Source of the DNA: Mobula hypostoma
Taxonomy: Eukaryota
Direction: 5' to 3'
DNA: 64,000 nucleotides
Assembly: GCF_963921235.1 (NCBI RefSeq)
Contig: NC_086108.1
Coordinates: 20,088,001 to 20,152,000 of the forward strand
This document shows positions 1-64,000 of the stretch, in pieces. The notes beneath the pieces were generated by a model. The model was not told where the DNA came from, made no database searches, and saw only the letters and a list, made by a program, of their open reading frames with translations. Each line of letters starts with the position of its first letter. The first letter of the stretch is position 1. The translations under genes were made by a program, and so were the position numbers.

Positions 1-1320
1 CTCTTACTCTCTGTTTATCACTAACTGTGCAAATAACTTTACTATTTTCTTTTTCTTCCTTCTTCCCTACATTTGTTCCTACACTCTGGTTCCCCTCCCC
101 CCTCGTATCTAGTTTAAATCTACCAGAGCGCCTCTCGCAAACCTACCTGCAAGAATATTTGTCCCCCTGCAGTTCAGATGTAGACCGTCCGGCCGGAACA
201 GGTCCCACCTTCACTGGAAAACTGCCGAATTATCTATAAATCTAAAGCCCTCCCTCCTGCACCATGGCTTCAGCCACGTGTTGATCTGCGCTATCTTACT
301 ATTTCTAAACCCGCCTGCACATGGCACTGGCAGCAATTCTGAGATTGCTATCCTGGAGGTCCTGTCCTTTAACTTGGTGCCTAACTCCCTAAACTCACCT
401 TTCAGGACCTCCACACTCTTCCTACCCACATCATTGGTCCCTACCTGGACCACGACATCCGGCTGCTCACCCTCCCTCTTGAGAATACCAAGAACTCGAT
501 CCGAGATATCACGGACCTTGGCACCAGGGAGACAACAGACCATCTGGGATTCTCGATCTCTTCCACAGCACCTCTTATCTGTCCCCCTAACTATTGAATC
601 CCCTATCACTATTGCTCTCCTCTTTTCCCTCCTTCCCTTCTGAATTGAGGGCCCCATCTCGGTGCCAGAGATGCAACCACTGCAACTTGTCCTTGGTAGG
701 TCGTCCCCATCAACAGTATCCAAAACAATGTACTTATTATTGGTGGGAACGGCCACAGGGGTGCTCTGCTCATTCTGTCTCTTCTCCTTCCCTCTCCTGA
801 CAGTCACCCAGCTACCTGTCTCCTGACCCTTGGGGGTGACTATCTCCCTGTAACTCCTCTCTATTTCTGCCTCTGCCTCCCGAATGATCCAAAGTTCATC
901 CAGCTCCAGCTCCAGTTCCCTAACTCGGTTTGTCAGGAGCTGCAGCTGGATGCACCTTTCGCAGGTGTAGTTATCAGGGACGATTGTGCTCGCCCTGACT
1001 TCCCACATCCTGCAAACGGAGCATTCAATTGCCCTAACTGCCTCCATTACCTACTGCCAAGGTAGTTTGATTTATTAAAGGAACTTACCCAACCTTACCT
1101 CACTTGGAGTGAAGCTCTTCCTCAGCCTCTGCTCGCCGAAGCCTCAGGAGCCAAAGCCTTTCTACTCTGTCTTTCTTTACTAAGTTGCCCGCTCCATTAA
1201 TCTGCTTTCTTTTAAATACTCCCGCTGCCTCATGGTCCGACTTACACGCGCTTGCTCAGTCGTGCCCCGTTCAACTGCCGAAGAAAATGACTGACTTCCA
1301 CAAACTGCTCTTTATTTCTA
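1..1320 (-). mobile_element. CR1 LINE 5' portion: 5'UTR plus ORF1 (zinc finger/leucine zipper and SGNH esterase)
   Basis: ORF 211-1047(-): CSVCRMW..CERC, LELELDEL zipper, IVIGDSIVRG, CLPGAKV, QVGTNDV; the right boundary is approximate. Confidence 0.88.
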
Positions 1321-1595
1321 ATTTATCTTTTTTTCTGTCTGTTGTTACCTTTGCATTGATTACTTTGCAGAAGTTCTCAGAGAGCATGAGGGCATTGTTA
1401 GCTCTGATAATTCAATCTTCTTGTTATAAAATGCCTCGGTTGTATTTTCTCTACTGTAATACTTCCATCAATTCATTTCTTTTGGCAGTATTACAGATTT
1501 GGTAAATTTGATAGAAGGCATGAAACATGCGAAATTGTGGTAAATGCAAGTAAATTAATGCAATACTTTGCTGCTTACCCATGTTTTGTTTTCAG

Positions 1596-1642
1596 GTTTT
1601 GTAGACGTTGAGACACCAACATTATTTAAGAGAACACCTGGA
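1596..1642 (+). CDS. DARS2: DARS2 coding exon (equivalent to human exon 7); upstream exons lie outside the window
   Basis: ttttcag|GT TTT GTA GAC...CCT GGA|gtaagt; 47 nt; translates (G)FVDVETPTLFKRTPG, class II aaRS motif 1 region. Confidence 0.95.
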
Positions 1643-2403
1643 GTAAGTACGCCAAATATTTCTGCTCTTCCCAACTGCATTTTCTTTTCTACCTCTTATA
1701 GGTGAAAGAGGTGGAAAAGAAACCGTAGCTTAAAAAGTTTCCATTCAAAAACATGCCATTCTCAATGGTGGTTAGATTTTTCTTCTCCCAACCCAATACC
1801 ATTCTATCTTAGTTCACAAAATATACTTTTGAGAAACCTTGGATCAGTTCTCCTTGGACTTTTTGCCCTTGCCCATTCTGTTTTAAATAATTCAGATCAA
1901 TTATGGGGCCTTAACTGGTGAACTCTGCATAGATCTGACACCTCCCTACATGTCTGAGTACATTACCTCACCACATGATGAGCTGGAGCAGAACTATTGT
2001 AGGCCACTGTGACTTTGTGTCTCTAGAGCTATGGTTTTTAGATTCATGTGCCCAAGGAAAGGGCTTTGTGTGGCTGGCAGGGACCATGTGATGAAGCATC
2101 CTTTTGGAGTAAGGAGACTTGTGTTCTGACAACAATAAACAAAACAGAAAGAGATTGATTCATAACATCTGCAGAGACTGGGATTCTGAGGCTTAATGTT
2201 TCAGACTTTTGAGTTGCAGTGGTGGTTTTAACTGATTATGTTAACTGATTACACAGTTATAGAAGTCAGTGACAGATCCGTACAGAGAGGGAAGAGGCTT
2301 GTTTTGATCCTTTGGCTTCATTAAGTGTAAGGTCAACTGTTGATAGGACTGCAACAAGACGTACAAGGGCAAAATCATGCCAAAGACCACTGTTAGACTT
2401 AAT

Positions 2404-2697
2404 AACACACATTAGAGTTGCTGGTGAATGCAGCAGGCCAGGCAGCATCTCTAGGAAGAGGTACTGTCGGAGTTTCGGGCCGAGACCCTTCGTCAGGACT
2501 AACTGAAAGAAGAGCTAGTAGGAGATTTGAAAGTGGGAGGGGGAGGGGGAGATCCGAAATGATAGGAGAAGACAGGAGGGGGAGGGATGGAGCCAAGAGC
2601 TGGACAGTTGATTGGCAAAAGGGATATGAGAGGATCATGGAACAGGAGGCCCAGGGAGAAAGAAAAGGGGTGGGGGGGGGAAACCCAGAGGATGGGC
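2404..2697 (-). mobile_element. Penelope-like pLTR fragment with degenerate hammerhead
   Basis: Near-identical to the terminal repeats at 6870-7248 and 44805-45110; hammerhead core at 2465-2500 has GAAACTCC instead of GAAACGTC. Confidence 0.85.
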
Positions 2698-4004
2698 TGG
2701 TGAAAATAAAGCGGTGGGGGTCAGGGAACTTAAAATCATTGCAAAGTTTCAGAGCGTGAGAAGTGTCACGAACATAGGTAGGAAAGGATTGAACAATGCT
2801 GAAAATTAATGTTAAGACTTAGTGTTATTATTATTTGGACGTACGTTAACCAAATTCAGTGGCATTGTTACTCAATGCTGTTAATGGAGCAGAAAATCTG
2901 CAAAGAAAACCTGTAAAAATGTAATTTTGTGTTTTGATTTTGCAGCTATTTTAGATGTTCTTTTAGAAATCACTAGTTAATCTAAGTGAAGTAGAAAAGC
3001 TGGTAAATATACTTTGAACTTACTTAATGCAGTCTCCATATACCATGTGTTAAGGTTGTCATTAAACAAAATAAATATACTGTAGAACCGAGATTCGTGT
3101 TTCAGAGATCTTTCTCAAGAAGGACGGGAGTGATCTTTTACACCAGAATGATAAATAAATCTGAATCATTGTGGCCAAAGCTGATTGAGGTTTTGAGTAT
3201 TAAAGCAGTAAGCTTTACTAAAATCATTCATAATTTTTGTTTCCCCCACAAGCAACATATTCAGTCCATGTTCAGCTCATTACGTGTTAGTTTTTAGAGG
3301 TGTTATAAAGCAGGTCTCGATGTCTGAATTGGTTAGCTTTTTTATACGAATCACCCCTTGTGAGGCACAGAGAGATCTGTACTTATCGACCTTTATTGTT
3401 CAAACTAATAAATACATGAATTTGAACACTAAATACCTTGTGTGCACATCTACTAAGTTTCCCTGACTCTCCTGAATAGCAAAGGTATTACCCGGGCAAA
3501 GGAGTCTGTGCAGGCTAGGCGTTCCTTCTAGTCCTGATTCACTTGCCACGTGTTCCACGATGGTTATTCTTTGATGTTACCGCTACCAGCACACACGAAC
3601 TATCCATCCCTTATCAATTCAGATGTTACATTCCAGTGTCATTGGCCACGCGTTATGTGTCCGATCTTTAACATCTTTTTATTGGCTCTACTCCAAGCCA
3701 GCATCCATTTATTGCCCTCTTTAAAGCAAGTGACAGTCGATAATTTATAGCTCTTTGTTTTCAATCAGCACCCAGCTTGAATTACTCCAGGTAGGCACAA
3801 CCCCCAACATTCACAAACCTGCATGTTATATTCAACCAAAGGACATCTCACAAATAACTTCTTATTTGGAAGTGATCTCAAGTCCAAATTTCCTGGAGCA
3901 TCATTGTGTCTTCTTTAAAACATTCATCAAGCCCAGAATGTGAAGCTCACATTCACAACACGCTGGAGGAACTCAGCAGGTCGGGCAGCATCCGTGGAAA
4001 CGAT

Positions 4005-4042
4005 CAGTCAACGTTTCGGGCCGGAACCCTTCATCAGGACTG
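4005..4042 (-). ncRNA. Minimal type I hammerhead ribozyme motif
   Basis: Reverse complement reads cagtc-CTGATGA-agggttccggccc-GAAACGTT-gactg; stem I cagtc/gactg. Confidence 0.75.
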
Positions 4043-5559
4043 AAGAAGGAAGGGGGAGGGTGGGAAGGAGAAGGCTGGTAGGTTCCAGGTGAAAAACCAG
4101 TAAGGGGAAAGATAAAGGGGTGGGGGAGGGGAAGCAGGGAATTGATAGGCAGGAAAGGTGAAGAAGGAATAGGGGAAAACACAATGGGTAGTAGAAGGAG
4201 GTGGAACCATGAGGGAGGTGATAGGCAGCTGCGGGAGGGGGGCAGAGTGAAATACGGATAGGGGGAGGGAATTACCGGAAGTTGGAGAATTCTGTGTTCA
4301 TACCAAGGGGCTAAAGACTACTGAGACAGTATATGAGGTGTTGCTCTTCCAACCTGAGTTTAGCCTCATCATGGCAGTAGAGGAGGCCATGTATAGACAT
4401 ATCCGAATGGGAATGGGAAGCAGAGTTGAAGTGGTAGCAACGGGGAGATCCTGTCTGTTGTGGCGGACGGATTGGAGGTGCTCGACGAAGTGGTCCCCCA
4501 ATCTGTGTCGGGTTTCACCGATGTGGAGGAGGCCACACCGGGAGCACCGGATGCAATAGATGACCCCAACAGACTCAGAAGTGAAGTGTTACCTCACCTG
4601 GAAGGACTGTTTGGGGCCCTGAATGGTGGCAAGAGAGGAGGTGTAGGGACAGGTGTAGCACTTGCACTTACAGGGATAAGTGCTGGGTGGGAGATCCGTG
4701 GGGAGGGACCGATCCCTGCGGAAAGCAGAGAGGGGTGGAGAGGGAAAGATGTGCTTAGTGGTGGGGTCCTGTTGAAGGTGGAGGAAGTTGCGGAGGATAA
4801 TGTGCTGGATCTGGAGGCTGGTTGGGCGGTAGGTGAGGACAGGGGGAACTCTGTCCCTGTTGTGGGGGCGGGACGATGGGGTGAGGGTCGAAGTGCGGGA
4901 AATGGAGGAGATGCGGGTGAGGGCATCATTGATGACGGCAGAAGGGAAACCACGATCCTTAAAGAAAGAGGACATTTGAGATGTCCTGGAATGGAAAACC
5001 TCATCCTGGGAGCAGATGCGGCAGTGACGGAGGAACTGGGAATAGGGAATGGCATTCTTACATGTGGCAGGGTGGGAAGAGGTATAGTCGAGGTAGTTAT
5101 GAGAGTCAGTGGGCTTGTAGAAGATGTCAGTGGACAATCTGTCTCCAGAGATGGAGACCGAAAGATCGAGAAAGGGAAAAGAAGTGTCCAAGATAGACCA
5201 AGTGAATTTGAGGGCTGGGTGGAAGTTTGAGGTAACGTCGATGAAATTGACGAACTCAGCATGGGTGCAGGAAGCAGCACCAATGTAGTTGTCAATGTAG
5301 CGAAGGAAAAGTTGGGGAGCAGTACCAGAATAGGTTTGGAGCACAGACTGTTCCACATAACCAACGAGGGGGCAGGCATAGCTGGGGCCCATGCGAGTGC
5401 CCATAGCTACACCCTTGGTCTGAAGAAAGTGGGAAGAGCCAAAAGAGAAGTTATTAAGTGTGAGCAACAGGAATTCTGCAGATGCTGGAAATTCAAGCAA
5501 CATACATCAAAGTTGCTGGTGAACGCAGCAGGCCAGGCAGCATCTCTAGGAAGAGGTAC

Positions 5560-5595
5560 AGTCGATGTTTCAGGCCGAGACCCTTCGTCAGGACT
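5560..5595 (-). ncRNA. Minimal hammerhead ribozyme motif (variant)
   Basis: Reverse complement reads agtc-CTGACGA-agggtctcggcct-GAAACATC-gact. Confidence 0.6.
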
Positions 5596-7164
5596 AACTG
5601 AAGGAACTCTACCACCACTCTGCTCTGTCTAGCGGAATTAGTCCTTACTCTTAATAATTTCTTCTTTGGCTCCTCCCACTTCCTCCAAACTAAAGGTGTA
5701 GCTATGGGCACCCGTATGGGTCCTAGCTATGCCTGCCTTTTTGTTGGCTTTGTGGAACAATCTATGTTCCGTACCTATTCTGGTATCTGTTCCCCACCTT
5801 TTCCTTCGCTACATTGACGACTGCATTGGCGCTGCTTCCTGCACGCATGCTGAGCTCGTTGACTTTATTAACTTTGCCTCCAACTTTCAACCTGCCCCCA
5901 AGTTTACCTGGTCCATTTCCGACACCTCCCTCCCCTTTCTAGATCTTTCTGTCTCTATCTCTGGAGACAGCTTATCCACTGATGTCTACTGTAAGCCTAC
6001 TGACTCTCACAGCTATCTGGACTATTCCTCTTCTCACCCTGTCTCTTGCAAAAATACCATCCCCTTCTCGCAATTCCTCCGTCTCCGCCGCATCTGCTCT
6101 CAGGATGAGGCTTTTCATTCCAGGACGAGGGAGATGTCCTCCTTTTTTAAAGAAAGGGGCTTCCCTTCCTCCACCATCAACTCTGCTCTCAAACGCATCT
6201 CCCCCATTTCATGCACATCTGCTCTCACTCCATCCTCCCGGCACCCCTCTAGGAATAGGGTTTCCTTGGTCCTCACCTACCACCCCACCAGCCTCCGGGT
6301 CCAACATATTATTCTCCGTAACTTCCGCCACCTCCAACGGGATCCCAGCACTAAGCACATCTTTCCCACCCTCCCCTGCTTTCCACAGGGGTCGCTCCCT
6401 ACGCAACTCCCTTGTGCATTCGTCCCCCCCATCCCTCCCCACTGATCTCCCTCCTGGCACTTATTCTTGCAAGCAGAACAAGTGCTACACATGCCCTTAC
6501 ACTTCCTCCCTTACCACCATTCAGGGCCCCAGACAGTCCTTCCAGGTGAGGCGACACTTCACCTATGAGTCGGCTGGGGTGATATACTGCGTCCGGTGCT
6601 CCCTATGTGGCCTTCTATATATTGGCGAGACCTGACGCAGACTGGGAGACCGCTTTGCTGAACACCTACGCTCTGTCCGCCAGAGAAAGCAGGATCTCCC
6701 AGTGGCCACACATTTTAATTCCACATCCCATTCCCATTCTGACATGTCTATCCACGGCCTCCTCTACTGTAAAGATGAAGCCACACTCAGGTTGGAGGAA
6801 CAACACCTTATATTCCGTCTGGGTAGCCTCCGACCTGATGGCATGAACATTGACTTCTTTAACTTCCGCTAATGCCCCACCTCCCCCTTGTACTCCATCC
6901 GTTATTTATTTTTATACACACATTCTTTCTCTCACTCTCCTTTTCCTCCCTCCATCCCTCTGACTATACCCCTTGCCCATCCTCTGGGTCCCCCCCCCCC
7001 GTCTTTCTCCCTGGGCCTCCTGTCCCATGATCCTCTCATATCTCCTTTGCCAATCATCTGTCCAGCTCTTGGCTCCATCCCTCCCTCTCCTGTCTTCCCC
7101 TATCATTTTGGATCTCCCCCTCCCCCTCCCACTTTCAAATCTCTTACTAACTTTTCCTTCATTT

Positions 7165-7200
7165 AGTCCTGACGAAGAGTCTCGGCCTGAAACGTTGACT
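7165..7200 (+). ncRNA. Minimal hammerhead ribozyme motif
   Basis: agtc-CTGACGA-agagtctcggcct-GAAACGTT-gact; stem II weakened. Confidence 0.62.
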
Positions 7201-7799
7201 GTACCTCTTCCTAGAGATGCTGCCTGGCCTGCTGCGTTCACCAGTAACTTATTAAGTGTGAGTACCAGTTCCACCAACCAGAGGAGGGTAGTGGTGGTGG
7301 GGAACTGGTGAGGTCTATTGTCCAGAAAGTATTGGAGGGCTTTGAGGCCTTCTTGATGGGGAATGGAGGTGTATAAGGATTGGACATCCAGAGTGAAAAT
7401 GAAGCGATCAGGACCGAGGAACTGAAAGTTACTGAAGAGGTGGAGGGCATGGGATGTATCCCGGATGTAGGTGATCGTTTCCATGGATGCTGCCTGACCT
7501 GCTGAGTTCCTCCAGCGTGTTGTGAGTGTTGCTTTGACCCCAGCCTCTGCAGAATATTTTATGTCAAGCTCACAAAATGGAGAATAGTGTCTACAAAATG
7601 GTAGCCTCCAGCCCCAAACTCATGGCAAGAACAAAGACAATTAGTCTGCCTGCTTCCACTGTCCTCGATTCATTCGAATTCACTGATTTGTAGACTGTCA
7701 TTCTTTCTAACCAACAACTTTCATAAGGTCAAAATGAAGTCGAATTTATTGTTTTATTTTTTTCAAAGCAGTATTTGCTCTGGGGTTAGGATACCATAA

Positions 7800-8250
7800 T
7801 TACAGAAACGTGGCTGGGGGAAGGGCAGGATTGGCAGCCCAATGTTTAAGGATATTCTTTGAACCTCTCCAGCCCGCTACCCACGGGACATTCAATGAAG
7901 CCATATGGGTAGAACTTAAAAACAAGAAGCGGATATTCACTCTGATGGGATTGTATTATAGGCCCCCAATAGTTGGGGAAATGGAGGAACAGATGTGTTG
8001 AGAGATTGTAGCCAGTTGTAAACTTAGCAGGGTAATATTAGTGGGAATTTTTAACATCCCTAATATTGACTGGGCCAGCCATAGTGTAAAAAGCTTGGAC
8101 TGAATGGAATTTATGGAATTTGTATCCAAGAGTGCTTCCTTTATTAATATAATAGAGAGATCTACTAGAGAGTGTAGCACTGGACCTCCTGCTGTGGAAT
8201 GGGGTAAAGCAAGTGGTGGAGGTGTCTGTTGGCAAACACTTTGGGTCAAA
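7800..8250 (+). mobile_element. Degenerate CR1 ORF2 endonuclease fragment
   Basis: EAIWVELKNKKRIFTLMGLYYRPP, followed by VGIFNIPNIDW-like remnants. Confidence 0.7.
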
Positions 8251-8890
8251 AAATTCATTCTCTGATCAGTTTAGCTTTCATGAATACTTATGTGTCGTAT
8301 CTGATATGAAAGAATATGCTTCTGCTACAATATTGTGATTAGCACAGCTGAAAGATGTGAAACAGATGGAAGAATCTCATTTCTTTTCCCGAGTCTTACA
8401 ATCAGGAGAGAGGATGGCAGTTGAAGGTTGGTGAATGGAGATAACATGCTAAATACAGTTTGGAAGACTGATCATCTAAAATAGAAAATGCTGGAAACAC
8501 TTGGTGGGTCAGGCAACATCTGTGGAACATTAAACAGTTAATTTGTTTTTTTCCACAGATACTATCTATCCTCTGTTTTTGGCATCTTCTGCTTTCTATT
8601 TTAGATTTCTGGAATCCTTAAGATTTTTTTTACAACCTATATTCAAATCTGGTAAATGAGCTTGTAGAATACTGAAAATTGTTCAAATGTTTCAGTTTCA
8701 TAAGATTCCATTTATGGCAACTTACTCTCCATTGATATTTGCCCTGTTTGGTCTTCTTTAAAATGCCAATTAGTTAAATTGGAGGAGGAAAGCTGATTGC
8801 CTTTCTGAACTACTATCTTGATGAGCCATGATGAACAATGTAGTGCTCACTTGACTTCAGATCTGCACCTCCATTAAGGGTACAGAATGA

Positions 8891-9034
<144 letters not shown>

Positions 9035-9129
9035 TAAGATCTTATTCTAACCAACAAATGTGGGGGATTATGACTTTTCAGTTTAGGAAATATTGAATCA
9101 AAAAGTAACTTGAATTAAGAATAAAATCT

Positions 9130-10140
9130 GATGGATCACCTGACAGGGATCTAGGCACTGGATTCTCAACTCCAAACCCAGATGCCTATGTAAATCCTCT
9201 ACACATATGTTTGACTTGGTAGAGCTGTTTTGCAGTTTGACTCATGCTGAAAGAAGCACACCTTGCAGAAGGTCCCAATGGTTGTTGGAAGTTAATTATT
9301 TCAGGCATTCCTGCAGGAGTTCCTCAAAAAAATGTCTTGACCAAACTATCTTCAGCTGCTTCAGGTAGGACCTTCCATCATGAGATCAGAAGTGGGGATG
9401 TTTGATAAATGCACAATCTTCAGTTCCATTTGCAGTTTTAAAAATAAAACAGTGCATGCTAGTGTATTGCAAGACTTGAACAACATTTAGGCAAGCATTG
9501 ATCTGGTGACAAGAAAAACATTGTGCTTCAAAGTAAGGCATAGGCCATCTTCACAGGACAGAGTACATACCTAACATTCAATAGCATGATTATTACTGTA
9601 TCGTGTACCATTTACAACTGGAGGTACATATTGAGCATTAGTTTAGCTGGACCAGTCACATAAATATTGCTCTTGAGCAGTATGTGAGAGTCTGCATATT
9701 CTCCACGAAATTACTCAGCTTCTGCAAAGTACATCAGGAATGGAATGGAAAATTTTCTGGACAAATGCAGCTCCAACAAGTCTTGAGCTCAACTCCATCC
9801 AGATGACACAGTCCAATTGATTGTTACCCCACTCATCACCCTGCACTTTCTTTACTTGAGCAGTGCACAGTGGCAGCATTGTGTATCAGCCACGAAAAGC
9901 TGTAGTTTCTCGTCTCCACCACTCTGACAACAACTCCCTCACCTTTGGCATTTACCATTAAGAACAATCGTGAATTTACAGAACTTCTCCAAGCCTTACA
10001 CCTTACTAACTTGGACGTACATTCCTGTTCCTTTGTTTTTACTAAATCTTGAAACTCTCTTACCAACAATGGTGCAAGGAGATGGATTCTTGGTTGGTCA
10101 CCAGAGATGAGCAGAAAATGTTGGTCTTCCCACTATCATT
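9130..10140 (+). mobile_element. Old, highly decayed CR1/L2-type LINE 3' remnant
   Basis: Remnant motif cctgcaggagttcctca...atcttcagctgcttc (AGVPQ...IFSCF); boundaries approximate. Confidence 0.5.
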
Positions 10141-10984
10141 CAGATTTTATTTCAGTTTATCAGGTTTGTGAAAGTATTAGCCAAGGTATTAATCTAACCT
10201 CACAAGATTAACTATAAAATACAATTTTAAAGCCACAGGGCAACTGTTGTTCTGACTAGGAATTTTTCAATATTGATTTTGTTTGATTCACACAGACACT
10301 GCAAAGTATTAGGTTTCAGTTTTTAATAAGTTGTGATTTGAGTCCACCAGTTGTCATGTAGTGTATCACAAAGGAGAGGAAAGAAGTATGCAGTTCTTTC
10401 TCCCTGTCACAGTTGTCATATGGCAGAAGTTGAAGAGAGAGTCCAGGGCATCAATTTGAAACTGGGAATGCTCTCTCTATGCTGTCTCTTCTATACCTTT
10501 TTAGTTCAACAATTTTTTATATCTATACATGCAGTGGTAAAATGTGAATATCTGTGTTATCAGGTCATATAATTATGGGAGAATTCAGATACAGTGGTAC
10601 AACTGTAAAACCTTTACAGTCTCATTTTTTTCTGTAATGTGTGCAAAATATTTGTGTGCATTATTATTATGTTATGCAGCAAAATTTCAATGTATTTCTT
10701 GCTTGATTTCCAGTGAGCACCTCAAGACATATGTCTTGAATGTTGCTTGTAAAATCTTCTTTTATATGCTTTTTAATTCTGCTCTGTAATACTGAACTTG
10801 AGAAATTCAAGAACTTTTTTGTTCATTTAATGTAAACATATGTATGTTATAGAAACAATTAAAATACATAAAGATGTAAAAGAATTTCCAGAAGTAGATT
10901 TGTGTATGTTGTATCCTTAAATATGCATTTTTAACCCTGATACGCAAGGAATAATAGTCCACATAACTAAATTAATTGTTAAGA

Positions 10985-12611
10985 CCACCCCTCCTCCAAA
11001 TGACCAGGTGCTGTGTCTTACCGTGGCCGATGTGAGGAGAACTCTGTGCAGGGTCAACCCACGGTAGGCTGCTGGACCAGACAATATTCCTGGCAGATGT
11101 GCAGACCAGCTAGCAGAAATTCTCACTGACATCTTCAACATCTCCCTGAGCAACACCGTCGTTCCTACGTGCTTCAAGGCCGCCACCATCATCCCCGTGC
11201 CGAAGAAGTCTCTAGTGTCCTGCCTCAACGGCTACCGTCCCGTCGCGCTCACATCCATCATCATGAAGTGTTTCGAGAGGCTCATCATGAGGCACATCAA
11301 GACCCTGCTGCCCCCCTCACTGGACGCCTTGCAGTTCGTGTACCGTCCCAACTGTTCAACAGACTATGCCATTGCCATCATCCTCCACCTGGCCCTAACC
11401 CACCTGGACAAAAAAGACTCGTATGTTCAAATGCTGTTCATAGACTTCAGTTCAGCATTCAACACAATCATTCCTCAGAAACTGATTGGAAAGCTGAACC
11501 TACTGGGCCTGAACACCTTCCACTGCAGCTGGATCCCAGACTTCCTGACTGGGAGACCTCAGTCAGTTCGGATTGGAAGCAGCATCTCCAACACCATCAC
11601 ACTGAGCACGGGGGCACCCCAGGGCTGTGTGCTCAGTCCACTGCTGTTCACTCTGCTGACCCACGACTGTGCTGCAACACACAGCTCGAATCACATCATC
11701 AAGTTCACTGATGACACGACCGTGATGGGTCTCATCAGCAAGAATGATGAGTCAGCATACAGAGAGGAGGTGCAGCAGCTAACAGACTGGTGCAGAGCCA
11801 ACAACCTGTCTCTGAATGTGAACAAAACAAAAGAGATGGTTGTTGACTTCAGGAGGACATGGAGCGACCACTCTCCGCTGAACATCAATGACTCCTCCGT
11901 AGAGATCGTTAAAGAGCAGCAAATTTCTTGGTGTTCACTTGGTGGAGAATCTCACCTGGTCCCTCAACACCAGCTCCATAGCAAAGAAAGCCCAGCAGCG
12001 TCTCTACTTTCTGCAAAGGCTGAGAAAAGTCCATCTCCCACCCCCCATCCTCACCACATTCTACAGAGGTTGTATTGAGAGCATCCTGAGCAGCTGCATC
12101 ACTGCCTGGTTCAGAAATTGCACCATCTTGGATTGCAAGACCCTGCAGCAGATAGTGAGATCAGCTGAGAAGATCATCGGGGTCTCTCTTCCCGCCATTA
12201 CAGACATTTACACCACACACTGCATCCGTAAAGCAAACGGCATTCTGAAGGACCCCACGCACTCCTCATACAATCTCTTCGCCCTCCTGCCATCTGGCAA
12301 AAGGCACCGAAGCATTTGGGCTCTCATGACCAGACTATGTAATAGTTTCTTCCCCCAAGCCATTAGACTCCTCAATACCCAGAGCCTGGACTGACACTAA
12401 CCCACTGCCCTCTACTGTGCCTATTGTCTTGTTTATTATTTATTATAATGCCTGCACTGTTTTGTGCTCTTTATGCAGTCCTGGGCAGGTCTGTAGTTAT
12501 TGTATTGTTTCATGTAGCACCATGGCCCTGAAAAACATTGTCTCGTTTTTACTGTGTGCTGTACCAGCAGTTATGGTCGAAATGACACTAAAAAGTGACT
12601 TGACTCGACTT
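10985..12611 (+). mobile_element. Rex1/Babar-type LINE, 5'-truncated
   Basis: ORFs 11197-12078 and 11939-12394: [48 protein letters not shown]; (tgact)n tail. Confidence 0.9.
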
Positions 12612-13994
12612 AAATGTGGACTTTTTCACTGGCTGTCAGAACCAATTCATCATCTGCTCAATTATCATTATGCCAAACCATATCTTCCAGGCAATTGGTC
12701 AAATAGAATCACAATCAAAAGAAAGATAGTAAACAAATATCTTGGTGAGTAACTTGCACAATACAGAAAAGCGATTAGACTAATTCAAATAAAAGACTAA
12801 ACTTTAGAATAAAAGACTAGTAGAAAGACAATTATGTGTCATCTTGTGACAGAATTTTAATTGAATCTTTAATATGTATGATGGGGGCACCAGCTTCACA
12901 AAATCATCTGGGATATGTTTCAGTTCTTTCTTTCTATGGCGTCCTTCAAAACAGACTGGGTCATTTGAAAAATAACTCAAAGCCAAATAGTCCTTTTCCA
13001 TCCAGCATAGAAATACAATTGTATTGCTATGTTATATTGACTGTCCTCTTGTACAGACTATTTATTATAAATTGCACATTGCACATTTAGATGGAGGCGT
13101 AAAATAAAGATTTTTACTCCTTATATAGATGAAGGATGTAAGAAATAAAGTCGATCCAATCCAACCGTATTAACTTTCCCAATTAGGTAGAGCTGCAAGC
13201 TTAAGCTTTTTGTTGAACAGTTTGAAAATAACAGATTGTTAAGGTAGTTAATCTGTTAAAAATATATATTGATTTTATAAGAAGTAGCTTGCAATCTTAA
13301 TTAAAGTTTCAGTTACAAACTGATACAATTATTTACAAAGTTTGGTGCTCTGGGTTTCAGATGCAACCATTTTGGAAACGTGTATCTTATTCAGCTAATA
13401 ATATGCCTGAAGATGTGTTTATTTGTATTAGTTGAAGTAAAGTGAAACTTAAAGAGTCAGTAGAGCAGGATTTGCAGAATAATTTATCCAACCAATAGTC
13501 TATTCATGATCATGTGGAGGAGGGGAGGAGTACTATTTCTATATGAAATCAAATGCCTTTTAATAGCAGTGTGAATTTGGCATTTTAATCCAACCACAGT
13601 ACAGTTATGATAAACAGTATGTGCTATTTCAGTTACAGGCATAAATCATTAATTCCAATAATCTTGCCATTAAATTCAGCCACTTAAGAAGGCTTTCTTT
13701 CCCAGTAATGTCAATATGGAAGAGATTTTGGTATTGCTACAGTGTGTCTGCAAACTAGTACTTCTTTCAGTAAAGTTTTAGGCAGAATTTCAATTGCTGA
13801 GCAGCAAACTTGTATAACAGGCAGTACATGCAGAAATTCATATGTATAGTTTTCCCCAAAAAGTCCAAAAGAATTATGAGATTGCAGATGCAATTATCAT
13901 TAACGGCTGGAAAACAGGCTTGTAAACTTTCAGTTTCATTTCCAGGAGGGATTTGGGTTATTGCACTGTTTCACTTGCAATATCATTTCTGCAG

Positions 13995-14064
13995 GTACTT
14001 TCAGGTGGCACGTTGTTATAGAGATGAGGGTTCAAAGCCAGACCGGCAACCCGAGTTTACCCAG
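13995..14064 (+). CDS. DARS2: DARS2 coding exon (exon 9 equivalent)
   Basis: ctgcag|G TAC TTT...ACC CAG|gtgagt; 70 nt; [23 protein letters not shown], motif 2. Confidence 0.97.
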
Positions 14065-14229
14065 GTGAGTTCGGAACTTGGAAGGAAGGTAAATGAACAG
14101 TATGTTTAATTCTTTGTTATGTTAATGAAACTTCAATTTCTGGTGGTAATAAATAATTCCACTTAAATAGATGTTGCCTTGTAGCAAGTTTTGTTGTGCA
14201 ATCACTCGATACGCATATGATGTTCTCTT

Positions 14230-15000
14230 AAGGGGTTTTGTATTGGTGAGTTCTCAGGTGGCTATAGAGACCAATCTGGGATCCACATATTCTGGTGCAG
14301 TGTGGGCATAAGTAAGTGGTGGCTGTTAATTCACGTTTGGGTCTTTTAGTTGTTCAGTCTCTCCTTTTGGAGCTGCCATTTGCTCTCTGCAGCACAGTAG
14401 AAATCACGCTCGTATAGCACTGCTCCCTCTTGGACAGATTTCCTCCAGGTCCATCAATTGGGTGTAGCATCTTCCCAGTTTTTAGGTGTAGTGTTGAATT
14501 TCTTCAGGTTGAATTTGATGTTTCCTTTGCCCACCAGGGGCTCACTGACCTTCCTTCATCTGGGAGTTAAAGATCTGTTTGGTGAGACATGAGTTAGACA
14601 TCGGTTAACATGACTTATTCCTTGGAGTTGGTGTTACTTTATCAAGGTGGAGATGCTGTTCATGTTCGCCTCCTTCAGTATACTGGTGTTAGTGTTCCTG
14701 TCCTTCTAGATGATCATCAAAATCTTTCATAAGAATCTTTGGTGGTATTGTTCCAGGGCTTTCAGGTGCCTACTGTAGGTGGTCCATGATTTAGCTTCAT
14801 ACAGTAATGTAGAAAGGGCAACCAAAAAGTTTGTTTGGACCTGTAGGTCACAGTCTTCAAAGACTCTTTTCCTTAATCTTGCTTAGACTCCACTTGCACC
14901 ACTCATGCGGTGGTTGATCCCTGAGTTGATGTCTGCTTTTGAGGAGAAATGCTGCTAAGGTCCAGAAAGTGTCTACATTTTCAACGATAATATTGTCAAC
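14230..15000 (-). mobile_element. Decayed RTE-type LINE 3' fragment
   Basis: Minus-strand remnants resembling LLYEAKSWTTY, KQIFNSQMKEG..PGGQRK; many stops; boundaries approximate. Confidence 0.6.
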
Positions 15001-15997
15001 TTTTATGGAAGCAACAAAGTGTATCAATGGGTGTGCTATTGGCCCCAGCTTCATGTGTGTAAGAAGTAGGAATTCTGAGATCCTGCAAAGTTATGGTAAG
15101 ACAACACCAAGTATTGGGAGTAGTTGTAATCTCATTATTCAAGGAAGGATAAAGTTTTTGGAGGAGGTCATGCAAAGAACCAGTTTTGGGAATGAGGGAG
15201 TTTTTCCAAGAGGAATACTCGAGCAGCATAGTCCATATAATGGAATTAGGAGGGAAACCCTCAGAGAAGAAACTCCTATCATTGAATCACATCAAAGTCT
15301 GGAGGTTTGACAGTGTAGATTGTGTGATTATGTTCCCTTAGCTGGCTGAGGAGTTATGGTGTCAGAACAGTGTTGATCACTTAAAACTTCTGAGTTTCTT
15401 TGAACATTTGCATGCTGTGTCATTAAGTACATTCAAGGGAGTTGCAATTTTGAACTACCTGGGAATTAAATATTAAGGACATTGGAAAGTGGAACTCAAA
15501 TCAAAGATTAGATTAGCCACAGTGTTGTGGATAGTAATCTTCATATCCACTTTCTTCTCAGTTTTGAATGTACCTAATGAGTTTAAACCTTCAAAGAAAC
15601 TACTCACCTCAGTATTTAGTCTCCTCTAAAATAGTGCATGCATGTAATTTGCCTAGCTTGCTTTCTTTTATTTGCTTATTTTTACATAGGTTTGAGACAT
15701 AGCCATACGGACAATGATTTGTAGTTGTTTTTTGAGTCTAGATAATGTAATTTTAAGATGTAAATTCTAGTGCTTCTCAGTCTATTGTAATGTAACCCAT
15801 GATATAAATTAACATAAAGCTGCAGTTCTTGCAGCCTTAAATTTCTAACCTGCTCTCTCACTACTTTAAGGCTTAAAGAAGTGACTAACTTCTTTAAGTA
15901 AGTGCTTTTGAAGTGTACTGCTTTGAGATTAACTGGTACAAAATATGTTGTTCACATTTTATACTATCTATCTCTAATTCTCTGGTATCCTTTTCAG

Positions 15998-16177
15998 ATC
16001 GACATTGAGATGTCTTTTGTAGACCAGGTGGGGATTCGGAAGCTGGTTGAAGGATTACTAGAGTACTCCTGGCCAGAAGAGAAAGGACCCATTGCTACAC
16101 CTTTTCCATCCATGACATATCAGGAAGCCATTGACAACTATGGCATTGATAAACCCGATACTCGATTTGGAATGAAG
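15998..16177 (+). CDS. DARS2: DARS2 coding exon (exon 10 equivalent)
   Basis: ttttcag|ATC GAC...ATG AAG|gtgtgt; 180 nt; [10 protein letters not shown]...[13 protein letters not shown]. Confidence 0.97.
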
Positions 16178-17161
16178 GTGTGTTTTCTCAGAATGGGGTG
16201 TATGCTCTCAAAACATCCTGAAATATATTCTTGATTTTTTAGTAAGTAAGAGAGGTTCTGGTGGATCAGTTTCCCTACCACAAGGCAGAAGACCTGAAAA
16301 ACGCATTCACAGTACATAGTGAAATATTCATTAATAACAACTTGCTTGTGTATTGATCCTTTAAAATTGTACGTTTCCCACTAAATTGAATAAGAAGGAA
16401 ATAGAGGCTGCGGTACTCGTAATTTTTAAGGAGACTCTTAAAAGAGGTGCATTTAAAGCTTGCAGGGTGGATTCCAGAGTTTAGGGCCTGGATTGACCTA
16501 TGCATGAGATCAGCCACAGAAAATCAGGGATGTGCAAGAATTGCAGACCCTTTAGCTAGGTATGTTGGAGTGGGAGTGAAAGTTGTGAAGGTAGAGAACA
16601 TTGAGGGACTTACAAGTAAGAATTTTATATGTTAGATATTGCCAGATTAGTTGGATCAGTTGCTATTGAAGGCCAGCAGGAATAAAAGCTAATTGAAAAT
16701 TGATGTTTGGGATTTGGCAGTTTTGAATATGATAATTAATTGAGGATAAATCATGCAATGGAAGCTGAAGAAGGTATTAGAATAATTGTGTAAAGAACTT
16801 CAGCTGAGGGTTTTTGCAGTTGAAGCAGAAAGGAAGTAGAAGTGGTCAGCCTTGATGAAAAAGATCCAAGGTTGTATATCTAGCTCAGCTCAGCTTTCTA
16901 GATCTCTGAATCATGTAATACTACTCTTAATTATAGGACTTGGTTATTAACCATTTGCTTTAGGAGCATTTTCATTGTACTGTATAATACTAGTGCTATA
17001 TGATCAGTGGATAAATTCTAAGTATTTCTGATCTGCCTTGTTCAATTTCTCTAGTATTTATTTTGAAGTGTGTAATTTATCTGCTGATAAAATTGGAGTT
17101 AAAATTACTTGTGCTCTCAAATTATTTCTCTAAAGTATACTTCTGTTTTTTAAAAAAATAG

Positions 17162-17269
17162 ATTATTGACGTCAGTGAAGTGTTTAGAAATACAGAGATT
17201 TCCTTTTTGTGTGATGCACTCTCCCAAACCTGTGGTGTTGTACGGGCAATCTCAATCACAGAAGGGGTG
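17162..17269 (+). CDS. DARS2: DARS2 coding exon (exon 11 equivalent)
   Basis: aaatag|ATT ATT GAC...GGG GTG|gtaagt; 108 nt; [36 protein letters not shown]. Confidence 0.93.
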
Positions 17270-18056
17270 GTAAGTGTAACAACATTAAGGTTTGCCCATG
17301 GAGTATCTCTGTCCTCTCTGTTTGATCTGTAATTTTATATGCAAAATCACTACTTATTTTACTACCTAAACTCTTGTTCTCTTTGCTCTGGCTATTCTTT
17401 ATGTTTAGCCCAATCAGTTTCAACATCTAGTTTGCATTGTATATCACTTGCTGTAGTGTATTGTGAACTTTGAGTCTTCCCACAACTGTTCTTCATTTCA
17501 GTTTTACTATTTGAGAATCCATTAAGTAATAAAATAATGTTATGTCATTAGCCTACGGACTATTGTAAAATGTCAGAACATGTGTAGCAATGCATTTATC
17601 TGAGAGTGGTGTACTTTAATAAAACACAAAAGTTACGGGAAGGTTGATAATAACAAGGTCCAAAGTAATACGTTCATATATAGCATATTGAATTTAATTT
17701 CAAAGTCTAATTCATTAATGTACAATGTTCAAAAATATTATTTGAGTAATTAATACAATTACAGATCTGTAAAAGGATAATTTATCTTAAAAATAATTGG
17801 GCTTTTACTGTGGGGTTGTTCAGTCAAACATGAGGTAAAATTCTAAGATGTAAATCGATGAATTTTAAATTGATAGTTTGAACCATACAGTCATACAGAA
17901 AGGGCCCAGTAAAGGCCCAAGTAGATGGACAGTCAGCGTCCCATCTGTTCCGACACTGTCCTAATAGAAATAGAATCTCCCACTTGGAGTGGGAGAGAAA
18001 TAGGAATAAAATCATACTTTTTATATTTAATTGTATCAGTATTTTCATTCTTTCAG

Positions 18057-18119
18057 AAACTTTTGAAAAAGAAGGATTTGGAAGATCTCAAGAAGTTGGC
18101 AAACACCCAGTTTAATCAG
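18057..18119 (+). CDS. DARS2: DARS2 coding exon (exon 12 equivalent)
   Basis: tttcag|AAA CTT...AAT CAG|gtaatt; 63 nt; KLLKKKDLEDLKKLANTQFNQ. Confidence 0.9.
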
Positions 18120-20024
18120 GTAATTTAGTGATACCTATTGTTTTCATAGAAAGTGATTTTGCAAAGAATTAGGTTATATACAGTATGTATACACTGTAAG
18201 CTGGAACTTACTCCCTTTCAAGATCAATTGTGTTGTAAAGTATAGAAATATGCTTTTATAATCTAAGCAGCATAGTTTCACAACTACTTGGTAAATCTTG
18301 CTGTATTCCAGATCACAATCTATATCGTCACAGTTCTGAGCAGGTCCTTAAAATTTGAAGTGTTGTTATACAAGATCACAATTTTATGGAAAATCTTGTC
18401 TTTTGGATAATAATAATAATAAAATATTCAAAGGTGCCAGCTCAAGTTCATTGTGTGTTATTTATTAACCAGTTGATAGAAAATGAAACAAGTTTTCTAA
18501 GTGTAGTGGCCAAATGATTGTAGGTCATGTTTTAGTTGTGGAACTGTGCAAAATGCTTGCATTAACAATATGAAGGTACTCTTGCCGCTTATTTAAAAAA
18601 AGACACCAGACAATAAAGTCATAAGCTAATAAATAAACTATTAAGTTTAAAATTAAAGTGAGTTTCCATTAAGCATCGGAATATGCACATAATAGCACAT
18701 GAGGATTTGTTGATTAAATAAGAGGTTTGAAAGTTCTGTCACAGTAATTCAGCATTGATAGATACAATTGATAAAAGAGTGACTGGGAATGGATGTGAGC
18801 CTCAGATGTCAATAATAGCTTGTAGCAGATGTCCAGCAGATGGAGCTCATTGTGGGGGTGTAAGCTCATCTCACATCTGAAAAAACACAAAACACAAGTT
18901 TTTAAAAAACACTAGATATTACTTGGACCAAAGGGATTGGAATGCATATTTACAAAACTCACATTAAGTTTATAGACAGATATAAAAAACATTTAGAGAT
19001 CAAAATTTCATGAACTTTTTTTCCATCTTGTGCAAGGGTGAGAAAATTTATTTATAATGAACTCTGATTCAACCCCATTTGCAGCATTGTTTTCATTTTG
19101 GGGCATGCCATCTCTGGAAAGGCAAATTGCTTAAAAAGGAAAAAGTTGATTTTCACAAAAATAATACAATGGCTTATATTATGATGGCAGCTTGTCTAAA
19201 CTCTATTTCTGTGAGGTACAAAATTATGTAACTAAGTAGTTTAAAATAAAATACTTGCTGGAGTGGATGCAAAAGAGAATGTATTTTACTTTGCTGGAAA
19301 ATATAAAACAAGCTGAGATCTTAAAGTAAGATCCAGGTCACTGAGGAGAGACCTCTGAAAGTGATTTTCCATCCCCCCCCCCCACCCTAAGGGTGGATTA
19401 AAAACAAACTACCCTGTTTCTCTCTTCCTAAAACACTACCGTTGACCAATCTGGATGAAATCTTCACTGAGTTCAAGTTTTTTGGAACTTTGACTTGTCA
19501 GGCTGTTAAGTATTGCTTCTCAGATCTCAACAGGTACAGGTTTTCCTAATACTTTCTGTCCCCTTTTAATAAGTTACCTCAATCATGACTGTGATGATGT
19601 AGTTCCTTCCAAGAGAAATAATATCATATGGATTTGAAATTTTTAGTATTAGCTTTTATGCCTTTCAGTAAGGCTGTTGCCTCAGTTTTGTAGACGCATT
19701 TAAAATATTTCTAAGGATTATTTTTCTGTACATTTTCATTGTAAATATTGACAATTTGTCAAACAATTATGGATAACTCAAAGAAATAATCACATAGCAT
19801 ATAGTTTTAAATGGGAAGGTAATGTTCAGATAAAAATAGTAGGAAAGTAGATTTCCTGGATGAACCCGAACATTTATCTTGAAGTTTTACATAGCACAGG
19901 TCCAGGAGAAAGTAGCATGGAATTATTTATGATGCGTAGATGCTGTTGTACATTTCTAAATCATGACTCCAATGTTATTATACCAAACCAAGTTTCCTTC
20001 GTTAGGTTAATGTGAAGGGGTAAT

Positions 20025-21317
20025 ATAGAAATATAGAAAATAGGTGCAGGAGTAGGCCATTCGGCCCTTCGAGCCTGCACCGCCATTCAGTATGATCATG
20101 GCTGATCATCCAACTCAGAACCCTGTACCTGCCTTCTCTCCATACCCCCTGATCCCTTCAGCCACAAGGGCCATATTTAACTCCCTCTTAAATATAGCCA
20201 ATGAACTGGCCTCAACTGTTTCCTGTGGCAGAGAATTCCACAGATTCACCACTCTCTGTGTGAAGAAGTTTTTCCTCATCTCGGTCCTAAAAGGCTTCCC
20301 CTTTAGCCTCTAACTGTGACCCCTTGTTCTGGACTTCCCCAACATTTGGGAACAATCTTCCTGCATCTAGCCTGTCCAATCCCTTTAGAATTTTATACGT
20401 TTCAATAAGATCCCCCCTCGATCTTCTAAATTCCAGAGAGTATAAGCCTAGTTGATCCAGTTTTTCATCATATGAAAGTCCTGCCATTCCAGGAATCAAT
20501 CTGGTGAACCTTCATTGTACTCCCTCTATGGCAAGAATGTCTTTCCTCAGATTAGGGGACCAAAACTGCACACAATACTCCAGGTGTGGTCTCACCAAGG
20601 CCTTGTACAACTGCAGTAGTACCTCCCTGCTCCTGTACTTGAATCCTCTTGCTATGAATGCCAGCATACCGTTCGCCTTTTTCACCACCTGCTGTACCTG
20701 CATGCCCACTTTCAATGACTGGTGTACAATGACACCCAGGTCTCGTTGCACCTCCCCTTTTCCTAATTGGCCACCATTCAGATAATGATCTGTTTTCCTG
20801 TTCTTGCCACCAAAGTGGATAACCTCACATTAATCCACATTAAATTGCATCTGCCATAAATTTGCCCACTCACCTAACCTATCCAAGTCACCCTGCATCC
20901 TCTTAGCATCCTCCTCACAGCTAACACTGCCATCCAGCCTCATGTCATCCGCAAACTTGGAGATGCTGCATTTAAATCCCTCATCCAAGTCATTAATATA
21001 CACTTTGTATATTGTAAACAACTGGGGTCCCAGCACTGAGCCTTGCAGTACCCCACTAGTCACTGCCTGACATTCTGAAAAGGTCCTGTTTATTCCCACT
21101 CTTTGCTTCCTGTCTGCCAACCAATTCTCTATCCACATCAATACCTTACCCCCAATACCGTGTGCTTTAAGCTTGCACACTAATCTCCTCTGTGGGACCT
21201 TGTCAAAAGCCTTTTGAAAATCCAAATATACCACATCCACTGATTCTCCCCTATCCACTCTACTAGTTACATCCTCAAAAAATTCTATGAGATTCGTCAG
21301 ACATGATTTTCCTTTCC
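20025..21317 (-). mobile_element. CR1 LINE 3' fragment (RT and 3' tail)
   Basis: [31 protein letters not shown]; (tttctata)n tail; near-identical to 42408-43690. Confidence 0.93.
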
Positions 21318-21987
21318 AGTTAAAAACCGCTTCTGCTGTGCTGGTCATTGATTGGCCCGTTCAAGGGATGCAGCAGCTCTTTCCCATTGGTTGCCTTGCA
21401 CACCACGGCACCGGTGTCCAGTTCTGAGTTATTCAGGGATATAAGAATAGCACATACGAGAGTCATGCTGGCTTTCCTTTGTCTCCAGTGGCTCCTCTAC
21501 ACTGAGGTTGCAACCAGTGCTGAAGAACCGTTAGGAAATTATGCTACAAATATAGGAGGACCCATGCACACACTTTGCTAGGTATCTGTTGAATGTTTAG
21601 TTTTGCAGTTGTATAACTTGGGGAGACTTTAAAGTACCTGCGAGTTTGAAGTGTTAATGCTTAGTGTCATAGCTTTTGTAACTTGGGATGGCTTAGATGT
21701 TAGTTCAAATATTTTACTCTTTGTTAAGGTGCTTAATTGTAATCAGTGTCTTCTGTCTCACTTACCAAACCCGTGAACCTGCTTCACCATAACAGTTACT
21801 TAGTTACCTGTTCTGCTATCCTTCCAGAAAACCACTTCCAATACAAAATCCTGGATTGAGATGGTCTTTTCATCTCAGTCACAAAATGCTGCTAGACGTA
21901 AGAAACTGAACAAGAGAAAATGAGTAACCACTGTAGAAATGGAAGATAATTCTTCCTCTATCACTTGTGATTCCTCTCACCCCACAG

Positions 21988-22140
21988 GACCTAACATTTT
22001 TTGCACTGCATTCTGATGGGACATGGAAATCTCCATTTGCCAAATTCCTTACGAATGTGGAACGATCTCAGCTATGTCACGCAACAAATCTCCATAATGA
22101 TGATGTTCTGATACTTGCCACAGGTGATCAAGCAAAAGTA
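21988..22140 (+). CDS. DARS2: DARS2 coding exon (exon 13 equivalent, GAD insertion domain)
   Basis: cccacag|GAC CTA...AAA GTA|gtaagt; 153 nt; DLTFFALHSDGTWKSPFAKFL...DDVLILATGDQAKV. Confidence 0.93.
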
Positions 22141-23387
22141 GTAAGTTTTCCATTAAAAATTATTAGAAACCAAACATTAATTTGTAAATGCATAGATTCA
22201 TAAAGGACAATTGGAAATAATTAATATCCAATTAACCAAATTGATGAACTGCCAAAGGTGCTGTGCATTTTAATGTGGACTGTCAACAAGTATTCAGTAG
22301 TGTCATACCAGATCCCCATTAAGATTGATGCTCAAAGAATTAAAACAAACATGGTAGTACAAATAAAAAATATGGTCAGTAATAAGATTTAAAGGAAATT
22401 ATAAGAAATTTTACACTGGGAAGTGGCTTTTAGTAAAGTTCCCCAATGATCATGCTCCATTACTCCAAGCATAGTTCCAAACTGCAATGTAGTCGATAGT
22501 CATTAGCATCGGTGTAGATTTCAGGATAATAGGTTTGTTGGACAAGAATCATGCATTCAAATGAGAAGTGCTGCAGTTTGGAAGGACTAGTGTAGAATGA
22601 CTGTATTAAACCGTAAGACATAGGAGCAGAACTAGGTCATTCAGCTCATCATCTCTGCTCTGCTCTGTGAATAATGTGATTAATGTCCATGTGCAGAAAC
22701 ACAAATATGGCAAATTTGGAAAATTTCTAAGATTTATAAATACAGAAAGTTAAAGTAAATGTATTATAAAACCTTATCTTATTAGACTTTAAGTGGAATT
22801 TTATGGCAGTTCTAGGTGAACACACTTCTGGAACGGAAGTTTACAAAGGATGAGGAAATTCTGTTGTAGAGCTGAGTTGGCCAGATAGATTTCACAGGTG
22901 ATGAAAGTGTGTAGAAAAATTCCTTGTGGCATTTGAGTCACTAACCATTGGCAAAAGAGTTAACTGGGAGAGGAGGTAACTGGAACATTCTACCTGAACA
23001 GGCAGTGCAAGTAGATATAGCAATATTTTTTCAGAAACGGGGTTCTGGAATTAAAATAAAAGAACCACGTGGAATAATATTTGAGCTGATCCTGAATGTC
23101 TTGTACCGTATCTACATTGTACCTGCAAACAAAGATGAGTGAAGCATACTTTTGATTTTGATAATACTTTAGAAATAATGAGCATTGTTGATAATTCAGG
23201 CAAGAGTTTAATTCTAGAACAGCTTTTGAGCTCAGGATATACTCAGGTGGAATACCTTCCTACCTTTGCACTGTTGTGTCCTAGCTTACATTCAGACTAG
23301 CTTTCAAGTTTTCCATTATAGCTCTGTCATATACAGTGTGTGATCTAAAATGAGTTGAGACATTTATACTAGTATCTTTTCTCTCAG

Positions 23388-23606
23388 AGTGCTACATTAG
23401 GGAAGTTACGGCTAGAATGTGCCAACATACTGGAGTCTAGAGGTATTGCCGTCCGAGATCCAGATATGTTCAATTTCCTCTGGGTTCTTGACTTCCCATT
23501 GTTTCTACCAAAAGAAGAGAGACCTGAAGAGTATGAATCTGCACATCACCCCTTCACAGCTCCTAACCCAGATGATGCCCATCTCATTTACACAGAGCCT
23601 GACAAG
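23388..23606 (+). CDS. DARS2: DARS2 coding exon (exon 14 equivalent)
   Basis: ctctcag|AGT GCT...GAC AAG|gtaatg; 219 nt; [15 protein letters not shown]...[10 protein letters not shown]...[10 protein letters not shown]...EPDK. Confidence 0.97.
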
Positions 23607-24431
23607 GTAATGGCATCTAAACATAAATCATAATGGCAAATCCTTAGATCAATGGGAATCCTCAAATGCAATTGATACATTGTTAATTTTTAAATAGAAG
23701 TTCTTACATTTTTATGCCTTCAGATATAGACACTGAAATGCCAGTATCTAATGCACCAGCAGGCCTTTGATTAGAAGATCATTAGATTGTGCAATTATGA
23801 AAAAAAATCTCAAAGCTCATTGGGGGAAACAATACTTGGAGAATAAGTCTCCTACATTTCATAATGGTTGACTTAATAGCGGAAATATTGCAAATTGTTT
23901 TGACGTTAGCTCACCAAAGAGATTCTCAGGCAGCAAGGTCAAAACTGTAGCAAACCCACAAAAATACAAAAAAAGGACTGTTTTAGGGTCTGTAGGGTTT
24001 ATTCTGTGTTGCTAGGACCAGTACAAATATATTCAGGTTCCTAAGTAGCCATGTGAATAATTGATATTAGATGGATTTTGTTTTATTTGATATTTGTGAA
24101 GATTTGCTGCTACATCCAGAATATGCTGAGAGACACTTCAGGCCCTTTCAAAGAACTTAGAACAGTCCAGCACAGTATGGGCCCTTCAGTTCATAATGTT
24201 GTGCCGACCTATATAAGCTACTCCACGATCAGTCTAACTCTTCCCTCTTCCCCTCCATTTTCTTACATTCATGTGTCTTGTCTCTCAAATGTTTCTGTTG
24301 TATCATCTTCTATCATCGCCCCAAGCAGTGCATTGCAGGCACCTACCACTCTGTCTAAAGAAAAACCCGACCCTTGATATCCCTAAACTTTCCTCTACTC
24401 GCCTTAAGCAGATGTCCTTGGTATTGGCCAT

Positions 24432-25345
24432 TGTCACATGTCCAGCAACAATGAATATACAATTGAGTCAAGTATTATAAACAAACATAAACATTTATTA
24501 AACTCTGCTCAACAATAGTGAAAAGTATTCAAACGACTAACTTAACCGGAAGTTAACTGCTATATGGCAACTCTGGAACAGTTCTTAAAGTGGTAAATTC
24601 AAACACAGTCTTAAAGTGGTAAATTTGAACACAGTCTTAAAGTGGTAAATTTGAACACAGTCTTAAGGTGGTAAATTTGAAAGTCCAAGTGAATTATACA
24701 GTCAATAAGGAGAGTCTTCTCTGAAACTGAATTCTTCGACGACGTGACGTTACTGCTGATCCTAGCTGAGATGCCTTGTCCAAAGAATTCACGACAAAGG
24801 AAATAAAATGGCTTAAAGGAACTGACCTTTTTCCTGGATAGTGAACACTGCACAAACCTTCCTGATCTTGCAGGGGTTATCTCAGATGCAGGCCACTATT
24901 CCTGAACGAGGATTCAATAAGGTCGATCCTTTATGAAACCGCTGAACGACACCAACTCTACTCAATTCTTCGGATTCCTGTACTTTAGTAAGGTCTTCAC
25001 TCTCCAATACTAGACTGTAAAGGTGCAACAAACAAAAACTGGCAGCGATTGGCGAAACTGCTGGCACAATGATTTTACCTTACAATAGAAAGTAAAACTC
25101 CACTTTAAAACGAAACTGCGTTATGAGATGAATACGCAGCATAATGAAGTAACTGACGAACTAAACTGTGTGACAACGGGGGTTTCCCCTTTATATACCT
25201 GTAGGGAACATGTCATCACGTGACCTCACACTGGCAGGAAAATTACATCACTCCATCATCACAAGACCATTATATCATGCTCACAAGATACTTTATTACA
25301 TCATGGTCATAAGACAGTCACAAGATGCCCATGAGGTATGTAACA
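24432..25345 (-). mobile_element. Solo LTR (914 bp) inserted in a CR1 3' fragment
   Basis: Termini TGTCACAT...ATGTAACA; 4-bp TSD ccat/ccgt; minus-strand TATA (ggtatataaag, ~25190) and AATAAA (~24495). Confidence 0.78.
24578..24681. repeat. 26-bp tandem repeat, 4 copies, inside the solo LTR
   Basis: Unit cacagtcttaaagtggtaaatttgaa with few substitutions and no spacers. Confidence 0.92.
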
Positions 25346-25782
25346 CCGTTGCCACCCTGGGGAAAAGTTCTGGCTGTTTTCATTATCTGTGCCTCCGATA
25401 ATCTTATACACCTCTATCAAATTGTCTCTCATCCTCTGCTCCAAAGAGAAACACCACGTGTACCAAGATACAGTGAAAAGCTTGTCTTGTATACTGTTCA
25501 TACAGATCAAATCATTACACCACTGCCCTGACTGCCATACCCATTGCTCTAACCGTGCAATAAGAAGGAGAGAAGTCTTATCTGAACCTCAACTTAGACT
25601 CACTTATGACACTTCTTCATGCTAAAGTCTCTTGAGCCTTTTTCTAAGGTGATTGAGTCCTGCTTTCCATTATTCATGATTGGCCTCTTGACTTTCTAGC
25701 CTTTCCAATTTCAACTTTAGAATTGCAGCATCCAAGGGATTTTTGCTATTGCTTTACTATGGCCAGATTCTGTTTCCTGCAG

Positions 25783-25893
25783 GTAAGGAGTCAACATTAT
25801 GATCTGGTACTGAATGGCAATGAAATAGGAGGAGGCTCCATTAGAATACATAATATGGAATTGCAGCGTTATGTACTGGAATCAATATTAAAG
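25783..25893 (+). CDS. DARS2: DARS2 coding exon (exon 15 equivalent)
   Basis: ctgcag|GTA AGG...TTA AAG|gtatgt; 111 nt; [37 protein letters not shown]. Confidence 0.97.
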
Positions 25894-26565
25894 GTATGTT
25901 GCTCAATTTGTATTGCTTATATTGCTTGTGTATAAGTGTAATTACAAAGGAAAATCCTTCTGAAATTTTGTTTCCTGTCCACACCTTCGCATAAGATACA
26001 TCACAAGTGCAATCACCATAGCATTTATCAAATTACATAGAATGCAATATCAGTAAATCAGTAAATTGACCACCATCTTTGACTTGACTGCTAACTTATG
26101 AATTTGGTCTTTATGAGAGACAACTGCTGATTTGTGCAAGCTTTAGGCAATAATTATTAAATTATTATGCTTTGTGAAATAAAAGTTGGTGTGCTTGCTT
26201 TTAAAGCAAAAATGGAGCAGATTAAAATATAGCTAATTAGTCTATGTTACGTATAATTATTCAGCTACTGAAGATTAATCAGAATAAAAACCTTAATTAT
26301 TGAGTATATTGAAAAGAGCACAGTTTGATCTGGCTCGGTCTCACGGTCTTGAACATCTTCAGCTTAGAGCTGGAGTCAAAGTGAAATTGAAGGGAGCGAC
26401 TTAGCTGGACATTTTGATCCCAACACCATATATGTTACTTAATAGATGGGATTTTAGCAAGAGCAGGAACAAGAGTGTGATTGAGAGTCAGGCATGTATG
26501 AAGTAACACACATCAAAGTTGCTGGTGAATGCAGCAGGCCAGGCAGCACCTCTAGGAAGAGGCAC

Positions 26566-26601
26566 AGTCGACGTTTCAGGCCGAGACCCTTCGTCAGGAC
26601 T
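26566..26601 (-). ncRNA. Minimal type I hammerhead ribozyme motif
   Basis: Reverse complement reads agtc-CTGACGA-agggtctcggcct-GAAACGTC-gact. Confidence 0.78.
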
Positions 26602-26642
26602 AACTGAAGGAAGAGTTAGTAAGACTAACTCTTCCTTCAGTT

Positions 26643-26678
26643 AGTCCTGACGAAGGGTCTCGGCCTGAAACGTCGACT
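26643..26678 (+). ncRNA. Minimal type I hammerhead ribozyme motif, sense to the DARS2 pre-mRNA
   Basis: agtc-CTGACGA-agggtctcggcct-GAAACGTC-gact; canonical GUC triplet; palindromic ACGT stem III. Confidence 0.78.
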
Positions 26679-29600
26679 GTGCCTCTTCCTAGAGGTGCTG
26701 CCTGGCCTGCTGCGTTCACCAGCAACTTTGATGTGTGTTGCTTGAATTTCCAGCATCTGCAGAATTCCTGTTGTTCATGTATGAAGTAACTTAGGTTATA
26801 ATTATGCAAAGGTTTCAGTCCTTAAACTTATCCATCAAGCACTGAATACTTACTGCCAGTAGAGATGTTGGAATTTATTCAAGTGGAAATAATGAAACGC
26901 GGTTGTGATAAGTGGATATAGTTTTCTGAAACTGCAACTTAGAGTCCCAAGTGCTGGTTTGTTAACTGTCAAGATTAAGTAATGGAGGATGAAGAAGTAA
27001 ATGCCATAGTTCCTCTCGGAATGATCTCCACAAAAATGTGGTTTGTATCAGAATCCCAATAAATCTGAAGGATTGACAAAGTGAGAAGAGTTATGGAACA
27101 CTACAGCACAGAACCAGATCCTTCAGTCTATCTAGTCCAAGTCAAACTGTTATTCTAACCAGACCCATTGAGCTGCACCTGGACCAAAGCCCTTTATACC
27201 CCTCCCATCCATGTATTTGTCTAAACTTCTTTTAAATATTGCAGTCAAACCCACATCCACTACTTATGCTGGAAGTTTATTCCACACTTACACTATCCTC
27301 GGAGTGAAGAAGTTCCCCCTCTGGTTCCCCTTAAATATTACACCTTTTACCCTTAACCCACGACCTGGTCTCATCCAACCTCAGAAAAAGCCAAGATGCA
27401 TTTACCCTATCTATATCCCTCTTATGTATATACCTTTATCAAATCTCTCCTCATTCTCCTATGAGAAGTAAAGTGCTAACCTGTTCAACCATTTCCAATA
27501 ACACTTGGAGTCCCAGCAACATTTTTGAAAATTTTGTCTGCACTTTTTCAATCTTATTGCTAACTTTCCTGTAGGTAGATGACTAGTACTGTATATAATG
27601 CTCCTAAGTTCAGCGTCACCAGCACTCTTTACATATTCAGCATAACATCCCAATTCCTGTACTCAATACCCTGATTCATGAAGGCTAATGTGCCAAAAGA
27701 TTTCTGTATGATCCTATCTACTGTAATGCCACTTTCAAGGAATTATGGCTGTGTATTCCCAGATCCCTCTGTTCTGCCTCACTTTTCAGTGCCTTACCAT
27801 TCATTGTGTATGTCCTATCCTGGTTTAACCTCACAAAGTGCAGCACCTCACACTTGTCTACATTAAATTCCATCTGCCATTTTTCAGCTCCTCTTTCCAG
27901 CTGATCCTGATCCTGCAGCAAGCCTTGATAGTCTTCCTCACTGTCCGTTACACTCTCAATCTTGGTGTCATCTGCAAATTTGCTGATCCAGTTTTCCACA
28001 TTATCATCCAGGTCATTGATAAAGATATCAAAAACAACCCAGCACCGATTCCTGTGGCACACCAGTCCTCCAGTCAGAGACACAGCCTTCTACTGCACTT
28101 TGCCTTCACCTGCTAAACCATTGTTGAATTCATTATACTACGTCATTCTGAATACCAACTGACTGAAACTTCTTTACAGACCTGCCATGCAGTACTTTGT
28201 CAAAGGCCTTGCTAAAGTCCATGTTGACAACATTCACTGATGTTTCTTCATCAACTTCAGCAAACTTGAAGGCAAAATATAAGGCTAATAGCAGGATTCT
28301 TAACAGTTTGGAGGAACAGAGAGATCTTGGGGTGCATGTCTATAGATCCCTCAAAGTTGCAGTGCAAGTTAATAGGGTGTTTAAGAAGGCGTATGGTATA
28401 TTGGCCTTCATTAGTCAGGGAATTAAGTTCAAGAGCTGCAGGGTAATGATGCAGCTCTATAAAACTCTGGTTAGACCACACTTGGAGTATTGCGTTCAGT
28501 TAGGGTCTGGATGTGGAAGCATGAGAGAGAATGCAGAGGTGATTTACCAGGATGCTTCTGAATTGCAGAGCATGTCTTATGAGGATATGTTGATTGAGCT
28601 AAGGCTTTCTTCTTTTGAGAGGAGAAATATGAGAGGTGACTGGATAGAGGTGTACAAAATTATAAGAGACATAGAGACAACCACAAACCTTCTTTCCCCA
28701 GTATGAAAATAGCTAAAATGAGGGGGCATAACTTTAAGGTGTTTGAAGGAAAGTATGTGGAGGGATGTCAGAGGAATTTTTTTTACACAGTGTATTGGTA
28801 GTTGCATAGAATGCACTGCCATGGTTGGTGGTAAAGGCAGATACATTGAAAAATACTGTGCTATATTGTTTTATGTTTTATAACCTTCCTGTTAACCACC
28901 TCAAAAAAACTATGAGATTGGTTATATTTGACCTACCACGCAAAAGCCATGTTGACTATCCTTAATCAGACTCTGTCTGTTGGATATATAACTTGTGTGT
29001 ATATATATCCTGTCTCTTAGAATACCTTTCAATAACTTACCCAGTACTGATGTCAGGCTCACCAGCCTATAATTTCCCGGTTTATTCTTAGAGCCTTTCT
29101 TAAAGACAACATTAGCTATCCTCCAGTCCTCTAGCCCCTCATCCAGGACACTTTACATGCCTTTGCCAGAGGCCCCGCAATTTCTGCACTAGCCTCCCAC
29201 AAGGTCCAGGGGAACACCTTGTCAGGCCCTACGGATTTATCCACCCTATTTTTCTCAAGACGGAAAGCATTTCCTCTTCTGTAATGCGGACATGGTCCTC
29301 GACCTGTCAGCTGTTTTGTCTTAGTTCTATAGACTGTGTCCATCACCCAAGTAAATACAGATGCAAAAAATCCATTTAAAATCTCCCCCATCTCTTTTGG
29401 CTTCATGAATGGATGAGCATGCTGATTTTCCAGAGGACCAATCTTGTCCCTTGCTATCCTTTTGCTCTTAATATATTTGTTGAGGACCTTAGGTTTCTCT
29501 TTCACCTTGTCTGCCAAAGCAACCTCATGCTGACTTTTAGCCTTCTTGATTTCCTTCTTAAGTGTTCTCTTGTATTTCGTATGCTCCTTAAGTACCTCAT

Positions 29601-30872
29601 TTGTTCCTTGCTGCTTATACCTGCGCTGCACCTTCTCGACAAGGGTCTTAATACCTCTTGGAAACCAAGGTTCCTTAAACCTGTTATCCTTGACACTTAT
29701 CCTAAAGGAACATACAAACTTTGTCATCTCAAACTTTCACTTCTGAAGGCCCCCCACTTACCAAGCATCACTTTGCCAGAAAGCGACCTATCCAATCCAC
29801 ACCAGGCAAATATTTTCTGATACCATCAAAATTGGCCTGAATCCAATTTAGAATCTCAACCCAAGGACCAGTCATATCCTTCTCCATAATTACCTGAAAC
29901 TAATGGGATTATGATCACTAAATCCAAAGTGATCCTCTATACACGCTTCTATTACCTGCCCAGTGTCATTTCCTATTAGAAGATCCAGCGTCACAATCTC
30001 TCTATTTAGGACTTCCTTATATTGACTATATTGATAAGCAAACTTTTCTTAACACCCTTGACAAAGTCTATCCCATCCAGTCATTTTACAGTATGGGAGT
30101 CCCAGTCAATATGTGGAAGGTTAAAATCACCTATGACAACAACTTTATTTTTCTCTTAACTGTCTGCTATCTCTCTTCAAATTTGCTGCTCTAGATCATA
30201 CTGACTATTGGATGGTTTATAATATAACCCTATCAACGTGGTCATCCCTTTCTTATTCCTTAGTTCCACCCATATGAATGACTTAAGTAGACGAGCTCTC
30301 CAGTCTGTCCTGTGTGAGCAATGCCATGACACTTTCTCTGACTAGTAATGCTATCTTTCCCCCTTTAATCCCCCTGCGCTATCATGTCTAAAACAATGAA
30401 ACCCTGGAACTTTGAGGTGTCAGTCCTGCCCCACCTGTAACCAAGCCCCACTTATGGATACGATGCCCTACCTACAACACTTGCTTTGAAATAGATGCAA
30501 CTCAAAATGTTAGTACCATCATTCTCAACCTTTCATTTCCTGTCGTCTTATGTACGCCAAACACCTTACCCTACAACCACACTGTTAGCTGTTCTGGCAA
30601 TCTGGTTCCCATCCCCCTTCCCTTCTGAGTCATAGAACCAGACTCAGTGCCAGAGAGCTGTGAGCTTTGTTAAGTCAGCACCTCCCCCCGCCCCCCCAAA
30701 CAATAGTATCCAAAACAATATACTTGTTATTGAGAGGAACTGCTGCAGAGGTACCCTGCAATGGCTACCTATCCCTTTCTCTCTCCTGTGTCCTGCACCT
30801 TAAGTATAACTGCCTCCCTGTTTCTTCTGTCAGCACCTCAACCTCCTGAAGATCTCGAGTTCAAGATCTAGA

Positions 30873-32370
30873 GTTTAAGAAAGGAGGGAGGCAGCAAAAA
30901 GAAAATTACAGACCTATTAGTCTGACCTCGGTAGTTGGAAAGTTATTGGAGTCGATCTTCAAGGACAAGGTTATGAAATACCTCGAGGTGCATGACAAGA
31001 TAGGCCCAAGCCAGCATGGTTTCATAAAGGGAAGATCCTGCCTCACCAACCTATTGGAATTTTTTGAGGTAATCTCAAATAAGATTGACAAGGGAGAGGC
31101 TGTGGATGTTGTGTATTTGGATTTTCAAAAGGCCTTCGATAAGGTGCCGCATAAGAGGCTGCTTAATAAGATAAGAGCCCATGGAATTATAGGAAAGATA
31201 TTGGAATGGGTGGAGCATTGGCTGATAGGCAGAAAGCAAAGGGTGGGAATAAAGGGATCCTATTCTGATTGGCTGCCGGTTACTAGTGGTGTTCCGCAGG
31301 GGTCTGTGTTGGGGCCGCTTCTTTTTACAATGTATATTGATGATTTAGATTATGGATTAAATGGTTTTGTGGCTAAGTTTGCGGATGACACCAAGATAGG
31401 TGAAGGAGCAGGAAGTGTTGAAGAAACGGAAAGGTTGCCAGTTTAGGAGAGTGGGCAAAGAAATAGCAAAAGAGATACAATGTTGAGAAACGTATGGTTG
31501 TACATTTTGAAGGAAGGAATAATCGGGCAGATCATTATTTAGATGGGGAGAAAATTCAAAAATCGGAAGTGCAAAGGGACTTGGGGGGTCCTCGTGCAGG
31601 ATACCCTAAAGGTTAACCACCAGGTTGGATTGGCAGTAAGGAAAGCGAATGCTATGTTGGCATTCATTTCAAGAGGAATAGCGTATAAGAGTAAAGAGGT
31701 GTTGATGAGCCTCTATGGGGCACTGGTGAGACCTCATTTGGAATACTGTGTGCAGTTTGGGCACCCTGTCTTAGAAGGGATGTACTGATGTTGGAGAGAG
31801 TTCAGAGAAGATTTACGAGGATGATTCCTGGAATGCAGGGGCTAACATATGAGAAGCGTTTGTCGGCTCTTGGACAGTATTCATTAGAGTATAGAAGAAT
31901 GAGAGGGGGTCTCATAGAAACATTTTGAATGTTGAAAGGGTTGGACAGAGTAGATGTGGAAAGGCTGTTTTCCTTGGTGGGTGAGTCCAGGATAAGAGAC
32001 CAGTCTTAGAATTAGATGGTGTCCATTTAAATTATTGTATCATTTTTTAATGCATGCATTTCTAAATGACAATAAACGAGGACTGAGTGTCCTCGTAATC
32101 TAATCATAATCTAACCTAAAACAGAGATGAGAAATTTTTTTAGCCAGAGGGTCATGGATCTATGGAATTTGTTGCCACGTACAGCTGTGGAGGCCCGATC
32201 ATTGAGGGTATTTAAGGAGGAGATTGATAGGTATCTAATTAGTCAGGGTATCAAGGGATATGGGGAAAAAGCCGGAAATTGGAACTGGATGGGAGAATAG
32301 TATAGCTCATGGTGGAGTGGTGGAGCAGACTCGATGAGCCGAATGGCCTACTTCTGCTCCTTTGTCTTGT
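30873..32370 (+). mobile_element. CR1 LINE 3' fragment
   Basis: [40 protein letters not shown]. Confidence 0.92.
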
Positions 32371-32559
32371 GAATTTCTTTCGTCCAGCAGCAGCTGGATG
32401 CACTTCTTGAAGGTGTAGTCATCAGGGACACTGGATGTCACCCTGCTTTCTCACATCCCACAAGCGGAGTGTTGACTGTCCTGACTGTCATTCCCATTAC
32501 TCTTTAACTGTACAATAAGAAAGAAACAAACAAATAAATGTACCAGAAACTTGCAATAC

Positions 32560-33109
32560 TGTTATATTGTGGATGAAATTACCGGAGAGACAGAGTCACT
32601 GGTAGATACAAAGCAGCTTCTTTATTCGACACAACAAGGTACAACAGGCATCTCGAGACGCTTTCCGCAGAAAGGTCTGCTAGCTAAATGTGGGCTCGAT
32701 ATTTATATGCTAAACACAAAGGCAATCGCTACTTAAAAAGTTACAGACAATGCATAGACAATGCTTCCTTTTGAAGTTACATACAAACATCACACCTTCG
32801 GATTTCATCCTTTCCTTCTAACGCCAACATGTCTGGGTTGGTATCCACAGCCTTTAGTTCAATCCACAATACATTTATTTGGCATTTTACGTGCTAACAT
32901 AGAAGACAATTAATATTTATAATGTATAATACTGTCTTCGAAACTACAGCATCAGGCACCAGAAGCTTCTGGTATTTACACCTTTTAGGAAGCCCATTGT
33001 GGTGGACTCAATCCACAGTCCTTTGTCAAACAGTTAAAATAGAAGTCTGGTGGCCAAAGTCATTTAAGTGTTAACAAATCATCTACCCAAAAAGAAATCC
33101 ACTCTAACA
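32560..33109 (-). mobile_element. Solo LTR (550 bp)
   Basis: TGTTA...TAACA termini; perfect 4-bp TSD atac (32556-32559, 33110-33113); minus-strand TATA and AATAAA. Confidence 0.8.
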
Positions 33110-33849
33110 ATACCTCAGCCTCGGCCACTTCTCTCAGAAGCCTCTTGAGTCAAAGCCTCAGCTCCCCACTCTAACACTGGCCCACTCACACTATGGCCGA
33201 TCCCACCATACCTCCTCCACTTAAACCTTACTTTTTTTTGGCCTTTTCGAAGTGCCTAATTACCCAGTGATCTCAAGCTCCACTGAAAGTCCTGATAGGT
33301 CCCACTCACTTTTCAAATCGCAAGTTCTCTCACCACAATCAGCAGCTCGTGTAATCTCTCAAGCTCCACAAAAAGATTGTGTTCTGTGGCTGGGGACTCC
33401 ATAATTAAAGGGCACAATGTCATGATCAGGGTCAACCACTTAAGACCAAGAATAATAAGAAAATTTCTTGTAAAGTTGTGACTCTTTGACATTTTCAGAA
33501 TGAACTTGTTGAGTTATCAAATGTATTCAAGGTAATTATTGCTTTGAGTTTGGACACTAATAACAATCATAGAAGGTGGAGAAGGTTGAGCATGAAAGTG
33601 GACATAATTTATGAATTGATCTTTTCAGATTGTTGATGTGGTTTTGAAACTAAGCCAAAAGTGGTAATGAGGGAGGGAAAAGTTATATAACTAAAATAAT
33701 ATTTTGGGTAAGTATAAGCAGAGCAAGAAGTAACATTTGAATACTAATAATGCACAACTAAACAAAATCAAATCATTGAAAACACGGTAAAGGTAAAGTT
33801 CATAAAGCATTCATGAATGAATGACAAAATAACAAAATAGATTCAAACA

Positions 33850-36722
33850 TATACCCCAGGCTACTGTGGGAGGCGAGGGAAGAGATTGCTGAGCCTCTGG
33901 CAGTGATCTTTGAGAGGTTCTGGAGGGTTGGAGGGTTGCGGATGTTGTTCCCTTATTCAAGAAAGGGAGTAGAAATAGCCCAGGAAATTATAGACCAGTG
34001 AGTCTTACTTCAGTGGTTGGTAAGTTGATGGAAGAGATCCTGAGAGGCAGAGTTTATGAACATTTGGAGAGGCATAATATGATTAGGAATAGTCAACATG
34101 GCTTTACGAGCCTGATTGAATTTTTTGAGGATGTGACTAAACACATTGATGAAGGTAGAGCAGTAGATGTAGTGTATATGGATTTCAGCAAGGTATTTGA
34201 TATGGTACACCATGCAAAGCTTATTGAGAAAGTAAGGAGGCATGGGATCCAAGGGGACATTTTGCTTTGTGGATCCAGAACTGGCTTGCACACAGAAGGC
34301 AAAGAGTGGTTGTAGATGGGCCCGTGTTGGGACTGCTTCTTTTTACATTGTACATCAACAATTTGGATTATGGAATAGATGGCTTTGTGGCTAAGTTTGC
34401 TGACGATACGAAGATAGGTGGAGGGGCCGGTAGTGCTGAGGGAACAGAGAGTCTGCAGAGAGACTTGGATAGATTGGAAGAATGGGCAAAGAAGTGGCAA
34501 ATGAAATACAGTGTTGGAAAGTGTATGGTTATGCACTTTGGCAGAAGAAATAAACGGGTAGACTATTATTTAAATGGGGAAAGAATTCAAAGTTCTGAGA
34601 TGCAACGGGACTTGGGAGTCCTTGTATAGGATGCCCTTAAGGTTAACCTCCAGGCTGAGTCGGTGGTGAAGAAGACGAATGCAATGTTGGCATTCATTTC
34701 TAGAAGAATAGAGTATAGGAGCAGAGGTGTGATGTTGAGGCTCTATAAGGCGCTGGTGAGACCTCACTTGGAGTACTGTGGGCAGTTTTGATCTCCATAT
34801 TTAAGAAAGGATGTGCTGACGTTGGAGAGGGTACAAGAGAAGATTCACTAGAATGATACTGGGAATGAAAGGGTTAACATATGAGGAACGTTTGTCCGCT
34901 CTTGGGCTGTATTCCTTGGAGTTTAGAAGAATGAGGGAAGACCTCATAGAAACATTTCGAATGTTGAAAGGCATGGACAGAGTGGATGTGGCAAAGTTGT
35001 TTCCCATGATGGGGGAGTCTAGTACAGGAGGGCATGACTTAAGGATTGAAGGGCGCAAATTCAGAACAGAAATGCGAAGAAATTTTTTTAGTCAGTGGGT
35101 GGCAAATCTATGGAATTTGTTGCCACGGGCAGCAGTGGAGGCCAAGTCACTGGGTGTATTTAAGGCAGAGATTGATAGGTATCTGAGTAGCCAGGGCATC
35201 AAAGGTTATGGTGAGAAGGCGGGGGAGTGGGACTAAATGGGAGAATGGATCAGCTCATGATAAAATGGCAGAGCAGAATTGATGGGCCAAATGGCCAACT
35301 TCTGCTCCTTTGTCTTATGGTCTTATGGGTCATATTCTGCATGGAGGCCGGTGACCAGTGGTGTGCCTCTGTGATCAGTTCTGGGACCCTTTCTCTTCGT
35401 GATGTTTATAAATGACCCGGATGAGGGATAGGTTAGTAAATTTGCTGATGACACAAAGGCTGGGAGTGTTGTGGATAGTGTGGAGGGCTGTCAGAGGTTA
35501 CAGCGGGACATCAATGGGATGCAAAACTGGGCTGCAAAGTGGCAGATGGAGATCAACCCAGGTAAGTGTGAAGGTGTTCATTTTGGTAGGTCAAATATGA
35601 TGGCAGAATATAGTATTAATGGTAAGACTCTGGGCCATGTGGAGGATCAGAGGGATCTTGGGGTCCAAGTCATAGATAGATATACTTTATTGATCCCGAG
35701 GGAAATTGGGTTTCGTTACAGCCGCACCAACCAAGAATAGAGCATAAATATAGCAATACAAAAACTACAAACAATCAAACAACAATATGCAAACTATGCC
35801 AGATGGAAATAAGTCCAGGACCAGCCTATTGGCTCAGGGTGTCTGACCCTCCACGGGAGGAGCTGCAAAGTTCGATGGCCACAGGCAGGAACAACCTCCC
35901 GTGATGCCCAGTGTTGTATCTCGGTGGAATATGGCCGGAGTCCAACAGCAAAAAGTTCATTATCCGGTCTACAAACTCGTTCCTCAATCGTAATATGACC
36001 AGGATTGCACCATCCGTTGTTAACCAGAACAGCAAGCCCCCAACTCCTTTACGCTTACCGCTCTCTGTGCACTTCCAGGACATAGGACACTCAAAGCTGC
36101 TGCACAGGTTGACTCTGTGATCAAGAAGGCGTACGGTGTATTGGCCTTCATCAACCCTTGGATTAAGTTCAAGAGCCAAGAGATAATGTTACAGCTTTAT
36201 AGGACCCTGGTCAGACCCCACTCAGAGTACTGTGCTCAGTTCTGGTCACCTCACTACAGGAAGGATGTGGAGACTATAGAAAGGATACAGAAGGATGTTG
36301 CCTGGATTGGGGAGCATGCGTTATGAGAATAGGTTGAATGAACTTGGCCTTTTCTCCTTGGAGAGACGGAGGATGAGAAGTGACTTGATAGAGGTGTATG
36401 AGATGATGAGGGGCATTGATCGTGTGGATGGTCAGGAGCTTTTTCCCCAGGGCTGGGGTGGCTGACACGAGGGGGCATGGTTTTGGAGTGCTTGGGGGTG
36501 GATGCAGGGGGAAGGTCAGGGGTGTGTTTTTTGCGTGGAGAGTGGTGGGCTGCCGGCAGCGGTGGTGGAGGCGGATGCAGTGGGGTCTTTTGGGAGACTC
36601 TTGAATGGGTACATGGGGCTTGGGAAAATAGAGGGCTAGGTAATTTCTAGGGTAGGTACATGTTCGGCATGGCATTATAGGCCAGAAGGCCTGTATTATG
36701 CTGTTGCTTTTCTATGATTCTA
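33850..36722 (+). mobile_element. CR1 LINE 3' fragment hosting a second CR1 (34321-35324) and a Rex1-like tail (35673-36085, -)
   Basis: RT motifs YMDFSKVFD, KFADDTK; nested-copy TSD atggg (34316-34320, 35325-35329). Confidence 0.88.
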
Positions 36723-36989
36723 TATCTTTCAAGGATCTGGTTGCCAAGTGATTAAGATTTTGGAATTAAATATTATGCTGAATCTGACAAAGTACTTTTT
36801 TTAATAAAAAAGGACTGAGTGTAACCCTGATAATAAATGATGGCATGGAGTGAAACATAACTGTGGCCCTGGAAAACAGGTGTACAATCATAAGAGAAAA
36901 CAAACCGTGATGCTACCGGTAACACAATTGGAAAGACTGAAAACAATTGCATCTTGGACTGAAGATTAGATGGTTATTAGAGAGTCGAA

Positions 36990-38900
36990 TGGACATATTT
37001 ATTTAATATACTTGAGAAATTTAATTTTAGTCTGATATTTATATCTTGGATTAAATCCTTATCCCTTCGGCTTCGGTATTTACCAGTAATCAAAGATCTC
37101 CCTTTTTTCATTTGTTTCATGGCACTAGGCAGGGCTGTCTTCTTAGCCATTATTATTCAATATTGCCTTGGAACCTTTAGCTATTACTATTCGTGACTCA
37201 CCTAATATACTTGGCATTACCTGTGGGAATGAGATACACAAGTTATCGCTATATGCAGATGACTTATTGCTATATATCTCTCTAACCCTGAGAAATCCAT
37301 TCCGGCAGTAATATCCCTGCTTGCTCAATTTAGTAACTTTTCTGGCTACAAATTGAATCTTAGTAAGAGTGAACTCTTCCCATTAAATATGCAGGTTCCA
37401 ATTTATAGACTTTCACCATTCAGATTGGTTACTGACTATTTTACTTATCTGGGTGTTAAAATTACTAAGAAGCATAAGGATTTATTTAAGCTCAGATTTT
37501 TACCGTTAATCAGGTTAAACAATTGTTTACTAAATGATCCCCATTGTCTTTATCACTGATTGGCCAAATCAATGCTATTAAGACCATAAGACAAAGGAAC
37601 AAAAGTTGGCTATTCGGCCCATCGAGTTTGCTCCACCATTTTATCATGAGCTGATCCATTCTCCCATTTAGTCCCACTCCCCCACCTTCTCACCATAACC
37701 TTTGATGCCCTGGCTACTCAGATACCAATCAATTTCTTCCTTATATACACCCAATGACTTGACCTCCACTGCTGCCTGTGGCAACAAATTCCATAGATTC
37801 ACCACCCACTGACTAAAAAAATTTCTTCGCATCTCTGTTCTGAATGAGTGCCTTTCAATCCTTAAGTCATGCCCTCTCGTACTAGACTCCCCCTCCATGG
37901 GAAACAACTTTGCCACATCTACTCTGTCCATGCCTTTCAACATTCGAAATGTTTCTATGAGGTCTCCCCTCATTCTTCTAAACTCCAAGGAGTACAGTCC
38001 GAGAGCGGTCAAACGTTCCTCATATGTTAACCCTCTCATTCCCTCTCATTAAGATGATTATTCTACCTAAATTTTTATATCTATTTCAAACGGTATCAAT
38101 TTTTATTTCTAAATCCTTTTTTGATACTGTTGATTCTAAAATTTCCTCATATGTTTATATATATGGCAGAATAAAAATCCTAGACCAAGTAAAAAATATT
38201 TACAGAAGTCCAAAAAGGACCGTGGTTTGGCATTGCTGAATTTAAGATTTTTTACTGGGCAATTAATATTCAACGCAAGATTTGGATATAATTCCAAGTC
38301 CACGATGGGTAAACCTTGAATGTAATTCTGTACAAGGGTTCTCATTGGTTTCTATTTTAGGGACTTCGCTTCCCATTGTTCTCTCTAAATTGAATAAACA
38401 AATGATTAACCCAATAATTAAATACACATTACAAATATGGTTTCAATTTTGTAAATTTTTTGGTTTGAACAAATTTATTTTATCAAGCCCTGTTATATCT
38501 AATCTTTTTTTCAACCCTCTGTTATGGATCAAGCCTTTTTGATATGGAAAATGAAGGGTATAATGTGTTTTCGTGATTTATTCTTGGATAACTGTTCCAT
38601 GTCTTTCAAACAGTTGTCTAATAAATATAATTTGCCCAGATCCCATTTTTTTTAGATATTTACAAATTAGAAACTTTTTAAATACTACGCTACCTACCTT
38701 TCCGACTTCATATCCAAGTGATATCACAGAAAAAAATTTAGGTTTAAATCCTTATCAGAAGGGTTTAACAGCAATTATTTATGATATCATTATGAAAATA
38801 CAGCCGGATATATCTGATAAAATTAAGAATGAATGGGAAAGGGAACTTCAACTTCACTTATCTATAGAGAAATGGGAGAAAATTTTTCAATTAGATAGTT
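36990..38900 (+). mobile_element. Decayed L1-clade LINE ORF2 fragment, interrupted by a CR1 3' end (37579-38046, -)
   Basis: HGTRQGC, LFNIALEPLA, KLSLYADDLLLY, LPKFLYLFQ, FFRYLQIRNF. Confidence 0.85.
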
Positions 38901-39843
38901 ATCATGTGTGATTTTAATAATCAAATTGACTTGGCAATCAAATTCACATTTGTAGTTTGGGTATGTGTTGTCATGAGCAGAGTGCTACAAAGATCAGTAT
39001 TGGACCTTCAACAACTCAGAATTTCTATTATTGTCTTTCATCCAAGTTTGTTGGAAAGAGGGAATTAGAGTGATTAAAAATTGTAAAGCAGTGAGACAAC
39101 TAAAAATGCTGTACAAAAAGATGTTGGTGTTCTACTAATGAAATGTAGAGAAACAATCATACAAGTCCAACAGGGAACTAGGAAGGCAGTATGCTGGTGT
39201 TTATTTTGAAGGGTTCTGAGAACATAAGATAAGGAAGTCTTGCTGTGAGATGATATTGAGTTTTGCTTTGATTGCAAGTGGGAGTGTGTGAAGTTTACAT
39301 CAGAAGATGGATATTGCTGTGGGACCAGTAGAACATTGTCAAAATAGATTGATTCAGGATTGAAAAATTAAGATTAGTGTATATTAGTGAAATTTAGGAG
39401 AATGAAGGGAGATCTCATTAAGATTCATAGAAAAAATAACGGAGTTGATGCCAAAAGGTAGTTTAGAGAGTTAAGAATAGGTTTCAGATTAAGTGGTCAA
39501 TCATTTAGGACAAAGATATTTCTGTACAAGAGGCTTGTAAACATTTGAACTTCTCTGACAACTGTAGACACTCAGTTATTGGTTTTATTTGATATACTGA
39601 TAGGCTTTTAGATAGGAAATGAAGGACTATAGAAATCAGACAAAAAACTGCTGGAGGTACAGAATCATCCAAGAATCTATTCAAACCTGCTCTGTAAACA
39701 GTTCTTGCTTTCTTAAAAGCAATACCTGTTCTGCTTCAATAATTTAACCAACTTTTCCATATCCCTTTGAATTTAGTTAATGCATAAAGGTTACTATGTC
39801 AAACATCCTTGAAAATATGAGACGCAGGACTTCAACCTTAGTA

Positions 39844-41172
39844 CAGGTGTCCCCTGCTTTTCAAACGTTCGCTTTACGAAACCTCACTGTTATGAAAGAC
39901 CTACATTAGTACCCTGTTTTTGCTTTCAGAAGGTGTTTTCACTGTTACGAAAAAAATCAGCGCGCGATAAAAGGCAGCGTATGCCCTGAGCAGCCGCTCT
40001 CCCCTGGATTCGGAACGGCATTGCTTTAACACGTGGCATTGAGCAGCCGTTAGCAAGATGAGTTCTAAGGTGTTGGAAAAGCCTGAAAGAGCTCGTAAGG
40101 CTGTTACACTTAGCGTAAAACTAGACATAATTAAGCATTTCGATTATGGTGAACAAAGCAAGGACAAAGTGAGTTTGGCTTGTGGAAGCTGACGAAGATG
40201 ATGTTGAAGAGGTTTTGGCATCCCATGACCAAGAACTGATAGATGAAGAGCTGATGCAATTGGAAGAGGAAAGGATAACAGTTGAAACTGAATGCAGTAG
40301 TGAAAGTGAAGCAACTGCGTGAGATTTTCGCTGCAATGATAAAGTACGACTTTAATTTTGAAGGGGTATGTAAGTTAAGGGGATGTTTGCAGGACGGTTT
40401 GAGTGCTTACAAAGAACTGTATGATAGAAAAATGCATGAGGCTCAGCAGTCAAACAAGCCTTCCACATCAACCACAGCAGATGACGAACCTCGACCTTCG
40501 ACATTGAGGTGGGCAGTCATAGGAGAAGATGAACTGCCTGCCTTGATCGACGATGAGATGACACCCCCGTGTCCCACCACCCCAACCCCCGTGCCCCGGA
40601 CAGATACTGTACCGATTCGCAGAGAATGCAGCGGTAGCCAGGAGGCACACAGCACATCTTTAAGAAAAAAGCCAAAATAAACATGCTAATTAATTAGGTG
40701 CCGCTTAGCACGTAATTGTCGGCCCGGATCAGAGGTGACGCATTTACGTGCCGGGCAGCACCTAATTAATTAGCATGTTTATTTCGGCTTTTTTCTTAAA
40801 GATGTGCCGTGTGCCTCCTGGCTACCGCTGCGTTCTTCGCGGCAATGTATCGGGTCGGCGGCCCGGAGGATGGGGGCCACTGCGCCAGCCCAACCTGCAA
40901 CGACTCAGTCTAACACATCATCATCAGTGTGCTCGGCACTGTCTTCCCGATTCCAGTTAAGTGATACTGCACTGTATACTACACTGTACACTGATTTGTT
41001 AGGTTATTTTTGGGTCTGCGAACGCTCACAAAATTTTCCCATATAAATAAATGGTAATTGCTTCTTCGCTTTACGACATTCTGGCTTACATAGTCATAGT
41101 CATACTTTATTGATCCCAGGGGTTATGAACCGTTTCATAGGAATGCTCTACCTTCGGATGGCAGGGGAAACG
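39844..41172 (+). mobile_element. Internally deleted Tigger/pogo DNA transposon
   Basis: TA|CAGGTGTCCCC left end and degenerate ggggaaacg|TA right end; HTH remnant TLSVKLDIIKHFD; acidic C-terminal remnant EDDVEEVLASHDQELIDEELMQLE. Confidence 0.75.
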
Positions 41173-41532
41173 TATTAAATAGTTATTTAAATCAAGTTAA
41201 TCCATCATGAGCTCAGCATGACAAAAAGAATATCTATGGCTGCTAAAGGTACAAGTTGATGTATTGGTTCAAAATGCAAAATGTTGACCCATGCCTTTTG
41301 CGTTCATAGATGTTGCTCGACTGAGTTCTTCCTCTGTTCGTTTTGTTCCAGTTTGCAGCATCTGCATCTTTTGTCTTATATCTGCATTGACATTCATTTA
41401 CTGGTGCACAAATGAATGAAAATGTTTTGGAAATCAGTCTTTTGAGTAAATGCAACAATGGTAGGGCAAGTGCAACATAATCACATAGAATTGTTTCAGT
41501 TGAATAGATCTTTATTTATGTGTTTATCATAG

Positions 41533-41608
41533 GAAGACAGTGGATTATTACAACATCTACTGAAGGCATTAGATTCTGGTGCACCGCCCCATGGAGGGAT
41601 TGCATTGG
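41533..41608 (+). CDS. DARS2: DARS2 coding exon (exon 16 equivalent)
   Basis: tcatag|GAA GAC...TTG G|gtgagt; 76 nt; [25 protein letters not shown](G), start of motif 3. Confidence 0.97.
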
Positions 41609-41657
41609 GTGAGTTCCGGAATAAATGTTTGTCAGTCTGTGATTAAATTAAAACAGA

Positions 41658-42311
41658 TGAAACCCCCTGGTTTCCTTGGCTGCGTAAGTCTAGGGAAGAC
41701 GACCTCCGGCCCCACCAAGAACTTGTGAGATTGAGGTGCTCTCCTCCACCCAAACTCTAGTTTGTGTGGATGCTGTGTAAGTTGCTACCCTGTTACAAAT
41801 TGGTGCCATGAAATAGCAGACAGTACACTACATACGATTAAAGGAATTATATTTATGAATCTTAACTAAAGGGTTAGTAAAGAATAACAAAAAGAAAAGG
41901 ACCCATTCTAATTAAACAGTCAGATGTGCACAAGTTGGAGCTCTGTCTTGAACTTCTGTCACTCACACACTGGGCCCTCATCAGCGTGAGCGCGCACTCC
42001 ACCTTCTGAACGTCGGTCGCAATCCATCTTGAGCAATCGGGTCTCCCACCAGATCATATGCTAGAACTTGTTCTCCCCAGCATTATGTCTCTTCATCTGC
42101 CCCTAGAACAAAAGCCCAAGACCAACCTTATTGTCACTCACCAAGAGAACCTCCCACGAATTGGATGGCACACATTCCACATCATCCCTTCTCTTCAACA
42201 GTAAACCAAACAAGCTGAAGGGGAGCAGCTGAAAACCAGCAGCTCTCACAAAACTGCCAAAATGAAATACATACAACATGACAGTAAAAATATGAACCAG
42301 GGTATTAAACA
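41658..42311. mobile_element. Probable decayed solo LTR
   Basis: Imperfect terminal inverted motif (accccctggtttc / gaaccagggtattaaaca); composition like the LTR at 60071; no clear TSD. Confidence 0.45.
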
Positions 42312-42407
42312 GGTTTTTTATTGATAGCCTATCATGCAGCTCACAATCACAACTGAGGGTGTAGAGTTTCTGGGATCTGTTTAACATTGAATAAGAATAT
42401 TAAACAT

Positions 42408-44496
42408 AGAAACATAGAAACATAGAAAATAGGTGCAGGAGTAGGCCATTCGGCCCTTCGAGCCTGCACCGCCATTTATTATGATCATGGCTGATCATCC
42501 AACTCAGAACCCTGCACCAGCCTTCCCTCCATACCCCCTGATCCCCGTAGCCACAAGGGCCATATCTAACTCCCTCTTAAATATAACCAATGAATCGGCC
42601 TCAACTGTTTCCTGTGGCAGAGAATTCCACAGATTCACCACTCTCTGTGTGAAGAAGTTTTTCCTAATCTCAGTCCTAAAAGGCTTCCCCTTTATCCTCA
42701 AACTGTGACCCCTCGTTCTGGACTTCCCCAACATCGGGAACAATCTTCCTGCATCTAGCCTGTCCAATCCCTTTAGGATTTTATACGTTTCAATCAGATC
42801 CCCCCTCAATCTTCTAAATTCCAATGAGTACAAGCCTAGTTCATCCAGTCTTTCTTCATATGAAAGTCCTGCCATCCCAGGAATCAATCTAGTGAACCTT
42901 CTTTGTACTCCCTCTATGGCAAGGATGTCTTTCCTCAGATTAGGGGACCAAAACTGCACACAATACTCCAGGTGTGGTCTCACCAAGGCCTTGTACAACT
43001 GCAGTAGTACCTCCCTGCTCCTGTACTCGAATCCTCTCGCTATAAATGCCAGCATACCATTCGCCTTTTTCACCGCCTGCTGTACCTGCATGCCCACTTT
43101 CAATGACTGGTGTATAATGACACCCAGGTCTCGTTGCACCTCCCCCTTTCCTAATTGGCCACCATTCAGATAATAATCTGTTTTCCTGTTTTTGCCACCA
43201 AAGTGGATAACTTCACATTTATCCACATTAAATTGCATCTGCCATGAATTTGCCCACTCACCCAACCTATCCAAGTCACCCTGCATCCTCTTAGCATCCT
43301 CCTCACAGCTAACACTGCCGCCCAGCTTTGTGTCATCCACAAACTTGAAGATGCTGCATTAATTCCCTCATCCAAGTCATTAATATATATTGTAAACAAC
43401 TGGGGTCCCAGCACTGAGCCTTACGGTACCCCACTAGTCACTGCCTGCCATTCTGAAAAGTTCCCGTTTATTCCCACTCTTTGCTTCCTGTCTGCTAACC
43501 AATTCTCTATCCACATCAATACCTTACCCCCAATACCGTGTGCTTTAAGTTTGCACACTAATCTCCTGTGTGGGACCTTGTCAAAAGCCTTTTGAAAATC
43601 CAAATATACCACATCCACTGGTTCTCCCCTATCCACTCTACTAGTTACATCCTCAAAAAATTCTATGAGATTCGTCAGACATGATTTTCCTTTCACAAAT
43701 AAATGCTGACTTTGTCCGATGATTTCACCGCTTTCCAAATGTGCTGTTATCACATCTTTGATAACTGACTCCAGCAGTTTCCCCACCACCGACGTTAGGC
43801 TAACCGGTCTATAGTTCCCCGGTTTCTCTCTCCCTCCTTTTTTAAAAAGTGGGGTTACATTAGCCACTCTCCAATCCTCAGGAACTAGTCCATAATCTAA
43901 CGAGTTTTGAAAAATTATCATTAATGCATCCACTATTTCTTGGGCTACTTCCTTAAGCACTCTGGGATGCAGACCATCTGGCCCTGGGGATTTATCTGCC
44001 TTTAATCCCTTCAATTTACCTAACACCACTTCCCTACTAACATGTACTTCGCTCAGTTCCTCCATCTCACTGGACTCTCTGTCCCCTACTATTTCTGGAA
44101 GATTATTTATGTCCTCCTTAGTGAAGACAGAACCAAAGTAATTATTCAATTGGTCTGCCATGTCCTTGCTCCCCATAATCAATTCATCTGTTTCTGTCTG
44201 TAGGGGACCTACATTTGTCTTTACCAGTCTTTTCATTTTTTACATATCTATAAAAGCTTTTACAGTCAGTTTTCATGTTCCCTGCCAGTTTTCTCTCATA
44301 ATCTTTTTTCCCCTTCCTAATTAAGCCTTTTGTCCTCCTCTGCTGAACTCTGAATTTCTCCCAGTCCTCAGGTGAGCCACTTTTTCTGGCTAATTTGTAT
44401 GCTTCTTCTTTGGAATTGATACTATCCCTAATTTCTCTTGTCAGCCACGGGTGCACTACCTTCCTTGATTTATTCTTTTGCCAAACTGGGATGAAC
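42408..44496 (-). mobile_element. Young CR1 LINE, 5'-truncated
   Basis: ORFs 42504-43340 and 43421-44236 with complete RT motifs; (tttctatg)n tail. Confidence 0.95.
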
Positions 44497-44867
44497 AGTG
44501 ATGAATATTGATGGAAAGCACTTCTATCCCGAGCAAATTTGATAAAAAATTTAAGGACAAGCATGGGCACCTCTTTGTCAAAGATCTGGGATACAACTGG
44601 TCTAAGAAATTTTGCCACAGGTGTGATTTTCCATTTATCTAAAATAGTTATCACTTTTACTGGGGCTGGCTTTTGATTTTTGATTTTTAAGAAGTGGAAT
44701 TCAAATTCTGGAATGTGGGATATGACTCTTGTCTTCTCAAATTTAATCCAGCAATATAATCACTCCGCAAACAACAGGAATTCTGCAGATGCTGGAAATT
44801 CAAGCAACACACATCAAAGTTGCTGGTGAACGCAGCAGGCCAGGCAGCATTTTGTAGGAGGAGGTAC

Positions 44868-44903
44868 AGTCGACGTTTCAGGCCGAGACCCTTCGTCAGG
44901 ACT
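44868..44903 (-). ncRNA. Minimal type I hammerhead ribozyme motif
   Basis: Same intact core as 26566-26601. Confidence 0.78.
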
Positions 44904-45646
44904 AACTGAAGAAAGAGTGAGTAAGAGATTTGAAAGTTAGAAGGGGAGGGGGAGATCCAAAATGATAGGAGAAGACAGGAGGGGGAGGGATGGAGCCAAG
45001 AGCTGGACAGGTGATTGGCAAAAGGGATACGAGAGGATCATGGGACAGGAGGTCCGGGATGAAAGACAAGGGCGGGGGGGACCCAGAGGATGGGCAAGGG
45101 GTATATTCAGAGGGACAGAGGGAGAAAAAGGAGAGTGAGAGAAAGGATGTGTGTATAAAAATAAATAACAGATGGGGTACGAGGGGGAGGTGGGGCATTA
45201 GCGGAAGTTAGAGAAGTCGATCTTCATGCCATCAGGTTGGAGGCTACCCAGACGGAATATAAGGTGTTGTTCCTCCAACCTGAGTGTGGCTAATCTGGGT
45301 CGCCTCCAACCTGATGGCATGAACATCGACTTCTCTAACTTCCGCTAATGCCCCACCTCCCCCTCGTACCCCATCTGTTATTTATTTTTATACACACATT
45401 CTTTCTCTCACTCTCCTTTTTCTCCCTCTGTCCCTCTGAATATACCTCTTGCCCATCCTCTGGGTCAACTCCCCCCCCCCCCGTCTTTCTTCCCGGACCT
45501 CCTGTCCCATGATCCTCTCGTATCCCTTTTGCCAATCACCTGTCCAGCTCTTGGCTCCATCCCTCCCCCTCCTGTCTTCTCCTATCATTTTGGATCTCCC
45601 CCTCCCCCTCTAACTTTCAAATCTCTTACTCACTTTTCCTTCAGTT

Positions 45647-45682
45647 AGTCCTGACGAAGGGTCTCGGCCTGAAACGTCGACT
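45647..45682 (+). ncRNA. Minimal type I hammerhead ribozyme motif, sense to the DARS2 pre-mRNA
   Basis: agtc-CTGACGA-agggtctcggcct-GAAACGTC-gact. Confidence 0.78.
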
Positions 45683-45916
45683 GCACCTCTTCCTAGAGAT
45701 GCTGCCTGGCCTGCTGCGTTCACCAGCAACTTTGATGTGTGTTGATATAATCACTCCACTAGCTACAGTCATTTTCAATCCTGAGGGAATTCTGCTCCGG
45801 GCAGGCTTTATGTATTAAAGCTAAAGGCAACAAAATCCTGTTTTTTAAATGTTAAGTAGCCACGACTTATAACTATTTAGGATGTTTGATTCATTGTCTA
45901 ATCTGTTTCATTCCAG

Positions 45917-46107
45917 GCTTGGACAGACTGATAGCTCTTACAGTTGGAGCTTCGACCATCAGGGATGTGATTGCCTTTCCTAAATCCTTCAGAGGACATG
46001 ATCTAATGAGTAATGCTCCAGACTCTGTGAGTCCTGAAGAACTAAGTCCATATCATATTCAGGTCAATTGGCCAGCAGAAACCCACAAAGACAGAACCAA
46101 CTCATGA
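45917..46107 (+). CDS. DARS2: DARS2 last coding exon, with stop codon
   Basis: ttccag|GC TTG GAC AGA...[48 protein letters not shown]; frame continuous with all preceding exons. Confidence 0.97.
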
Positions 46108-49100
46108 GTTACAGCACTGATCATTTCCCAAGACAAAAGCAACAGCAGCCAAAGGATTTGGACTATATAAGTTTGTATCATTACCAGAACCAATGAGGGT
46201 TGGTATGTCTGAACTTCCCTGCTGTGGCATTGAACATTTTCCAATATCTCATGCACACTTCTATCAAATCATGACAATTTATTCACTAAAACCGCTTTTT
46301 CTTCAAGTAATAAGGTAAATTACATTCAGGATAAAACAAAGTTGTCTTATAATTTATTGGGTTCATCCAAATTAGAGTAGGGGAAGAGGAAGAAGCAACG
46401 TCTTTGCCGTGCAGAGCTCCCTATAGAATCCCTTGTGCCAGGGCAGCTGTTACAAGTAGTATTGTAGATAATATAGTGAAACGGCAGAAGTCACACTCTC
46501 TGTGGTTTAGGTTCAAGCATAGATCAAGGTTGGCCCATGATTTTGCTAAGTATATCAATCCCAAAGCTGTGGGATCACCAGATCACCCAAAATGTGAGGG
46601 TAATGAAAGAGCCTCAACTCCATCACTCCCAGAGTTCTTCCTCAGCCCTGATTTTCTGTGAATTGTTGTGGTGCACTAATAGGTGATAGAAAAGGAGTTG
46701 AGCTTTTGCAGAATTCCGGGCATCTATTTTGTAATGTTGACAGTTAACTGCTAAATTGTCAATGCCATTTGGGAATGGAACAAGGAATCTTAAGTCCAAA
46801 GTACAAGCCTCACCAAATCTCAAACCTTACTGAACCTGGGACCACACTGAAAGAAATCAGTAAACTAGAGGCAGGGGCCCATTCACTTATTGGCATTGGA
46901 AAATACAGTCATATATTTAATGGTCCAAGAGGTTCTACTCTGCTTTCAATTCTGTACTTGTGCTACATTGATATTTTGTGATCTGTAATGTTTTGCAAAT
47001 AATACCATAAAACAGAAATGGTCAGCTGACTATAAAATACTGCAACACAGAATGTTAATTGAAACATTTTCAAAGGGTAGTGGTGAAAGTAAAATAGTTA
47101 ATACCACATTGCCCTAAGCAGCAACAATAAACACACAAAAATCCATATGAAATGTTGAACTCAGCAGGCCAGGCAGCCTCGGCCCAAAACGTTGTCTGTT
47201 TAACTCTTTTCCATAGATGCTGACTGGCTTGCTGAATTCCTTCAGCATTTTGTTTGTGTTTTTTGATTGCCAGATTTTCTCTTGTTTGTGATTACACGGA
47301 AATCCATTGGTTTTGGGATTTTCTGAGGATGCACCCATGAAAACATTGAATCCATTACTGCACAAGAGGTTAAGCAACTTGCCACAGCTACACTGTCTCC
47401 AAGGCAGTGTGGCCTTAGGCTGTTCCTGCGGATTGGGTTCAATTTTCAGTCCATTTCGCAGAAGTGGAAGACGTCTTTGTGTGAATTTTTCGTAAAGTGA
47501 GATGGTTAATGCATAGGTCTTGACAAGGAAAATTGATGATTGAGTGCATTACCTCTGAAGTGAGTTGTACCTTCTTTATTTGTCCTCCAACTCGCAGTAG
47601 TCCCTCAGAGTCAGGAAAGGGACAGAGTTACTAAGGGGACTTAGTTTTGGGAGAGGTTCCTGGTTGTGTAAACCTGTCTTAGAACAACAACATAGATTCT
47701 AACCTTTGCCAATTCAGTTGCTGAGCACTGAGAGGTTGTTTACAAATGTGCCAACCATTGCAAAGGCTGTCTTTGGCTGCTACTCTAATAGAATGAGTAA
47801 TATGTGAGAGCTAGGCATTTGCTCTGGTAACTCAACTTCCAGCTTAAAAAAACACTCGAAGTGTGTTCTGCCAATTTGGAGAAGTGATAAATGGGTTATG
47901 TTGTTCTACACTTGAGGACATTTTTCTACATCTGCCTCAAGGTCAGCTAAGTCAAAATTTGTTCCTGGTGGGGATCAGCTAAAAATGTTGGGCGTTAATG
48001 TTAACTATAAGGAGAGGATGAGCTGATAAGTTTTGAGCCACTTTGTGGCATGATCAGCCAGGTTGAGATCAGTAGGAACACAGTTCCATTGGCTTCTCTG
48101 AGTTGATCGTCTGATACGTTGGATCCTATTATGTACATAAACATAGAATCAGTGGTTCCATTTAATATCAGAGAATGTAGGCAATATACAACCTGAAATT
48201 CTCACTCTCCGCAGACACCCTCGAAACAGATGAAAAAGGCCTCAAAGAATGAATGACAGAGTAAAAGGAAGAGCCCCCGCCACCTTCTATGCACAAACAC
48301 ATCAACCCTCCCCCCACTTACTCTAGCATAAAGCATCAGCATTCCTACCACCCATCATGCCAGCATCAGCAAAGCCCCTAAAGAGAGATCATGGTCTACA
48401 GTACATCAAAAACTAACTGTCCATTCCAACATCCCGCAGGTTCTCTCCCTAACAAGGAAGAGACAGGTATTGCTGTTTCCACAGCAAGAGGGGAGACCAA
48501 CAGCTTGTCTCTTTGTTTCATCAAATGTAAAATAGAGCACAACCTTGCTGTCAGTAAAGAACTTGATGCCATCTAGTTCTGTGTCCAGCTCTTTGATTAT
48601 CATCTCTGCCATCTCAGAATCAGGTTTAATGTCACCACCATATATCATGAAATTTGTTAACTTTGCTGCAGCAGTGTAATGCAATACATGATAATATAGA
48701 AAAATAAACTGAATTACAGTAAATATATAATAGTTAAATAAGTAGTGCAAAACAAGCAGTGAAATTAATAAAAAAAACTAGAACAGCAGCACCAAGTTCA
48801 AGTTTTGGTTTGGTGAGATCTAGTTTGGGAGCAAACTTTGACTTTCCAGGATAAATCTAACTAATCCATCTTCACTGTATCTATCATCATCTGTGACCTT
48901 CGGGTACGCAACAGCAGCAATAGTTTTAATTAACGCATTACAGAATGCAGACATCTTTGTTTTGGGCATCAGATGGTGGAATTGCATGTAGGTTCTTGGA
49001 ATTTTCAAGCCTTTATGATCCAGAAGGGAAGAACACCACTGCTCATGTTTCTCAGTAGGGAGTGGGACATCCCATCCTCAAGCATCTGAGGTCAACTTTA

Positions 49101-49639
49101 TTAACATGAAACTTCCCTGCTTGAGCAGTAAATCAGAGGATGAAATAGACTGTGGATAGTTGATAGCAGACTATGATGCATAAAGGGTCTTCCTGTATCA
49201 AGGACCTGGAAAATAAAGGTTCAAGGCCCAGACTGCACTGTATAGGAGGGAGGTCCTGTCCAAGATAAAAAAAATTTAAGATATGAGGCGTAGCATGACC
49301 CCAGCACAGTTGGATGCAATCTTATGCAGTCTAAGATTAGACTGTGCCAATATGTCTTACACTGCTTTCAGCAAGCTGACAACTACTGCTGCACTAGAAA
49401 ATGATGTAAGACCATTACCAATATAGAAATACCTTTCTACATCGCTCTTGTGCTTCAATCCTGAATTCCTTCTCTCCCTTGTTAACTGTCCTCTTAATCC
49501 CATAGATTGCCCATTCTGGTGAGGGACAGTTACCAAATACATGAACTCTCATGTGGTATCCAGAGTCTTAATGTCCAGTTGGTGGTCACAAAACTGCAGA
49601 AATCTGAGGTAGTCTCAATGATCAACTCTCATTAGGAAG

Positions 49640-50756
49640 CCATAAGACGTAGGAGCAGGATCAGACCTTTCAGCCATCAAGTCTGCTTCACCATTTCATC
49701 ATCATTTCCTTCGCAACCCCATTCTTCTGCCTTCTCTCCATAACCTTTCATGCCCTGACTAAACAAAAACCTCTCAACCTCTGTCTTAAGTACACCCAGT
49801 GACCTGCCTTCCACTGCCAGCAGACTGGCAACAAATTTCACAGATTCACTACCCTCTGGTTAAAGAAATTACCCCATATTCCCATTCTAAATAGATGCCC
49901 TTCCATTCTGAGGCTATGCCCTGTGGTCCTAGCTTCTCTTCCCCCCCCCCCCCACCTCCTACATAGGAAACATCATTTCCACATCCACTGGGTTTCAATG
50001 AAATCCCCCCTTCATTCTTCACATCATACTCCCTGGAGTTCTTCACAATTCCAGGGAGTAAAGGCCCAGAGCCATCAAACATTCGTCAAAGCTGATTGTG
50101 CACTTCAGGAAGGGAAGATGAAGGAACACATATCAATCCTCATAAGAGGGATCAGAAGTAGAGAGAGTGAACAGTTTCAAGTTCTTGGGTGTCAAGATCT
50201 CTGAGGACCTAACCTGGTCCCAACATATCAATGCAGCTATAAAGAAGGCAAGGCAGCGTCTATACTTCATTAGGAGTTTGAGGAGATGGGTGGGGTGGGG
50301 GTGCTACTGCATAGGATGGAAAGAAGCTGCAGAGGGTCGTAAATGTAGTCAGCTCCATCTTGGGTACTAGCCTGTAAAGTACCCAGGACATCTTCAAGGA
50401 GCGGTGTTTCAGCAAAGGCAGCGCCCATTATTAAGGACCTCCAGTGCCCAGGTGTTGTAAGTGAGGAAACAGATTCGGTAGGTCTCAAAGGCACGGACTC
50501 TGGACACAGTCTTGGTAGTAAAGGATTTTATTTACAGAAGGCAAACGTGGGAAAATGACAACAGAAGCAACACGCACAAAATTTACAGCCGTCGTGGGAA
50601 AAGTCGGATCAGCAATAAAACACATGCGGACGATTAATAACGAACGTGGAAAATCACGTGGGAACAAAGAACACACACACATACATACAACCAAGGGAAA
50701 AGTCAATAAGATATCTGTCAAGGGGTGGCCGGTATCATATTTACTTTTCCTTTGGT

Positions 50757-50792
<36 letters not shown>

Positions 50793-53700
50793 CTTTGTTC
50801 CCATGCGATTTTCCCATGTTCATTATTAATTGTCCGCGTGTGTTTTACTGCCGATTCGACCTTTCTCATGACTGCTGTAAATTGTGCGTGTATACGTGTT
50901 ACTTCTGTTGCCATTTCCCCACGTTTACCTTCTGTAAATAAAATCCTTTCCTACCAAGACTGTGTGTCTAGAGTCCTTGCCTTTGAGACCTACCGACTCT
51001 GTTTCCTCACTTACAACAATTGGCGCTGCGAGCAGGGTAGTTCCTCGGAGATGGCAAAGAGAGCGAGTCCAGCACACATGGCACCCTTTTAGTGCAGGAG
51101 GGCTGGAAGGTCCAGCCCAGGTAAATCACAGGGCGCCAATGGCTCGGTGCCAGCGGAGTTAAGCTGATTACAAAGGCTAATTGCCCGAGGCCAAGTACAA
51201 GGCTAATTAAAGGAGGGGTCAAACCTTGATTGGCAGGTGGTGTGCCTTCCGACCAGGTAGTGGGCAGTGCTGTCACGTGTCAGTCACGACCCTCCAATAC
51301 ACCAGGACATTCCCTCTTCTCACTTACTATCAGGTACGAAGTACAGAAGCCTGAAGCCACACACTCAGCGATTCAGGAACAGCATCCTCTCCTCTGCCAT
51401 CTGATTTCTAAATGGACATTGAACCCGTGAACACTACCTCAGGTTTTTAAATATATATTATTTCTGTTTTTGCACTATTTTAATGTATTAAATATACATA
51501 TACTGTAGTTTATTTATTATCTTCTTCTATATTATGTATTGCATTAAACTGCCGCTGCTAAGTTAACAAATTTCATGATACATGCCAGTGATAACAAACC
51601 TGATTCTGATACAATAAGCCTTTTATTCCCGAAATTATTCTTGTGAACTCTTCTGAACCTTCTCCATTGACAGCACATCTTTTCTTAAATAAGGGTCCCG
51701 AAACTCTCACGGTACTCCAAGCAAGAGCTCACCAGTACCTTATAAAGTCTGAGCATTACAGCCATGTTTTTATGTTCTGGTCCTCGCAATGTTGGCATTC
51801 ATTTTGAATTTGTCTTCGTCACTACCGACTCAACTTGCAAATTAATCTTTAGGGAACCCTGCACAAAGACTCCCAAGTCCCTTTGCACCTAGGACTTTTG
51901 CCCATTCTACTAATCTGTAAGCCACTTCATTTAGAACCTTGGAGTGTTGTAGTCCATATGGTCTAGGTGACTTACCACCTTCAGACCTTTCAGCTTCCCC
52001 AGCACCTTCTCCCCGGTAATTGCAGTTGCACTCACTTCTGCCCCCTGGCATTTTTGAAAGTCTGGCATATGACAAGTATCTTCCACAGTAAAGATGGATG
52101 CAAAATACTTATTTAGTTTGCCATTTCCTTGTCCCCGTAACTACAGTACCTCTCCAGCATTGTTTTCCAGAGTTCCAATATCTACTCTTGACTCTTTATT
52201 GCTGTTTATATATCTGAAAAATCATTTGGTATTCTCTTTGGTATTCCTTCACATTTCTTTCCTTGTGATTTTTTAGTTTCCTTCTATTGGCTTGTAAAAG
52301 CTTCCCAATTTTCTGACTTCCCACTAATGTTTACTCTATTATATATCCTCTTTTGCTTTTATGTTGTTTTTAACTCCCCTTGTCAGTCATGGTTGCATTT
52401 TTAGAATACTTCCTGTTCTGTGGGATGCATCTGTCTTGTGCCTTCAAATTTGCTCCCAAAAACTCCAGCCATTGATGTTCTGCCATCATCCCTGCTAGTG
52501 TCCCCTTCCAATCAACTTTGGCCAGCTCTTCTCATGCCTCTATAATTCCCTTAACTCCACTGTAATTCTGATGCATCTGATTTTAACTTCTCTCACTCAC
52601 ATATATTGTGATCACAAACCTTAAGCTCTGTAATCAATTCTTGTTCGTTATATAACACTCAGTACAGAATAGCCTTTTCCCTGGTGGCCTCAACCACAAG
52701 CTGCTCTAAAAAGCCATCATCTAGGCAGTCTATAAATTCTGTCTCGGGACCCAGCACCTACCTGATATTTCCAATGTTGAAATTCCCATAACTTGTAACA
52801 TTTCCTTTTTGACATATGTATTCTATCTCCCTTTGTAATTTGTAGCCCACACTCTGGCTGCTTTTCAAAGATCTGTAAAAAACCTCTATCAGGATCTTTT
52901 TATTTTTGCATTTTCTTAACTCTACTCACAACGATTCTACATCTTACGATCCTGTCAATTTTACCAACAGAGCAACCCCACCCTCTCTGCTACCTGCCTG
53001 TTTTTTTCGATACAATACCCTTAGATGTTAAGCTCCCAGCTATGATTTTTTTTTCAGCCACGACTCAGAGGTGCCTTCAACGTCATACCTACCAATCTAC
53101 CTTATTTCGTACACTACCTGCATTCAGATATAACACATTCAGTCAGGCATTCGTCACCCTTTTCGATTTTGGCCCCATGTTACACGGCAACTCTTCCCAC
53201 TGACTGCAATTTTCTCTATTATCTGTCTGTCCTTCCTGACAGTCTCACTGCACATTGCATTTAGTTGTATACCAACTGCCCCATTCTCGGCCCTATCACT
53301 CTGATTCCCAACCCTCTGGCCATTTGGTTTAAACCCTCCCCAAAGGCTCTAGCAAACCTGCCAGCAAGGATGCTGGTCCCCCTCGGGATCTGTGTAACTC
53401 TTCCCTTTTGTACAGGTTCCCAATAAGAGATTCCAGATATCTGAACCCTTGCCGCCCTGCACCAGTTCTTCGGCCACTTTTTCATTTACCAACTCATTCT
53501 GTTCTTACCCTCACTGGTGCGTGGCACAGGCAGGAATCCAAAGATTACTACCCTGGAGGTCCTGCTTTTCAGCTTTCTACTTAACTCCCTAAATTCTCTC
53601 TCCAGGACCTCCTCCCTCTCTGTATCTTTGTCATGGGTCCCAATATGTACCTTTGGCTACTCACGACCCTCCTTCAGAATGCCATGGATCCGATCCGAGA

Positions 53701-54058
53701 CGTTCCTAATCGTGGCACCTGGGAGGCAACATGCCATCCGAGTGTCTCTTTCACGTCCACACAACCTCGTGTCTACTTCTTTAACTATTGAATCTTCTTA
53801 CACGACTGCATTCCTCTTCTCTGCCTTCCCTCCTGACCACAGCGCCAGACTCGGTGCTAAAGACCCGGTCGCTGCAACTCCTTCCTAGCAGATCATTCCG
53901 CTCAACAGTACCTGAAGCGGTACAGTATACTTATTTTTGAGGGGAACAGCCACAGGGCTACTCTGCTCTGGTTACCCATTTCCTTTCCCTCTCCGGTCAG
54001 TCACCGAGATACCTTCCTCCTGCGTCTTAGGATGACTACCTTCCTTAATTCCTATCTA
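49640..54058 (-). mobile_element. Decayed CR1 containing a nested Rex1-like fragment (~50095-51610, +)
   Basis: 3' tail at 49640; ORF1 esterase remnants at 53260-54050 similar to 200-850; nested FKFLGVKISEDLTWSQH..KKARQRLYF. Confidence 0.72.
50453..51301 (-). mobile_element. Solo LTR (849 bp) with a long internal inverted repeat and an embedded PBS/tRNA-like 18-mer
   Basis: TGTTG...AATACA termini; perfect 5-bp TSD ccagg (50448-50452, 51302-51306); arms 50453-50720 and 50726-51018; tggcgctgcgagcagggt at 51021-51038. Confidence 0.85.
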
Positions 54059-56205
54059 TCACATTCTCAGTTTACCGCATGAGCTGAAGCTCATTGAGCT
54101 CCTGTTCCTTAACACATGCTTAACGTTGTCACAGCGTCTGAAATGACGGGTGCATTTTCTCCAGGACATTAGGCTTAAATATGCTGACAGTGGGCTGATG
54201 AGCATCATCGAGGCAGATTTCGCCCAGTATGACCCAACCCAGGTCCAATCGCTGTGCGGTGTGCTGACCATTTGGCTGTTCAGGTACAGTAAGTGTGTCT
54301 GCCAAACAACAGGAGAATCTCTGCAGAAGAATCAAGTGGCGGAATCTTGTCAGCTGTATCCTTAGGATGTGAATGACAGTGTGCAGCTTCAGGAGTTGGG
54401 ATTTCATCCCTGTTGTTGGTAATATTGTGGCACTCCGGGGGGCGGGTGGGTTGGGGGTTGACAGCCCGCCGCAGCATTCCTAATGACCAGCGCTATTTGT
54501 TGTTCTTGTGTTAAAATGTTTTCGTGGGATTATGGTGGGACGTTCGTTAATTTATTGTTACATTTAGGCTTATACAGTTATTCGCTTATGTGTTTGTGGG
54601 TCACACTGACTGTAACCGGGGTGTGTAATACTGTAATCACCTTTCCCGTTTGTATGTGATTGAATGGGTCAGAGCGTCAGTTTTTGTGCTTGTCACAGTA
54701 AAACCGGTTGCGGAGTTAAATGAGCTTTCTCGTCTGTCATCCTGGACAATATGTTCACAATCAATGACGGTCGGCGAGGACAAGCAGATCTCCTCTCCTA
54801 TTGAGCCCATGGTTCTTCTTCCGGTAACATCTGATCCACAACATATCCATGTCACAGTGTATAGGAAAACATAACTTTGAATACTGATTTTGCTAATGGC
54901 ACATCTAATAATTCATATGCCTTTACTTTTTGCTTAGGGTGTCCTTTCGTGTAGATTTTGACTGGACATACTTTGGAGCAGGAGTTACCTTCGCCGCATA
55001 CCTCCGTGCGAGGGAAAGAAGCTGTACTGTATCTGAGCGAGCTCCCACCATGCTCTACTGCGGGTGTGCTAGAGCCAGTATTAGCCCACGGTGCTGGCCC
55101 TGACTGAAGTGCTGATATGTTCTGGTCACTTTTGCACTCAATGTAATGTAAGATAGCTTTACAGTCTTTAGCTTGGTGTGCTATTGAAGCACAACATTCG
55201 AAGCGTATTGAATGCTCTTTTAAAGAGTCTCCACTCTCCAAGCGGGTTTTCTCTGAATTCTCTGCATCTCCTTAAGGGGCGAGGTTTCTTATTGTCTATC
55301 GGGAATCTTAATTGCGTTTTCTACTTCAGTCTTGCTGACTGTGATAGGAGTTTTGGTTTTTCATGCTGTTGCTGGAGACCTCTCTTTGAATGAAGTCTTA
55401 CTGGAAGTCGATAGCGCAAAACTAGGGCCATTTCACATTACTGCGTAGCGGCAGACGAAGTCCACAAGGAATTAAAATGGGGGATAATGGGCACAATGCT
55501 TCGCTTTATACGTGAACCCTTCAGTTACCCACAGTTCCTGGATATCGTTTGGTATTTTGTCCACTAGAGGGTTCATTCCTCTTGCTGTATCCAAGAAACT
55601 AAGCCCCAATCCCTCGTTTATTTTTGCGGCTTGCAGTTCCGACAACAGACATGCAAGCTTTTGCGTTTCTTTGGAAAGTTATCAACTCTACTGAAGAAAG
55701 ATTTTTCGATTGTCTTTGGAGAGCCAGAGCATTTGTCCAGCCTCTGCCACAGCATATGCAAACCCGTGGCTGGATTATTAATGTGTACTGCCCGAACCCT
55801 TCTTGCATGTTGCAGCGACTCCTCATCCAGCCCCTTAAAGAGAAGGTCTGATCTTGGCTAGGTTTGAGACTTAGTCCTTACACGACATTGCGAAAGCTCG
55901 ACTTGCAAGATTGATAACTGGTAGACAGTTTGTTAAATACTTTTAGTCCCGCTGTATTGATGAGACAGATACCAAACCAAATCTATGGCTCCTAAATGAG
56001 AGCATCGTGATGACTGGTTTGCCAAATGTGTTTCCTAGGATGGAGGGAAGTTCAGTCTGTGCAGATGGGAGTAGCTTCAGAAGCAACTCTTGACTAGGAC
56101 TTTGCAGTTATGGAACTCCGGTAGGGGGCGCTGTGGGTCTTTGCTGCTGCAGACCTTTGACTGTCAAAAACTAGACTGTGTGAAAGATAAGTTGACTGAG
56201 TAGTG

Positions 56206-57402
56206 CAGGGGTCCCCAACCTTTTTTGCACTGCTGACCGGTTTCATATTGACAATATTCTTGAGGACCGGCCGACCGGGGGGGGGGGGGGGCGGGGGGCG
56301 GGGTAGGGTTGCCAACGGACAAGAGTAGAGCCAAATACGTCGTTTACACCGAAAGACTACAATGACCATGAAGCCTTGCGCGGGCAGTAGTGCGCATGCG
56401 TGTACGCTCCGATTTCCCCCCCCCCGCCAGCGTATCATTTTTGGCGATTCTGTTGGTGGTGGGGGTGGGGTGTTAATCACGACCGGAATGTAGGTGATAA
56501 GTGGCTAATACACTCGATTTCGTTTCTAAAAGGGTTTATCTAACGAATTTAATATTAAACACACAGCGCATATTTTCCTCGCATGAATATAGCGATAAGT
56601 CAATTATCAGGGAAGGACAGGGGAGCTTTAAGTAAGTATTGAACGAACTTCCAGTAGAAGTGGTAGAGGCAGGTTCGATATTATTTAAAGAAAAATTGGA
56701 TAGGTATATGGACAGGAAAGGAATGGATGGTTATGGGCTGTGTGCGGGTCGGTGGGACTAGGTGAGAGCACAAACTAGATGCAGAGATGGCCTGTTTCCG
56801 TGCTGTAATTGTTATATGGTTATATAAGTAAGTCAATAGCATCATAACATTTTAAGTAACGATTGGATATTAAACACACAGCACATATTTTCCCCGTATG
56901 AACATATAAAACCATTGCAACACACCAATATCGCTGAATCAGTGGGAGCCCTGGGCTGAATGCTTATTTCCCTGCAACAAGATGGTCCCATTTTGGGGTG
57001 ATGGGAGACAGCGATACTCGAACGGGATTCCTTATGTCCAGTCTATTTCGCAATTTGGTTTTCGTTGCATTCATTGCAGAGATATGTTGGAAATGGAAGC
57101 AACGTTTTCAATGCTTTCGTGGCTATCTCAGGATATTTAGCCTTGACTTTGATCCAGAATGCCGGCAGAGATGTTATGTCAAACATACTTTTCAGCCCGC
57201 TATCATTTGCAAGCTCGAGGAGTTGATCTTGTTCCCGCGCTGACATGGATGACGTGCGGGTAATGACCTCGCATGCGTAATGGCTCAACAGTGGGCGTGA
57301 CAAGGAGTGAGGAAAGGTGCAGCCGACTCCTATCGTCAAATCATATCATTTCCTCACGGCCCGGTAGCGCATGCTTTGCGGCCCGGTGGTTGGGGACCGC
57401 TG
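56206..57402 (-). mobile_element. Non-autonomous hAT (Charlie/Buster-type) DNA transposon
   Basis: TIR caggggtccccaacc / ggttggggaccgctg; perfect 8-bp TSD gagtagtg; hAT C-terminal remnant FWIKVKAKYPEIATKALKTLLPFPTYLC. Confidence 0.93.
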
Positions 57403-58216
57403 GAGTAGTGGGTTCAGCTTCATGTAAAGCTGAAGTAATGTCTTTTTATAGCCAAAATATGTTGGAGCATATTCTTTAGTAAGATTCATTGGCTGTCGTG
57501 AATGCAACCATAACTGGTTCTGGTTATAGACTCACAAGTCTCTGCCATCTCCAGCTTCATACACCTTTACCTCTGCTGAGGCGGCCTCAGCTTCACACTC
57601 TTCCTTGAGCACACTTAATGTAGCCATGGTATGCACCCTCTCCATTTCTACATGTGCTTTCTCCACTTGCATCTCTGTTTCGCACTTAACAAATGTTGCT
57701 CTCATTCTTGCCAGTTGTACTTTCATTTGAGCATTGCGAAAACATGGTAGATGAGCCACATTCTGACCTGGCTTCCAGATCCTAGTGATCAATGTTACTC
57801 GAGTTGGAAGATGACATTATTATCATGGTTGTCAAAGGTATCTCCAGTCCAGCTTTAAGGACAAGTCATCTTTTCTCTTTACTGCCCTCACTGTGTGTGG
57901 ACACAGCTGTGCAGTGAACTAAGCAACTTCTCAACAATCACCTGAGATGGAACATTTCCTTCAGGGTTTTTAATGAGATTTCTTTTTTTTTTGAAAAGAT
58001 ATTGTTTCAACAGCAAATAAAGAGCAGATGGAGATAAATGTCTTTCCACCATGTGCTTCAAGTAAGGATAAAATGGAAATTATATAAAATAATTTATGTA
58101 TAGGAAGTATGCTCATACAAAATAAACTGTGCCTCTGGAGGCCAGAGCATAAGGAGACCAGGCTCTGAAGCAAACCTAACACGCACAATCTTATTCACAT
58201 TCCCCTGTAGGAGTTA

Positions 58217-58420
58217 GCTGGCTGGTGGCGTAGTGGCATTGGCACCGGATTTCGGAGTGAATGCTCCTGAGTTCGAATCCAGCCGGCTCCCCAGGCACGC
58301 TTTCCATCCATGCTGGGTTGAGGGTCAAGCTAGCAACTCGACCTCTTAAAAAAGAAATTGCCTGCTACAGAAACATCAACAGCAAAAAGTCGATGGCTTA
58401 TGCTCCCTCATGAGTTTAAA
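58217..58420 (+). mobile_element. tRNA-derived SINE
   Basis: Pol III A box tggcgtagtgg (58226-58236) and B box gagttcgaatcc (58269-58280); acceptor-like gctggct/agccggc; non-tRNA body follows; 3' end approximate. Confidence 0.72.
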
Positions 58421-58534
58421 AGCAATTTCCTTTCCTTGCAAGAGTTACACCAAGAGTTACACCAGTCGTCCCTCAATCCCAGCTGATATGCTATTCAAAG
58501 CATCAGATTGTGATCTCCTGTTCCCGGATCGCAT

Positions 58535-60070
58535 TCAACTCCATACACCTACCCTCTCACCATATTCCTTGATGCCCCAACCAATCAGGAATCTATCAAT
58601 ATACCCATGAACTTGGCAGAGCGTTTCACAGATTCTCCACTCTTTAGCTAAAAAAAAATTCCTCAGTATTTCCATTCTAAAAGGTCGCCCCTCAATTTTG
58701 AGGTGGTGCTCTCTAGTTCTGGATACCCCCTCCAGAGGAAACATCCTCTCCACTTTCACCTTATCTAGTCCTTTTAACCATAAGACCATAAGACAAAGGA
58801 GCAGAAGTACACCATTCGGCCCATCGAGTCTGCTCCGCCATTTTATCATGAGCTGATCCATTTTCTCCTATTTAGTCCCACTCCCCTGCCTTCTCACCGT
58901 AACCTTTGATGCCCTGGCTACTCAGATACCTATCAATCTCTGCCTTAAATACACCCAATGACTTGGCCTCCACTGCTGCCCATGGCAACAAATTCCATAG
59001 ATTCACCACCCTCTGACTAAAAAAATTTCTTCGCATTTCTGTTCTGAAGGGGCGCCCTTCAATCCTTAAGTCATGCCCTCTCGTACTAGACTCCCCCATC
59101 ATGGGAAACAACTTTGCCACATCCACTCTGTCCATGCCTTTTAACATTCGAAATGTTTCTATGAGGTCTCCCCTCATTCTTCTAAACTCCAAGGAATACA
59201 GTCCAAGAGCGGACAAACGTTCCTCATATGTTAACCCTCTCATTCCCAGAATCATTCCAGTGAATCTTCTCTGTACCCTCTTCAACGTCAGCACATCCTT
59301 TCATAAATAAGGAGAACAAAACTGCCCACAGTACTCCAAGTGAGGTCTCACCAGGAGCCTTATAGAGCCTCAACATCACATCCCTGCTCCTATACTCTAT
59401 TCCTCTAGAAATGAATGCCAACATTGCATTCGCCTTCTTCACTACTGACTCAACCTGGAGGTTAACTTTAAGGGTATCCTGCACGAGGACTCCCAAGTCC
59501 CGTTGCATCTCAGAACTTTGAATTCTTTCCCCGTTTAAATAATAGTCTGTCCGTTTATTTTTTCTGCCAACGTGCATAACCATACACTTTCCAACATTGT
59601 ACTTCATTTGCCACTTCTCTGCCCATTCTTCCAATCTATCCAAGTCTCTCTGCAGACTCTCCATTTCCTCAGCATTACCGGCCCCTCCACCTATCTTTGT
59701 ATCGTCAGCAAACTTAGCCACAAAGCCATCTATTCTATAATCTAAATCGCTGATGTACAATGTAAAAAGAAGCAGCCCCAACACTGATCCCTGCGGAAGA
59801 CCACTGGTAACTGGCAGCCAACCAGAATAGGATCCCTTTATTCCCACTCTCTGTTTCCTGCCAATCAGCCAACGCTCTATCCACGTATGTAACTTTCCCG
59901 TAATTCCATGGGCTCTTATCTTGTTAAGTAGCCTCATGTGTGGCACCTTGTCAAAGACCTTCTGAAAATCCAAATATACAACATCCACTGCATCTCCCTT
60001 GTCTAGCCTACTTGTAATTTCCTCAAAAAATTGTAATAGGTTTGTCAAGCAGGATTTTCCTTTAAGGAAT
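58535..60070 (-). mobile_element. Two adjacent CR1 3' fragments (58535-58775; 58776-60070), the second interrupted by a Gypsy LTR
   Basis: ORF 59224-60048 carries RT motifs; (cttatggt)n tail; same subfamily as 34321-35324 and 37579-38046. Confidence 0.92.
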
Positions 60071-60945
60071 TGTTACGTACCCCGTAACTGGGTTGCCAAA
60101 CCAGCAGTAATGGATCACTCAGTTGGAGTCTGGATTACTAGAACTAAGAAAGTTTTATTAAAGAAACAAGCAACACAGTACTCTAATCAAAAGGATAATA
60201 AATGCAACAGTTCAGCAATGATAAACACACATGTACACAGAATTAAGATAACAGGATTAATCAAGCTCTTTCATTGTCTAGGGGTAAATGACCAGTTTCA
60301 AAGTGATGCAAAGTTCAGTTCAATTTAGTTCAGTTCAGTTTGCAGTAATCGCTGCCGTGGCGATGGATAGTGGGGGGGGGGGGGAGGAGAGAGAGAGCAA
60401 AATGAATGAATATTCAAGGTTTCCAGACAGACCTTCACAGTCAGCTTTCGGGCGAGTCCTTTGTGATGTCATCTGAGGTCACCGACCGTGACCCCTCCGT
60501 TTCCAGATACGATCGTTTCCCTGCGCTGAACCTGGCACCCAGGCAAGGGTGGACACACACCAGGTTCCCGCCGATCGTGCCTTTCCACCCTGTGCATTTA
60601 CGGCCCGGTACTACCCACCGACTTGTGAGAGACGCACCGCTTCCAGGGTCTTGTTACCTAAGGTGTTGTGTGTGTCGCCCTAGCGAACCTGTCCCTTTTT
60701 ATCCCTCTGCTGGGGTATCACCTGTCCATCACTTCAAACAGTTCAGGGTTCAAAGGGGGAGCCGCTCTTGACAGCTCTCTCCTTCTGTCATTCTCTCTCC
60801 CGTCCCTTCATTACACATCTCCAAGTGCTGCTACATTGTTTGCCTTATCTCTCTCTCTCCTGAAGACAGGTGGCAGACCAACTGCTGATCCCACCGGTGC
60901 CAGCACAGGACAGCTACATCTTAATCTATGTGTATTCTTGTCACA
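60071..60945 (-). mobile_element. 3' LTR of a Gypsy element, preceded by a polypurine tract
   Basis: TGTTAC...GTCACA termini; PPT ttaaaggggggaag on the minus strand at 60946-60959. Confidence 0.88.
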
Positions 60946-63900
60946 CTTCCCCCCTTTAAGGATTTTTACTGGGGGGTAAGAATTACAAACATGAATACAT
61001 TATTTGATGCACACACAAATATACATCTTTATCAGCTATTTGGCTAATACAGCGTGTTTGAAGTTGTCAACACCTGACAGTCAGCCATCACATTTTCTGT
61101 TCCTTTTATATGTGTTATTAATAATCCCTTAGACCAGGCTCCAACTTAGCAAACTTGATAGTGACCAAAAACACTGATGAATTGCGATCAATGTAACCTC
61201 TCATTTGGTTTTGTCCTGGACCACAATAACAAGGGTCGTCCCATTCCGACTTAGTTTTCTCTCGCAAGGGCTCAGTAGGAGGGGGAGGGGTAGTGACCGC
61301 AGAGTTATTGCAAAACTTCCTACAGTACCCCACCATCTCCAAGAGCCTTCTGAGGGCCCTCTTGTCTGTCGGGGTTGGGAGGTCAGCGATAGCCTGCACT
61401 GTAGCTTACATTGCTGCCAGCTGCCCCGTGTCACCACAATTCCCAGGTAAGTGACCTTCGTGTGGCCGAACTCATTTTTTTCAAGGTTCACTATCAAGCT
61501 GGCTTCAGACAGCCGTATTAAATTGCCAATACACACTTCTGTGTTCGTCAGCCCTTTAGTCACTGAATTACTCATTCTATATGACTGTTGCTCGCTAGGC
61601 TGACCAAGTGTAACAGACACCACCCAACATCCCAGTTCTTTGCATCGCCTCGGGACAATCAAACACACGGGTGCGAGTCGTTTAATTACTTCTCCTAAAG
61701 AGTCGCTTTGTTCGGGGATTAAGGGAGAGACCTTATCAGCAGACCTGGCCAAAACAATAGCCTTCTCCTATCTGGTCGATACCATACTCATCTTTTCAAA
61801 ATGTTTTTTTTCTCTTATCAGGGGGACCCTAGCTTCATTGATTTCCGCGCTAACACCGACTAGGTTTGTTAGCATATCAAAAGCCTGTGACCATCTCAGT
61901 TCGTGTCGGCCACAATCAATAACATCCTCCCTCCTGGGCAGCCGGTAAACCTCTTTCATAATTCTGTCGACTGTCTTCCTCACCCCAAAATGTCCACTGA
62001 GGGGTACTTTGTGGGCCAGGTTAAAAATCTCGGCCCTATAAATTTTCGGCACTACCACCTGGTGTACAACTTCCCACTCCTCATCTGCGGGCACAGTACG
62101 TGGTCTCCATTTCCTCATTAGTACTCCCTCCTTTACATAATAGCCGACTGGTTCCATTTTCAATTCTGCGTCAGAGAGAGCTGTCTCTGCCAAACCCATC
62201 AGCTCCTCGTCTCACTTTTGTGCCTGTTATAAAGTCCTTCCTGGCTAATGCTAAGTCTGCCTCAGCCCCCTCACCTCCTCTTGTTCCACCACGCTCCTCC
62301 TTTTCACTTTCTACTCCCTCCTCGTACAAGGCTGGCAGAAACGTCTCAGCTAGCTGTATCTCAGCCTTTGCAGCCTTCCTCGACATCCGTCGAGTTATTG
62401 CGCAAACGGGGTAAACCTGCGAGTCCATGAGCGGGGCCTCAATGCTGACTTGTCAATCTCACGGCTGGGAACACGATTCCCCCCGCGAGGTCATTACCGA
62501 GCAAGACTTCCATGCCTTTCATCGGTAATTCGGACCTCACCCCGCTCGTGACTAGTCCAGAGACCAGGTTGCTTTGTAAGTGTATCTGGTGCAAAGGCAC
62601 GGCTTCCGTCCCTTTTCCAATGCCTTTGATCACGCTGACCTCCCCAGTCTCGGTCTCTGAACTAAAGTCTAAAACGCTCCTCGAGATCAGTGACTGACAC
62701 GCTCCTGTGTCTCTCCAGATCCGTACTGGAACTGGGTTTAACCCCTCCTTCACCGACACCAATCCGGCAGAGATAAACCTCTCGTGCCCTTCCTGAACCT
62801 TATCCGACCTCCCCTCTCCTGGAGGTTGGTTTGCCGGCTCAATACAGCCAGCCGGAACCCTCGTTTTTCCTTTTCCCGTCTCCTTCTTTGGGGCAAAGCA
62901 CCTGGACGCAAAGTGTCCGACTTTCCCACAATTATAACAGACGATCCCAGGAGACTTCCTACCAGACTGCTCCCAGTCTACCTTATCCTTCTCACTAGTC
63001 CCCCGCTTACTTTCTGACTTTTCCGGCGGACTCTCCCCGCCGTCCTGACGTCCCTTCTGGTAGCCTTTACTCGGGGCAAACTTCATTTTATGCGTCAACG
63101 CATACTCATCCGCTAACTTAGCAGTTGCGGCTAACGTGGCTGCCTCTTTCTCATCGAGGTAGGGCCTCATACCCTCAGGGACACAACCTTTAAACTGCTC
63201 AATCAGGATCAACTGTAGCAGTCTGTCATAATCCCCCTCTACCCCCTTTGAGGCGCACCAACGCTCACAATATGTCTGCATCTCACGGGCAAACTCCAAA
63301 TACGTGCGGTCCCACTGCTTCCTCGCATTCCGGAACCTCTGCCGGTATGCCTCCGGGACCAACTCATAAATCCTGAGGATGGCCTCTTTCACCACCTCAT
63401 ACCTCTGGGCATCTTCCGCGGACAAAGCTGAGTAAGCCTCTTGGGCCTTCCCTTTCAGTACACTCTGAAGTAAAACAACCCACTTATCCCTCGGCCAGTC
63501 CTGACTTGTAGCCACTTTTTCGAAATGGAGAAAGTACCGATCCACGTCAGTATCGTCAAATGGGGGAACCAGCCTAACCTCCTGGGTCGCCCGGAACCCT
63601 CCACCTTGGTTCGGCACGAGCCCCTGCTCTGCCCTTATCTTTAACTTCTCCAGCTCGAATTCCCTTTCCCTCTGTTTCTCCTCTCGCTCCAGCTGTCTCT
63701 CTCTCTCCTGCCTTTCTAACTCTCTCTTTTTCTCCTGCCTTTCTAACTCTCTCTCTTTCTCCCGCCTTTCTAACTGCTTCTCTTCGTGTTCTAACTGTCG
63801 TACCCGGAACTCGTGCTCGAGTCGCAGTTTTTCAAGCTGTACCTGTACCGCGTCTCCGGCAGGTTTTTCAATAGACACCACCTCCAGCTCGCCTTGGGGA

Positions 63901-64000
63901 AACACACCTTTAGATACATAGTGCTCTACGATAGCTCTGTGTATCTCCTCTCTCCTCATTGTCGACTTCCCCTTAGCAAGATTCAACCGTTTGGCCACAG
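60946..64000 (-). mobile_element. Gmr1-like Ty3/Gypsy internal region with heavily deleted pol; runs off the window
   Basis: gag-pro ORF, then integrase zinc-binding remnant (LAHKVPLSGHFGVRKT), RT remnants (VNLEKNEFGHTKVTYLG, MVGYCRKF) and RNase H end (HIKGTENVMADC). Confidence 0.88.
62439..63998 (-). CDS. Gypsy Gag (SCAN-like capsid, CCHC knuckle) plus aspartic protease; 5'-incomplete
   Basis: 519-aa open frame; LILIEQFK, CYNCGKVGHFASRC, IWRDTGACQSLI, LLGNDL. Confidence 0.88.
   Translation of the reverse strand: MAKRLNLAKGKSTMRREEIHRAIVEHYVSKGVFPQGELEVVSIEKPAGDAVQVQLEKLRLEHEFRVRQLEHEEKQLERREKERELERQEKKRELERQERERQLEREEKQREREFELEKLKIRAEQGLVPNQGGGFRATQEVRLVPPFDDTDVDRYFLHFEKVATSQDWPRDKWVVLLQSVLKGKAQEAYSALSAEDAQRYEVVKEAILRIYELVPEAYRQRFRNARKQWDRTYLEFAREMQTYCERWCASKGVEGDYDRLLQLILIEQFKGCVPEGMRPYLDEKEAATLAATAKLADEYALTHKMKFAPSKGYQKGRQDGGESPPEKSESKRGTSEKDKVDWEQSGRKSPGIVCYNCGKVGHFASRCFAPKKETGKGKTRVPAGCIEPANQPPGEGRSDKVQEGHERFISAGLVSVKEGLNPVPVRIWRDTGACQSLISRSVLDFSSETETGEVSVIKGIGKGTEAVPLHQIHLQSNLVSGLVTSGVRSELPMKGMEVLLGNDLAGGIVFPAVRLTSQH

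What the first reader, a model, noticed from the sequence alone, without database searches (positions are those of the whole stretch)
50453..51301. Solo LTR carrying an inverted copy of its own 3' end fused to a tRNA-Ser-like 3' end: a candidate self-encoded primer
Seen: an 849-bp TG...CA unit with a 5-bp TSD. On the minus strand it reads promoter-like U3 (ccaat; ctaaaagg at ~51090), then accctgctcgcagcgCCA-at, then a ~290-nt inverted copy of the LTR end, a 5-nt loop, and the true LTR end with AATAAA. On the + strand the inner copy looks exactly like an LTR-PBS junction (...cttacaaca at TGGCGCTGCGAGCAGGGT). Knowledge: the 18-mer resembles the 3' end of vertebrate tRNA-Ser (UGA/CGA) as I recall it, and Tf1/sushi elements self-prime through a short 5' complement of the PBS. 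Inference: a primer plus minus-strand strong-stop copy was captured into R. In a full-length transcript the hairpin would place this tRNA mimic on the real PBS, which could allow self-priming or block the PBS against tRNA fragments. The arms differ by many scattered substitutions, so the structure is old or family-wide.
Basis: partly seen in the sequence, partly recalled or inferred. Interest (0 to 1): 0.8.

Follow-up and report, generated by a model that had tools for sequence, protein, structure and literature searches.

The report
Solo LTR with captured strong-stop hairpin
This is one old, single-copy retroviral LTR that froze a reverse-transcription accident into the genome: an inverted copy of its own R-U5 end plus the last 18 bases of the tRNA-Ser primer. 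It is a molecular fossil, not a working self-priming device.

Summary
Window 50453-51301 is an 849-bp TG...CA unit with a CCAGG target-site duplication, inserted into a copy of an abundant host repeat. It holds a ~270-bp inverted repeat around a 5-nt loop. It also holds an 18-mer identical to the 3' end (with CCA) of this genome's tRNA-Ser(CGA/UGA).

The family is retrovirus-like, with RT closest to gammaretroviral-type RTs and integrase closest to foamy-virus integrase. It makes 5-bp duplications. Its 5' LTRs are followed by AT plus this same 18-nt PBS.

Normal LTRs (about 620-730 bp) carry only one arm. In the window copy, 118 bp of the LTR are replaced by an inverted [R-U5 + AT + PBS]. That block joins the U3 side through 8 nt shared by the PBS end and the LTR.

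No other place in the 3.48-Gb assembly spans the junction or the palindrome centre. Contigs from a second species label do carry the junction at the same locus. The arms differ by 12%, as much as the two LTRs of a full-length copy.

Best reading: a one-off aberrant reverse transcription. Strong-stop DNA and the tRNA primer were copied, and a microhomology jump rescued the product.

The parts
50448..50452 (.). Left copy of the 5-bp target-site duplication, CCAGG.
   Evidence: Paralogues of the host repeat have a single CCAGG at this point (all 4 correctly oriented of 6 aligned).
50453..50720 (-). Arm A. This is the LTR's true 3' part (R-U5) read on the minus strand, and it ends ...CTTACAACA at 50453. 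It holds AATAAA at 50532-50527 (minus strand) and a short (CA)n run.
   Evidence: It aligns with the R-U5 part of normal LTR copies. Its tree end branch is 0.05. Antisense colinearity with normal copies runs to about 50716-50720.
50721..50725 (.). The 5-nt loop (AGGGG on the plus strand) at the palindrome centre. GTCA (50717-50720) faces TGGC (50726-50729).
   Evidence: On the plus strand the loop is colinear with the sense arm B, which runs uninterrupted from 50717.
50726..51018 (+). Arm B. This is an inverted extra copy of R-U5, sense on the plus strand, with an expanded (GT)n run and AATAAA at 50937-50942. It ends ...CTTACAACA at 51018.
   Evidence: Normal LTRs have no such second arm.
51019..51020 (+). 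The AT dinucleotide that separates U5 from the PBS in 5' LTRs of the family.
   Evidence: all 7 PBS-bearing LTR ends held have AT at this position.
51021..51038 (+). The 18-nt PBS, TGGCGCTGCGAGCAGGGT. Its complement on the minus strand is the 3' end of tRNA-Ser(CGA/UGA) including CCA.
   Evidence: 7 of 18 tRNA-Ser genes found give an exact 18/18 match once CCA is added, and 11 of 18 give 17/18. ARAGORN calls Ser(cga) or Ser(tga) in 4 of 4 loci scanned. L010 and L075 have the identical PBS after their 5' LTR.
51031..51038 (.). An 8-nt microhomology (AGCAGGGT / ACCCTGCT) shared by the far end of the PBS and the normal LTR. It marks the junction of the captured block with the U3 side.
   Evidence: 4 of 6 normal copies read ACCCTGCT here and 2 differ by one base; the partial matches covering query 1-54 and 47-101 overlap on exactly these 8 nt.
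51039..51301 (-). U3, plus whatever part of R lies upstream of the microhomology, read on the minus strand (TGTATTGG... at 51301). It holds CTAAAAGG at 51092-51085 and CCAAT at 51233-51229. It lacks 33 bp that 4 of 6 aligned copies have.
   Evidence: The promoter motifs are sequence matches only and no transcript data exist.
51302..51306 (.). Right copy of the target-site duplication, CCAGG.
   Evidence: Contigs of two runs of a second species label bridge this junction (records 23 and 30).

Best explanation
The unit is a solo LTR of an old retrovirus-like family that primes with tRNA-Ser. It records one faulty round of reverse transcription.

Read on the LTR's sense (window minus) strand, the order is: U3 and the first bases after the TATA-like box; then the last 18 nt of the tRNA primer; then AT; then the complement of U5 and most of R; then a 5-nt turn; then R-U5 again in sense. 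The middle block is, letter for letter, 'tRNA 3' end + minus-strand strong-stop DNA'.

Inferred path:
1. While R-U5 was being copied, about 150 nt short of the RNA's 5' end, strong-stop DNA itself became the template. This happened either by snap-back at a 3-of-4-nt pairing around a 5-nt loop, or by a switch onto the strong-stop DNA of the co-packaged RNA.
2. Synthesis ran back through R-U5 and the AT spacer into the tRNA primer, and stopped after 18 nt.
3. The new 3' end (AGCAGGGT) happened to complement ACCCUGCU near the start of R. It annealed there and synthesis went on into U3. This rescued a product that is normally a dead end and lost 118 bp of the LTR.
4. The DNA kept correct U3 and U5 tips, so integrase inserted it with a 5-bp duplication. 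LTR-LTR recombination later left the solo LTR.

It has since decayed neutrally and has no shown function.

Shown: the anatomy, the junctions, the tRNA identity, the uniqueness and the age. Inferred: the order of the steps and which strand folded.
For: (1) Normal LTRs have one arm. They carry 118 bp between the U3 part and the arm that the window copy lacks (layout).

(2) The inverted arm continues through AT into an 18-mer identical to the family PBS (exact in 2 of the 7 PBS-bearing ends among 37 LTR ends held). The 18-mer is also identical to the 3' end plus CCA of 7 of 18 tRNA-Ser genes found. So the arm comes from a 5'LTR-PBS or primer context, not from the solo LTR's own flank.

(3) Homology to the PBS side stops exactly at nt 18. 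The last 8 nt are shared with the LTR. This is what a strong stop in the tRNA followed by annealing of the free 3' end predicts.

(4) The arms meet within about 13 nt of the same LTR position, around a 5-nt loop.

(5) Uniqueness. No other place spans the element (40 of 286 candidates scored), the PBS/U3 junction (40 of 86 scored) or the centre (40 of 123 scored). A whole-assembly pattern scan of the junction with up to 3 mismatches hits only the window (1 hit, 0 in the control).

(6) Integration signature. The ends are TG...CA with a CCAGG duplication and an intact empty site in paralogues. Of 22 LTRs with both ends, 17 have flanks matching in at least 4 of 5 positions; one of those 17, L010, is a 5' LTR whose right flank is the PBS, so its match is chance.

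(7) Age and neutrality. The arms differ at 30 of 247 sites (K2P 0.135), against 0.125 for the two LTRs of one full-length copy. There are 18 differences private to each arm and no shared rare states. A second species label carries the unique junction (record 28: 3 differences in 166 nt) and the LTR/flank junction (records 23 and 30).

(8) Self-priming of strong-stop DNA is a documented in-vitro side reaction. Its products are called dead ends because their 3' ends do not match the acceptor (PMC6088434, section 5.1, passages read).
Against: - The tree is a star, with 2 of 49 inner branches well supported. The arms are not recovered as sisters: arm B pairs weakly with L033, although the AU test does not reject sisterhood (p 0.41). 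That the arms were identical at birth is therefore compatible with the data but not shown.
- The loop polarity does not fit the simplest path. On the plus strand, the arm next to the PBS reaches 9-13 nt further into R than the other arm. A snap-back of the very strand that then jumped into U3 predicts the opposite. This needs either an intermolecular copy of a second strong-stop DNA plus one later C>T change, or the hairpin acting as a substitute plus-strand strong-stop DNA. Later change at the palindrome centre is also possible.
- The microhomology hides whether 10 or 18 nt of the tRNA were copied.
- The transcription start, and so the R boundary, is unknown.
- No wet-lab precedent for an integrated product of this kind was found in my searches.
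Confidence: 0.75

Rival explanations
1. The rearrangement is a post-integration DNA event. A normal full-length provirus sat at this site. During host DNA replication or repair, two template switches occurred: one from the 3' LTR onto the opposite strand of the 5' LTR, and one from the PBS end back into the 5' LTR at the 8-nt microhomology. Together they deleted the interior and made the palindrome.
For: Both junctions show microhomology, 3-4 nt at the centre and 8 nt at the PBS, as replication-based rearrangements do. The end product would look the same, with intact duplications. The arm divergence would equally fit two LTRs of one provirus.
Against: - The first switch would have to land about 5-7 kb away, on the other strand, within about 13 nt of the same LTR coordinate.
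- The second switch would have to stop by chance within the last 8 nt of the 18-nt PBS. Reverse transcription has a programmed stop at that point.
- A local snap-back of the solo LTR would have copied the flank, not AT plus the PBS.
- Template switching is routine for reverse transcriptase and rare for host polymerases. This last point rests on established knowledge and was not tested here.
Confidence: 0.12
2. The hairpin is a functional module. It would give a self-encoded tRNA-like primer, or a mask that covers the PBS. Alternatively, it was exapted after its accidental origin as a promoter-driven long hairpin RNA that yields small RNAs against the R-U5 leader of the family.
For: The LTR keeps TATA-like and CCAAT motifs upstream of a 270-bp hairpin. 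The 18-mer would pair with a PBS by construction. The locus has been retained in two species labels.
Against: - It is a single copy in 3.48 Gb.
- As a solo LTR it has no PBS or genes to serve.
- The family uses an ordinary tRNA-Ser PBS.
- The arms have decayed as fast as unconstrained copies, with no sign of paired changes.
- Retention in two related genomes is what neutral DNA does.
Confidence: 0.05
3. A second family member inserted in the opposite orientation into an LTR, and two unrelated deletions followed.
For: Nested insertions are common in this genome. One example is a LINE-type RT inside the copy held as L028.
Against: - No inner target-site duplication is present.
- One deletion would have to end exactly at PBS nt 18.
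- The other deletion would have to create a near-perfect symmetry centre with a 5-nt loop.
- The outer unit still has a single clean TSD.
Confidence: 0.03

Closest known systems
Self-primed (fold-back) extension products of retroviral minus-strand strong-stop DNA, described for HIV-1 in cell-free reactions (review PMC6088434, section 5.1, passages read; Guo et al. 1997 seen only as a reference there).
   Same: Strong-stop DNA is used as its own template. This gives an R-U5 hairpin attached to the tRNA primer.
   Different: - Those products are made in vitro, arise at the cTAR hairpin at the very end of R, and are called dead ends.
- Here the turn lies about 150 nt inside the LTR's transcribed part.
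- Here the copy ran into the tRNA primer.
- Here an 8-nt match rescued the product, and it was integrated and fixed in a germ line.
tRNA sequences captured into retroviral DNA. Examples are a cloned MLV circle with a tRNA between the LTRs (Colicelli & Goff 1986) and hairpin-induced tRNA-mediated recombination in HIV-1 (Konstantinova et al. 2006). I saw both only as described in passages of PMC12220202. The papers themselves are not held.
   Same: Reverse transcriptase copied tRNA sequence into viral DNA by template switching, and in one case this was linked to a long hairpin.
   Different: - Those cases involve 60 nt or more of other tRNAs in laboratory infections.
- Here exactly the 18-nt primer end of the cognate tRNA-Ser is present.
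- Here it is still joined to strong-stop DNA through the natural AT spacer, inside an endogenous LTR.
Self-priming LTR retrotransposons of the Tf1/sushi type (mechanism recalled from general knowledge, not read here).
   Same: A stretch near the 5' end of the transcript would be complementary to the PBS.
   Different: - In Tf1 the complement is a family-wide feature, about 11 nt at the transcript's very start, and it replaces a tRNA primer.
- Here the family uses a tRNA-Ser PBS, normal LTRs lack the complement, and the single copy that has it is a solo LTR.
Ordinary solo LTRs of endogenous retroviruses.
   Same: TG...CA ends, a 5-bp duplication, a U3 with promoter-like motifs, an AATAAA signal, and homology to the LTRs that flank RT- and integrase-coding interiors.
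   Different: It is 849 bp against about 620-730 bp. It has an internal 270-bp palindrome and a PBS inside the LTR.

Membership tests
Solo LTR of a retrovirus-like (ERV) family | TG...CA termini and a target-site duplication of the family's length. | tested here: met
   TG is at 50453 and CA at 51301, with CCAGG on both sides. The empty site is intact in paralogues. Of 22 family LTRs with both ends, 17 have flanks matching in at least 4 of 5 positions; one of these, L010, is a chance match to its PBS.
Solo LTR of a retrovirus-like (ERV) family | Homology to LTR pairs that flank an interior coding for RT, RNase H and integrase. | tested here: met
   Two-LTR copies are L021, L030 and L033. Pfam finds RVT_1, RNase_H, RT_RNaseH_2, rve and Integrase_H2C2. 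The best solved relatives of the RT are chains named 'Reverse transcriptase/ribonuclease H p80' and 'Gag-Pol polyprotein' (E about 1e-29); that these are murine-leukaemia-type is my recollection. The best relative of the integrase is PFV integrase (E 1.6e-15).
Solo LTR of a retrovirus-like (ERV) family | A PBS complementary to a host tRNA 3' end lies next to the 5' LTR. | tested here: met
   Of 37 LTR ends held, 7 are followed by AT plus a PBS-like 18-mer, and 2 of those are exact. The match is to tRNA-Ser(CGA/UGA).
Solo LTR of a retrovirus-like (ERV) family | Active promoter, transcription start site and polyadenylation site. | not testable with these tools
   Only motifs are seen. No run on record as RNA holds the stretch.
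Integrated product of self-primed / template-switched strong-stop DNA | An inverted R-U5 joined to R-U5 at a short loop. | tested here: met
Integrated product of self-primed / template-switched strong-stop DNA | A copy of the primer tRNA's 3' end is joined to the inverted U5 through the natural spacer and ends at nt 18. | tested here: met
   The 18/18 match, the AT spacer and the end of homology at nt 18 are shown. How much of the 18 nt was really copied (10 to 18 nt) is hidden by the 8-nt microhomology.
Integrated product of self-primed / template-switched strong-stop DNA | The two arms were identical when formed. | tested here: inconclusive
   The phylogeny is a star. The arms are not recovered as sisters, but the AU test gives p 0.41. 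There are no shared rare states and 18 private differences in each arm.
Self-priming LTR retrotransposons (Tf1/sushi type) | A family-wide complement of the PBS at the transcript's 5' end, replacing a tRNA primer. | tested here: not met
   Normal LTR copies lack the complement. The family PBS matches tRNA-Ser.
Self-priming LTR retrotransposons (Tf1/sushi type) | RNase H cleavage that frees the self-primer. | not testable with these tools
   This needs biochemistry.

The most novel reading that the evidence does not exclude
After its accidental birth, the hairpin LTR was kept as a self-promoted long hairpin RNA gene. Transcription from its own U3 through the 270-bp inverted R-U5 would give double-stranded RNA, and small RNAs made from it could silence every transcript of this ERV family through the shared leader. 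On this reading a retroviral replication error became a host (or selfish) silencer. The locus is retained at the same site in two species labels.
Probability: 0.04. Interest if true: 0.75.

Novelty: new variant of a known kind. Interest (0 to 1): 0.4.

Why it matters
Fold-back extension of strong-stop DNA is known from test-tube reactions and is treated as a dead end that nucleocapsid protein suppresses.

This locus looks like a natural, germ-line-fixed record that such a product can form in vivo. It can copy the primer tRNA's last 18 nt and be rescued by as little as 8 nt of chance complementarity. It can still be integrated by integrase.

It gives a dated, sequence-level example for models of strand-transfer errors. 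It is also a search image: an LTR containing an inverted R-U5 plus PBS. That image could be used to look for more such fossils in other genomes.

It does not reveal a new priming mechanism.

Tried and rejected
- **Family-wide hairpin.** I searched the assembly with the whole unit, the PBS/U3 junction, the palindrome centre (one search was the same request and failed because the machine was busy) and a 32-nt junction pattern with up to 3 mismatches. Only the window itself spans these. Limits: 40 candidates were scored per DNA search, and the pattern scan would miss a copy more than about 10% diverged.
- **Arms as sisters.** The tree and the AU test do not decide this.
- **Excess of G>A changes as a sign of deamination.** When polarised, the counts are too small to say anything.
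- **Expression.** No RNA holder is listed. The four runs laid are contigs dominated by repeats, and they say nothing on transcription or a start site.
- **Interior of L021.** It is too decayed, giving only sub-threshold RVP and rve hits.
- **The long ORF of L028.** It is a nested LINE-type RT, not the family's own.
- **Earlier notes of this scan.** Nothing was shown, either by place or by words.
- **Literature.** Six full-text searches found no report of an endogenous LTR holding an inverted R-U5-PBS. Subscription journals are mostly not held, and the two key older papers could not be read, so I do not claim that no such report exists.
- **Assembly artefact.** I rejected this. The arms differ by 12%, the unit has a clean TSD, and contigs of other runs carry the junctions.
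Full report
**1. The observation**

TG starts at 50453 and CA ends at 51301. CCAGG stands at 50448-50452 and again at 51302-51306. I first mis-indexed by one base, so my queries ran from 50454 to 51302.

The inverted repeat is real and far beyond chance:
- The repeat finder gives arm pairs from 50448/51023 inwards to 50671-50720 / 50726-50775, with 5 nt between the innermost arms.
- BLAST of the unit on the window gives 80% identity over 590 columns, E 2.5e-157, and no other copy in the 64 kb.
- The minus-strand RNA folds at -374.8 kcal/mol, against -144 +/- 6 for 100 shuffles.

The unit sits inside a copy of a very abundant interspersed repeat, which gave 3358 first-look candidates. I aligned six paralogues of that repeat. 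The four that were correctly oriented read straight through a single CCAGG, so the duplication is a true target-site duplication. The other two, L087 and L088, were in the opposite orientation and did not align.

**2. The family**

The assembly that holds the window (3.48 Gb, 200 contigs) has many related LTRs. One search gave 129 matches, with 40 of 286 candidates scored.

In all of them, one and the same place matches both arms of the query on opposite strands. That means they have a single R-U5 arm. The U3 part lies about 120 bp upstream of it.

An alignment of six normal copies with the three pieces of the window copy shows the normal layout. It is U3 (about 300 bp), then 118 bp that the window copy lacks, then R-U5 (about 290 bp) ending in CTTACAACA.

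Twenty-two LTRs with both ends measure mostly 620-730 bp. Seventeen of them have flanks matching in at least 4 of 5 positions. One of these, L010, is a 5' LTR, so its match is chance.

Interiors between LTR pairs code for RT, RNase H and integrase (Pfam):
- The RT's best solved relatives are chains named 'Reverse transcriptase/ribonuclease H p80' and 'Gag-Pol polyprotein' (E about 1e-29). That these are murine-leukaemia-type is my recollection. Next come chains named 'Peptidase A9/Reverse transcriptase/RNase H' and 'Pr125Pol' (I recall these as foamy-virus enzymes), then Ty3.
- The integrase's best relative is PFV integrase (E 1.6e-15).

So this is a retrovirus-like endogenous family. All copies inspected are decayed. 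One long ORF, in L028, is a nested LINE-type RT.

**3. The 18-mer**

Of 37 distinct LTR ends held, 7 are followed by AT and a PBS-like 18-mer. Two of them, L010 and L075, are identical to the window's TGGCGCTGCGAGCAGGGT.

A pattern built from the 18-mer found 18 tRNA genes in the assembly and none with the reversed control. ARAGORN calls tRNA-Ser(cga) or tRNA-Ser(tga) in 4 of 4 loci scanned.

Seven of the 18 genes end ...AACCCTGCTCGCAGCG. With CCA added, this equals the window's minus-strand 18-mer at 18 of 18 positions. The other 11 differ at one position.

**4. Anatomy of the window copy**

Read on the LTR sense (window minus) strand, the parts are:
- U3, with CCAAT and CTAAAAGG, then ...GAGGAACT.
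- ACCCTGCT, then CGCAGCGCCA. Together these form the tRNA 18-mer.
- AT.
- The complement of U5 and R (arm B read backwards).
- A 5-nt turn.
- R-U5 in sense (arm A), ending in CA and the duplication.

Normal copies read ...GGGACC-ACCCTGCT-TCACTCC... at the first junction. So 8 nt are shared between the LTR and the far end of the tRNA/PBS sequence. ACCCTGCT is intact in 4 of 6 aligned copies and differs by one base in 2.

In one search the partial matches to the junction query cover positions 1-54 (10 places, LTR end plus PBS) or about 47-101 (29 places, U3 side). They overlap on just these 8 nt. Only the window spans the junction.

Beyond nt 18 the window follows the LTR, not the leader seen after the PBS in full-length copies.

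At the centre, 29 normal copies read ...GTCAAGGGGTGGC(G/A)GGTATC.... On the window's plus strand the sense arm starts at GTCAAGGGG (50717). The antisense arm ends at about 50716-50720. GTCA (50717-50720) faces TGGC (50726-50729) across the loop AGGGG.

**5. Uniqueness and age**

No other place in the assembly spans:
- the whole unit;
- the PBS/U3 junction (40 of 86 candidates scored);
- the palindrome centre (40 of 123 scored).

A whole-assembly scan for the 32-nt junction with up to 3 mismatches finds the window alone, with 0 hits in the control. A copy with both halves side by side should rank first among the candidates, so I take the structure as single-copy. The caveat is that a junction more than about 10% diverged could escape.

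Outside the microsatellite the arms differ at 30 of 247 sites: 22 transitions, 8 transversions, 8 of CpG type, K2P 0.135. The median pairwise difference among 50 other arms is 11.3%. The two LTRs of one full-length copy (L021) give K2P 0.125.

The tree is a star, with 2 of 49 inner branches well supported. Arm end branches are 0.05 and 0.076 against a family median of 0.059. The arms share no rare state, and each has 18 private differences. They are not recovered as sisters, but the AU test does not reject sisterhood (p 0.41). This is what two copies that started alike, at the time the family was active, would look like after neutral decay. It does not prove that they started identical.

Contigs from runs of a second species label carry the locus:
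- Record 28 bridges the unique PBS/U3 junction (50999-51164, 3 differences in 166 nt).
- Records 23 and 30 bridge the right LTR/flank junction (6 differences in 148 nt and 8 in 208 nt).

So the insertion, already in hairpin form, appears to predate the split of the two labelled species. It is not an assembly artefact.

**6. Mechanism**

[quoted passage not shown] Three things need explaining: an inverted second arm, an 18-nt tRNA copy, and a jump into the LTR with loss of 118 bp.

All three follow if strong-stop DNA was itself copied during reverse transcription. Synthesis runs back through R-U5 and the AT spacer and into the primer tRNA. It stops after 18 nt, as plus-strand strong-stop synthesis normally does (established knowledge). 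It is left with the 3' end AGCAGGGT.

Such self-primed products are described as dead ends because their 3' ends do not match the acceptor (PMC6088434, section 5.1, passages read). Here the end happens to complement ACCCUGCU near the start of the transcribed LTR. That would let synthesis resume into U3, skipping the 118 bp between this site and the turn. Correct U3 and U5 tips are restored, which explains integrase-type insertion with a 5-bp duplication. The solo state follows from LTR-LTR recombination, which is common in this family.

One detail does not fit the simplest version. The arm next to the PBS reaches 9-13 nt further into R than the other arm. If the strand that folded were the one that then jumped, the reverse would be expected. 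Three variants fit:
- (a) The nascent strong-stop DNA switched onto the strong-stop DNA of the co-packaged RNA at a 3-of-4-nt match. This needs one later C>T change at 50718.
- (b) The tRNA-linked hairpin formed by snap-back (TGAC pairing with GCCA around the loop CCCCT, which fits the present letters exactly). It then served as a substitute plus-strand strong-stop DNA, and the minus strand copied it before making the 8-nt jump.
- (c) The centre changed later, as long palindromes tend to do.

I cannot choose among these.

**7. Rivals**

A host-DNA rearrangement of a resident full-length provirus, with two template switches, would give the same sequence. It needs a switch over several kb onto the other strand that lands within about 13 nt of the same LTR position. 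It also needs a second stop within the last 8 nt of the PBS by chance. A purely local snap-back is excluded because arm B continues into AT plus the PBS, not into the flank. I give this rival 0.12.

A nested inverted insertion followed by two deletions lacks an inner duplication and needs two exact coincidences. I give it 0.03.

A functional self-primer, a PBS mask or a hairpin-RNA gene has no support. The structure is a single copy, it is a solo LTR, the family uses an ordinary tRNA PBS, and the arms decayed neutrally. I give these readings 0.05 together.

**8. Comparison with what is known, and verdict**

The closest known things are:
- the in-vitro self-primed strong-stop products;
- rare laboratory cases of tRNA sequence captured into retroviral DNA, which I saw only as described in PMC12220202 (the originals are not held);
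- by analogy only, Tf1-type self-priming, whose defining family-wide complement is absent here.

Six full-text searches turned up no endogenous LTR with an inverted R-U5-PBS inside it. The library lacks most subscription journals, so I do not claim priority.

The verdict is that this is a real, well-resolved and unusual structure. It is best read as a one-off fossil of aberrant reverse transcription. It is a new variant of a known kind, of moderate interest to retrovirologists, and not a new priming system.

Noticed in passing
window 50300-50452 and 51307-51440: The LTR sits in a copy of a very abundant interspersed repeat. That repeat gave 3358 first-look candidates in the assembly, and the scored copies are 90-93% identical.
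   Followed up: partly
window 50671-50689 versus 50756-50787: The LTR's internal dinucleotide microsatellite differs between the arms. It is a short interrupted (CA)n run in arm A and about 15 GT units in arm B. It also varies widely among family copies. This accounts for much of the 80% BLAST identity, against 88% identity outside it.
   Followed up: partly
window about 51210-51215 (U3): The window's U3 lacks 33 bp that 4 of 6 aligned normal copies carry (alignment columns 116-148). L004 has a larger gap in the same region.
   Followed up: no
G000:C36:59103745-59119164 (L007, L015, L016, L032, L058): Two LTR-AT-PBS junctions lie on the same strand about 15 kb apart, with a further short U5 fragment at L007 1242-1335. 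This may be a tandem or rearranged provirus array.
   Followed up: no
L028 1848-3236: A 463-aa open frame inside a family member is a LINE-type RT. Its best solved relatives are LINE-1 ORF2p (E 1e-19). It is therefore a nested insertion, not the family's pol.
   Followed up: partly
L034 (G000:C2:247572485-247575566): A tRNA-Ser(cga) gene is flanked by two tRNA-Ile(aat) genes within 1.1 kb, forming a small tRNA cluster. Many tRNA-Ser(tga) genes lie on small contigs (C116-C180).
   Followed up: no
L029 2768-3781 (minus strand): A 338-aa open frame full of C2H2 zinc fingers lies a few kb from a family LTR. It is probably a host zinc-finger gene or pseudogene.
   Followed up: no
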